A DNA stretch of 64,000 nucleotides from Cyanophora paradoxa CCMP329 (lineage: Eukaryota; Plantae; Glaucophyta). How positions within the stretch are numbered: the stretch's first letter is position 1; each line of letters starts with the position of its first letter. The translations under genes and the position numbers were made by a program. The notes below the pieces were generated by a model, which had not been told where the DNA came from, searched no databases, and worked only from the letters and a program-made list of their open reading frames with translations. The stretch covers positions 62,001 through 126,000 of the forward strand of contig QPMI01000167.1 of assembly GCA_004431415.1 (NCBI GenBank), given 5' to 3'. Shown in pieces: positions 1 through 64,000 of the stretch.

Positions 1-3000
1 GCCGCAGCCGCAGAACCCAAAACCGAAGCCGAAACCCAAGCCGAAGGCGAATGCAGAGGAGGAGCAGGCAGGGGAGGCGGCTCGAGCGGGAGCGCAGGAG
101 GGGAGCGGGGGGGCGGAGGAGGAGGGGGCGGGGCAGCGGGAGCGCAAGCGGCGGCGGGTGTGGACGGAGGAGCTCCACGGGCGCTTCCTCCGCGCCGTCG
201 AGCGCACGGGCCTCTTCCGTGCGCCCCCGCGCCCCCGCCCGCTCCGCCTCCGCCCCCGGGCGGGCTGGAGCGGGGCGCAGGGGCGACGCCCAAGGGGGTG
301 CTGGGGGAGCTCGCGGGCGAGGGCCTCACCCTCGAGCACGTCCGCTCCCACCTCCAGGTGCCCCCGGTCTCGCCGCGCCCGCCGCCCCCCGCCCGAGCCC
401 GGCCCCGCGCAGAAGTACCGCGCCTCGATGCGCGCCGCGAACGGCACCTGGGACGTGCCCCACCCTCTCGAGGCCCCGCCCCAGGCCCCGCCCCAGGCCC
501 CGCACCCCGCCCCCGTCGGCCCCGACCCCGCCCTCCTCGGCCCCGCCGCATCAGCCCCGCCGAGCCCCCACGCAGGTGCGCTCCGCCCCGCCCCGCGGGA
601 TGCGCCAGGGGAGATGCGAGGGGGCTAGAGGGCCGCCGAGGCGTGCCGCGAGCGCGGGGTGGCTTTCGCGGCGCTGAGGGGGGCGCGTGGGCAGGGCCCC
701 CCGCAGGCGCCCAGCCGCAGCAGCAGGCCGCCTGGCGCGCCCTGCACCCGACGCCCTCCCCGAGCACCCAGCCGCGCAGGCTGCTCGGGCGGGGTCCCTG
801 GCAGCGACGCCGGCTTCGGGGGCGCCGGCGACGCCCGCGAAGAGGCCGGCCGCCGTCGCCACCGCCTCCCACCTCCGCTTCCTCCCCACCGCCGCTGCCG
901 CCCCGCCCGTCCCCGCCGCCCCGCCGCCCCTGCCGGGTCCCCCTGCCGTCTTCACGACGCGCCCGCCGTGGCTGGCCTCGGGGGCGACCCCCGCGCAGGG
1001 TGGCCCAAGCGCGCGGGCCTCGCCGGCGACGGCCCCGGGGTCGGAGGCCTCGCGCCCCGCGAAGAAGCCGCGGCTCGAGCCGCCAGCGCAGGCCGGCCCC
1101 GCCGCCTCCGAGCAGGCCGCCGGCCCGCCCAAGCCCGGCCCCAAGCGCGGCCTCGCGAAGAGCGCCCGACCGGCCCCGGCTCCCGCGCAGGGCGCGGCGG
1201 AGGCGCAGGGCGCGCCGGGGACTCCGGCGGCCGCCGCCGCGCAGGGGAGGGCGGGGGCCGGCTCGCCTTGGACGGCGGGTGCGGGGGCGGGGCGAGCCAA
1301 GGAGGAGGTGCGGCGGGCAGCGCTGTTTGTGAGCGGGCGGGCCGGGGTGGAGCGGCACGGGGCGCGGCACGGGTGGAAGGCGCGGGTGGCCCTCGGCGGG
1401 CGCGAGTGGGACCTCGACGAGTGGGCCTTCCGCCGCCCCGACGCCGCCGCCCGCTTCCGGGACCGTGCGCAGCGCCCCCTCCCAGCCCGCCCCCTGCACC
1501 CCCTCAGCCTCCGCCCTCGCGCAGGCGTCATGCTGCTCCTCCACGGGCCCTCGCCCTCCTCCCGCCCCTCCCCGCCCCCGCCCCGCCCCCGCCCCCGCCC
1601 CGTCACTCCACGGCCCTGAGCGCCCCGCCGCCCCTTCCCCCGCCTCCTGCGGTGCTGCTCCGCCGCCCCCCGCCTCCTGCGCCCCGGGGCCCGCGCTGGC
1701 GGGCGCCTCCCCGCGCGGGCCGCCCGGCGCCCCGGGCCCCTCTCCGCCGCTGCAGGTCCAGCCTCCCGCGCCTGGTCCCCAAAGATCGCCCCGCCGCCAG
1801 AAGCGCTTCCGCAGCCGGCGCCTGCGCCAGCCGGCCCGCCCCGCCCGTCCCCGGCGACGCCGAGGCGGCCGCAGCCAGCGCCTTCTCCTGCAGCGTTGGC
1901 GGCAGCCACGGGGTCGCCTCTCCCGCCGGCGCCTCCTTCGGGGCCCCTCCCCTGCAAGCCCCTCCGCCGCGCGCCCCGGCGCCACAGCCGGCGGCGCCGG
2001 CGGGGCCTCCCCCTGGGCCCCCGGCCGGGCCCTCGGAGACCCCGTCCAGCTGCCCTGCGCCGCCGCCGCGCCGCCCCCGCACGCTCTCTCGCCCCCGCAC
2101 CGCAGGCCCCGCCGCCTCCCCCGGCCCACACTCGGCCCCAGCGGCCATGCCGGCCCCGGCTCCCCAGCCGCCGGCCCCTGTGCCGTCCGCCCCGCCCCTC
2201 CAGGCCCCTCCTCCTGCAACTGCTCCCCCCGCGCCCACCCCGCCGCCTGCGGCCACTGAGGGCCCCTTGCTCCCCCCGAGCTGCGCCCCGGCTGCCGCGC
2301 TGCCGGCCCCAGCTGGCGCGCTCGCGCCGGCAGCGCCGCCCTCGCTCCCGGTGGCGGCCCCGGGCGCCACGCCGGCCTCCGCCTCGGCGGCCGGCGCAGG
2401 GCCCCTCTTCTCTCGCCCTCCTCCCGCCTCCCCCCCTCCTGCTGCCGCGCTTCCCTCACCCGGCGCTCCTCCCCCGGCGAGGCCGGCGGCTCCCGCGCCG
2501 CCCCTCTCGCCGCCGGCTGCAGCTCCAGCGAGCACCGCGCCGCCACCGCCCCCATCCGCTCCATCGACCACCGCACCAGGCCCCGCCCGGACGCCGCGGC
2601 GTCGCCGCGGCAGGGGCCCCCGCCGAGGCGGTGAGCGCGGCGCTCGGCCCCTGGCGCCTCAACTTCCCCCTCGAGGAGTACGCCCCCGAGCCTTTCTTCG
2701 CCTGCGTACCACCGCCAGGCCCGCCCCGCCCCCCCGCTGGCCGCGCGCGCTGAGCGGGGAGCAGGGGCAGCGGTGCTGCGGGGGCCCGGGGCGGGGCGGC
2801 CGACATCGCCTCCGCCGCGCTGCTCGTCATCCGCGTGCGTGCCCGCGCCCGCCCCGCCGACCACGCGCGCCCCGGGGCGGGCGGCCTGACGCGGCGCAGC
2901 ACGTGCCGCCCTCGGAGCTCCTCCCGCGCGCCCCGCCCCGCGACCCGCCCGAGCCCGCCGCCACCATCCAGCTCTTCCCGCCCCGCGCCCTCCGCCGGCC

Positions 3001-4605
3001 CCCCGCCCTCCCCACGGGGCAGGCGGGGGCGGAGGAGGGGCGGCGTCGGAGGGGGAGGTGGCGGGCTGGAGGGGCGGCGGGCGGGGGCGTCGGGGCGGCT
3101 CGGGGAGCGGGGCGTGCGGTGCTTGCGGCCTGGCGCGCTGCCGCCGAGGAGGCGGCAGCCGCCCTCGAGGCCGCCGCCGCCGCCCTCCGTGCCCCCGCCC
3201 CGCCCCCGCCCCTCCTCTCCCCGCCGGGCCCGCCCCCTACCCCGACGCCCTAACCCGCGACCCGCCCCCGCCCCGCTCCCCGCCCCAGCCTCCCTCCCGG
3301 CCCCTCCCCCGCTCCCGCCCTCGCCCCGCCCCCGGCCCCGGCGCCGCTGCCGCCGCCCCCGCCCCTACCCTGCGCGGTGCCGGAAGCGCCACCGAAGGCT
3401 CCCGCGCCGGCCGCCCCCGCCCCGCGCCGCCCTTCTCCACCGCCCCCGCCGTCGCGCCCTCGGCTGCTGCCGCGGCGACGGCGCGCAAGCGGACGAACGG
3501 GCCGCCCCCATCGCGGCCGCAGCAGCAGCAGCAGCAGCCGCAGCAGGCGGCGGCGACGGCGGCGGCGGGGCCTGTCTTCGCGGAGGGCTCGCTGGTGCTG
3601 ACGCGGGCGAAGCGGGGCGGGGCGCGGCCGGCGATGGTGCTGCCGGCGCGCGACGCCCTGCGCGCCGACACGGCCGCCCGCCCCTCGGGCGCCGCGGGGC
3701 GCCACATCGCGACCCTCTCCTTCGAAGCGCCCCCAAAGCGTGCGCGCCAGCCCCGCCCCAGCCGCCCGCAGCCGCCCCCTCCGAGGCGGGCCGGGGCGCA
3801 GCGCCTGGGTGCCGGAGGCGCAGCTGGAGGCCTTCGACGCGGAGAAGGCGGAGGCGGCGCGGCAGCAGGCGCCGCTGGCCGCGCACGCCGCCTTCGCCCG
3901 CGCCCTCGCCTACCACACGGCCCCGCCCGCCGCCCGTGCGCCCCGCCCCGCCCCGCCCCGCGCGTGCGGCGGGGGCGGGGCGAGCGTGGGGCGTGGGGGC
4001 AGGGGGATCGCCGGGGCGGGAGCGGGCGCTGGGGCGGTTCCGGGAGGTGACGGCGGACCTGGAGGACCGGCTGGTGGACGTGGCGGGGCGCTCCGAGCAC
4101 TGCGTCGTGGACCCCTCGGACGCCTTCTGGGGCGACTGGCGCGGCCGCAAGGAGGCGGCCCGCAGCTACGAGGGCATGGCCGCCTCCGTCTCCGAGCTCC
4201 TCGACGCCCTCACCCCGCTCGTCCGCCCCGCCCCGCCCCCGGCCCCGCCCCAGGCCCCCCGCGCCCCGCCCCGAGCCGCCCCGCGCAGAGCCTCACCCCG
4301 GCTGGCGCCCGCGCCAAGGCCCGGGGCTGGCTGCGGCCCTACCTGCGCCCCGGCGGGCCGCCCCTCACGGCCGCGGCTATCGAGAAGGCGCGGCGGGGCG
4401 CTCGGTGGGGGCCGGGAGGGGGCTGAGGCGGGGCCGGCCGGCGCAGGTGCTGATGGAGGCGGACCGCGGCGAGACCGTCGACTGGGTGACCCGCCCCGCG
4501 CCCTCCAGCCCCGCCCAGCGCCGCCCCCGCCCCCGCTGGGCCCCACCGACCCGTCCCCTCCCGCAGACATTCATCCACACCCGCAAGAAGGCCCGCCCCC
4601 GCTGA
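1..4605 (+). CDS. Multi-exon DNA/chromatin-binding protein (5' partial): GARP/SHAQKYF-type Myb domain, AP2-like segment, PWWP-like domain; may be more than one gene
   Basis: Spliced RRRVWTEELHGRFLRAVERTGLF-ATPKGVL...LTLEHVRSHLQ-KYR (about 150-420). GVERH..WKARV..AAARFRDRVMLLLHG (about 1340-1550) and LNFPLEEY (about 2660). FAEGSLVLTRAK..PAMV..SAWVPEAQLEAF (about 3575-3840). Central exon structure is uncertain. Confidence 0.6.
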
Positions 4606-4890
4606 GGCCCAGCTGACGCCCGGCTGGCCGCGGCGCCCACCGCGGGGGCGACTCGGCGGGAGTCGGGTTGGGAGGGCGTTACCGGAGTCCGCTACCGTAT
4701 ACAGCCTACCGGTACCGGTAGCCGCTGAGAGCATACCGGGTAGCGCGCCCCGCTCAGCAGCTGCCGCTGCAAGTGCGCAATACACTGCGTACCCCGGCAG
4801 CGGCATCTGCACGTGTTCGGACTCCGGAGAGCCTCGAGCTCGGCGCCTCGGAGGTTGTAAATGTTCGTGAATGCGTCACGCGCTCAAATA

Positions 4891-4977
4891 ACGGAGTTGT
4901 TTTGCAGTTTTTTTCGAGTCGCTCCATTATAGCCTTCATAAACGGAGTTTTTTGCAGTTTTTTGCCTTGAGGGGGGG
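4891..4977. repeat. Pair of direct repeats ACGGAGTT(G)TTTTGCAGTTTTTT ending near a G7 run; possible solitary DNA-transposon end
   Basis: Copies at 4891 and 4942 in an AT-rich island; no partner end found. Confidence 0.35.
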
Positions 4978-5392
4978 TAGAAATCACCGAGAAGGCCCTC
5001 TCAAGGGGGCGCTATAGCTATACGTATACGCGAACGTACCATCGGCCGCGGCTACCGCCGCCGATCGAGTCGGCAGCGACGACAGATCTAGAAGGAGCGG
5101 GCGCGCGCTGCTAGGAGCCAGTTCGCTAGCGCGGCCGGCGAGTTGGAACTGTGGAACATCGACCGCGCGGCAGCATCGGCGCCGGCCCATCTTTGAGCCG
5201 CTGCCGGCCAGGTTGTGGGCGCCTGCCTGAAGAGCCGGCCTGGCGACAATCGGGGGGAAGCTTGAAGCAATCTCGGCCGTTTGCAGCTGGGTTTCGCCGG
5301 TGACCGCGTGCGTTGTGCCGTGGGCGCCCCTCCGCGGCGCGTGCTCGCCGTCGCGCTGCTGACCGAGCCGGGCGGCGGCGCAGGCATCGCAC

Positions 5393-6703
5393 ATGGCGTC
5401 CGCGGTGGAAGTGGCACTCTTTGACGGCGACGTCGGCCGTGGGGGCGGGCGGGGCTTCTCGGAGGGGTGGCCCCCGACGCCCAGCGAGTCGCCCACGCCG
5501 GAGCGCGGGAGCTGGGCCTCGCTGCCCGTCCGCCGGGGCAGCGCACACGTCTCCTCCCTCCTAGTCCCCGAGGTGCCGCCCCCGCGCGCCCCCGCGTGAC
5601 TCCGGTCGCCCTGCCCGGCTTCTGACCGGGCGGCGACAGGAGGACGGGGCGCCGCTGCTCGCGGCGGGAGTGCCGGTGCGGCGGGCGGCCTCGATCGGGG
5701 CTTTCGGGGGCCACGGGGCGGGGCCGCTGGGGTCGCCGCAGGAGGCGGGGTGGCCGGGGACGCCGCCGGCGGCGCAGGCGCGCTCGAGCCACGAGGCGCG
5801 CCGCCTCTTCTTCCCCGACTCGCCCCAGCGCCCCGCCCCCTCCCTCCGCTCCCTCCCGAGCCCCGCGCGCCCCTCCCCGGCCCTCGGCGCCTGGTACGGC
5901 TTCTGCGGGGACGGGAGCGACGAGGAGCACGAGGAGGAGCGCGGGTTCGAGGAGGGCGGGCGGCCCGGCAGCGCCCGCAGCTCCCTCCCGCCCCCACGCC
6001 TGCTCCCGCCCCTCCCATCCCCGCCCCTCCCGCTCCTCGACGCCCTTCCCTCGGCCCGCCTGAGCGCCCTCGGTTCGCCCCGCCGCCGCGCCCCGGCCCC
6101 GCCCCGCAACTCACCGAGGCCCTGTACAGGCCTGGCGACGCCGCCGCCGACGCCGCAGGGCGGGGCGCGGTCGCGGCGCGGGAGCGGGCCGGGGGGAGGC
6201 CGGGGTGCCCCTCACGGAGGCCGCCCGCCGCCTGGCGCTCCTCCAGGCGCGCCCCCGCCCCGCCCCGCCCGCCGGCGCCCCGCGCTGAGGCTCCACGCAG
6301 GCGTGCGCGGCGGTGGCGGTGAGCGCGCCGCGCGGGCGCCCGCTGCAGCGCGTCGACACGGACCCCGGCGCCCTCTCCGCCCTCGACCGCCCCGCCTCCC
6401 CCGCCCTGGGCCCCGGCCCCGCCCGCCTGCTGCTCCCGCCCCTCCTGGGGCCGCTGCCGGGGCGGGGGCCTTCGGGTCGCCGCCGCCGACGCCGGCGGGG
6501 ACGAGCGAGCGGGAGCGGCGCGGGTCGGCCCCCTCGTGCGGCGCGCCCCCGCGCCGCCCCCTCCCGCCAGGGCTGGCGCGTGGGGAGGCCGGGGCCGGCG
6601 CGGCGACGCTGCGGCGGGTGGCGACGGTGGGCGCTGCCCTCGAGCTCCTCGGGCCCTCGCCCTCGAGCGCCCCGCCCCCTCCCCGCGCCCCGGCCCCGAG
6701 TAG
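5393..6703 (+). CDS. Hypothetical low-complexity multi-exon protein
   Basis: ATG 5393 MASAVEVALFDGD...LLVPE followed by a GT donor; further exon-like blocks; no recognisable domain; 3' end uncertain. Confidence 0.3.
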
Positions 6704-8255
6704 CCCCCGCCCCGCCGCCCCACGCCCCACTCCCCTCTGCGTCCCTGCCATCGTCGATCCAGCCAGCCCAGCAGCTTTGCAACAGCAGGTTTCCGCGGGG
6801 CGGGCCCCCCGGGACCGGCCCGGGGCCCCGCCCCGTGCGGCGCCCGCCCCGGCCGGAAGCGGGGCGGGCGAGGGACTGTACACTTTAGAATTTTGTTTTC
6901 TCGGGTAGCGTAACCAAGATGGCCGCTCTTCGCGCGCGTGTACGCGCGCCGGCTGCAGGGTTCATTCGCTCAGTATTCATTTGTTGTTCATGTGTGCCGC
7001 AACTGTACCTTTTTGTTCAGCTTAAGTTTTGTCCCCCTTTATTTCCGCTTTCTTTCTTGTTTCCGCTAGTTTCGCACTGCCTGTTTTCCGATCCTCGATC
7101 AAAGATGATTGCATATTCTTGGGAGCTTTGGAACGTCGTGTGCTTACTCAGTAAAATAGATGTACTAGTACACGTGTACTCTAACTTAGTAATTCTTCGT
7201 GATTAGGTTTCTCGTGCTGCATTCGAATTCAGTGGCCTTGGGTGTACTTTTATGTTGCATTTAGTCGTACTACGTATACGGAAAGGGAAAATCTGCAATC
7301 GGTTACCTGTACGTATACTCGGCCCAGCTAAAGGCCATGGTCGTAGACGTTCAACGCGTACGACTGCTCTTCCGAGTATACTAGCTATATACTTCAACGA
7401 CTGGATGCAAATTTATTGTACATCATGGCATGTCACTAATCGATATCATGATCATGAGTAGCTAGGGGCTTGCCAAGTTGCAAAATTTAATTGCAACACT
7501 GACATGATGCCTCAGCTGCAGGGCCTACTAATAGGCTAGGTCGCCGGGCTAGCTACAGCTGCAGGGCTCATGATCAGGCCTCGGAGTTGAACGGTCACCG
7601 GGTCATGTCACCGGCCGCGGGTACCGTACTACGGTACGGTACCGGTACCGCGGGCCGCGGCCCGGTCCGGCGGTACCGTAGTACTGCAGTACCGTAGTAC
7701 TGCAGCTCAGCGGCTGGCAAATTAAATCAGTGGCGACGGTTGCCCTCCGAGGCTCAGGCCCTTGATCATGACTCAGTGATCATGAGCTTCCGAAGTTCGG
7801 ACGATTCTGAAGTTCAATTGCAAGGCCCGAGGCTTCAAGGCCTACTAGCCTAGTAGGCTTCAAGGCCTCCAGGCTGAGCCCGCGCCCGCCGGGCCGGCCC
7901 TAGGCCTCGGGCGGTCCGACCCCGGGCCCGGTGACCCTATATAAATATATATGTACCGTAGTACATCACGTCCGGATCCTTCAAGGCTTGCAATTGACTA
8001 ACTTCGGACCTCGGCCGTCGGACACTCATGATCATGATCATGATGATCAGTGTGACTAAAGCTAACGTATATTATAATTTTTCAATACTCATTTGCGGCT
8101 TCCAAATGTAATTTCATTGATTCACCAAGTCAGGAGACCCGAGCTCGATCGAGACCCCATGGCCAACTTGGCAACTCGCGCACACAAACTGGGCCGGGAA
8201 CTGCCAAGCTGTGTCCGGCAACTCGCGCGCACAGTGTGTCCGGCGGGGCGGGGCG

Positions 8256-9223
8256 TCAGGCGGCCTTGGCGGCCTTGGCGGCGCGAGCGCCCTTGGCCTT
8301 GGAGGGGTCGGCCGCCGGCGGGATGAAGTCCTTCACGTTGTCGCGCCGGATGTACGTCTCCCGCGCCTGCGGGCCCCCCCGGCGCTCAGGGCCGGCGCGG
8401 GGCGGGGCGGGGGAGAGCGCGCTCGCTCCGGCACCTTCTGGTACCAGGAGAAGAGGTCGGGGTCGGTGAGGGCGTTGTAGGCCTTGTCGATCTTCACGAA
8501 GTTCTCCTTGCAGACCGCCGCTTCCTCCTTGCACTTGTCCCTGAACACGCGCTCGGACTCACAGACCCGCGCGCGGCAGCTCAGAGGTCAGAGCTTACGG
8601 GTGCCACTTCAGCGAGAGCTCCCGGAAGGCCTGGCGGTCGGCGACTCAGAGGAGCGCGGCGGCTCAGGGAGGCGCAGCCCCGACGCGCCTTCTTGATCTC
8701 ACTCGCCGTCGCCGTCTGTGGGACGCCCAATGTGTCGAAGTGCTCGCTGTACTGCTCAGACGAGGCGACCGATCAGCACTCGCGGCGCGCAACGCGACGC
8801 GGTTTCCGCTCACCTCCTCGACAGTCGGCACGTAGTTGTCCTCGTAAAACTGCGACGAGTGCAGGTGGTTGACCGATGGCAACGTGCGGGGCGAGCACGC
8901 CGGCCGGGACGCGCGAATTCGAACCTTGAGCGTGAAAACGAGGATCAACATCAGCACGATGAACCAGAAGGCACAGCCCGGACGCCAGCCCTTCTTTGGA
9001 GGCGGCACGAGCTTCGCCCCGGGCTTCTCCGCCTTGCTCGTGGACGACGCGTCCAGCTCGCTTCCAGAGCCAACCCTGCGGTTGGCGCGAGCTCAGATCG
9101 GGCGCGTACGTCGGCGATGGCCCGCATATATACGTACGAGTCGTCGGTCCGCTCTTCATCGCTTTCGGGCGCGTCCTCGACCACTACCTCATCGTCCTTC
9201 TTTCGCTGCCGCACGGAGGACAT
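8256..9223 (-). CDS. Membrane-anchored J-domain (DnaJ) protein
   Basis: MSSVRQRKK..., TM segment CAFWFIVLMLILVFTLK, then spliced HFDTLGVPQTATASEIKK-AFRELSLKWHP-DKC..FVKIDKAYNALTD (HPD motif). Confidence 0.85.
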
Positions 9224-9293
9224 TACTAACGATGGTCAGCTGGGTTTCACAAGCAATCGGCTCGCGTACCCCCCGCAGGCTACTCTATTTGCT

Positions 9294-11751
9294 ATGTTCG
9301 TGGCGATCCTGCCGCTGCGTTCGTGCAGGGCGGTGGAGAGCTTATGCACCGCCAAGCTGCGATGTGCAGCCCGGTGGGCGGGGCCCGCGGCCACATCGAA
9401 ACCGCTCAGGCCGCGCCGTCCGGGCGCCGTCAGCTTCCAGGCGAGCGCGCTGTTCGGCGGCAACGCGCTGCGTCTGCAGCTAAGGTGGTCTCACGCGTCT
9501 CCCCACGTACACCACGCGCCTCCCGAAGTCCAGGTCCCCACCCGCGAATCGCGCCGGCCCCCCACCCGCGAATCGCGCCGGCGCAGGTGCCTCGCGCCTC
9601 GGCGTTTGAAGACACGATCTACGCACTCTCCAGCGCACCCGGACGCGCCGGCGTGTCCGTGATCCGGCTCTCCGGCCCCTTTGCGGGAGACGTGCGGGCC
9701 GCGCCGCACCGCCGGCGGCGGGCGGTGACGCGGGCGCAGGTGCTGCGCAAGCTCGCGCGGCGCGAGGAGCTTCCAGAGCCGCGGCGGGCGACGCGGGCGC
9801 GGCTGCACTGCGCAGTCAGGTGGGCGGGCCCGGGGCCGGGCGCGGCGTCGGCGCTGGGCGACGGGCCGGCGCAGCGGGGAGATGCTGGACGACGCGCTGG
9901 TGCTGTGGTTCCCCGGTGCGGGGGTGCGGGGCGGGTGGCGGGGCCGGGGGGCGAGGCGGGGCGGCGGGGCGCAGGGCCGGCCTCCTTCACGGGGAGGACG
10001 TCGTGGAGCTGCACGTGCACGGCTCCAAGTCCGTCCCGCCCCCCGCCCCCGGCCCCCTGCCGCCCCGCCCGAGGCGCCCCGGGCCGGCAGGGCGGTGATC
10101 GGGGACGTCCTGGAGGCGATCGGGCGCTGCCCGCCTCCCGCGGGGGGCCCCGAGGAGCACGGCTACGCCCGCACCCGCCTCGCCGAGCCCGGCGAGTTCA
10201 GCAGGCGGTGCCCTCCCCTGCCCCCTCCCGCGGCGGCCGCGGCGCGGCGGGGCGGACGGGGCGGGGCGCAGGGCGTTCGAGAACCGGAAGATGGACCTGA
10301 CGGAGGTGGAGGGCCTGGCGGACCTCATCAACGCGGAGACGCAGGCGCAGCGGCGGCAGGCGCTGCGGCAGATGCAGGGCTCGCTGCGGGTGCTGTACGA
10401 GGGGTGGCGGGGCGAGCTGCTGCGCTGCCTGGCGCACGTCGAGGCGGTCATCGACTTCGGGGACACCGAGGAGATCGGCGCCGACGAGGTCTACGCCCAG
10501 GGTCCCCGCCCCGCCCCGCCCCGCCCCCCGTCTCCCCCCGGAGGTGAGCGGCGGCGGGCGGCGCAGTGCTGCCGGCGGTGGAGCGGCTCGCGGCGAGCAT
10601 CGAGGCGCACCTCGCCGACAACCGCCGCGGCGAGCGGTCCGCGCCCCGCCCCGCCCGCCCCGCCGGCGCCGCTGAGGCGGGGCGGGCGGGGCGGGGCAGG
10701 GTGCGGGACGGGGTGGCGGTGGCGATCGTGGGCCCGCCGAACGCGGGGAAGTCGAGCCTGTTGAACCTGCTGGCGGAGCGGGAGGCGGCGATCGTGAGCG
10801 ACGTGCCGGGCACGACGCGCGACGTCGTCGAGGTCGCCGTCAACCTCGCCGGCTACCCCGTCCTCCTCGCCGACACGGCCGGCCTGCGCGACACCGAGGA
10901 CCCCGTCGAGCGCGAGGGCGTCCGCCGGGCGCGGGCCCGCATGCAGCACGCCGACCTCAAGCTCTGCCTCCTGCCCCTCGACGAGGCCCGCGAGGCCCTC
11001 CGCGAGGCCCGCGCCGCTGCCGCCGCCTCGGGGGCGCCGCGGCCCCACCCGCCCCACCCGGAGGCCGTCCTGGGCGGGGCCCTCGCCCTCGTCGACCCGG
11101 AGACGCTCGTGGTGGTGAACAAGGCGGACCTCGCGGAGGGCGAGCCCGAGGGGGCGGAGGCGGCCGACTGGCTCCGCGCCGAGGCCGCCGACCGCGGCGC
11201 CGCCCACTTCTGCCTCCTCTCCTGCCGCACCGAGGGTCCGCCCCGCCTCCGCACCGCGAGGCCGCCGCCGGGGGCGAGCGGGCGGGCGCAGCCGGCCTGC
11301 GGGAGCTGCTCGAGCGCGTCGCGGGGGAGGTCAAGGCCAAGCGCGCCCCGCCCCGCCCCGCCCCGCCCCGCCCCTGAGGCCGCCGGCTGAGGCCGGGCAG
11401 GCTGGAGGGGGGGGCGGGGGCGGCGGGGGAGGGCGCCGTGATCACGCGGGCGCGGCACCGCGAGCACCTCACCGACTGCCTCCAGCATCTCCAGCGCTAC
11501 AGAGGTCGCCCCTTGCCTCGCCCCCGCGCCGGCGCGGGTGCGGGGGCGAGGGGGCGGGGCAGAGAACGCGGCGCTGGACATGGTGCTGGGGGCGGAGGAC
11601 CTGCGGATGGCGGCCACCGCCCTCGGGCGCATCGTCGGGCCCGCCCCGCCGCGCGCCGGGCGAGGGGCGGCGGGCTGACTGTGCGGGCAGGCGGGTGGAC
11701 GTGGAGGAGCTGCTCGAGGTCGTCTTCCGCGACTTCTGCATTGGCAAGTAG
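9294..11751 (+). CDS. GTPBP3: tRNA modification GTPase MnmE/GTPBP3 with N-terminal organellar presequence
   Basis: [76 protein letters not shown]-terminal FCIGK*. Confidence 0.95.
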
Positions 11752-12221
11752 CGGGGAGAAGCCCCACACCCCGACTTCTGAGACCGAGAGGACCCCGCAC
11801 GCTCCCCGCCCCGCACCCGCCCGCGCCGGCGCCCCGCCCACCTCCGAAGGCTCGTGCCCCACTGGCCGCGTGCACGGCACACTCCCATTGGAGATCACAC
11901 TGCGCGGCTTTGGCACGGCTGCGCCTGGCGGGAGCTCGCCCCCCGCGGTGTGCTGGGGCGGAGCAAGGCCGGGAGAACGGGCGGCGCCGGCGGCCGCTGC
12001 CTCACACCTAGAGCCTCAGGGCCTCTGCGCTGGCGCGCGGCGACGGGGTGGAGGCGGGAAGGGGCCTGCCGGGCGGCGATGGAGGCGCCAGCGCGCTCCG
12101 CCAGAGCGCGGGAGACGAGCGCCGCTCAGCGGCTGCAGGTGCAGGAAGCAGCCTGGGCGGCCGCCACTCCGCGGAAGCAGGAAGCTGAAGTTGCGCGCTC
12201 GGACTATGATAATAGCGGGGC

Positions 12222-12683
12222 TCAGTCGGCAGGGCGGCTGAGGGCACAGAGGGACGCTCCCGCCAGAACGAATGCCATTCCCACGTACGTGCCTGGCATG
12301 CCACGCGTCAGCGCGCGCACGCGACGGCGACGGGGCGCGCCGGCACGCGTACGTCTGCTGAGAGCGCCGTCACCGAGCAAGGAGCCAAAGATGCACGTGA
12401 AGACGAGCGTGAGGCCGTTAGTCACGGGCGAGATGATCGACAAGTCGCCGGCCGAGAGCGTATAGAAGAACAGCGCCGACCCAGCCATGTTGGCACCGAA
12501 CGGCACGATGAACCTCCACGACGTCGCCAGGAACAGGATGCGCTTGGCTTGCCGCATAACAGCGCCATCATTTTTGCCCACAGTCTCGATGCCGGCGCTG
12601 CCGCGCTTGAGCAGCGGGTTCGTGAGGCCCCACAGGAGCGCCACGGCGAGCGGCGTCAAGATCGGTGACACCGCGGACGACAT
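12222..12683 (-). CDS. TMEM234: TMEM234-family small membrane protein (DMT/EamA-like)
   Basis: ALLWGLTNPLLKRGS...PFGANMAGSALFF..DLSIISPVTNGLTLVFT; one intron near 12293-12355. Confidence 0.85.
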   Translation of the reverse strand: MSSAVSPILTPLAVALLWGLTNPLLKRGSAGIETVGKNDGAVMRQAKRILFLATSWRFIVPFGANMAGSALFFYTLSAGDLSIISPVTNGLTLVFTCIFGSLLGDGALSRRTRAGAPRRRRVRALTRGMPGTYVGMAFVLAGASLCALSRPAD

Positions 12684-12818
12684 GATTAGCTGAAGTGCGC
12701 GCGCGCTCTGTTGTGTGAGGCGCCGGCGCAGCTAACCGCTCGCAGCTGCAGCCGCAAGTTGTCGTGAAGTTCTCACGATTACGATAGGTCGTCGTAAGAG
12801 CCTTCTTCAGAGCTGCAA

Positions 12819-12999
12819 TTGAACAAACACGGCCTGTGACACGCGTCTATGGGTACATGTACAGCACACACTATCGACGCTGTGAACAAAGGGCGTGAGT
12901 CCTGGGGAACGGAGCCCCTCTATCCGGTCTACGCGCTAACCGGCGCCGCACAAGACTGTGGGCGGAAGAGGTTGGTGGTCAACCAACCGGGGGGAGAGC
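12819..12999 (-). ncRNA. Candidate Fanzor omegaRNA / element right end
   Basis: Lies directly 3' of the Fanzor stop once the MITE is removed; several short hairpins; ends GTTCAA on the minus strand. Position-based inference only. Confidence 0.3.
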
Positions 13000-13001
13000 T
13001 A

Positions 13002-13259
13002 CCGTAAAACACTTAAGTAATGCGGGCACTTAAGTAATGCGGTCCCGAAATAATGCGGTTTTTGCTGGCAAAACGCATTAATTTGGGGGCGCATTAATAT
13101 CGAAGCGCTAAGCCGGCGCTAAGAAAACTGCGGTATGTACCCCCCTCACGCAGCCAAAGGCTTCAAAACGCATTAATTCGGGAGCGCATAATTAACCGAA
13201 CTGGGGGTCCGGGTCCAAAAACGCATTACTTACAGGCGCATTACTTAAGTGTTTTACGG
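13002..13259. mobile_element. 258-bp MITE, Tc1/mariner-pogo-like
   Basis: Perfect 23-bp TIRs CCGTAAAACACTTAAGTAATGCG (13002-13024 and 13237-13259), TA on both sides, repeated internal TAATGCG/CGCATTA motifs, no ORF. Confidence 0.9.
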
Positions 13260-13285
13260 TAGCTAGCGCAGCTAGCTAGCTACAG

Positions 13286-13703
13286 CTAAAGCTTAAGCTG
13301 CAGGCGCTGCCTCTTCGCCGGTGGCGGGGCCGCCGACGAGGAGCCGGGCGCCTCAGGGTCCGGATCGGGTGCGGGGTCCGGGGCCGGGGCTCGAGCTCGT
13401 GCCGGGACGTCGACGGCCGCGACGTCGACCTCCAGCGGAGGGGTTTTCCCGTCGGCGTCGTCCGCACCCGAGGCCTTCCGAAGCGTGATGTTCCTGCGAG
13501 AAATGTAACGCGGCGGGGCAGGGAAAACGTTAACTGGGGCCGCGGTGCGCGTGCGCGCGCACGCACCGCGCCCCGTTGAAGTCGCGGTCCATGGTCGCCC
13601 CGCACGCCGGGCAGCGGAAGACCTTGTTGCCCCGGAGCTTGCTGTGGATGTGCCCGCAGTTCCCGCACGTCTTGGAGGTGTAGTCCTCGCGGACGATGTA
13701 GAG
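13286..13703 (-). pseudogene. Fanzor/TnpB C-terminal remnant (Zn finger + RuvC-III) with a spliceosomal intron and NLS
   Basis: Exon 13703-13567 LYIVREDYTSKTCGNCGHIHSKLPGNKVFRCPACGATMDRDFNGA; GT-AG intron 13566-13494; exon RNITLRK...PPPAKRQRLQLKL*. Confidence 0.88.
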
Positions 13704-13805
13704 CTGGCAGAGAGGCAGGTCTGAGCTCAGTGAGCTCAGTGAGCTGGCAGAGCTGGCTCTGAGCTGCAGCTGCGGGGATACTCAAATTCGAGCCGCAGCT
13801 TGAGA

Positions 13806-14825
13806 ATGGTCCCCGACCCGCGGCCGACTCCGGCTCCCGCAGCACATGAAGACGGAATCTCGCTGGCAGCTGCCGCGCTCGCGGATCCGGTTCTGAGCAA
13901 GCGCCCTGCAGTTTACCTCGCAGGCAAGTTCGCCTCCATCCTGCTTGCAATCCTATTGCGATATTGTCGCGAGACGCAAAAGCTAAGCACGATTTGTCTC
14001 TCTGCGCAGGCCCCGCAGTGTTCCGAAAGGATGTCGTTCAGGTTCGATTCAAACTGCCTTGCCTTCCGCCGCCCAGCATGCAGCCGTGGGCATCAGATAG
14101 ATCTAGATTCATGCTACGCGCAGCACGCACAAGAGCTCCGTGCCGAGTGCTCGAGAAGAAATTTGCGGTGAGGCGCCCAGCGTCTTCGCCGTCCCCGCGC
14201 TCATAGCAGTGCAGCGGGCTGTTCCCCATCGATAACCTGGTAACAAAGGATCCAGCGGCGCTCCCGGCGCACGTCATTTACCGAGGTCTCCTGACTGGCT
14301 ATCGCTGCGAGCGCGGCTGATAGAACTGCAGCGAACTGCGAGCTGATAGATGCGGCGGACGCGGTGGTTGCGGACGCGTCGCCATTCCGTGGCCCGTCGC
14401 TGGACGCCGGGACCTCCTTCGAGATCGGCTACGCGGCGGCGAAGGGCAAGCCAATCGTGCGCCCTCCAGGCCTCGAGCTGCGGCGGGGCGGCTCGCTAAC
14501 GCCGCGCCCCTCCACAGTTCCTGTACACGTCCGCCTTCGGCAGCAACTACGTGCAGCGCGTCCTCGCCTTCGGTCCGCCCCGCCCCGCCGCCGGCCCCGG
14601 CCCCGGGGGCGCCCGCTGAGGGGTGCCGCCGGCCCCGGCCCAGACGCGGGGTGCAGGCGGGAGGGGGGCGCGTGGCGGGACTCGAACGGGATGGAGGTAG
14701 AGTCGTTCGACCAGCACGACAACCTGATGATCGCCTGCGCCGCGCGCGCCCTCCTCCCCACCTTCCTGGAGGCCCTCGACGCCGCCGCCAAGCACCTCGC
14801 CGCCTCCCACCCCGCCCCCAGGTAG
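13806..14825 (+). CDS. Nucleoside 2-deoxyribosyltransferase family protein
   Basis: VYLA-GPAVF, DAVVADASPFRGPSLDAGTSFEIGYAAAKGKPI, VESFDQHDNLMI. Confidence 0.85.
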
Positions 14826-15067
14826 CCCGCCCCCGCGAGGGGGCCCCCGCACCCGCCCACCGCCCCCTTCATTCTTCCCCCACCTTGTCCCTCCGGCCCT
14901 TCATTTCTCGCCCCTACTCAACCCCTCTGACCGGCCCGTCTTGCCAACTTCGCCCCTTCCCGCCCTCATTTTCTGCTTTTCCGAGCCGAAAGCTCGCTTT
15001 GCGTCTTTGAAATTAAAATAACGCTCCTGCCTCTCAGAGTCTGGTAAAATCGCGCGGGGGGGGGCAG

Positions 15068-17093
15068 CTAGTGGGAGGGGGAGGCGGCGGCCTTGGCGGC
15101 CTTGGCCTTGGCTCTCCGCTTCGCGTTCTTCGCCCGCGTCTTAGCCGAGCCGCCCGCCTCGCCTTCCTCCTCGCCCCCCTCCTCGCCCCCCGCCCCCCGC
15201 GAGGAGGCACCCGCCGGGCGCCCCACTTTGACCCCTGCGCCGCGCTCTTAGCGCGGGCAGGCCGGCTGGGGCGGGGCGGGCGGGGCGCGCCGGCGGGGCC
15301 GCTGCTGACGGGGACGCCCTTGGCCTTGCCCTTGGCGGGGCCTCTCCTGCGGGGCGGGCCGCCGGGGGCCATGCCGAAGGGGATGCCCATCGCGGGCCCC
15401 ATCCCGCCCATGCCCATCATCATCGCCAGCAGCGCGTCCTCGAGCTCCTCCTGCCCCGCCTCCTCGTCCTCGTCGTCCTCCTCCTCCCCGGGGCCGGCCT
15501 CCTGCAGCTGCTCGAACCACGCCATCGCCTGCGCCCCGCCCCGCCGCTCGCTTGCCGCCGGCAGGCCCAGCGGAGGGGCGGGCCGGGGCGGACGGCGGGC
15601 TTGTGCTCCTTGGCGAAGTGCGCGCGCATGAGGTTCTCTGTGCTCAGCACCTTCCCGTCCAGCCCGCACCGCAGCCGCCCGTCTGCCCCCCGCCCGCCCC
15701 TCGGCCCCCGCCCCGCACGTGCGCACGCGGTCGGGGGCCCAGCGTACCGCGGGTGTTCTCCTGGATGTTCTCCAGCATGAAGCTGCGGCGGGGCGGGGCG
15801 GGGCGGGGCGGGGCGGGGCGGGTGAGGCGGGGCGGGGCGGGCGGGGGCGGGGGCGGACGCGTCGAGGATCTCGTCCTCCTCGAGCTCGCGGAGCTCCTCC
15901 TCGTCCAGCTCCTCCCCCATCCCCGCCGGCCCCCGCCTGCGCCCCTCGCTCGCCCCCGCCCCCACGCCGCGCGCCCCAGGCAGGGCGGCGGACGCACATG
16001 CCAGGGGGCACCCCCATGCCCATGCCGGGCGGCATGCCCATGCCCGGCATGAAGAAGAACTCCTGCGGCACGCCGCCCCCCGAGCCCCCGCCCCTCCCCT
16101 TCCCCTTCTTCCCCTTCCCCTTCTTCCTGCCCCCTGCCGCCGGCCGTCAGCGTGGGTCGGCGGGCGGGCGGGGCGGGGCGCGCCGCGGCGAAAGCCCGGG
16201 CGGTCGTCCTCGTCGCTGTCGTCCATGAAGATCATGCCGGGGCCGAACGGCTGCAGGCCCGTCACCGCCCGGCCGGCCCTGGCGCTGGGCGGGGGCGGGG
16301 GCGGGAAGCGGGGCGCGCCATGCCCATGCCGGGGCCGGAGAAGAGAAAGTGGGCCATGTCCATGCCGAACATCTCCGAGAAGTGCGACATGAAGTCTTCC
16401 ATGTCGAAGTCCTCGTCGTGGTCCAGCTCCCCCCGGTCGTACCTGCCGCCCCGCCCCCTCGCTCCCCGCCCCGGCCCCACCCGCCCCGGCCCGACCCGCC
16501 CCGCAGTTCCCGCGCACGCTGCACGCTTCTCCGGATCCGACAGCACCGCGTACGCCTCCGACAGCTCCTGCGCGCCGCTCCGTCAGCGGTCCACGCCGAC
16601 GTTCTTGGGAGCGCGGGATCGTGGAATTCAAATGGCTCTCCACGGGGCACATGAAGCTCTGCCCCGCCGCTCTAGAACAGACCGATTAGTCGCGCTTCCA
16701 GCGCTTTGGAGCTTTGGAGGCCGCACGCGAGGCGCAGTCGCCCGCCGGATCATTGCCCGCCGCGACCCATGCCGGCATGCGTGCGGGCTGCGGTCGCGTT
16801 CGACGTTCGACGCACCTGGAACTTCTTTGTAGCCTCCGGATCATCGGGGTTCTGCGCAGAGCGCCGGCCGTGAGCGGCAGCGGAGATGGCGGAGCGCGAC
16901 TGGGGACTTGACGGCTCGCCTTGTCGGGGTGCAACTTCACTGCTAGCTTGCGGTATGACTGCGGACGCCGCATTTCAGGGGCGCAGGCGACGCAGTGATT
17001 CGCTGGCTCTGGCGCCATGCGCGCCTTTTTGATCTCGTCATCTGGCGCATCCTTCTCGATCTGCAGCACCGCGTAGAAGTCGATGTGTGCCAT
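15068..17093 (-). CDS. J-domain protein with Gly/Met-rich region and degenerate C2H2-like finger
   Basis: [55 protein letters not shown]; later CGLDGKVLSTENLMRAHFAKEH. Confidence 0.88.
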
Positions 17094-17187
17094 TTTTTTG
17101 CCGGAGGGGTAGAGCTACCGTAGACGCCGGAGGGGATCGCGGTCTCTCAGGACCAGGAGCGATGCCTCGATAGCGATCGATGAATCG

Positions 17188-20100
17188 ATGAAGAGCTGGT
17201 TCAAGAAGAAAGAACAGCCCGGCCCGCCGCCGGCCGCAGCGGCGCGGCACGGAGCCGGCGGCGGACCGGCGAGTCGCGGGGCGGCTCCTCCCGCCACCTC
17301 TTCGTCTGCAGCGAAACCGGAGCCCGTTGCGAGTCTCTACATCGCCCCACGGACTCCGGTTCGCCCCGTGGAGCGTAAGGAGCGAAAGCATCAACCTGCA
17401 GACGAGGATGCCACTGTCCAGTTCCAAATGCCTTATAGCCTCCTCGCCGGTGCGCATTGTTTGCGCTCCGGGGCGCTGCGCGCGTGCGGCACCTGTCAGT
17501 ATGAAAACCTGGCCCCAGTGTGCTGGGACCCGGCGCACGAGAGGGATAAGCAGGCTCCGATCGAGTTCGCGGACATCCCTTCCAGCGTGCCGGCGGGGCG
17601 CGGGATGGTCAACTCGGACGCGTTCCAGCGGGCGCTCGGTGAGAAGGAATGGAAAGTGAGTAGCAGTCGCCGCTCGCGACGCCGCTGGCTGCACAACATC
17701 GCACGCGCGCGGGGCGTAAGCGCTCCGCTCGATGATTTGTGCTGACCTCACCCTGCCAGCCGTACTTCCACTTCCTGGCCGACCACGTCGACGGGGACCC
17801 GTACAAGTGCGCGGGCCGCCCCCTGCGCCGCCGGGCCGTCGCTGAGCGGTGCGCGCAGGGAGTTGCTGGTGTTCGGCACGCGGGAGGCGGGGCCCGTCGC
17901 GGAATCCATCGCCGCCTGCCGCAAAGTCATCCCAGAGGCGAGCCGGGCCGGGGCGGGGCGGGGGGCGGGGGCGGCGGCTGAGGCGGGGGCAGATCTTCTT
18001 CGACCCGAACTTCGACCTGGAGGACCCGAAGACGTTCGAGCTGGCGATCCCGAAGATGTACGAGGCCAAGTTCCTCGAGGGGCGCCTCGGCGAGTACCAG
18101 GACGCCGTCGAGGTCCAGCTCATGCGCCACGTCGCCGTCCGCTCCGTCGCCTTCTTCGAGGCCCGCCCCCGCCCCCGCCCCGCCCCGGCCGGCCCCGCGC
18201 GGGGGCCGAGGGTGGCGGCGCGGGGCGCAGAACCTGGAGACGCTGAAGACGCTGAAGCGGGAGGTGCAGCGGACGGTGGTGGAGATCCAGGCGCTGCGGC
18301 ACGTCCTCTCGAACATGGAGCGGAGCATGGTGCACGCGCACCTCCGCGTGGCGCAGCTGCAGCGGCGGCGCCTCAACATGTCCAAGCTGTACGCCTACCT
18401 GAAGATGGCGAGCACGGTGACGAAGACGCAGGAGGCGGTGCAGATGCTGCTCGCGACGAGCCACTACGTGGAGGCCCTCGAGCTCATCGAGCGCGCGCGC
18501 GGCATCATCGCCGACGAGCTCGCCGGCATCCGCGCCCTCCGCTACCAGGACCTCGAGCTCGAGGACGTGCGCGCCACCGTGGGGAGCATGATGGAGGCCG
18601 AGCTCGTGAACCTGCTCGTCGAGGGGAGCGGGCGGCAGCGCGAGCGGCCCTTCCTCCACGAGCGCTTCGCCGCCCTCGCGCACCGCGCCGGCCACGGGCC
18701 CGACACGCCCCGCGACGAGCCCGAGGCCCGCGCCGGCTTCAACCTCTCCCTCGAGGTCGGCGCGCCGGCGGGGCCCGGCTTCCGCCGCAGCATCTCCCTC
18801 CAGGAGAACATCGCCCGCATCGCCGACGCCGTCGAGAGCGCCCGCGACCGCCCGCCCCGCTCCCCGCGCCCCGCCCCCGCCGGGCCCGCCTGGGCCGCCC
18901 GCCGTCGCCTGGTGCGCCCCCCGCGGCGTCGCCGGCGAGCGCGGGGCGGGGCGGGGAGCGAGGGGGGCCCCGGGGGCAGGCGGAGGCGGCGGAGCGGCAG
19001 CAGCAGGAGGCGGAGTTCCGCGTGCGCCCTCGCCCTCCCTCGCCGCCCCCGCCCTGCGCCGAGGGGCGGGGCGGCAGGGGCACGTGGGGACGCTGGCCGA
19101 GCACCTGCTGGGGGCGGGGCGCCTCGGGCACGCCCTCCTCGCCTGCCAGGATGCCGTCCGCCGCGAGCTCAACAAGATCGTCCGCAAGGTGCCCCCCGCC
19201 CCGCACCCCCCGCCCCCTCCCGCCCGCCCCCGCCTCGGCGACGTGATGATCCTCTTACATGTCTTCAAAGTTCCCTGAACTCCCGTGTTGACGCGAATCT
19301 AATCTGATCCCCGCGCCCCGCCCTTGACCCGTCCCTGCCGCGCCGCCCACGCGCTAACCTCCGCCCGCCTCGCCGCCTCCCGCGCCCTCTGCCCCCACTC
19401 TTCAGGTTCGCCCTTTGTCCTCTTCTGCGCGCTACTCCTAGACGGCACGACGTGATGAACCTTTCTATATAGTCTTCAAAGTTCCCTGAACAATCCTGTT
19501 GACGCTTTAAAATCTGATCCCTGCCGGCCCTCGCCACTGCCCCCGCTCCGCGCTCGCTCCTCCGCCCCCGTGCTGATCTGCGTCCTTGCTCGCGCCCGCC
19601 AGGTTCGCCCCGCGATCGCGGACGCTTCCCTCTCCCCCGGGAGTCCACGTGATGAATCTTTTCATTCTAGTCTTCAAAGTTCCCCGAACAGCCGTGTGGA
19701 TGCATGCATTCTGATCGCCTGCCCCTCTCCTCCCCTCCCCGCCCCCTCTTCCCTGCCCCCGTGTCCTGACCATCGCCCTCTCCCGTCTCCCCGCTTTACC
19801 CGGCCGCGCTCATCAGGTCCGCTCCTCCCTTGCCCGCTGCTCCCCCTCCAACGCGCCGCCATGTGATGAGCCCTTCATCTATAGTCTTCAAAGTTCCCTG
19901 ACCCCTGATGACCACTTCTAGCCTGATCGCGCGCCGCGCTAATCCTGGCGGCTGCACCTCGGGGCCGGGTGCGGGCGGCGACTGACCCCGCTGCAGGCGA
20001 TCGTGACTGCGGACGCCGGCCTCGCGGCGATGTTCCCCGCCCAGACCAACGCCTGGCGCGCGCCCCCTCGCTCCTTCCCCCGGCCCCCGCCTCACGCGCC

Positions 20101-22580
20101 CCGCCAGGACGGAGCACGAGCGGGACGAGCCGCTCACGGGGGGCCCGATGGGCCGCTGCCTGCAGGGGATGGACCACCCGCAGTTCGTGACGGTGGCGGG
20201 GTACGTCTTCTCGGCGCTGTACGGGCTGCTCGAGCGCGCCGCCATCGCCCGCGACGTCGTCCTCTCCGCCGTCCGCCCCGCCCGCCCCGCCCCCCGCCCC
20301 AGCGCCCCCGACCCCGAACCCGCAGGTCGCCCGCGCCTCGGCCCTCGCCGCCACCCGCCGCTCCTTCGACGGCCCCGCCCCGCCCCGCCGCTCCTACGAC
20401 GGGAGCGCCCCGCGGCCCTCGGGCAGCGCCTCCGGCAGCGCCGCCGGCGACCCCAGCGACTCCCACGGCGACCGCCGCGTGCGCCGGCGCCCTCGCGCGC
20501 CCGGACGGCGGGGCGTGACGACGGGGCGGGGGCAGAGCGAGCGGGAGGGAGGGTTCGGGGGGACGGCGGCTCGACCTACTCGGACCTCGACCCGTGCGCC
20601 CCGCCCCGCCCGGGCCCCTCTCGGAGCAGCAGCCGAGGCCGCCGGCAGGGCCGCGCAGCTGCGGGGCCGGGGCGGCGGGGCCGAGGCGGGGCTGGTGCAG
20701 CAGGCCGTGGGCCTCGTGGCGGGGGTCTTCGGGGCGGTGGCGGCCAAGGGGGGCAGCTCTTCGAGCAGCGCGCCGCCGTCACCCTCCGCCTCCAGCCGGC
20801 CGACTTCCGCGAGGCCCGCCCGCCCGCCCGCCCCGCCCGCCCCGCCCCGCGCGGCCCCGTGCGAGGCGGGGCGCAGTACTTCGAGTCGGCGCTGGGGTTC
20901 GCGGAGGCGGTGGAGGAGGCGGCGGCGCGGCGGGCCCCCGCGCTGCGGGCGGCCCTCGCGGGGCAGGGGCGGGCGTACCTGGCGGCGCTGCACGAGAAGC
21001 GCACGGCGGCGCTGGGGGCGCTGCTCGAGGGGGAGCCCTGGGTGGAGGCCCCCGTGCCGGCAGAGATCCAGGCCATGGCCGACGCCCTCGCCGCCCCCGC
21101 GCCCCCGGCCCCGCGCCAACACCCCTCCTCCCCCTCGACTCCCCCGCCCCCACGCCCCGACCCGGCCCTCGCCGCCCCGACCCCGTCCGCCCCGCAACCG
21201 CCCCGCCGCCGAGCGCCGCGGCGCCCTCGCCGAACCCCTTCGTCAACGCGCCCCACGCGGAGGCGGAGGGCCGCGCGAGGAGCCCCTTGCCCCCGCATCC
21301 GTGCGCGCCGCCGGCCCCGGGGCGCCGGGGGTGCGTGGCGCGGGTGACGGGGCGCAGGGGTGCAGCCGCTGCCGCTCTCGTCGCGGGCCTTCCACCGGCG
21401 GGGGACGTCGCCCTCGCCCACGCCCTCGCCCCGCGCCTCCCCGCCCCGCTCCCGGCCCCGCTCCCCGCTCCCCGCCCCCACGCACTCCCCACGCCCCGCC
21501 CTCGCCCGCGCGGGGCGCCCGCCGAGGAGCCCCCGAGCCGCCCTCGATGCAGTCCCGCGTGACCGTCGCGGGGCAGCCCTTCGCCGTCCGCCCCCGCCCC
21601 CGGCGCCGCCTCGCGCTCGACTGAGGCGGGGGGCGGCGGCTGGCGCGCAGGCGATCGGGGCGCTGCTGATGCTGGTCCAGATGGTGCACGAGTACATCGC
21701 GCTGGGGGCCTGCTCCCGCCCCTCGCCCCGACGCCGCCCACCGCGCCGCCGACCTCCTCCGCGCCTTCCTCGCCCGCCTCCGCGAGGCCGCCGAGGAGCC
21801 CGGCGCCGCCCTCACCCAGATCGGCCCGCCCCGCCCCGCGCCGCCCCGCCCAGCCCTCCCCGCTGACGGCCGCGCAGCGCTGGCCTCGCAGGCGCTCAGC
21901 TTCCTGCTCGCGCTTCTCCCGCTCCTCGCCAGCAGGCTCCGCGCCGAGATCCCCGCTCCGGCCCCGGCCCCGCAGCGGCCCCCGCGGGGGACGGGGGAGC
22001 GGGGCGGGGGCGGGGGCGGGGCGGAGGGTCACCCGGCGTGCGAGCTGGAGGCGCTGGTGTCGGAGTGCATCGGGGAGCGGAAGGAGCTCTTCGGGCGGCT
22101 CGTGCGGGCTGTGGACGACCGGGTGGCGGCCCACGTGCGCGGCCTCGCGCAGGCCGCCCCCTGGAGCGACCCGGCGCGCATCCCCTTCGGGCCCCTCCTC
22201 CTCCGCGAGGTCCTCTCCGCGCACCGCGCCCTCCAGCCCCTCCTCCCCGCCGACCAGCTCTCCGTCATCTTCGTCCGCATCGGCGGCGCCCTCGCCGACC
22301 GCCTCGCCGACACCCTCTCCAAGCTCAAGGCCCGCCCCGCCCCCGCCCCGCCCCGCCCCGCCCCGGCTGACGCCGCCGCCGCTGCAGCTCTCGGGGGCGG
22401 AGGCGCGGCTGCGGGCGTACGAGGACATCGTGCGCCCCCCCCAGGGGGGCCCCCAGCGGGGCGGGCCTGACGGGGCGCGCGGGGCAGATGTACACGGTGG
22501 CGACGCTGCGCTCGATCGACATCCACGTCGACGGCCTCGCCGCCCTCGAGCGCCTCGCCAAGACACGCTTCGGCAAGTAG
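17188..22580 (+). CDS. VPS54: GARP tethering complex subunit VPS54; snoRNA host gene
   Basis: IFFDPNFDLEDPKTF..RLGEYQDAVEVQLMRHVAVRSVAFFE; VQMLLATSHYVEALELI; YLAALHEKRTAALGALLEGEPWVEAPVP. Confidence 0.85.
19243..19307 (+). ncRNA. Box C/D snoRNA copy 1
   Basis: C GTGATGA 19243, guide GTCTTCAAAGTTC, D' CTGA 19275, C'-like GTGTTGA, D CTGA 19304. Confidence 0.88.
19452..19517 (+). ncRNA. Box C/D snoRNA copy 2
   Basis: C GTGATGA 19452, guide AGTCTTCAAAGTTC, D' CTGA 19486, D CTGA 19514, flanking CGGCA/TGCCG stem. Confidence 0.88.
19649..19714 (+). ncRNA. Box C/D snoRNA copy 3
   Basis: C GTGATGA 19649, guide AGTCTTCAAAGTTC, D' CCGA 19684, D CTGA 19711. Confidence 0.85.
19863..19926 (+). ncRNA. 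Box C/D snoRNA copy 4
   Basis: C GTGATGA 19863, guide AGTCTTCAAAGTTC, D' CTGA 19898, C' CTGATGA 19905, D CTGA 19923. Confidence 0.88.
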
Positions 22581-22999
22581 AGCCGCCCCCCGCCCTCCCA
22601 CCCGCCCCACCACACCTCCCAGCACTCTTCCCCTCTTCCATTTCTGTTTGCCTCTCTCTTCTTTCGCTGTCCGATCAAACTCAGGAACCTTACGAATCTA
22701 AAGCTAAGGAACAAGCGTGTTAAAAAACACGCGGGGTTGGTCTAAAAAGGCGCGGGCCGGTGCACAGCGCTCGGTGTGCCGCAGTGCTGCGGAGAGCAGT
22801 CTTTGCAGGGCCGCGGACGCGGAGGCGGGAGAGTCTCGACGGTCATGGCGCCGAGCGCCGAGCCGCTGCCTGCCGACCCGGTCGCGATAGCTCTGGCAGC
22901 AGCGGCCGGCGCGGCTCACCTTGCGGCCCCCGACGCAGTCGAGGGGGGGGGCCCGGGGGCGCCCTGGGACTGTCGGCTGGGGCATGAAGCGGGCGGTCC

Positions 23000-25537
23000 T
23001 CACACGTCCTCCAGCGTCCAGATCTCCGTGGCCGCGCGCACGGGCACGGGCCGCCCGGGCTTGGCCCCGCCCCGCGGCGGCGGCGGGCGATGCACGCTCA
23101 CGAGGCCCCGCGGGGAGTCCCCGACCGCCCCGGGGGCCCCGGCGCGCCCTTGACGCCGCCCGCCACGCTCGCCTTGGGCGCCACGGGCACCGGCGGCCGC
23201 GTCGGGTTGCGCAGCACGGGCCGCGGCGGCCCGCGCCCTTGGGCGGGGGCGGGGCGGGGGCGCGAGGGCGTTCGTGGAGGGGGCGCCGCGGCGGGGCGGG
23301 CGCGCGGCGGCGCGCTCGTCCCACGCCGCGAGGGGCGCCTGCGGGGCCCACGCGGAGGCGAGCGGGATGCCCGGGGCGGCAGTGGCACGCTGACGACCCG
23401 CCCGCCGTAGGCGCCGGCGCGGCTGCCGGTGCCGCCGCGACTGCTGCCGATGCGGGCGCGCAGCGACTCGGACATGCGGCGGAGGCCGGCGCGCAGGCGC
23501 GCCGTCGCGCCGCCGCCCTTGGCGCGCACCCGCTCCCAGAGCTGCCAGGCGGTGTACTCGGCCTCGGGGGGCCCGGCGTCGGCCCGGGCGGCGCGCTTGC
23601 GGGCCTGGCAGCGGAGGTACCACCAGAGGGCGGCGGCGGCGAGGAGCAGGAGGGAGGCGGCGGAGCAGGCGGAGACGGCCGCCACGAAAACCCCGAGGCG
23701 CGAGGCGGGGATGCCGGCAAGCGCCGGCGGGTCCTCCACCCTGACCGCCACCCCAGCGCGGAGGGCCGAGCGGTAGGGCTCGTCCGTGGGGTAGACGAGG
23801 AGGGCGGCCGAGGGGAGGGCCCCGATGAGGGCTGCCGGGGGCACCTCCCAGATGAAGGACGTGCCCGCGAGGCCCGTGGCGAGCTCCCGCGCCGTCTCGT
23901 TGCTCCCGTCGTACGAGAGCGCCACGCTCCAGCGCGGCACCTCCGCCGTCGCCGCCCAGCGGAGGGCCAGCGGGGCGCCCGGCGGGGCGTACGAGCCGGG
24001 CGCCGGGGCCTCGACGAGGAGGCCGGCGGGGGCGACGTCGACGGGGAGGACGCGGGCGGCCGGCGCGAGGGCCCCGGGCGCTCCGCCTGCACCACGAGCT
24101 CCGCCGCGCCCCGCGCGCCTCCCAGGGGATCCTCACCGCCGCGCTCCCGCCTGCGGGCGCCCCTGCGCCAGCACCGCCGCCCTGAAGAAGCGATCTCAGA
24201 GAGACCTCAGCGCGGCCGCGGGGCGAGGCCGAGGGGCGGCTAGGGGGCGGCACCCGGCGGGGAAGACGAGGTGGACGGAGACGACGGCGGGGCGAGCCAG
24301 GCGCCAGGAGAGGGTGTACGAGGCGAGCGCCCGCAGCGTGCCGTTCGCCGCCAGCGCCACCTCCAGCCCGTCGCCTGCCCACCCCCGTCGGCCCCGGCCC
24401 GGCGCGGCGGGGCGGCAGGCTGGGCAGGGGAGGGGGGCGGGGGGGTGGGGGTGGGGGGTGGGGCGGGCGGACTGTGTGCGGCGAAGGGTGCGGAGGCGGC
24501 GGTGGCGAGGGGGTCGGCGTCGAGGGCGACGCGGAGGAGCCAGGGGCCGCCCCGGCGTGCCGCTCCTCCAGCGCCACCGCAAAGGCGGCCGCGTAGCGCG
24601 CCCCGCCGGCGGCCTCGGGGGCCCACTCGGGGCGCCCGGCGTGGAGCGCGTGGGGGCACTCGGCGGGGGCGGAGGGGAGGCAGAGGGCGGCGGCGAGGAG
24701 CCCGGCGGCGAGGCCGGAGACGGGGGGGGCCGAGCCCGGCGGCGTGGGGACCTCCAGCGAGACGCGCACGGGGTACGAGTGCCCCGCGAAGGCCTCCGCG
24801 GGGGGCCCGAGCTCCACGCGGAGGCCGGGGACAAGGACCCGCACGTTGGCCGAGACCCGCGTGTCCGCCCCCGCCGTTGCCCGAATGTAGTACGTCCCTG
24901 GCCCCCGCGTCAGCCCCGCGAGGCGGGCCCCCGGGCTGCGCGGCGCCGGCACCTGGTGCGTAGACCGCCGGGTCCACGAACCAGGGGATCACTGGGGCGC
25001 CGGTCAGGGCGGGGGGCGCTGCAGGGGCGGGGCGCGGGGGGGACCGTTGCGGAGGGCATTGGGCGTGAAGGCCTGCTCTCTCGCGATCTGGGCCGTATAG
25101 TCCCCGGCCCCCGCCCCCACCTGCCCCCCCGCCCCGCCTGAGCCGCACCGGCGCGAGGCGGGCGGCGCGCGCGCGGGCCGGCGCACCCTGAAAACCCACG
25201 CGCTGAAGGTGCGGGTCTCGCTGAAGGGCGCAGTGAAGTCGATGGTCACCTGCCAGGCTGTTAGCGAGAGGCTAAGAATGAGAAGCTAGCGCCTCTACTA
25301 GCTCTGAATGACTCGATGGTTACATTGAGGCGCTGCCCGCGGTTCAGCACGACAGTGTTGGCCTCCGTCCCCGTGCCGCTGCGCGCGCGCGCGAGGCGAG
25401 CGTCAGCAGCGGCATCGCACAGCTCACATCACGGGCCAGACGCCAGCGCACATCGCGGGCCACACGAAGAACACGTCCGCGCTGGCGAGCCTGAGGAGAC
25501 CTGCCAGCGCCAGGAATGCTAGCAGCCAGCGCGGCAT
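23000..25537 (-). CDS. Uncharacterised type I membrane protein
   Basis: Signal peptide MPRWLLAFLALAGLLRLASA, beta-rich ectodomain exons, TM LGVFVAAVSACSAASLLLLAAAALWWYL followed by basic residues. Confidence 0.65.
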
Positions 25538-25922
25538 CGTTTCCCGCTTCCTGGCATCCTCAACTGAGTTATCGATGTGCGCTAGCTACAGCTGGCGGCG
25601 TTTGAGATTGGCAGCGACGTTTTTAGCTAATGGCGGCCTGGCGCGGCTGCGGCCATCAAGTCAACCTTAAATCAAAGTCAACCCCAGTCCAACCTCCAAT
25701 CAAACTCAACCAAAGCCAACCCCCCCGCCTGGGCAACTGCCGGTAGGCTTCAGGCTTCAGACTCAAGCCGACAGCTGGGAGCAGCTGAGCCCCTGCAGTT
25801 AGCTAGAGTTCACTTCGGCAGCCTGCAACCAAGGGCCGGAAGCTTGAAGGCTCGAGCAGCTCAGGCTGTTGCGTGGAACGTGTGAGCTTGTACCCGTCCG
25901 TCGCTCATTCCCCCATCCAGAG

Positions 25923-27265
25923 ATGGCGTTCTCAGTCGCTGCCGTGGCCGTCCCGACCCAGGCGGTCGTCGCCTCGACCTCAGCTGTCTGCTCGGCTCAG
26001 CGCGCCGCGCCGGCCGCTCCGGTCACGGCTCCGACGTCGGTGGCTCGCTTCCAGGCGGCTAGCAAGGCCCGCTTTGGCGTCGCCGTTCGCAAGCAGACCG
26101 TTGAGTTTGCGTCTCCGCTCAAGCTTCGGTTCGCCCCCGCCCCGGCCATGACGTTTCGCACGTCGTCGATGCGGTCTTGGCGGGCGACTTGGGAGATAGC
26201 AAGCGCTCGTTTTGAACTACTCCTGCAGCGCCGTTGAGGTCGTGGCGTCGTCGGAGTTCAAGGATGCCGGGGAGACCCAGACGCTCGGTTCGTGCACGTG
26301 CTTTTGCGTATGAACCAGCGAACCGCTCTTCCCCCTCTGCCATTCAAAGTGCTCACCTAGAGCCGCGCAGAGTCGTTCTTCGCGGATACCGGCGCGAAGC
26401 TGGCCGCTGGTCTGACCCTCCTGCTCGCCACCACGCCCCTCGTGCGCCGCCGCGCCCCATTCCTTTTCTGGTGCCCCTCGACCCGCCCTCGTCCCTTTTT
26501 GACGCTGCTGGACGGCAGCCGGCGCTCGCGGAGGAGGAGGAGGTGACGACGCCGGTCTTCACGCCGCTGCTGGACGGGGCGACGCAGTTCATCCACCCGC
26601 TCCTCATGTACGGCCTCTTCGGTGCCAGCATCTACGCCGGTCCGCCCCCGCCCCCGCCCCCGCGCCGCCTCTGCGGTAGCGCCGCGGTGCCGAGGGGCTG
26701 ACGCTGGTTGCAGGCTACCTGGGCTGGAAGGTGCGCGAGACGCGCTCGGCCAAGGGCGAGGAGAAGTCGAAGCTCCTCAAGGGCAAGTACTCCGATCGGT
26801 GCGCCGGGCGCGCGCGCGGGGCGGAAGGGCCGGGGCCGAGGCGGGGAGCAGGCACGCCAAGCTGGGGAGCATCATCCAGGGCGCGATGGTCTCGGGCACG
26901 GCCCTCGGCATGCTCGTCACCTACAACAACAACGGCAAGCTCTTCCCCGGCTCCCACCTGTGCGCCCCGGCCCCGCCCCGCCCCGCCCCGCCGCCCCCGC
27001 CACGTGGCGCCTAACGCGGGGCAGGTACTCGGGGGTCCTGATGGCGGCGCTGATCGCGACGGCGGGGGCGCTGACGCCGTGGATGAAGGAGGGGAAGGAC
27101 TGGGCGCGCAACCTCCACATCGCCCTCAACTCCACCATGGTCCTCCTCTTCGTCTCCGAGGCCCGCCCCCGCCCCGCCCCGCCGCGCCCCGCGCTGTCCG
27201 AGCGGCCGCGCCCGCAGGTCGCCACCGGCACGGAGATCGTCCAGTTCCTCCTCGGCCTCAAGTGA
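25923..27265 (+). CDS. Plastid-targeted DUF4079 membrane protein
   Basis: Transit peptide MAFSVAAVAVP...; FIHPLLMYGLF..GYLGWKVR..HAKLGS..TYNNNGKLFPGSHL..ARNLHIALN. Confidence 0.88.
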
Positions 27266-27771
27266 GCGCCCCGCGGCCTCCGAGGCCGCGCGCCGCGCCT
27301 TTGTGCGCCGGCCCCCTGCAATTTTGCTCTCCCATTCGCTCGGCATTTCATCTCGAGAGTATGTGTTGTAATTTGAACAGATCCGCGTTCCGCAGACGGG
27401 CCGGGGCAGACGCCGTTCCGCAGACGGGCCGGGGCAGACGGGCCGGGGCAGACGTCGAGATCGAAATCGAAAACCGAAGCTCGAGATCGAAATCTAGGTC
27501 TATTTGCTAGGTCTAGGTCTAGGCTTAAGATCAAGAGGGGGAGCTCGAGATCGAAGGTGCGGGCCTTGCCCGGAGGCTCGCCCGCCGGCCTTTCCGAATT
27601 CGAAGTTCCCGCCCGTGACGGCCACTGAAGGGAAGGGGAAGGGGGCGGCCCGAAACCCTAACGAGCCCCCGCCCGGAGACGAGCCCCGGAGTATGTACAC
27701 GCGCGTGGCCACGGGGGGAGAAGGGGGGCGGGAGGGGGGGGGGGGGGGGGGGGGGGGAGGTCCAGGGGCGC

Positions 27772-28647
27772 TCAGCGGACGACGAGGACGGGGCGGGAGC
27801 AGTTGCGGACGACGTAGTCGCTGACAGAGCCGAGCACGAGGCGCTTGATGGCGCCCAGGCCCCGCGAGCCTGCGAACGCACGCGCCGCCGTCGAGGCTGC
27901 CCCGCAGCGGCCGAGGCGCCGGCCGGGCCCGGGGCCGCGGCGCACCGACGATGACGAGGTCCGCGCTCCAATCTTCCGCGAGCTTTACGATCTCTTCACG
28001 TGGGGAGCCGCTGCGCACCTGGCGCCGCCACGGCGTCCCGTCAGCCGCGGATCTTCCGCCCGCACTAGCGCATCCCGCGCTGGCGGCGCAAGAGGACACG
28101 GCCCGCACCACCATCTGCACGTTCGTAATACCGCGGACCTTGAATGGAAGGAACTTTGCATTAGCACACAACAACGCGACGATTGGTCGAACGCGAGCGG
28201 ACCTTGAGGTCATTCGCGCTTGTCTCGAGGAGGTGCTCGGCGCGCGCCGCCTCCCAGTTGAGCATACGCTGTCGCATTGACTTGTCTGGAAGAAGAATCG
28301 GGAACGCAGTGTCTGCAAGGACGAGCGCGCGCGGTGATCGGCTCAGCGGGCGCGCAGGGGGCAGGCGCGCCGCCGATCTGCGCGAGTGACGGAAGCGTGC
28401 CAAGATCACCACTGATGCCGGTTGTGGGCGGTTCAGCTGAGGCGACGTTAATCAGAGAGCGGCGCGCACTCACGGGAGACAAGCGCGAAATCGAACCGAT
28501 GGCAAGAAGCACGAGCTCGTCGTCCTCCTTCCGGAGGCGCTCCGCATATAACTGCAGCGCATACTTCGCGGGCGCACTGCCGTCGAGCGTGACGATGACT
28601 CGGCGCGGCATCTGCGACTCGTTCAGATGCGCAGACGCCACGGACAT
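27772..28647 (-). CDS. Universal stress protein (USP-A like)
   Basis: RRVIVTLDGS..., GSPREEIVKLAEDWSADLVIV-GSRGLGAIKRLVLGSVSDYVVRNCSRPVLVVR*. Confidence 0.92.
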
Positions 28648-29035
28648 CGCGACCGCACCGTTTTCTGTTCCGAGTTCCTTCCTTGATGAGATCGATTTGT
28701 TCCTTCCTTGATGAGATCGATTTGCAACAGAGACGAAAGCTCACAGTTGCAGTACCCCTTCACGCCCGCAGAACGGACAGCTGCAGGGCCCTGCCCGAGC
28801 CGGCTACGCCGACCACGCCGGCTAACGCGGGGGTACGCTTTCAAGGGGGTACCTTCGGCTCGCTACTCGAGCTCCGGCCCGGCCGCGCCGCGGCGCAGCT
28901 ATGCGCCCATCTGCATGCGCCTTCAATTCGAACCAGAATTCGAGCTGTTGGAGCTGGGTTTGGGCTTGCAATGGGTTCGGGCTAGGTGCAACAGCGAAAC
29001 GCAGGGGAAAGAGAAAGCGGAAAGGCTACTAGGGG

Positions 29036-32000
29036 CTAGTTTGCGGCTGCTGCAGCGGCTGCCTGCGGGGCGCCGGGGGCGCCGCCAGGGGCCGGGTCGG
29101 ACTCGGCGACGGCGCCGGCAGGCTTGGGCTTGCGTTTGTTGCGGGCGCCCTTGGAGCCAGCCGCGCCCTCCGCCTTGGCCGCCTGCTGCCGCGCGCCGCC
29201 GCCATCGGCCGGGGCCCGCTGCTGGCGCTCGCCGCGCGGGGGCCCTTGGGGTGCCGTTGCTGCTGCTCGCTGCGGGGCGGGCGTCCTTGGGGGTCCCTGA
29301 GCTGGCAGTGCGGGGCCGCTGCTGGCCGGGGCGGGAGGGCGAGTGGCGGGGCGCGGCGTGGGGCGCGGCGGAGGAGGGGCGCCGAGAGCGCGGTGTGCCG
29401 GTGGAGACGAGGCTGCGGGAGGAGATCTGGGGCGAGCCCGGCGCCTCCTTCGGCGGCGGGGGCGGCGGCAGGGCGGCGGCGAGGGCGCCCCCGCGGCACA
29501 GCGTGCCCCACACGCTCCGCAGCTCGGTGAAGACCTGCCGCGCCCGTCGGCTCGGGGACGCAGGGGCGGGCGGGGCGGGGGCGACGCACGCGGGCCTGGC
29601 CGGCCTTGGTGAGGGTCCGGGCGACGTCGCTCTCCGCGAAGGGCTCCTCCACGCACGCCCGCCACAGCGACCAGCTGCTGCACCGCGTCTGGATCTTCCG
29701 CGCCGGGCCCCCGATCCGCACCGCGACTGCCCCGCCCCGCCCCCTCGCTCGCGAGCGTGCCGGGGCCGGGGCGGGGCATGGGGCGCGGACCGGCGTCGGT
29801 CTCGGGGGAGTACATGTAGCCGTAGTAGGCGAGGAACTGAAGGAAGAGGGAGCAGAGGGACTCGGTGTTCGCGCCGGCCTCGAAGCCGGGGACGGAGGCG
29901 GGGTCCGGGTTGAACGCCGGGGCCGGCCCGACGGGCGCCGTCGGGATGGCGGCGATGGCGCTCGCCCCCTGCAGGTTCGGCACCACCGGCGGGCTCACGC
30001 TGCCCCCGCCTCAGCGGCCCGAAGGGGGCCGGCGGGGCGGGGCGGGGCGGGGCGGGGCGGGGCGGGGCGTGCCTCTGGAGGAAGTTGACGGCCATGAGGG
30101 TCCAGGCGTAGTGGCTGAGGTCGCCCCCGAGGTTGCGCCGCTGGGCCAGCAGCTTCACGGCCGTCGCCAGGCCCCGCACCCGCGCGTCCGCCCGCGCGTA
30201 CGCCGCCAGCAGCGTCGTGCTCAGCAGCGCCGCCGACGCCGCCGCCGGCCCGCACACCGACACCTCCACCCCGATCCCCGACTCCGGGTCTGCCGCCCCG
30301 TCGGCCCCCGCACGCCGCCGGCGGCGCTGGCGGGGCCGGCGCACCGCGGAAGGTGAGGTGGGCGCGGCGCCCCATCTGCGCCGGCTTCACGGCCACGGCG
30401 TGGGCGATGGCGGGGCGCGTCATGAGGGCCCCGGCGAGCTGCGCGGGGGTGAGCGGGGGAAGCGGCGCGGGCCGGGGCGGGGGGCGCCTGGTGGAGGAAC
30501 TCGTCCTTGGTGGCGGCGTCGGGGGCGCCCTCGTGGGCCTCCACGAGGAGGTTGAGGTCCGAGCCGCGCCAGTGGAGGCCCGAGCCGGCGCTGCCCACCA
30601 CGCGCACCCCGGCCGAGCCGGCCAGCCCCTGCACCATCTCCCCGACCGCCCGCGCGATCCGGTGGAAGTGCGCCGGCGCCTCCGGCCCCGGGCCCTCCGC
30701 CGCCAGCAGCGCCGCCAGCTCCCCTGCAGCCGCCCCACCAGCTGCGCCCCGCCCGGTCAGGCCCCGCCCCGCCCCGCCCGCCCCGCAACGCCCCGCCCCG
30801 CGCACCTCTTGCGGCATCCCCGCCGGAAGACCCCGCGGCGCCGGCGGCGGGCCCGTCCCCGAGCCTGCCCCGCAAGCAAAAAGTCAGCCGCCGCGGCGAG
30901 CGCAGGATGCAGCGTGCGCGCAGACCCGAGGCGGCGGCGGCCGCGATGGCGATGGCGCCGTCAAAGGCGCTTGCAGGGTCGGGCGCCGCGACCGGAACCG
31001 GGATCATCGGGAGGAAGGTCGGCGTCTCGAGCAGCCCCGCCTGCGCGGCCGCCGGGGCGTCGCCGGCGCCCCGCCCGCGCCCCCCGCGGCCGGCATTTCC
31101 ACCCCTCCGGCCCGCGCCGTCGCCACGACGCTGCCCGCCTCGGCCTCCGTGCTGCACTTCCCCGTCGCCGGGCTGCATGCTGCAGCGGCGCGTGTCACCG
31201 GAGGTCAGGGTCTGCCTCGCGCCGCACGCTCGTACCCGGGGAGGGGCTGTGGGGGAAAGACCACGGCAGGAGCCCCCGGGAAGATAGGCGGACTCTGCAG
31301 AATCCCGCCCCCATAGCCGCCTGGCGGCACACCGGCGGCGATGAAGGCCCCTGGGAAGCCGCCTGCGCGCACGGGGCGGTCGGCTAGGTGTACCGCCGCG
31401 CGCAAGAGGGACACGGCGAACCGGGAGGGGGCGGGGCGGGAGGTTGCAGGCGGGCGAGGCCGTCCACAGTCGCCGAAGCCTGCGAGGCCACCAGCAGCAG
31501 CTCCTGCGCTGCGGCGTCAGGACCGCACCCAAAGAAAGAAAAAGGAGAGAACCTTAAGGAACTTCATCTTCAGGGCGTCGTCCATGGCCTTGGCGCTCTG
31601 GCGCCCACTGGAGCCACGGTAGCGCGAAGCGGTCCGCTTCATGTTCGCCAGCAGCTGCTTCGAGTTCTCGTCGAGCGACTGACATTTACGGAGTGCGATT
31701 AGCGCGACGGTTCGCTTTGCCGCAGCCGTGGCCGGCGGCTTTGCAGCTTCGGCGAGAGCGCACCCGCCATGAGATCATCCAGTCGAGCACAGTCAGAATG
31801 GAAGCGGTTGGCAACACAGCAAACAGTCGTTCGTCAAGAGCTAGAGAGTCGATAAGATCCGACAGGCACTGCCTCACGGCCGTCTCGCTCATGGTCCGCT
31901 CGCATGCGGAAGCGAGTAAGTGCTGGACACGCGCTTGAGGTGCGCTGATCGGCTTCTGCGCGCGTCTGTCGGATCGCCGCACGCTCCGAGAGGAGTCGTG

Positions 32001-32130
32001 AAACCAGAACGACGCGAACCTGAGGTGTGGTTTGTTTTGGCGCCGGGATGAAGACCGGCGCGTCTGCATGCAGCTGAAAGGCTCCATGCGGAGCCGCCGC
32101 GGGCGGAGCGCCGCCGGCGGCCGCTTCCAT
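29036..32130 (-). CDS. Cid1/TUT-family non-canonical nucleotidyltransferase-like protein with N-terminal PAM2-like motif
   Basis: VVGSAGSGLHWRGSDLNL; DARVRGLATAVKLLA..LSHYAWTLMAVNFLQ..PPVVPNLQ; NTESLCSLFLQFLAYY; CVEEPF. Confidence 0.82.
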
Positions 32131-32399
32131 CTCCTTTTGGGGGGGTATACGTAGAAGTTTAAAAGCTGGTCGTGCATGCAAAAACTGCTGCATGCGCTGG
32201 ATCAAAATGCCGATCGTCTCTATATATATTATCTGTTGACGCAGATTGTTGCGGCGGCAGCGGCAGCGGGGCCGCGTGGGGCAGGTGTACATGTAGGACC
32301 GCGGCCGCCGGCGCCGGCGCGGGAGCCCGCCGCGGCGGCCGGAGGTACCGGTGTACGTACGTAAATATACCTCCCGCCCTCCCCGAGAGTCCTCAATTG

Positions 32400-32619
32400 C
32401 AAGGGGGCCTTTCCGTGCTGGGCCGACGTCGACGTCGACCGAACTTCGGAAGCTGCGCGTGCTCCGGTCCGGCGGTGGATGGCGGGCTGGGCACTCCTCG
32501 TGGTCCAGTACTAGTCCCACCGTGGCACGAACTGGAGCTCCAAAGTTGAAATCCGTCGAGTTGTAGTCGTTCTGTCTGCCGCAGTGCAGCTGCAGCCCTG
32601 TACGTATGTTTCTCGAAGT
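32400..32619. repeat. Partial copy C of dispersed repeat family
   Basis: Aligns by eye to the 3' half of 37924-38366 and 61811-62222. Confidence 0.8.
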
Positions 32620-32792
32620 GCAAAGGCCAAGTTCCCGAAGCAATTCTAGCCTAGCAGATCTACTTCTAGCATGCAAGAACTCAATACGCTGTGACAAGCG
32701 AGCATGCGCAGCATGACTAATCTGTGCGGCCGCGACACGCCCAGATAACTAGCTCTAGCCGAATATCGATATCTATGTGAAACAAGGGCGCC

Positions 32793-34245
32793 CTAGCCGT
32801 CGATGTTGATGTTGATGTGGAGATAGAGAGGCTTGGAGGTGAACAGGGAGAGCTTGTTCTGCTTGCGTGTGGGCACCATGGGCTTGGTGTACCTTCGCGC
32901 GAGGCTCGGGGGCGGGATTGGCGGGGAGGGCGGGCCACGGGGCGCGCGCGCACAGCTCGAGGACCATGGGCCCCTGCTTGAGTTCGGACTTCTCGACGAA
33001 GCTCCAGCAGCGCACGGAGTTCTTCTTCTTCTTCGCCTTCCAGTGCTTGAACTCGAACACGATCGCTGCTCCTGCGCATGCCCTGCCACGTCACCGCGCG
33101 CCTTCCGTGCAGGGCAGCCGGGGGCACCGTTCGGGAGCTTGTCAAAAGGCGTCTGTATCTGCACTGCTGTCCCGAAAATGACCTGCGAGCTGGGTGAGAG
33201 GGCGCAGCGGGGCGGGTGGGGCGGGGGGGGCGGGGGAGGGGGGCGCGGACGTAGTCGGGCTTGCGCATGGTGGATATCGGCGTGTCCTGGTGGTTCTCCA
33301 CAGCCATCCCCTGGGAATCTGCACGCCGCGCCCGCCGTGAGGGGCCCCGGCGCGCCCGGGGCGGGGCGCGCCGAGCGCGCGCAGTGCGGCGGCGCACCGA
33401 GGACGGAGACGGTGATGAAGGGGTCCACGTACTCGTGGTAGTCCTTCAGCCCGATCCGATCGATCTCCACCACGATCCCCCGCTGTGCCGGCGCCGCTGG
33501 CGCGCTCGACCCCGCCGCGGGCCGCGCGGCCGGCGTCTGCACTGGGATCGGAGCCGCCGGCCTGGGCGCTGCAGCGCGGGCCGGGGCCTGCTGGGCCGCA
33601 GCTCTCGCCTCTGGAGCAGCTACCGCTGCAGCCTGTCGTTGCACAGGCAGGCGCGTCGGCGTGTGCAGCGTGGAGTCCACGCCCGGCGGCGCCTCGCCTT
33701 CGATCACTGTTGGCTGCCTCCTGCGCGCGGCGTCGGTGTGCGCCGCACCACCGCGGCGCCACAGTGGATGTGCTCACTCGAACTCGAGCTTTGCTTGCGC
33801 AAATGGACCCAGATCGACAGGGAAGTCGACGGGGCGGTCTGTGAAGAGCTTGGGGAAGACGGGTTTCAGTCTCTTCACCTGCACCGCGGGGACTCAGTTC
33901 GTAGCTTGCATGAAAACCAAGAGACGAACGTGGTCAAGTGTGATGCCCGGCGACGTTGTGGCCTTGATGGCCTTGCTCCTCAGCTCCAGCGTCAGCGCGA
34001 GCTTCATAAGGAGCTGCCGCTGCTCCGTGGTGATGCTCATGCTGGATGCACTGTCCGATATCGTCATTGCAAGCAGGTGGTATCCTTCCGTGGCCTGCGC
34101 GCGTCCCTGCCAGTGAACAATCCGAGCGGCGCGGCCGAGGACACCTCGAGCGGACCTCCTCGATCTGGCCCCATGTGTCAGCCTCCAGACACTCCTCATA
34201 CGCCTGCGTCCAGCGCCTCTTGAGCGCGTCAATGTCGACGCTCAT
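32793..34245 (-). CDS. AIDA: Axin interactor, dorsalization-associated protein (AIDA C2 domain)
   Basis: ADTWGQIEE-ATEGY; IDRIGLKDYHEYVDPFITVSV; AAIVFEFKHWKAKKKKNSVRCWSF; LFTSKPLYLH. Confidence 0.92.
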
Positions 34246-34417
34246 GCCGCTGCCCGAGCTCCTCACAGAGCACGCTGGGCTCTCGCAGACTTTTGATCGA
34301 TCAGGGAGGTTCGAGAGCGCCTCGCCGGCGCTGTCAGCACTCACAACGTGCGCCCGTCTTTTTTCGCAGCGGGGTAGAGTGAAACACGGTTTTGGTGCCC
34401 GCGAAGGATCCTTCGCG

Positions 34418-37545
<3,128 letters not shown>

Positions 37546-37743
37546 CGGCCCCGCCTTCCGCCCCCGCCTGTACGTACCTTGACCATGAACCCAGCGCAAT
37601 GGCAGTGAGAGCGTGAAAGGCTTGATTTAGAGCAGCAAGCTGGACACTGCAGCAGGTTGCTGCAACTGCAGCTGCAGCCAGCTACTTTTTCGACTAGCAC
37701 TTCACTCTGTAGCTATAGCAGTGTGGGCCCACTGCAGGCCCTG

Positions 37744-37896
37744 CGTAACACACAAAAGCCGCTAGCGCTGCGCGTTCATGGGGAAGCGCGCCCAGCCCTG
37801 CCTAATCGCTGCGCACTCGGCTGCGCGCCGCGCTGCTCTTTGCTAAAATCGGTCGCGCGGCTCGTTCTGTTCTGTTATGGCGCCGCCACGCCGTGA
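37744..37896. repeat. Duplicated fragment of the 5' end of the DnaJ gene at 42147-42284
   Basis: Near-identical CGTAACACACAAAAGCCGC...CTGTTATGGCG, same orientation. Confidence 0.85.
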
Positions 37897-37923
37897 TCTA
37901 TGGCGCCGCCACGCCGTGAGCCG

Positions 37924-38366
37924 CCTCCCGTGGCGCCGTGTCGGGTGCGAAGTTGTAATTTGTTTTGATCTAGAGATCAAATCCTGCATGCCTAGGCCTG
38001 CAGCTGTGATCGTGCACGTGCACGTGACCTGACATTGCCGCCTTGCGCATGCGCAGGCTCCCCCCCGCGGGCACCTTCCGCCCGCGGCGGGCCGTCGCCT
38101 CCCGATCCACCGGTGCTGCAATCTTCGGCACTCCACCTAGGTGCCGGGGGGGGAGTACTCCCCGGGCCCTCCCTCAAGGGGGCCTTTAATTTCGAATTCA
38201 GTGCTCGGCCGACCGAATTCGAAGCCGCTCCGGATCCGGCGGTGGATGGCGGGCTGGGCGCCCCTCGTGGTCCAATCCCACGAACTGGAGCCCCAAAGTT
38301 GAGATCCGTCTATAGCTAGCTTGTAGACGTTCTGTCTGCAGTCTGCATGTTTCTCGAAGTACACTG
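37924..38366. repeat. Dispersed non-coding repeat, copy A (about 430 bp)
   Basis: High similarity to 61811-62222. Confidence 0.9.
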
Positions 38367-38731
38367 CAGGCCCAGTGGGTACACGGATACTTTGATCTGG
38401 CCGTGTGGCTGTAGGGTGCCCCGGCCCAGCCCGGTCTTCGACAGTGCTTCTCGTCGTGGCAGCGCCGCGCCGGGGAATGCAAAGCACGTTTTTTGCGGTC
38501 CTTCCTCCGACGCCGCGCGTTGCGGACGTGAGCTTCAAACGATCCAGTGAGCATCTACGCGGTCATTCGACAGTACTAGCGTCCGACCCCGCCTGCCGCG
38601 TGGACGGCCGTAATGAACGATTCCGGCCACTTTCCAGCCCCGAGCCTGCCGCAGCGTTTCTAAGGAATGAACGTTGCCCGCGATTATCCGGAGAGGCTCG
38701 GTTACCGGGATCGTGCCTCGGGCTCGTCAGT

Positions 38732-40720
38732 ATGAGCAGACGGTCTCTGGATCGATTACACCGCAATGGATCGCCCTCCGGCGATGGCCCGTCATGCACA
38801 CGGGCCTGGATGATGTCCCCGCTTTCATGGTTCGGGCCGCCCCTCGTCAGCAGCGTTCGCCGCAGGGGGGCGTCCACCCAGACAGAGCTTCGCATCGCCC
38901 GAGCGTTTCAGGCCTACAGGAGGCGCTCCTCGTGCGAAACAACGTACGAATTCATATCAGCGAAGGCGCCGCACGTGTTCCTGCTCGAGCCGGTGCTCAT
39001 CACTCTGATCGAGTTCGGCCTCGCGCTGGGGAGCGAGATCGTCGTGGCCCTCGCCTCGAACATGCGCTCGCGGAGGGGCAAGAAGCAGAACGGCCCTCCC
39101 TCGCCGGCGTCCCTCCTGCTCGCCCCTCTCCACACGGTCCGCCCCTGCCGTGCGGTGCCCCGCCCGCCCGCCCAACCGGGGCCGGCAGGGGGCCATCGCC
39201 GCACTCTTCATCGGGTTCTCGCGTCTGCTCAACCCGAGCCCGCCGTGCTCCCTCGGGCTGCGCCCATCCGGGGCCACGCCGCCCATCCTGGCGGTGTCCT
39301 TCCTGCGGGGGCGGGGCCCGCCGCACGCGAGCCGGCCGGTCGTGCTCTGGGCCTTCTGCTGCGCCCTGCTCTTCCTCGACACCGCCCGGGCCCGCTTCCG
39401 CACCGACCTCCTCTCCAAGTCCGACCCCGCCGCCCTCGACGCCGCTCCCGCCCGGCCCCGCTCCTCCGGTGCCCGCCCGTCGCCCCCGGGCGACCGCGCG
39501 TGCCGACCGCGCGCAGACGTGCATCCGGCGCTGGCGGTGCTGGCTTTGGCGCGGTGCGGACCGTCCGCGGGCGCGGGGGGTTGCGGGAGCGTAACCGCCG
39601 CGCGGGGCTTAAGGGCGGGGCGGGGCGGCAGGTCGCCGCTGGAGCTGGCGCCGGCGCTCTTCTCGAGCTGCGTGGCGGCGCCGCTGGTGGAGGAGTACTA
39701 CTACCGGCGGGTGCTGATGGAGCGCTTCGCCGCCGTGACGCGCTCCTGGGCCCTCGCCTCCGCCGCCTCCGCCCTCCTCTTCGGCCTCGCCCACACCACC
39801 CGCGGTGCCCCCGCCCCCGGCCCCGCCCCCCGCCGCCCCGCCCGCCCTCACGCCCCGCCCCGCCAGGCGCCGTCACCCAGTGGGAGTACCGCCTCGCCGC
39901 CTCCCTCGGTCCGCCCCTCCAGCCGCCCCCGCGGGGCGCCGGCGTGACGCGCCGCCAGCGGCGGACGAGCTGCGCAGCCGGCAGGCGGCGCTGCGAGACC
40001 GGCTCGCCGTGCTCGACGCCTACGGGCGCTCCGACTGGCAGGGGCTGTGGGCGGCGGTGGCGGCGGCGCACGCGGCGGGGCGCGGGGCGGGGCTCGCGGT
40101 GGGCAGCGAGCTGCACGACCTCCTCGCGCAGCGCCTGCACGCCCTCGAGGAGCGCCAGCGCGCCGCCGCCGCCCGGGCGCTGCCGGCGCCGCCGCCGCCG
40201 CCGCCGCGGGGCCGCCCGCGAGGAGCTCCTCTCCCTCCTCGGCAAGGTGCGGCCGCCGGCGCGGGCGGCGGGAGGCGGGGGCGGGCGGGGCTCGCTGACG
40301 GCGGGCCAGCTGCGGCCGGAGGGGCTGGAGGGGCGCTGGGGACGCTGGACGCGGAGGCGATCGAGGCGGCACGGGAGGCGACGCGGGGCGAGCTCGACGA
40401 GGCCGTCGCCGCCCTCGCTGACCTCGACGCCGCCCGCTCCCGCTCCCGCGAGCAGTCCGCCCGCCCCGCCCCGCCCCGCCCCGCCGCGCCGCGTGCGGGG
40501 CCGGGGCCGAGGCGGGGGGCGGGGCAGGTCCGGGGTGGGGACGCTGCTCGGGGGCGCCTCGCGGTACCTGCCGCTGGCGGCGCTCCTCTCGGCGGGCTAC
40601 CTCGTCACCGGCGGCCGCCTCGCCCTCCCCTTCGCCGTCCACGCCCTCTACAACGCCCTCGTCTGCGCCAAGTGGCTCGCCTGCCTCCGCGCCGCCCCCG
40701 CCCCCGACCCGCCCCGCTAG
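38732..40720 (+). CDS. CPBP (CAAX protease/Abi) family intramembrane metalloprotease; start uncertain
   Basis: APLVEEYYYR, SALLFGLAH, LALPFAVHALYN. Confidence 0.8.
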   Translation: MSRRSLDRLHRNGSPSGDGPSCTRAWMMSPLSWFGPPLVSSVRRRGASTQTELRIARAFQAYRRRSSCETTYEFISAKAPHVFLLEPVLITLIEFGLALGSEIVVALASNMRSRRGKKQNGPPSPASLLLAPLHTVRPCRAVPRPPAQPGPAGGHRRTLHRVLASAQPEPAVLPRAAPIRGHAAHPGGVLPAGAGPAAREPAGRALGLLLRPALPRHRPGPLPHRPPLQVRPRRPRRRSRPAPLLRCPPVAPGRPRVPTARRRASGAGGAGFGAVRTVRGRGGLRERNRRAGLKGGAGRQVAAGAGAGALLELRGGAAGGGVLLPAGADGALRRRDALLGPRLRRLRPPLRPRPHHPRCPRPRPRPPPPRPPSRPAPPGAVTQWEYRLAASLGPPLQPPPRGAGVTRRQRRTSCAAGRRRCETGSPCSTPTGAPTGRGCGRRWRRRTRRGAGRGSRWAASCTTSSRSACTPSRSASAPPPPGRCRRRRRRRRGAAREELLSLLGKVRPPARAAGGGGGRGSLTAGQLRPEGLEGRWGRWTRRRSRRHGRRRGASSTRPSPPSLTSTPPAPAPASSPPAPPRPAPPRRVRGRGRGGGRGRSGVGTLLGGASRYLPLAALLSAGYLVTGGRLALPFAVHALYNALVCAKWLACLRAAPAPDPPR

Positions 40721-41140
40721 CACCACCCTCCACCCTCCTCCCCTTTCCCCACCCTCTTCTCCTCTTCGCTCCCCATGGCCACCTGCCACCCGCCAGTTTG
40801 CACAGTGTATTTGTCGTTTCGTTTTTGAGCGTGTCTGTCCTTTTCCCGAATCGAGCGCTGTATCGCACGCTGTATACGTACGTGTACTTTCCATGCAGCT
40901 GCAGCTGTACCATCACAATTTGATCGAACCGTAGCTGAAGTGCTGGCATGCGCATGCGTGCTCTTACACCATATATGTGCAATCCCAGTCTCCAACACCC
41001 GGCCCGTGCCCCAATTGAAATCAATCGATCTCCGAGTCCTGGTCATGAATACCTGAATGCAGAGCGCAGTGCGGGCTCGCTGAGCTCCAAGCCTCGGAGT
41101 GCCGGAGGGCGAGCGCCTTCTCAACGAGACCTCGTTTTAT

Positions 41141-42176
41141 TCAACTGCAGGTGCTCTTGAAGACACAGCGGCCCGAGGCGTCGCAGACCTTCTTCTTCGG
41201 GCAGCTGTGCTGCTGCTGCTGCTGCTGGTGGTGGGCCTGCGGCTTCTGGTGGTGCCCGGCGCGTTGCTGCCCGTGCCCGCTGCGCCCCCCGTGGCCCGCG
41301 TGGCCGTGCGGGTGGCCGCCCCCCCCGGGGAAGCCCCCAAAGCCGCCTGCGCCAGCGCCGTCAGCGCCGGCTCGCTGAGTAGGGAGGTCGGGGGCACAGG
41401 GCTGCGCACCTCCTCCGCCACCGCCCCCGAAGTTCATCCTAAAGCCGCCTCCCTGGCCGCCGCCCATGCCGCCGAACATTTGCGAGAAGATGTCCTGCGC
41501 CCCGCGCCCCGCGGGTCAGCCCGCGGCGGACGGTCGCAGCCGCGCTGCGCCCGAGTCGGGGGCGGGCCTCCATGTTCACGCGGGAGCCGCCGCCGGCGCC
41601 GAAGGGGTTGGCGCCGGGCCCGTGGCCGGCCTCCTGGGCCCTGACGCCCTCCTCGCCGGCGGCGTCGTAGGCCTCGCGCTTCTTCGCGTCCGAGAGGACG
41701 TCGTACGCGTAGCTGATATCCTTGAACTTCTCTTCAGCCTGCTTGCTCGGATTTTTGTCCTGCCCCATGGCCACGCCCCGCCCTCAGTGCCCGCGCGCCG
41801 GACCGCCCTCGCCCCTGAGCGCGCGGGGCCGGACCGGGTGGTACTTGAGGGAGAGCTTGCGGAAGGCCTTCGCGATGTCGCGGTTCGATGCCGTTTTGTC
41901 CACCCCGAGGATCCCGTACAGGTCCCGCGACGGCTTCGGCTTCGGCGCCGCCCGCTGATGGTGCTGGTGCGCGCGCTGCCCGCCGCCAAACCCGCCGAAA
42001 CCACCGCCTGCACAGAGGGGTCAGACAGACAGCTACTAGGGCTAGTCCAGATGTCGTTGGTCGTGTCTGAAATGCACACCAGGGAAGCCGCCGAATCCGC
42101 CACCGAAGAACGCGTGCGCCGATGCGCAGCACGCGACGAGAAGTATCGTAACACACAAAAGCCGCTGCGCGTTCAT
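41141..42176 (-). CDS. Secretory-pathway J-domain protein
   Basis: Signal peptide [22 protein letters not shown]; [37 protein letters not shown]; G/F-rich region. Confidence 0.9.
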
Positions 42177-42496
42177 GGGGAAGCGCGCCCAGTCCTGCCT
42201 AATCGCTGCGCACTCGGCTGCGCGCCGCGCTCTAAAATCGGTCGCGCGGCTCGTTCTGTTCTGTTATGGCGGCCCCGCCGTGAGCTTGTGGAATGTTCTG
42301 CTTCCTTCTCTGGTTCCACCTGAAATGCTCTAATCTGAGTTCGGCTTAAATATGCTGCTGGCGTAATCCGCCCTCGACTTCGCTCCTTCGAGTGGCCGAG
42401 AGCCACGGTGCCTACGTTGCCGTACCCCCAAGCCGGCTCAAAAGTCGGCGCCCGCGCCCGGGGCGCTCGCTCCGGCTCGCTCGGTGATCGAGTACG

Positions 42497-44227
42497 ATGG
42501 GACAAGGTGGCAGGTGCGCGGCGGCCTTGCTCCGTTGGGGGGCATCTCCGTGATCCGTAACTCCCTCGCAGTAAAGTCGTTTGTGCTGCATGCTCGAAGA
42601 AAAAGTCGAAGGCGAAGAAGCTAACCTGCCAGCATCCCATATGCCGGGCGTGCATGAAGACCAGCCGTGCGTTCCCTCCGACTCGCCCTGGGCGTACTGA
42701 CAAAGTCGCAGGCGGCGATCTGGCTGTCTGTCCGATCTGCTGGAAGGAGAAGACCGCACCCAAAGCCGACGCCGGCCGGGCGCCTAGTGTTCAGGTCAAC
42801 GTGGGCCTCAGCCCAACGCCGCCTCCGGGCGCGACGTCCAGCGGAGGGACGCAGAACAGCGTCTTCAATTCCGCGGCGAAACCGCAAGCGGCCGTGCAGC
42901 ACGGCGCGGAGAGTGCTCCGTGGCCGCAGCCCATCAGCACGGCGTCGTCCTCCGGACAGCAGCAGTCGCCTCAGAACCACCAAATACACCCACCGCCCGC
43001 TCCGCCTCTGCAGAACTCAGTGCAGCAGCAGCAGCAGCAGGCATATCCTCCGCCCGCTCCCCCGCCGCCGCCAGCGCCTTCCTTTCAGCCGCCGTCGCAG
43101 TCGTACCAGCAGTCGTCGGCCCCCTCCCTCTCTCCCCCATCGCCCCAGCAGTCCGGGTTCACGCCGCGGCAGCAGTATCCCCCGCCAGTTCCCCCGCCCG
43201 CTCTCGCGTCACAGAGCTTCTCGCAGCAAAACTACTCGTCCCAGCAGGGCTACTCCGCGCAGCAGGGGTACTCCCAGCAGGGCTTCTCCTCGCAGCAGAG
43301 CTTCCAGTCATACAGCTCGCCGCCGTACCAGCCACCCTCTTTCCAGCCGCAGGGCGTGGTGCCGCCGCCCCCGCCCCCGCCCCCGCCGCCGCAGCACCAC
43401 CAGGTCGGCGGCTTCGGGGCGCCGTACGGCATGGGCCAGGGCGACTGGCAGAACGGCGGGGGCGGCGGCCTCTCGCTGGGGGACGTGCGCCTGGAGGAGG
43501 GCGGGCCCCCGCCGCAGCCGCGCCGCTCGTCGCTGCGCGGGGACAGCGCCAGCCTGGACCCGAACCGCCGCGTGGGCTTCGTCGGCTTCGACCCGCCGCG
43601 GGAGGCAGGGCTGCCGCGGACGAGCAGCGGGGGCCTGAAGCAGGGCGGGGCGCACTTCGGGTCGCTGCCGGAGCACATGCTCCACGGGCACCAGCACCTC
43701 CCCGAGTTCGAGAAGCACGAGGGCGACTCCCTCCACCACCCCCCCGTCCCCGTCCGCCCCGCCCCGGCCCCCGCCCCGCCCCCGCCCCTACGGCCGCTGA
43801 GGCGTGCGAGGGGGGCGGGCAGGTGCGGCAGCAGCAGGCGGGGATGATCTCCCTCCTCGGCAACCACGAGCAGTGGGAGGACTACTGCGGTCCGCCGCCC
43901 CCGCGCCCCCCCACCCGCCCCGCCCGCCTTCCTCCCCGACGGGGCCGCCAGACTGGTGCGGGGGCCCCGTGCGGGAGGACGACCCCGGGGGCGTCTGCGC
44001 GCGCTGCCGCTCGCTGGGGCGCGGCCCGAGGCACGCCGACTCGAGCGACGACGACTCGAGCGAGCACGACGGGACCCTGCAGGGCCCCGCCGGTCCGCCC
44101 CGCGCCGCCCCTGCTCCGCCCGGCGCCGCGGGGTCCGACGGGGCCGGCAGGCTGGGGCCGCTTCCCCTCGCAGCAAGCTGTCGGGACCACCGCCTTCTCC
44201 AACGTCTACCGGATCGGCTCCTCGTAG
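42497..44227 (+). CDS. RING-HC finger protein with N-myristoylation motif and Pro/Gln-rich body
   Basis: Spliced MGQGGS-KVVCAAC..LTCQHPICRAC...CPIC (intron 42514-42571). Confidence 0.75.
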
Positions 44228-44685
44228 CGCCGCCGGCCCCCGCCCCCGTGCCCCGTCCCGGCCCCCTTCCCCTCTGCGAAGATGCATGCGCGCGCCCGCC
44301 GCGTTGTCCACGCCCGCGGCGTATCGAAGTCGAAGACCCAGAAGGCCCAACGGTCTAGGGCCCTGACTAGGGGCCGCTCGGCCGCAGTCTGTGCTATAGC
44401 TATCTTGACGGTCTGCATGAGCTTTCAAGCCCAGCCACCTAGCTGGCAGCTCTATCTATAGATCTAGAACGCGTGCATGCAACTTGGCAAATGCACGCAT
44501 ACAGATCAGACTTGGAGGTGTTGTGGTTGATTGCAAACATTATACAGAATACAAGGCGAATCTCGCGGCAAAACGCTATACACTGTGACAAGAGGAAAGG
44601 GGGCTAGAGTACAACGGGCGAAAATATTATGCGCGGGGGCCTTCTGCTACGCGTGGCGTGCGAGGGCGAGGCGGCGGGGCTGCGC

Positions 44686-45456
44686 TCAGTTCTTCTTCTC
44701 CTTGGCGATGGCGGAGCCGGCGAAGAGGATGGAGAAGAGCTTGCGGAAGAAGGCGACGATCGCAGCCAGCAGCGCCGCCAGCGGCGACTGCGCCCGCCTC
44801 AGCGGCCGGCTCAGCCCGGGCGGGGCGGGGCAGGGCTGGCGGACCGGGGCGGGGGCCTTGGCGTCGGCCTGGGCCTTGCGGGAGAGGAGCTTGGAGCGGG
44901 CGTCGTCGATGCTCGAGGCGGCCGCCTTCTCGACCCTCTCCGCCGCCCCGACGACCGCATCTACCACGTGCTTCGCCTCCGTCGCAACCTTCGCCGCAAC
45001 GGCCTTCGCCCCCACAGGCGCCTCCGCCACAGGCCCCCGCTCGCCCGTCGTCTGCGCTCCGCTCAGCCGCCGCCCGTTCAAGGCCCCTAGCGGCTCGACG
45101 CGCACCACTTTGTGAAAACCTTGCGTTTGCCGCAGGTGCATCGGGGCCTGCGCATCGGGGGTGTTGGAATCGCTTGCGGGGCGGCGGGGGCCGGCGGGGC
45201 GGGGGGGCGCGTGCCACATACCAGCTTCGAATTCTTTGTACGCGAAATGCGGTACAGATTCGCCAGCAGGGGGGCGGCTGCTCAAATAATTAGCACTCGA
45301 ATGGGCTGGAAAAGCTGGCCTGCAAGCCCCCGTAATGACGGAAGCGGTGGCACCTTGATAGGCCCGCTGGTAGGAGGCATCCGAGCCTAGAGTGCGCGAG
45401 CGCTGGTTCCTCTTTTGAACCGGGAAACGACGTTGAACGTTGCGGCCTGAGAGCAT
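44686..45456 (-). CDS. Hypothetical protein with C-terminal hydrophobic segment; start uncertain
   Basis: Coding-like helical exon and terminal LAALLAAIVAFFRKLFSILFAG..KEKKN*. Confidence 0.5.
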   Translation of the reverse strand: MLSGRNVQRRFPVQKRNQRSRTLGSDASYQRAYQGATASVITGACRPAFPAHSSANYLSSRPPAGESVPHFAYKEFEAGMWHAPPRPAGPRRPASDSNTPDAQAPMHLRQTQGFHKVVRVEPLGALNGRRLSGAQTTGERGPVAEAPVGAKAVAAKVATEAKHVVDAVVGAAERVEKAAASSIDDARSKLLSRKAQADAKAPAPVRQPCPAPPGLSRPLRRAQSPLAALLAAIVAFFRKLFSILFAGSAIAKEKKN

Positions 45457-46399
45457 TCAGGGATCGGATGAGCAAGGCTGGAGGAGATGCAATAAGGCTC
45501 GCCGCGGGGGACAAGACCAAAAACGTGTTTTATCCCCTCAATTACGTGCCTAGACCAGCTGTGCAAGCCCCGGCCGCAGCCGCGGTGGGTCGGGTCGAAA
45601 AACATATGGCGGGACTGCCTTCGACAGGCCAGACCGGGACGCACCAGCCATATCACCGAGCGCCTGAACTGAAAAAGAGGCTTTACGATGGGTATTGTAG
45701 CGAACCAACCGGCAGGAGCCCGCGAATAACGAGCTGCGCTGCGCTGACAGCTCGGCCGGCTGAATGGGCGTAGAGAAAGCTGCGAAAATCTCTACGTCCG
45801 TCATCTCTCTCTCTTCGGAGGCTCGGCGCTAGCGTCTCGAGCGTGCTGCGGCCGGCTTTGATTGAATTGCCACTACCCCCAGAGTCGAATGACCCTGTAT
45901 CCCTCACAACTTCACAAGTCTGTCAAGGAGCCGGACTGTGATTCGGAGCGCGCGCGGGAGCTAACACTGTGCGAGTTTCGTCAGTCGCAGGCGCTAGGCT
46001 CGCCGCCCTGTACGGCGCGCGTGGAGACGACAGCTCGAGCTCAGCTGCAGATTGCTCGGTCCAGTTGATCAGACGGGCGGAGACGCGCATGACGACGCTG
46101 CTGTGCCCTTCGAAAGCTCAAAACTACAAGGCCCTACTGCAAAGGTCTCTATTTCGATATCGATGTCGATTAAGGTCTGTCGTTTACTACAACGGTCTGC
46201 ATTTCGATATCGATCTCGATTAAATACGCGTATATACGCGATTTGGTAAGACGTCGCGACGGCTGACTCAGTGACGCGCGCGCGCGCTCTAGATCTTAGC
46301 TATATATAGGCAAGTGCATCCGGTCCCGGAGCGGCGAGACGCGGTGCATGCTAGCGCTATAGCTAGCTATAGAGATCATAGATGCATCGAGCTTGAGCG

Positions 46400-47468
46400 A
46401 TGGTGCTCGAAACCGGAGTTGCCTCATCTCGTCGACCTCCGATCGACCTCCCCTCCTTCGCGATCGTCGACTTCCTCCTCATGGAGGCACGCCCCGCCCC
46501 CCGCTCTAGATCTCGAGCTCGCGCTCGCCCTCGGGGCGCCGCCCCCCCCCCCCCCCCCCCCCCCTTGCCGCCGAGCTGCCGGCCTCTCGCGCAGGAGCTC
46601 CAGCGCGACGCCGACGGCGTCCGCAAGGCGCCCGCCCCCGCCCGCCCCGCCCTCCCCGCGCCGGCGCCGGGGCCGCGCCGGTGCCACGTGCACCCGGGCT
46701 GACGCGGCGCAGAACATGTTCTTCTACAAGGACCGCGGCGGCAAGCTCCACGCGGGGCCCCTCTGGCGCGCCCCGCCCCGCCCCGCCCCGAACGCCGCCC
46801 CATCGACGGCCCGCGCGCGCGCGCGCAGGGACTGCGGCCTCGCGTTCAACCGGTGCCCGCAGAGAGGAGCGCGCCTTCTGAATCTTGCCGTCGTGACTCG
46901 TATCGCGCAGGTCCTGGTTCTGCGACATGTTCGATCCCGAGGGCTTTGCCTTTCTGGCCACAAACCTCGACTGCCGGCCCCCGGCCCTCTGGCAGGCCCG
47001 CCCCGCCCCGCCCCGCCCCGGTCCCACGTGCGGCAGGCGTTCCCTGCGGAGCCCGTATTCACCGCCCTCGCCCCGCCCAGCCGGCCGGCGACGCGGGGGC
47101 AGGCGGGAGCTGATGGCGGGGCCGCTGGCGCCCGAGCGCCTGGAGGCCACCGTGGGGCGCCTTGCCGCCGAGATCGCCGCCGCCGTCGTCCGCCCCGCCC
47201 GGCCCTGCCCCGCCCCCGCCCACGTCGACGCCGCCCGCAGCCGCGGCACCTCGAGCGCTGGAAGGACAACCTCGCCATCGACGCCGCCGGCTGGGCCGGT
47301 GCCCGCCCCTCGCCCCCGCCGGCGGGACGCCGGCCCACGCGCGGGGCCGGGAAGGGAACGTGGATAGGGTGCGGGCATGGCTGCGGCACCGGGGCCTGGC
47401 TCGACGCCAACATCGGCTCCCTGCAAGCCAGCTGGCGCGCCGCCTGGGCCGCCAAGTACGGCCTCTGA
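46400..47468 (+). pseudogene. CotH kinase-family C-terminal fragment (truncated gene or short protein)
   Basis: IDLPSFAIVDFLLME-ELQRDADG..NMFFYKDRGGKLHAGPLW-DCGLAF; no N-terminal lobe recognised upstream. Confidence 0.6.
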
Positions 47469-47610
47469 GCCCCGCCGCACCGCCCCGCCCCCGCCCGCCC
47501 GCCGCCGCCCGCCCGCCCGCCCCGGCCCGCCCCGGCCCGCATGCCGACCCTGTGCCATCACGGCTGTCACGGTCTCTGCTGTACTATACATTGCATCGCA
47601 CTGCGGGCGC

Positions 47611-48552
47611 CTAGCTGTCGGGAGAGGTCTCGGGCTGCTCGTCGGCGGGCACGGGGGCCTCGGCGGGGGCGGCCTCGGGGGCAGCCTCGGTGGCGGCCTC
47701 GGCCCCCCCCTCGCCCTCGGGGGCCGCGGCGGGCTCAGCAGCGGCCGGCTCCTCCTCAGGCTCCTGCACGCGGGGCTCGGTCGCAGCCCCCTCCACCTCC
47801 GTGTCCGCCGGCACCTCTGTCACCTCCACGCTCCCCCCCGCCGCCGCCTCTCCCGCGTCCCCCGCCGTCTCCTCGGCCGGCGCCTCCGCCGGCGCCTGTG
47901 CCGGCGCATCGGCCGGGGTCTCGGCGGGGCCCCCCGAGGGGGCCTCCGCGCGGGCGCCAGCACTCCCGGCCGCCGAAGCACGCGATGCTGGCCGCGAGCC
48001 CTGACCCGAGAGCCGCGACGCCGGTCGCTCGCCCTCTGCAGGAGCAGCAGCGGCGGCGGCCGTCGCCGACTCTGCCCGCGATGCCGGCCTCGAGCCGCCA
48101 ACGGAGCCGGCGGGGGCCGCAGCCGAGGACGGCGATCGGCTTGCCGGCTTCGGGGGCATCGGCGGCAGGCTGCCGGCCTTCAGCGCCCCCTTCAGGTCCA
48201 GCGGGTAAGCGGCCGGGTTCGCCAGGTACCTGAAGAGCAGCGTCAGCAAGGAGCATACCGCAACTGATCGAAGCCTGAGGCGGGGAAACGCAGGGCGCAC
48301 GAAGCAATGAACTCCAACGGGTCATCCGGCCGATACACTATCAGCTGCTGAAGGATGGACTGGAAGAGCTCGTTGATCTTGTTTGTCTGCAAGGGAAATG
48401 CAAGGCATGTTAGCTATGCTCGTTTGACTGCAAGGATGTTCCAGTTGCGCACCTTCACGTAAGCCTCAATCCCGACCTTCAGCTGATTGCTGTTAAAAGC
48501 CATATCTGCTGCGTGCACGAGCTCTGTTGCGTTGTAGTCTCGCTTGCTTTTC
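47611..48552 (-). CDS. RIIa/Dpy-30-like docking-domain protein with acidic Ala/Glu-rich tail; 5' exons probably extend further
   Basis: GIEAYVK-TNKINELFQSILQQLIVYRPDDPLEFIAS-YLAN. Confidence 0.6.
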
Positions 48553-50025
48553 TAGGCCGCGGGACGGGTACGCGCGCAGCGTGGAGTCGGAGGCAAAGTC
48601 GTGCGCCCGTTAGCTCCAGAGTACTGTAGAACTTGTCATGGCGGGCGAAGAAGCGGGAGCGAGGATCGGTGAGACCCGCCCCGCGCGTCCTGCCCCCCCG
48701 ACCCGCCTACGCTCGCCGAGTCGTGTTAACGTTCGGCCCGCTTGCGCGCTGCTTTGCAGGCTTCTGGCTCTGGTGGAACTGCCCTTGTCTGAGGCCAATC
48801 ATGCACTCGCTTGGCATGTTCCCGGCCCGGGGAACATGCTGTAGGACGTCCAGCCTAGCAAATGGCTGATGCCATGATGCGCGCGCAGGCGCGGACATTA
48901 CCAGCTATCAAGTGAAGTCAGGTGCAGGGAAGATCGGATCGGGAATCTCGTCGGCGTTCGACAAGGTCGGCAACAAAGTCAGCAAGCTGTTTTGACTTCC
49001 TAATTGTCTCCTAATTATGTAATGCGTCTCTGTATTGCTATGCCATGATATCGATGGGCACGCATGCGCATTGGCCATGGATTGGAGCGCCATGATGGGC
49101 ACGCCGTCAGACTGCAGCTTCCAAGTTCGATTCTCGGCAACAATTGCAAAGTCAACAAGATTCAATTGTGATGCTTGTACAGTCAAATTCGATATAAACT
49201 AGGCATAGGACCGGAGCCGCACATGTACTGCAGTAGCTATAGACGTAAACCTAACGCTTGCTGATCGAGTTCACGATAAACGAATCATGCGCTTACGCGT
49301 GCGCATGCGCACTCAGCCGCACTGCAGCTGCTGCGGAACTTGGAGTCGTCCATCGCACAGCTCCAGATGTCGTTGGTCGTCTCTGAAATGCATCGCACAG
49401 CTCCGAGCCTCTTCAAGTTCGCTCCAGGTCCTGCAACCCCAGATCGGGCCACTTGTTCTCCGCCGCTCTAGGGTTCCTGTCGAGTGCTGCAGAGCGCATA
49501 AGCAGCGAGCTTCCGCGGTGTTTCTCAAACCAGGAAGCGCGCTCACTGTCGTCCATGTCGTCCATCGGGATTGTATGGCCGGGCGGGAGCTCGATGTCTG
49601 TCGAGCGCCCAGTCTCATCAGCAAGCATAAGAATCGCTCAAGTACCGGTTCCCAGGGCGGCGCTCGCACCCTCGTCGGGCAGTTTGTCAGTGAGCCAGTC
49701 GTCCTCTGCGATGTCGAGCAGCGGCCGCGTTCGGTGTACGTGGCAAAAGACGGAATCCTGGCGCTTGCATCAGCACAACAGGCGCGAGGAGCAGCCGCCA
49801 GCGAGCGCGCGAACCCGGTCTGCCATGGCGGCTCGAATTCAAAAAAGGGCACCGTGGCACTGCGGCAGCCGGGATCGGCCAATACTACTGCTCTAGATCT
49901 GCTAGCGATCCAATACTGCTCCGCGGGCTCGTAGGCTGCGTGCAGGAGTGCACCGGGGTGTGAACGTTTACTGTACCCCACGGCCAGCTCCCGTTAGCCT
50001 GCCGAGCCCTGCTTCCGCTGCCGCC

Positions 50026-51416
50026 ATGCCTCATCATGCATATGGGAGCCGGCTAGAGGGCGTGACGCTCTCCTCGTACCACCCCACCAAGGGTCTTGTC
50101 GCATTTTCGAAAGGTCACGGGTGCTGTTCCTTGTGTCCAAATTTCCGTGCGTTGCTAAAGTACGCGCAGGGACGAGCCTCAACGCTTTTCTGGTGTTCGT
50201 TCCAGGACTCACGGATGGCTTATTGAGGTCCGCAGTTAACAACTCCTGACACCGAGCGATGGCTGAGCCTAACGTGTTCTCCAGCCATGATTTCTTATTA
50301 GAACTGATCCCAGCCCTGAACGCCCGCGGGGTGACATTCGTGTGAGCCGATGTGGGCCCTGCATCTGCCTCTGCAAGCGCCTCCTCACGCACGCGCGCGT
50401 ACGTGCGCATCCGCGCAGGCAGCCGGTGCTGAGCTCGTCCTACCGGCAGTACGGGACGAGCTCGCTGCAGAAGGACGCGGAAGAGCTGGACGAACTGTTT
50501 GAGCACCTGCTCGGGCAGGCCGAGGGGGCGGGCATCAAGCGCGAGGATGTCGAATTCTACCTCATGGGTGCACTGGCGCCCTCGCTGCCCACGGCTGCGG
50601 TCTCACGGGCGGGGCGGCGCAGGGCACTCGACGGGGACGCAGGACACGGTGGGCGCCTCCCACCCCCCCCCCCCCCCCCCCCCCTCCCCCGGGGGCCGCC
50701 AGCCCATTCGCCCGCCCCGCAGGTGTGGTTCCTGAAGCACGCGCGGAACCGCTCCCGCGTCCGCCGCGCCATCCTGCAGGCGCCCGTCAGCGACAGAGAC
50801 TACCTGCGCAGCCTGTGCGCCGGCCTGCCGCCCTCTGCCCCGGCCCGCCCCCGCGCCGCTGGGAGCCACGGTCGGGGGTCGCAGGCCGGGTTGGGAGGAG
50901 CGGGCGAAGCTTGCGGCGGAGCTGGTGGCGGCGGGGCAGGGGGCGCGGCTGCTGCCGGGGGACACGCGGGAGGCGGACGAGGCGGTGCCGGTGACGGCGT
51001 ACCGCTGGGACAGCTTGGTGGGGCGCCTCGGCGACGACGACATGTTCAGCAGCGACCTCACCGACGCCGAGCTCCGCTCCCGCCTCGGCCACGTCGCCGC
51101 CCCCACCCTCCTCCTCTTCTCCCTCGGTCCCCGCCCCCCGCCCCCGCCCCGCCCGCCTGCCCCCGCCCCACGCCGACGGGGCGGGGAGCAGCCGACGAGT
51201 ACGTGCCGGCGCACGTCGACGCCCGCGCCCTCGCGCACCGCATCCGCGCCGCCCTCGGCGGGCCCTCGGAGCTGGTGCCGCCCCCGCCGCGCGGTCTTCG
51301 GGGCGCGGGCCAACGGGCGGGTGCAGGTGCTGGTGGAGGGCGGGCGGCACGCGCTGCCCGACCACGCCGACCTCCTCTGCACCTCCGTCCTCGCCTTCAT
51401 CTCAAAGCCCTTCTGA
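50026..51416 (+). CDS. DUF1749/UPF0613 alpha/beta hydrolase
   Basis: GLTDGLL, LSSSYRQYGTSSLQKDAEEL, GHSTGTQD, ILQAPVSDRD, DDDMFSSDL, DEYVP. Confidence 0.9.
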
Positions 51417-52516
51417 GCCGCGTCTGAGACTGAGGGGTCGCGATGCTGCACCACCGGGCCGGCTTCAGCATGTGCGCATGCACCCCCGGCCCCGGGCCTC
51501 CTCCATCTCTCCAGCCAGCTGTACATGGGCGCCACGCGCATGTTCGCTCGTAGTGCTCAGCGGCTGTAGTGCATTTCAGCTGCCTACTAGTACTAAGGTG
51601 TCACAGTCTACGTATACATGTCGGTGGCTTGCAACGTTGATTGCGATCTCGCTCAGCGGCGCGGCGGCGCCGGCTCTCATCATGACATCTCGGGCGCCGG
51701 CGGGGGGGAAGGCGCCGGCGGCTGTGACAGATCTCAGAGTCTAGATCATGCGGCATTCAGCACTCTCCTACCGTAGTACCGTAGCCTAGTAGCCTAGTAG
51801 TACCGACTGGTGATACCCCAGTCTCCCCCCGGGGCCCCCGCGCTGCGGGGCGGAACCGTTGAACTGCTCATGATCAGCGGCTGGCTGCTCCAAGCGCATT
51901 GCTTAATCTTGAATTATAAGCTTGTGCCGCAGTGCCACGGTGCGGCAGCCCTACAGCAACCAAAATTTGATATTGATCTGCGTATGTACAGCCTCGCAGC
52001 CGAAAGCAAACTGTTTTCAAACTGTTCTATATATAGCTATACATGGGTGACATGGCGCGTGGGCTAGCTTCAAGGCTTGGGCGTCCAATGCGCTACTAGG
52101 CCTACTTGCTAGGCCTGAGGCTATACAAGCGGTTTCAATCACGCAGGGCTCCGAGGCTCAGCGGCTGAAGCATGCGCACGACACGCCGTGACGGGGCGGC
52201 ATCAAAACCACGAGCATCTAGCTATAATAACGAATAAAAGAAGAACTTCGGAACAGCTAGCGAACATCATGGCATCACGTGTCACGATTAAATGCATATG
52301 TGATCATGAAGAATAAGTTGCGGGCAATCGCAAAGCTATGGACGATATACATCATTGCGCCACCCGTGACCCTCCTACCACAGAAACTAGACTGTGCAAA
52401 ACTTGGCGGCCTACAGCGGCCCTGAAGCTTAAAACGAGGCCTGGCCCTCGGCGGCCATCGCTACCTGCCTACGTAAACAAGCATCGGGATGACAAGGAGG
52501 CCGACGGCGCTGACGG

Positions 52517-52547
<31 letters not shown>

Positions 52548-52668
52548 CGTCCAGCCGCCCGGCCGCCCGGCGCTCGCCTCGCGTCGGAGGAACCTGCAGC
52601 TAAAAACACGGACGATGGCGGGGAAGGGGCGGGGAGAGGGGGCGGCCGGCGGGGCCGGCGGGGGTGCC

Positions 52669-55600
52669 TCAGGCGGCGGAGAGATCGTCGGCGGTGATGG
52701 CGTAGTAGACGCTCTCGCCTGCGCGGCGGCGTGAGGGCTCGGGGGCGGGGCGGGGCGGGCGGGGCGGGCCGTTGCCGGCGATCTCGTCGATGCGCGAGAC
52801 GGGGCTGTACTTGTCGTTCCAGACCTCGACGACCTCGCGCCCGAACTGCAGCGACGCGTACTTGAGCAGCTGGCCCATCCCCTGCTCCGGCACCGGGATC
52901 GAGACGACGAGCCCCTGCGCGTTCCCCGACACCCGCGCCAGATGCACCTGCTCGCCACCCCGCTCGGGGCGCGCCGGGGAGGGAGGCGGGGGCGGGGCGG
53001 GACCATGGCGGGGGGCGTGCGGGAGGAGGAGCCGCGGGAGGGCCCGGCGGAGTTGGCGCAGAGCGAGGTGCGCCCGAGGGTCTCGTCCTCGCTCGAGCCG
53101 ACGCTCGGCGGCACGCTCGCGCACTCCGCCCGCATCGTCTCCACCCCCTCCCCCCCCGAGAGCGAGGCGCCCTCCGGCAAGGCCCCCGAGGCGGGGCTCA
53201 CGCGCCCGAGCTGCCGCGCCTCGGCCTCCCGGGCCCGCTCGGCCTCCGCGAAGGCGGCGACGACGCCGCGGGAGCCGAGGGCGCCGGCGTGCGCGGCCCC
53301 GTGCGCGTGCATCCGCGGCACCTCGTACGGCGCCGCCCGCCCTCCCCGTGGTGCCGCCGCTGCGCCGGGCCCCAGCTCCCGCCCTGCCCCCCCTTCAGGC
53401 CCCCCGGGGGGAAAAGGAGGGGGCGGGCGCCGGGGGCGAGCGGGGCACCTCGGGGCGCATGCCGATGGCCTGGCCGGGCTCGGGGTAACTCGCCGCGGCG
53501 CGCGCCTCAACCTTGACGGCCTGCGGCGGCCCGCCTCACGCCCGAGACCGAGACCCCCGGGGCTCGCCGGGCCGCCGGGGACCGCCGCACCTGGGCCGAC
53601 GGGGCCACCAGGACGGGCGCAGCGGGCGTCGCCTCCGCCGCCCGCCCCTCGGGGATCGAATGGACGGGCCGCGGGGGCAGGCCGGCCGGCGTGAGCGGCA
53701 GCGGCGTCGGCAGCTCTGCGGCAGACTTCACGGCCCCAGGCGGCGCTCCGCCTGCGGGAGGCGCGCGCGTCAGGAGGCGGCTCGCGGGGGCCGGCGGGGG
53801 GCCGGCGGGCAGGTGCGGTGCGGGACACCTAACGCGAGGGCGGCGGGGAGCGGGACTGGAAGCGGCACGAGCTGACAGGGCTCCTCGAGGAGGGGCGGCG
53901 GGGAGCGCTCCGCGTCAGCGGGGCCGCGCAGGGCGTCGGCGGCCGCGAGCGGAGGCGCTGGGCGGCCGCCCAGAGCATCCCGAAGGCTTCGGCGGCCGCC
54001 TCGCGCGCTCCGGCCCCTCCACCACCGGCACCGACCCGTCCTCCTCCCTGCGCCGGCCTCACGCGGGGGCCGGTGGCGGGCCGGGGCGGAGCGGGGCGCG
54101 GCGCACAGCTCAGGGGCCTCGGCGTCGTGCTCGCTCGCGCGGCGCCCGCTGGCGCGGGGCACGATGTACTGCCGGAAGAGGTCCGAGTCGCTGCGCCCCG
54201 CCCTCTCAGGCCCGGGCGGGGCAGCGGGGGAGGCGGCGGCACCGGTCGCGGAAGCGCTTGCCACAGGGCCGCTCGGAGCCGGAGTGGATGCCGAGGCCGG
54301 AGAACTCGGCGAGGTTGCTGCGGGCGGTGGGCGGGGCGGGGCGGGGCAGGCGGCGGGCGGACGCACGCCGAGGGCGAGCACTCGCTCGGCGAGGTCGCAT
54401 CCGCCTCCGCCCTGCGCCCCCGCCCGCCCCGTCGCCCCCCGCCCCACTCGCCGCGGCGGGGCGGGCGCACCCCGAGGGGGCGATGGAGAGGGCGAGGAAG
54501 GGGGCGCGGCGGGGGGCGGCGGCGCGGCGGAGGGGGCGGCGGGGGGCGTCGGAGGAGCCGTTGGAGGAGGCGACGGAGGCGATGTCGTGCTCCCGCTCCG
54601 CCTCCTCCTCCGAGGAGCCCGTCTCCGAGTCCCCGCCCCGCAGGCTCTCCAGCAGCGCGCCCCCGCCCCGCACCCGCTTCGTCGTCCGCGCTGGCCCCGG
54701 ACCCGCCTCGGCCCCGCGGCCCCGGGAGGCCGGGGGGCGGGGGCGGGGCGGGGCGGACCGGCGCGCTCGGCGAGGCCGGCCTCGGCGGGGAACTCGGGCT
54801 CGAGGCCCGCGTTGATCCGCTCCCGCTTCCGCCGGTAGCACGGCAGGCACATCCCTGCACCCGCCTCGCAGGCGCCCGGCGGCGGCGGGGAGGCAGGCGG
54901 GCACCCTTGGCGTGGTGCTTGGCTTCCTTGTGGGGACAGTTCCACACCTTCATCGCTGCCCGGTTCACCCGCTGCGCCGCCCCCCGCGCCCCGGCGCCGC
55001 CCTCTGCCGCCCCCGCTCAAGCGAGCCGCTGCGCGACGCCGACCTCCTGGGCGCGCACCGGCAACCAAGGCCTGGGCGGAAGCCGACGCGAGCTCAGCGG
55101 CGGCGCTCTCGGTCGGCGGGAGCGTGGAGAGGTTGTGCATCGCCAGGGCCTGCCCCGCGCGCGGCGTTGAGCCTCGCAGGTGCTGCGGACCCCGGAGAGC
55201 CGCGGCGCGCGGACCGTCGGGAAGTCGCGGTCCAGGCCGGCATTGATGCGGTCCCTCGCGTGTCGGTAGCACGGCAGGCACATTCCTGCGGCCGCCTCAG
55301 CCGTGGCGGGGCGGGGCCGGCGCGATGCCGCGTCGCACCCTTGGCGTGGTGCTTGGCGTTCACGTGCGGGCAGCAAATGATCTTGCCGAGGCGCACGCGG
55401 CGGGGCGTGCCCGAGCCGGCCCCCCGCGACGGCACGAACTCGTCGTCCTCCTTGCCTGCCGCCGCACTGAGGCCCCGTCCGACACCCCCGCCGACCAAGC
55501 ACGCGGCGAACCTTCGCCCCCGCTCTCCGAGTGGCCCGAGTCGTCGGCGTCGGCGGCACTGCGGTACTCGGCCGAGGCAACGTGGTGCTGCGTCGCCGCC

Positions 55601-56938
55601 GCGGCGGGGTGCGCGCCGCCCTGCCGCCCACGCCGCGCCGTGTCCCTCTCGAGGCCGGCGTTGACGCGGTCGCGGAAGCGCCGGTAGCACGGGAGGCACA
55701 TGCCTGCGGGTGAGCAGAGTCGAGGGGAGGGAGGTTGCTCGGAGGGTGCCGGCGAGGCGGCCGGGGACGCACCCTTGGCGTGGTGGCGGGCGTCCGTGTG
55801 CGGGCAGTTCGTGATGGGGGTGATCTCCCGGTGCACCGTGCGGCGCGCGCGGGCCCCTGGAGCCGCCGCGTGCTCGTCGCCTGCGAGGCCGCGCGAATCA
55901 AATCCTTTGAGGTTCACGAGGGCGGCTGCCCGCGAACCGGAGGAGGCGTTGCCGGATTCCCAGTCGCCGCTCTCGGCGCCGGAGAAGCGGGACTCGACGA
56001 GGAACGGGTTGGGGGAGAGCTGCCTGATCTCGTGGGTCCCGCTGATCTCGACGGACGTCGCGCCGAGCTCCGCCGCCTCGTTAGATGCCGTCTGGAGCAT
56101 CCGGTGGCCCCGTGACGACATCGTGCACCCGCTGCCGCAGCGAGCACGTCAGGCCGAAAGAGGAAAAAACAAAAAAAGTTCGAGAGACATTCAACAAAAA
56201 TCAAGAGGATAGCGTACCTGGCCACCAAGCTGTGCAAGGCGCATTGTGGCTCGCGGATCAACCGAACGAGAGAATCGCAGGCGTCGTCGGAGAGCTTGAC
56301 GTTGTGCAGCTTCATCGTCCGCACGTTCGAGCACGCGTCAAACACGCGATGCAGAAGGGACACCGCCGATCGTCGCTTCAGCACGTTGTCGACGAAGTCG
56401 GAGTCCGAGATGTGGAGGTCCACGATGGCGGACGCCGCGAGGGTCGACTCGAAAGCGTGAGCGTTGGCTCCCGCCGAGATAAGGCACTTGGATAGAATCA
56501 GGCCCGTGATATGCGGAGAGGCCGAGATGGTGGTCACATGCTCCACGTCCAGAGTTGTGTCGCTGAGTTTGAGCGCGCGCAAGGTCTCCATGCGCCCTAT
56601 CGCGCTGGCAAGGTCACCCATGCTGTCACTGAGCGAAGCAGGCAAATCCAGCTCTGCGCGCGACCGGGAACACCGATCGTCGGAAGAGCAGTGCGACGTC
56701 GGGGGGGCGTCGGGGGCGACGCGTACGCACCCAGATAAGCGATCTGGGACCTTAACAGAAGCAGGCACAGTTGCGGAACGCACTCCCGGGGGACACACCC
56801 CTTGTCCCCAAAACACAGACGGACTCCTGGGGCGGAAATGGGCAATATCCTACTTTGTAGAGCTTTCATGGTCGCTGACGACACCGAGATGATCTCCCCG
56901 ATGCTGGCACTGCCCAGGGAGAACCCCCGAGCGGCCAT
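52669..56938 (-). CDS. LRR (RNI-like) protein with three CPH..HHAKGMC..CY repeats and a C-terminal KHA/ubiquitin-like domain
   Basis: LRALKLSDTTL, ITGLILSKCLI, VRTMKLHNVKL; three Cys/His repeats; GLVVSIP..LLKYASLQFG..RIDEI..GESVY. Confidence 0.65.
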
Positions 56939-57320
56939 CGCGATCTCTCACGTATAAAACGGCACGATCCTTGCTCGCTGGAGGGCGCCCGACGATCCTT
57001 GTTCGCTCGAGGCGTCCGACGTCGGAAGGATTCTACTGCTGGTCCCGGCGTCGCTGCTTCTCAGGCGGCTTCAGATCTTTCTGCGTACCCCCTCGAACCG
57101 AAGCCAGGAAGCCTCGCCGCCGGCGCGATCGGAAGCGTACGTGCTCGATCATCGGATGCGCGATCCGCAGCTCCTCGCCCGGCCCAGCGGCCGGGTCGCG
57201 CTTTAATTTGATTACGACTTTACAATTTTCAGCGGCATAGCTAGTACTAGTGCATTTACATAGTGCTGGCCAGCCCCGGGCACATGCATATGGCACCCCG
57301 GCTTGTGCAATACATTACAT

Positions 57321-57480
57321 GGCACCCCGCGCTGCAGCCCCGGCCCCACCGCCGACGACGGCCGCGGGCCGAGCCCGGGGCCCGGGGTGGAGCGGCCGCG
57401 CCGGGCCGGGGACGGGGGTGGAGCGGCCGGGGACGCGTACGTATACGTATACGGGCCGGGGGCCCGGGTGGAGCGGCCGG
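57321..57480. repeat. Duplicated fragment of GLTP-gene sequence (63656-63772)
   Basis: GGCACCCCGCGCTGCAGCCC...GGGGTGGAGCGGCCG repeats shared. Confidence 0.85.
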
Positions 57481-57552
57481 CGGGGCGGATCCGGAGGGCC
57501 CCAGGGCCCGAAAAGGTAGACCACTCATTGCCTCGTGGGCGTGGTTGGCCAT

Positions 57553-60500
57553 GGGGAGGATATCGTGTGAGGCCACTAGGGGTGCAAAAACGGCCGACTT
57601 TTGAAACTTTTTAAAAACCATGCCAAACATGTCGGGAGACCCTCCCGACACCCCCGGGCCCTGTGCACGCTCGCTTTTTTTTGAAATTATCGAAATATCG
57701 ATATCAGCCTTTTCCGGGCATTATCTGGGGGGGGGAGGAACCAGAACCGAACTTGGCGGATTCGAACCGGGCTAAAAGTTCGGCGACCGCCGGCGAGGCA
57801 GCCAGCGCACAGGCGGGCCAGCGGCGACCAGGAGCGTAGTGCTGCAGGCAGTAGGCTGCTTGATGTTGCCTCGTTGGGCGCCCACGCCACCGATTGTGCG
57901 AAGCACAGATCCGCCAGGTCCGCCGAAGCTCGCAATAGGCAACCGCGATGTTAGAGCTATAGCACCTATCGATAAGTAGCGTTTGCTCAACCTCTCGCTC
58001 TCCGGCAACATCTAGTATTCTATGGGCACTGATTCGATCAGGGCCCTCCGCCTACTTGGTCGAGCTGCGGCGCGGTTTCCCGGAATCCACCTATAGAACA
58101 GTGGAGCAGGTAGCTAGACATAGCTATTGCCGGACTGGAGACCCTCGAAGTTTAGGCTCCGGCCGGGAAACTGGCGCCCATCGCTCTCCCGTGCGCGAGC
58201 CAAGGTCCGCCGCGGCCTAACGCAGCCGCGGAGGACCCGGGAGGCTGCAGAGGTGCTCATATCTAACATGCATGGCCTATTCGTGCAGTCTAAGCCCCAC
58301 GCGCAGGTCCTTCGCGCGAGACTTGATCCGAGCGCAGCCACGCCGCAGCGGAGGAGCGCAGCCCAACCACGCCGCAGCGGAGGAGGCTCATGACTAACAC
58401 GAACATCTCGGAACGGTGCGTGTCGAAGCCCCGCGCCGCCGCGCTCGCGCGCCCCGGTCTAACTGGATCCAACCCCGGCCCGCCTCTCGCAGTCCTCGAG
58501 TCGCCATGGCATCTTTCGCCGCCTCCGAGGTCGCGCATCGCTTGCGTGTATCGCTTATGTCCCGCCAAGCCCCCGCTTCGTGGCCCGCCGCGCCCCAGGC
58601 AGATGCGCTCTCGTGTGCAATCAAGCATGTCATGCGGTTCCAGATGGCATGGCTGCGACGGCGGGGCGGTGCGGGCTGAGATGCCTAGGGCCACGAGACA
58701 CATCTATAGCTCGCGCAGAGCGCGCGTGCGGGCAGCGGCACGCGCCCCCGCCGCCAGCGGCACCTGCTCCAGAGGGCCTGGGGGCACCTGGGCGATTCGA
58801 TTCCGCTGCGAACTGCGAGGGCGCGACGGGCCGCCGCGAGCGCGAATCAACGCTCGCCTTGATAGAGCTTGTGTGGACGCAGCGTGGCCCTGGCGCCCGC
58901 CTCCGCAGAATGAATCCGCAGCGGAGATCGCCGGCTCCTCCAGAAGGCTTGGGGTGGGGGCACCTTCGCGATTTGATTTCGCTCCGCACAGCGAGGGTTC
59001 GCTGGGCCGCCGCTAACGCAGATCGATGCACACCTCGGTAGAGCATGTGCAGATGCATCGCGGCCCGGAGGGGTGCATCCTTAGCGGATATCGCCTGCCC
59101 CTGCACATGCCGTGTACCTGTGTACGTATGTGCGCACACCTGGACGATTTGATCTCGCTTCAAAGGCTCCGCACCGCGAGGGCTCGCAGGGCCGCCGTAG
59201 CGCGATTCGGTGAGCGCATGAATAGAGCTTGCGCGTGTGCAGCGCGGCCCTGGCGCGCGCTTCCCCAGCAGAGATTGCTCATGAGTTCCAGTGAGCCAGT
59301 GAGTTCCTGGGCGACCGGCTGGCCCCAGCAGGCGCTCTTTGAGCCAGAATCATTATCACATGTAGCTATATCACTGCACCAAGATACAGGGTGATCCGAA
59401 GTGTTTTTGGGCCGGACCGGTCTCTTGAATTTTACTCGTAGGACCCTCTCTCAGAGTCTGGGACTTTTCAGTTTTCAAGTTCCAAAATGCCACCCTGCCA
59501 GGCTGACCTGCTCATGATGCCTGATTGAAGCATCAACTCACTCAGCAACGATGATTTCACGTCCCTGGGGGTTTTCGAGGGTGCTGAAGACGCTGGTGGT
59601 GGTACCGAGGGCCGCCGATCAAAGCCTGGGCCCGTATTCAAGAACTACTGGAAATTGGGGGCCCAGATGCCTCCTGAGTGATTCTCGCGCGCCCAGTCGC
59701 ATGCAGCGCTCAGGGCGCAGAACACAAGTCATTTACATGCTTTTGAAACAAAATATAGGCTTGATAGAGCGCTCGCGAGCCTCTGAGGCGAGAAAGCGAA
59801 GCTCCACTAAGCTACGTGGCTAAGCTGCGGCGTCGGCTGCATCGCGGCCTCGTCCCCTCGCGTCCGAGGCGCTCGGGGGCGGCCCGGCGCGGGCCCCTGC
59901 GGCGGGGCGCGCGGCGGGCGGGCGGGGGAGCGCGGGCGGGGCTGCACTGGCGGGCTCGGCGGCGGCGGAGGGCGTCGGCGGGGTCGCGGCCTCGTCCCCT
60001 CGCGTCCGAGGCGCTCGGGGGCGGCCCGGCGCGGGCCCTGCGGCGGGGCGCGCGGCGGGCGGGCGGGGGCGCGGGCGGGGCTGCACGGGCGGGCTCGGCG
60101 GCGGCGGAGGGCGTCGGCGGGGTCGCGGCCTCGTCCCCTCGCGTCCGAGGCGCTCGGGGCGGCCCGGCGCGGGCCCCTGCGGCGGGGCGCGCGGCGGGCG
60201 GGCGGGGGAGCGCGGGCGGGGCTGCACGGGCGGGCTCGGCGGCGGCGGAGGGCGTCGGCGGGGTCGCGGCCTCGTCCCCTCGCGTCCGAGGCGCTCGGGG
60301 CGGCCCGGCGCGGGCCCCTGCGGCGGGGCGCGCGGCGGGCGGGCGGGGAGCGCGGGCGGGGCTGCACGGGCGGGCTCGGCGGCGGCGGAGGGCGTCGGCG
60401 GGGTCGCGGCCTCGTCCCTCGCGTCCGAGGCGCTCGGGGCGGCCCGGCGCGGGCCCCTGCGGCGGGGCGCGCGGCGGGCGGGCGGGGGAGCGCGGGCGGG

Positions 60501-61545
60501 GCTGCACGGGCGGGCTCGGCGGCGGCGGAGGGCGTCGGCGGGGTCGCGGCCTCGTCCCCTCGCGTCCGAGGCGCTCGGGGCGGCCCGGCGCGGGCCCCTG
60601 CGGCGGGGCGCGCGGCGGGCGGGCGGGGAGCGCGGGCGGGGCTGCACGGGCGGGCTCGGCGGCGGCGGAGGGCGTCGGCGGGGTCGCGGCCTCGTCCCCT
60701 CGCGTCCGAGGCGCTCGGGGCGGCCCGGCGCGGGCCCTGCGGCGGGGCGCGCGGCGGGCGGGCGGGGGGCGCGGGCGGGGCTGCACGGGCGGGCTCGGCG
60801 TCCACTGGCGGCGCCGCGGACAGCGGCGTGTCGCGCCAGCGAGGGCGGACTTGTTCTGCGAGAGCATGATGCACGGTGGACAGCGGCGCGCCGCGCCAGC
60901 GAGTGCGGACGTGTTCTGCGAGCGCAAACTATGCTCTTAGTTGTGCGGAACGCTGCTCTGGGTGCCGGCGTCGCACCGAGCTCGCCCCCGCGAAGCGCCC
61001 CGCGCTCTCCCGAGGACACTGCGGCCGCGGTCAGCGGAGGTGCCGCCAGCGGACCGCAAACGCATGTTGGGCATTGTATAGGCGCAGAAGCATGTATGTG
61101 GCACCTTCGGAAGCGATACAGCGGCACCGGGAGCGACGGATCGCCCGCAGTCACCGAAGCCGCGCAGGTCGGCCGTTCGCAAGGCGCGGAGCGTCCGCGG
61201 TGCTGGCTGTAGCTAGCTACGTGCCGGCTGGAACATATAGGACGTGCTGCCAGCGGCCAGACTAGGCCAGGCTCGCCGCGCGGGGCGTGCGACCGCGCGG
61301 AAGGCAGGGTGTCAGGTTGGTCGGCGGCGCGGGCGCCGGGGAGCTAGCCAGCACGCCCAGCTACACGCCTAGTGCTTCCGATACGTGCCCTGCGCTCTCC
61401 TGGCGCGGCGCTGCTACAGTCCGGGCCAGCTGCTTAACAGTTCCTGTACGCCCCCCGAGTAGCTCGGTTTCGCCGCAGGATAATGGATTTCCGAGTCGGC
61501 CATTTTGGGGTATACAAGGGCCTCACACGTATCTCTTCACTCCCC
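57553..61545. mobile_element. Putative non-autonomous DNA transposon (about 4 kb) with imperfect TIRs
   Basis: Left GGGGAGGATATCGTGTGAGGCC..AAAACGGCCGACT versus right AGTCGGCCATTTT..GGCCTCACACGTATC..CTCCCC; gene-free interior; no TSD seen. Confidence 0.55.
59842..60800. repeat. Tandem repeat, about 6.8 copies of a 139-142 bp GC-rich unit
   Basis: TCGCGGCCTCGTCC starts at 59842, 59984, 60123, 60264, 60404, 60544, 60684. Confidence 0.95.
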
Positions 61546-61810
61546 GTGCGTACGCGCGCGTACGCCGCGCAGGTCTCCTCCAGCTTCGCTTCCGCGCATG
61601 AGCCCGTCGAATTCGAAGCAGCGCCGCGGCAACCCTGGCGCTCCCGTAGCAGCGTGAGCTCGAGCCTCTCCCCCGCGCGCGCATTAATATTCCCGTGCGC
61701 GCGCGTAATATTCCTGATCATGACCTCGTCGCGCGCGCGCGCCCGAATTTCGAATTCGCAGCTCGGGCCGCGCTCAGCAGCGCTTCGAGTTCATGATCAG
61801 CAGCGCGCCA

Positions 61811-62222
61811 CCTCCCGTGGCGCCGTGTCGGGTGCGAAGTTTTAATTTGTTTTGATCTAGAGATCAAATCCTGCATGCCTGCAGCTGTGATCGTGCACGT
61901 GACCTGACATTGCCGCCTTGCGCATGCGCAGGCTCCCCGGCCCCCCGCGGGCACCTTCCGCCCGCGGCGGGCCGTCGCCTCCCGATCCACCGGTGCTGCA
62001 ATCTTCGGCACTCCACCTAGGTGCCGGGGGGGGAGTACTCCCTCCCTCAAGGGGGCCTTTCCGTGCTCGGCCGACCGAAGCTGCTCCGGCGGTGGATGGC
62101 GGGCCCGGGGCTGGGCGCCCCTCGTGGTCCAATCCCACGAACTGGAGCCCCAAAGTTGAGATCCGTCTAGCTCGTAGACGTTCTGTCTGCAGCCTGCATG
62201 TTTAATTTCTCGAAGTACACTG
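61811..62222. repeat. Dispersed non-coding repeat, copy B (degenerate fourth piece at about 62513-62690)
   Basis: High similarity to 37924-38366. Confidence 0.9.
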
Positions 62223-62975
62223 ACTTCGCCTCCAGCTTCGAATTCTTTGTCCCCGCGCGCGCGCGCGCGCGCTAGCGCTGATCATGAATCATTGAATACG
62301 AATTCGAATTGAACTACTACTACAAGGCCTGGTTCAACGGTTCAACGGTTGCAGTTGAATCGAAGCAGCTCCGCGGCCGGCGGCCGCCGGGCCGCGGCCC
62401 GGCCCGAGCCCTTAAGCTTAGCTTGCAATCAATATTGGCGCTCCAGAGGCTTGCCAATTACAATTGGCGTTGCAATTGTCGCATGCGCGCGCACTAGTAC
62501 TAGTGCGGCGCTGGATGGCGGGCTCAGCGGCTAGCGCTAGCGCTGGGCGCGAGGCGTTAACGTTGGCCATGGTTGCATCCCGGGATCTGATCCTGGAGTC
62601 CCACGGACTGGAGCCCCATCGACGAGATCCGTCTATATCTAGCTTTAGGCCCTGAGGTGTTCTCAGCCTGCAGCTGTATATTTAATTTCTCGGAGAGGAC
62701 ATGTCATGGTAACGGGAAGGCTTCCAGCCTGGCAGTTCGGGATCCAGCTGCATGCGCGCATGCGCAGGGCCAGGCGCCGGCAAGGCAGAGTACTCAGTGA
62801 CTGGATCCGGAGCATGTGCAACAGTGCAAGTGGGCTACACCGACTCGCGATCGATATCGATGGCCCTAGGCCTTTCTGGGTTCACAATCAAAATCAAACA
62901 TGGCCTTGCGAAAAAAGAAGCGCGGAAAAAGCAGCATTTAAAAAGGGTGGAGGGTTGGAAGCGGGCGGGGGGTGC

Positions 62976-64000
62976 TCATCCGCAGCGTCGCTCGACGGAG
63001 CGGACGGCCTCGATGATGGGCGGGGCGGTCTGGGCGATGCTGCGGGGCGGTCGGGCGGGGAAAGGGTGGAGGGGGGGGGGGGGGGGGGGGGGCCGGGGCG
63101 GGGCCGGGCGGGGCGGACCTGCGCATGCAGGCGAGGACCTCGGGGCCGGTCATGCCGATGGAGGCCACGAAGAACGAGCGCTCCGGCATCCTGCCGCCCC
63201 GTCAGCCCGCCCTCCCCCCGCCCCCGCCCCCGCCCCGCCCTCGCCCCGCCCCCACGCCCACCCCCACCCCCGCGCACCCCGTCATCATGAGGCCGGTCGC
63301 CTGGGCAGGCGGGGTGTCGGGGGCAGGCGGGGCGCGGGGGCGGGGGCGGGTGGGGCGGGCGGGGGGGGACCTTGCGCATGAGGAAGTTGTGGTGGTGGTG
63401 GAGGGAGCGGCGGTAGGCGGCGCGGGCGACGTCGGCGAGGTTCTCGCGCGACTCGTCCAGGTACTCCCCGCAGAAGCAGATCAAGAAGTCCAGCAGCCGC
63501 CCCACCGCCACCTGCGCCCCCGAGCTCCACACCCGACCCCGCCCCGCCCCGCCCCGCCCCCCGGCGCCCCGCGCACCACCGCCGACGTCCCCCGGGCGTT
63601 GCGGCGGAAGGCGCGGCGGCCCGAGGCCTCCCAGCGCGCCATTCCCTGCACCGTCGGCACCCCGCGCTGCAGCCCGGCCCACCGCCGACGACGGCCGCGG
63701 GCCGAGCCCGGGCCCGGGGTGGAGCGGCCGGGACGGGGGTGGAGCGGCCGGGGACGGGGTGGAGCGGCCGGGCGGCGCGGGGGCTCGGAGGGGGCGGAGG
63801 CGGAGGAGGAGGCGGCGTCGTCGTCGGGTCGGAGGCGGCGTCAGAGCCGAAGAGGAGGTCCCAGAGGGCCAGCACGCACGCCGCCCCTCCCCGCGCCCCG
63901 CGCCCCCTTCCCTCCTCCCCCTCGCCCCGTCCCAGCAGCACTCCACGCCCCCGCCCCGCCGCGGCGTCCGCGCCACCGCCGCCGTCAGCGACCCGAAGTG
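62976..64000 (-). CDS. Glycolipid transfer protein (GLTP)-domain protein, 5' partial
   Basis: VGRLLDFLICF..LADVARAAYRRSLHHHHNFLMRK..MPERSFFVASI. Confidence 0.7.

Follow-up and report, generated by a model that had tools for sequence, protein, structure and literature searches.

Candidate Stepwise Removal of Four Back-to-Back snoRNA Introns With Zero-Length Exons in a VPS54 Gene of Cyanophora paradoxa

Introduction

In several fungal snoRNA clusters the internal exons have been lost, leaving an "intron-intron-intron" structure, as in cluster III (snR41-snR70-snR51) and cluster II (snR57-snR55-snR61) (PMC3596301, PMC5033589), and both nested and recursive splicing with an exon size of zero have been described for the clusters of Candida and Debaryomyces (PMC5033589). 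Intermediates of 5'-to-3' removal occur with such abutting introns, and Luo et al. were unable to distinguish between stepwise splicing and the use of alternative acceptors in fungi (PMC3596301). Recursive splicing is also known from the ratchet points of Drosophila and mammals, which are located in long introns, depend on a cryptic RS-exon and have no tie to snoRNAs (PMC8605326). Plants and green algae possess intronic polycistronic snoRNA clusters processed from one precursor, for which no description of internal splice sites was found (PMC7671301; Chen et al., 2008, as cited in PMC8226300).

The locus described here was found in Cyanophora paradoxa, in a window of 64,000 nt (the whole stretch of DNA analyzed), where a VPS54 gene is interrupted by four back-to-back units with one C/D snoRNA each. 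This feature is real and probably functional. The original prediction presented it as a candidate snoRNA release system based on recursive splicing and overlooked that abutting snoRNA introns with zero-length exons had already been described in fungi (PMC3596301, PMC5033589), so that the layout as such is not new. The locus shares with the fungal clusters the single C/D snoRNA per unit, the acceptor directly followed by a donor, the absence of an internal exon from the spliced product (an 808-nt skip in three studies) and the question whether splicing is stepwise or chooses alternative acceptors. While the fungal clusters yield partial products keeping the 3' units, a single exon-to-19603 contig was deduced here from one run. 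Furthermore, the fungal hosts are non-coding, their snoRNAs are different from each other and the structure originated by exon loss, in contrast to the coding VPS54 host, the four paralogues with one predicted target, the probable tandem intron duplication and the non-fungal lineage in the present case. The VPS54 locus would, therefore, work like the fungal clusters without being a member of this group, because of its coding host, paralogous snoRNAs and probably different origin.

In common with the metazoan ratchet points (PMC8605326) are the juxtaposed AG|GT, the diverged flanks (here among paralogous units), the zero-nucleotide outcome and the location in coding genes, but the Cyanophora interval measures 808 nt in total, with units of 180–217 nt, each containing a snoRNA. 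The plant and green-algal clusters similarly place several duplicated snoRNA isoforms into one intervening sequence of a coding gene, while every Cyanophora copy is equipped with a separate donor, branch candidate and acceptor. Finally, the fungal stwintrons (PMC7138796) are likewise complex intervening sequences of coding genes with consecutive U2 splicing (proposed for the present locus); in stwintrons, however, the donor, branch or acceptor of an external intron is split by an intron located inside it, whereas the Cyanophora units abut each other with all elements intact in the DNA. In the literature covered by the search, outside of which many subscription papers remained, no such layout was found for algae, protists or a coding frame.

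Sequence and RNA Data

The stretch was found in 16 runs from four studies, none of them labeled as RNA, and runs X1, X5, X12, and X14 were examined. The RNA data consist of assembled contigs, those listed being 151 nt or longer. The LSU rRNA used for pairing was taken from rDNA contigs of other eukaryotes, confirmed by Rfam.

Host Gene and Anatomy of the Interval

The reading frame of the VPS54 gene (KIVRK|AIVTAD, phase 0) is broken by 808 nt at positions 19189–19996 (+). A coding use of this interval was rejected because of stops in all frames. The predicted interruption was confirmed by the sequence together with the spliced contigs, and its division into four units of 217/197/214/180 nt (Table 1) by the sequence; the RNA-supported neighboring introns are 52–104 nt long. 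The internal borders read TTCAG|GTTCGC, CCAG|GTTCGC and TCAG|GTCCGC, with the donors of units 2–4 directly abutting the preceding acceptors. Re-measurement reproduced these sequences, as well as the distances from donor to C box (54/46/46/46 nt in units 1–4) and from D box to candidate branch A (50/59/55/59 nt), the latter being close to the reported snoRNA optimum of approximately 50 nt before the branch point (PMC8162545). Each unit contains its predicted branch-like motif, though these motifs were chosen by eye, and those of units 1–3 are 48/26/47 nt away from the internal AGs; among the local short introns, the seven with a branch-like motif show distances of 9–21 nt. Unit 4 contains a second branch candidate 16 nt past its D box.

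Table 1. Positions of the features at and near the VPS54 interval (numbering of the window)
Feature	Position	Strand	Details	Basis
GC intron	17938–17992	+	donor GCGAGC	RNA-supported
GC intron	18161–18230	+	donor GCCCGC	RNA-supported
VPS54 coding exon	19078–19188	+	ends with KIVRK (AAG|)	RNA contig pieces in X1, X5, X14
Intron unit 1	19189–19405	+	217 nt; donor GTGCCC; branch candidate A19357; acceptor TTCAG	donor RNA-supported; internal acceptor from sequence only
C/D snoRNA copy 1 (C to D box)	19243–19307	+	D' CTGA at 19275; 13-nt guide	
Intron unit 2	19406–19602	+	197 nt; donor GTTCGC; branch candidate A19576; acceptor GCCAG	sequence; acceptor used in the deduced X14 junction
C/D snoRNA copy 2	19452–19517	+	D' CTGA at 19486; 14-nt guide	
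Second piece of X14 record 12 (deduced)	19601–19648	+	48 letters	depth bookkeeping
Intron unit 3	19603–19816	+	214 nt; donor GTTCGC; branch candidate A19769; acceptor ATCAG	sequence
C/D snoRNA copy 3	19649–19714	+	variant D' CCGA at 19684–19687, guide intact; 14-nt guide	
Intron unit 4	19817–19996	+	180 nt; donor GTCCGC; branch candidate A19985; acceptor TGCAG	terminal acceptor RNA-supported; internal donor from sequence only
C/D snoRNA copy 4	19863–19926	+	D' CTGA at 19898; 14-nt guide	
VPS54 coding exon	19997–20055	+	starts with AIVTAD	RNA contig pieces
Next intron downstream	20056–20107	+	donor GCGCGC	RNA-supported

The upstream exon matched Vps54_N with an E-value of 3.8e-6, just under the Pfam cut-off, and a word-based homologue search gave no match. 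The best relatives of this exon bear both Vps54 domains and, in a search conducted exon by exon, the exons on either side of the interval aligned in order with Vps54-domain relatives, by which homology the host gene is VPS54. Two of the four best matches are other VPS54-like proteins of Cyanophora paradoxa (P0001 and P0004): they are paralogues, 36–39% identical to the VPS54 exon and 22–38% identical to each other, and this low identity suggests the presence of several old VPS54 paralogues in this organism. An assembly artefact is unlikely: in the unspliced run X12, possibly the source sample, a single contig (record 8) covers 19220–20272 without differences. Further along the window, at 59829–60800, there is a tandem repeat with a 140-bp unit (6.9 copies, 97% matches).

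The Four C/D snoRNAs

The prediction of one C/D snoRNA per unit proved correct: every unit contains one RTGATGA box followed 60–62 nt further by a CTGA box, and all four copies, 64–66 nt long from C to D, possess the terminal C/D and the internal D'/C' boxes, the C' boxes being degenerate. The copies are 67–79% identical in pairwise comparison and align with z-scores of 8–12 against shuffles. The guide adjoining D' forms 13–14 perfect pairs with eukaryotic LSU rRNA and selects C1466 (LSU of rDNA contig L010) under the position-5 rule, so that all four copies are predicted to aim at a single LSU rRNA cytidine for 2'-O-methylation. A second guide upstream of the D box is unconserved and matches LSU or SSU over not more than 6–7 nt. 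The terminal stems were weak in folding, with z from -2.4 to +0.8. Those snoRNAs whose terminal stems are weak rely more on splicing-coupled assembly.

At the gathering level, Rfam gave no match in the 64-kb window. The plant C/D snoRNA snoR160 (RF00203) scored 18–20 bits against the copies, below its gathering score of 42. It shares with them the guide core GTCTTCAAAGTTC and, thus, the predicted LSU site, but in snoR160 the guide is located before the terminal D box, whereas in the Cyanophora copies it precedes D'.

Conservation of the Borders Against Diverged Spacers

AG|GT, and AG|GY as well, occurs in the 808-nt interval at three sites only, all of them unit borders, each positioned exactly 46 nt upstream of a C box. 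In 5000 dinucleotide shuffles, 808 nt contained the pattern YAG|GYNCGC 0.03 times on average, and no shuffle contained it three times. The spacers have diverged, as had been noticed originally: no spacer pair exceeded a z-score of 2.0, which places all of them at, or close to, the level of shuffles. In contrast, the border motif was kept: eight of the nine positions of CAG|GTYCGC are invariant, against 8 of 36 in the spacer following the donor (binomial p 4e-5, in a post hoc test). Both halves of the border, acceptor and donor, are conserved, although this conservation was measured among paralogous units of one locus and the three borders, being copies of one another, are not independent events. 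The distance from border to C box is constant in three units at 46 nt, while the 3' spacers range from 70 to 102 nt, and no AG is present between D box and acceptor in any of the four units, against about 3.9 expected. Judging from the sequence, the borders did not decay along with the flanking spacers. Neither further copies nor similar borders were found elsewhere in the 64-kb window.

Of the internal donors, described originally as matching the local consensus, GTCCGC is present among the nine RNA-supported donors, but GTTCGC, with T at +3, is absent. CGC at +4 to +6 occurs in six of these nine. Three of the nine RNA-supported introns of the VPS54 gene start with GC, and the donors of this gene fit loosely to G(T/C)(G/C)CGC. 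The exon end with the first donor (19179–19199) resembles the border of units 2 and 3 (19593–19613) with 81% identity over 21 nt (family D10), including a common AGGT.

Spliced Contigs and a Deduced Internal Junction

The neighboring introns were spliced in X1, X5, and X14, representing three studies, and spliced contigs of all three contained the exact 808-nt skip with GT..AG ends. Micro-exons at the borders, whose absence had been predicted, are therefore rejected for the mature RNA. Among the joints listed for X1, X5, X12, and X14 there was no internal junction. Of the original predictions of exon junctions to 19406, 19603, and 19817, only the one to 19603 could be recovered, by deduction from X14, with none to 19406 or 19817 among the listed joints.

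The depth table of X14 was fully accountable because only seven records had mapped. Record 12 (151 nt, depth 5.94) has its letters 1–103 on the exon at 19084–19186 and, by the table counts, no loose end; therefore, its remaining 48 letters should be located elsewhere on the stretch. Intronic depth was present in two adjacent bins only, with values of 1.18 and 1.65, which equals 20.06 and 28.06 letters at a depth of 5.94. The 48-letter piece deduced from this (Table 1) begins with the AG of the unit-2 acceptor, and its offset of two letters equals that of the main joint. Record 12 is most probably an exon-to-19603 junction which used the internal acceptor at 19602, resting on one contig from one run with a depth of about 6, possibly a single cDNA fragment. 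Read-through into unit 1 was rejected as the source of the 48 letters, since bins that are already fully explained or zero would then gain 1.76 and 1.06. A repeat at 18155–18202, masked in mapping, is also 48 letters long, which was taken as a coincidence because this repeat cannot explain the intronic depth.

The junction speaks for the use of the internal acceptor, not of the internal donor, and it would equally result from a one-step choice of an alternative acceptor; a template switch across the shared AGGT is a less probable source. The C box of unit 3 follows directly after the last base of the deduced piece (19648), which may reflect the end of a read or point to a cryptic exon of 46 nt. 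In X1, a low depth (about 2) was observed over unit 4 (19823–20024), which was not assignable to a real retained-unit contig and was left out of account.

Proposed Stepwise Removal and Its Alternatives

It is considered rather likely that the interval consists of four functional short introns which are separated by zero-length exons and leave mainly in a stepwise manner, with one snoRNA per lariat. In such a scheme, the exon donor at 19189 would be spliced to an internal CAG acceptor and ligation would set the exon AAG beside the next GTYCGC, regenerating a donor (AAG|GTYCGC); the cycle would be repeated up to 19996, resulting in an in-frame VPS54 mRNA identical to the product of a single cut. 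Each step would free a lariat containing a single C/D snoRNA, or sometimes more than one, positioned some 50–60 nt before the branch point, which would then be debranched and the snoRNA trimmed, and the freed copies would guide 2'-O-methylation of the LSU rRNA cytidine. We infer the 5'-to-3' order, the separate lariats, the use of the internal donors and the expression of the snoRNAs. Stepwise removal is supported by the restriction of AG|GT to the borders and by the position of each of them 46 nt before a C box. It is further supported by the conserved border motif amid diverged spacers, the lack of AG between D box and acceptor, the clean skip in three studies, the deduced X14 piece, the spacing from D box to branch candidate and the fungal precedent with its 5'-to-3' intermediates (PMC3596301). 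Against it stand the absence of GTTCGC from the RNA-supported donors, the unusual distance of the internal branch candidates from their AGs and the fact that, of the three predicted junctions, a single one was recovered, in a single run among X1, X5, and X14.

Alternatively, the whole interval might leave as one 808-nt lariat (19189 to 19996), from which nucleases would separate the snoRNAs as in the plant and green-algal clusters, the internal acceptors being of minor and the internal donors of little use. This is the less likely course, albeit compatible with the mature contigs, which show the full skip only, with the unusual +3 base of GTTCGC and with the deduced 19603 junction, if the latter originated from alternative acceptor use, an option stated for fungi by Luo et al. 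(PMC3596301). However, removal in a single lariat leaves unexplained both the conservation of GTYCGC at three borders amid near-shuffle spacers and the fixed 46 nt. Furthermore, any minor use of the internal acceptors would then lead to dead-end or regulatory products, and the early stops present in every partly spliced product would cost VPS54 expression. If an internal acceptor lacked a functional donor beside it, these stops would presumably lead to nothing but the destruction of VPS54 mRNA. The use of the internal donors is thus favored, since the conserved internal acceptors would otherwise trap the VPS54 mRNA and since the donor halves are conserved too.

A further alternative, and an unlikely one, is that all units are real introns removed in a free or internal-first order, i.e., by nested excision without a strict 5'-to-3' ratchet. 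Nested excision is possible because all borders are CAG|GT and the loss of unit 2 or 3 keeps a border intact: the border sequences permit any order, and the removal of unit 2 followed by unit 1 would also create an exon-to-19603 junction. On the other hand, fungal products lacking an internal unit but still containing unit 1 were never found (PMC3596301), and neither a 19405-to-19603 nor a 19602-to-19817 joint was seen in the present data, which are shallow.

It is also improbable that the constant 46 nt between border and C box mark a cryptic exon with the GT of the C box as its donor, whereby snoRNP assembly would be coupled to splice-site choice; the C box does start with GT exactly 46 nt past each internal border, but no read shows donor use there. 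Least credible is the view that the internal AG|GT are neutral relics of a whole-intron duplication and that the X14 contig arose by template switching during reverse transcription or PCR: duplication alone accounts for the presence and register of the borders, and a switch could exploit the resemblance of the exon end to the border of units 2 and 3, but the 9-mer has persisted between decayed spacers, and the crossover would have to be confined to four letters at splice sites.

Probable Origin by Intron Duplication and Implications

The presence of four paralogues and of AGG at both ends of the intron (AAG|G...CAG|G) makes a tandem duplication of the whole intron a reasonable inference. A snoRNA intron would have been duplicated through these AGGs, a crossover between the two ends creating an exon-intron-intron-exon structure with a CAG|GT border, and later unequal exchange could have added further units. 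The wider proposition, that this duplication made zero-length exons in a housekeeping frame which are kept by selection, with recursive splicing as the normal route to both the mRNA and the snoRNAs, is evenly balanced between true and false.

If stepwise removal is correct, the locus exemplifies how the copying of a whole intron can raise the dosage of a snoRNA gene while the protein stays unchanged, with the spliceosome ratcheting through the array, which would also represent a route to intron gain at a single coding position. The splicing of snoRNA introns with zero-length exons would then extend from the non-coding hosts of fungi to a coding gene in another lineage, and recursive splicing of short introns would be present in a eukaryote that is neither animal nor fungus and that arrived at the layout of fungi along a different evolutionary path. 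The locus offers a compact 808-nt four-step substrate with the host mRNA as a direct readout. With it, the question posed in fungi, whether splicing is stepwise or uses alternative acceptors, could be settled, and the rule of one snoRNA per lariat at about 50 nt from the branch could be tested beyond animals.

The LSU Guide in Other Sequences

A metagenome scan for the guide returned plant-like tandem snoR160 pairs and one locus from a GC-rich eukaryote. Borders at a fixed distance were found in none of them, including the tandem snoR160 copies, unlike in the Cyanophora units. In the GC-rich eukaryotic metagenome contig (L001, 9080–9172; also L005), the LSU guide likewise occurs in a C/D RNA, which is apparently intronic, scores below the Rfam thresholds and has no internal CAG|GT borders. 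The name snoR160 is also in use for an Arabidopsis H/ACA RNA (PMC7464842, PMC2875012), which is unrelated to RF00203. The eukaryotic LSU rDNA motif was matched by at least 97 stretches in bacterial and archaeal reference assemblies (L009–L088); the two that were checked, L010 and L058, are eukaryotic rDNA units with 5S and represent contamination of these assemblies.
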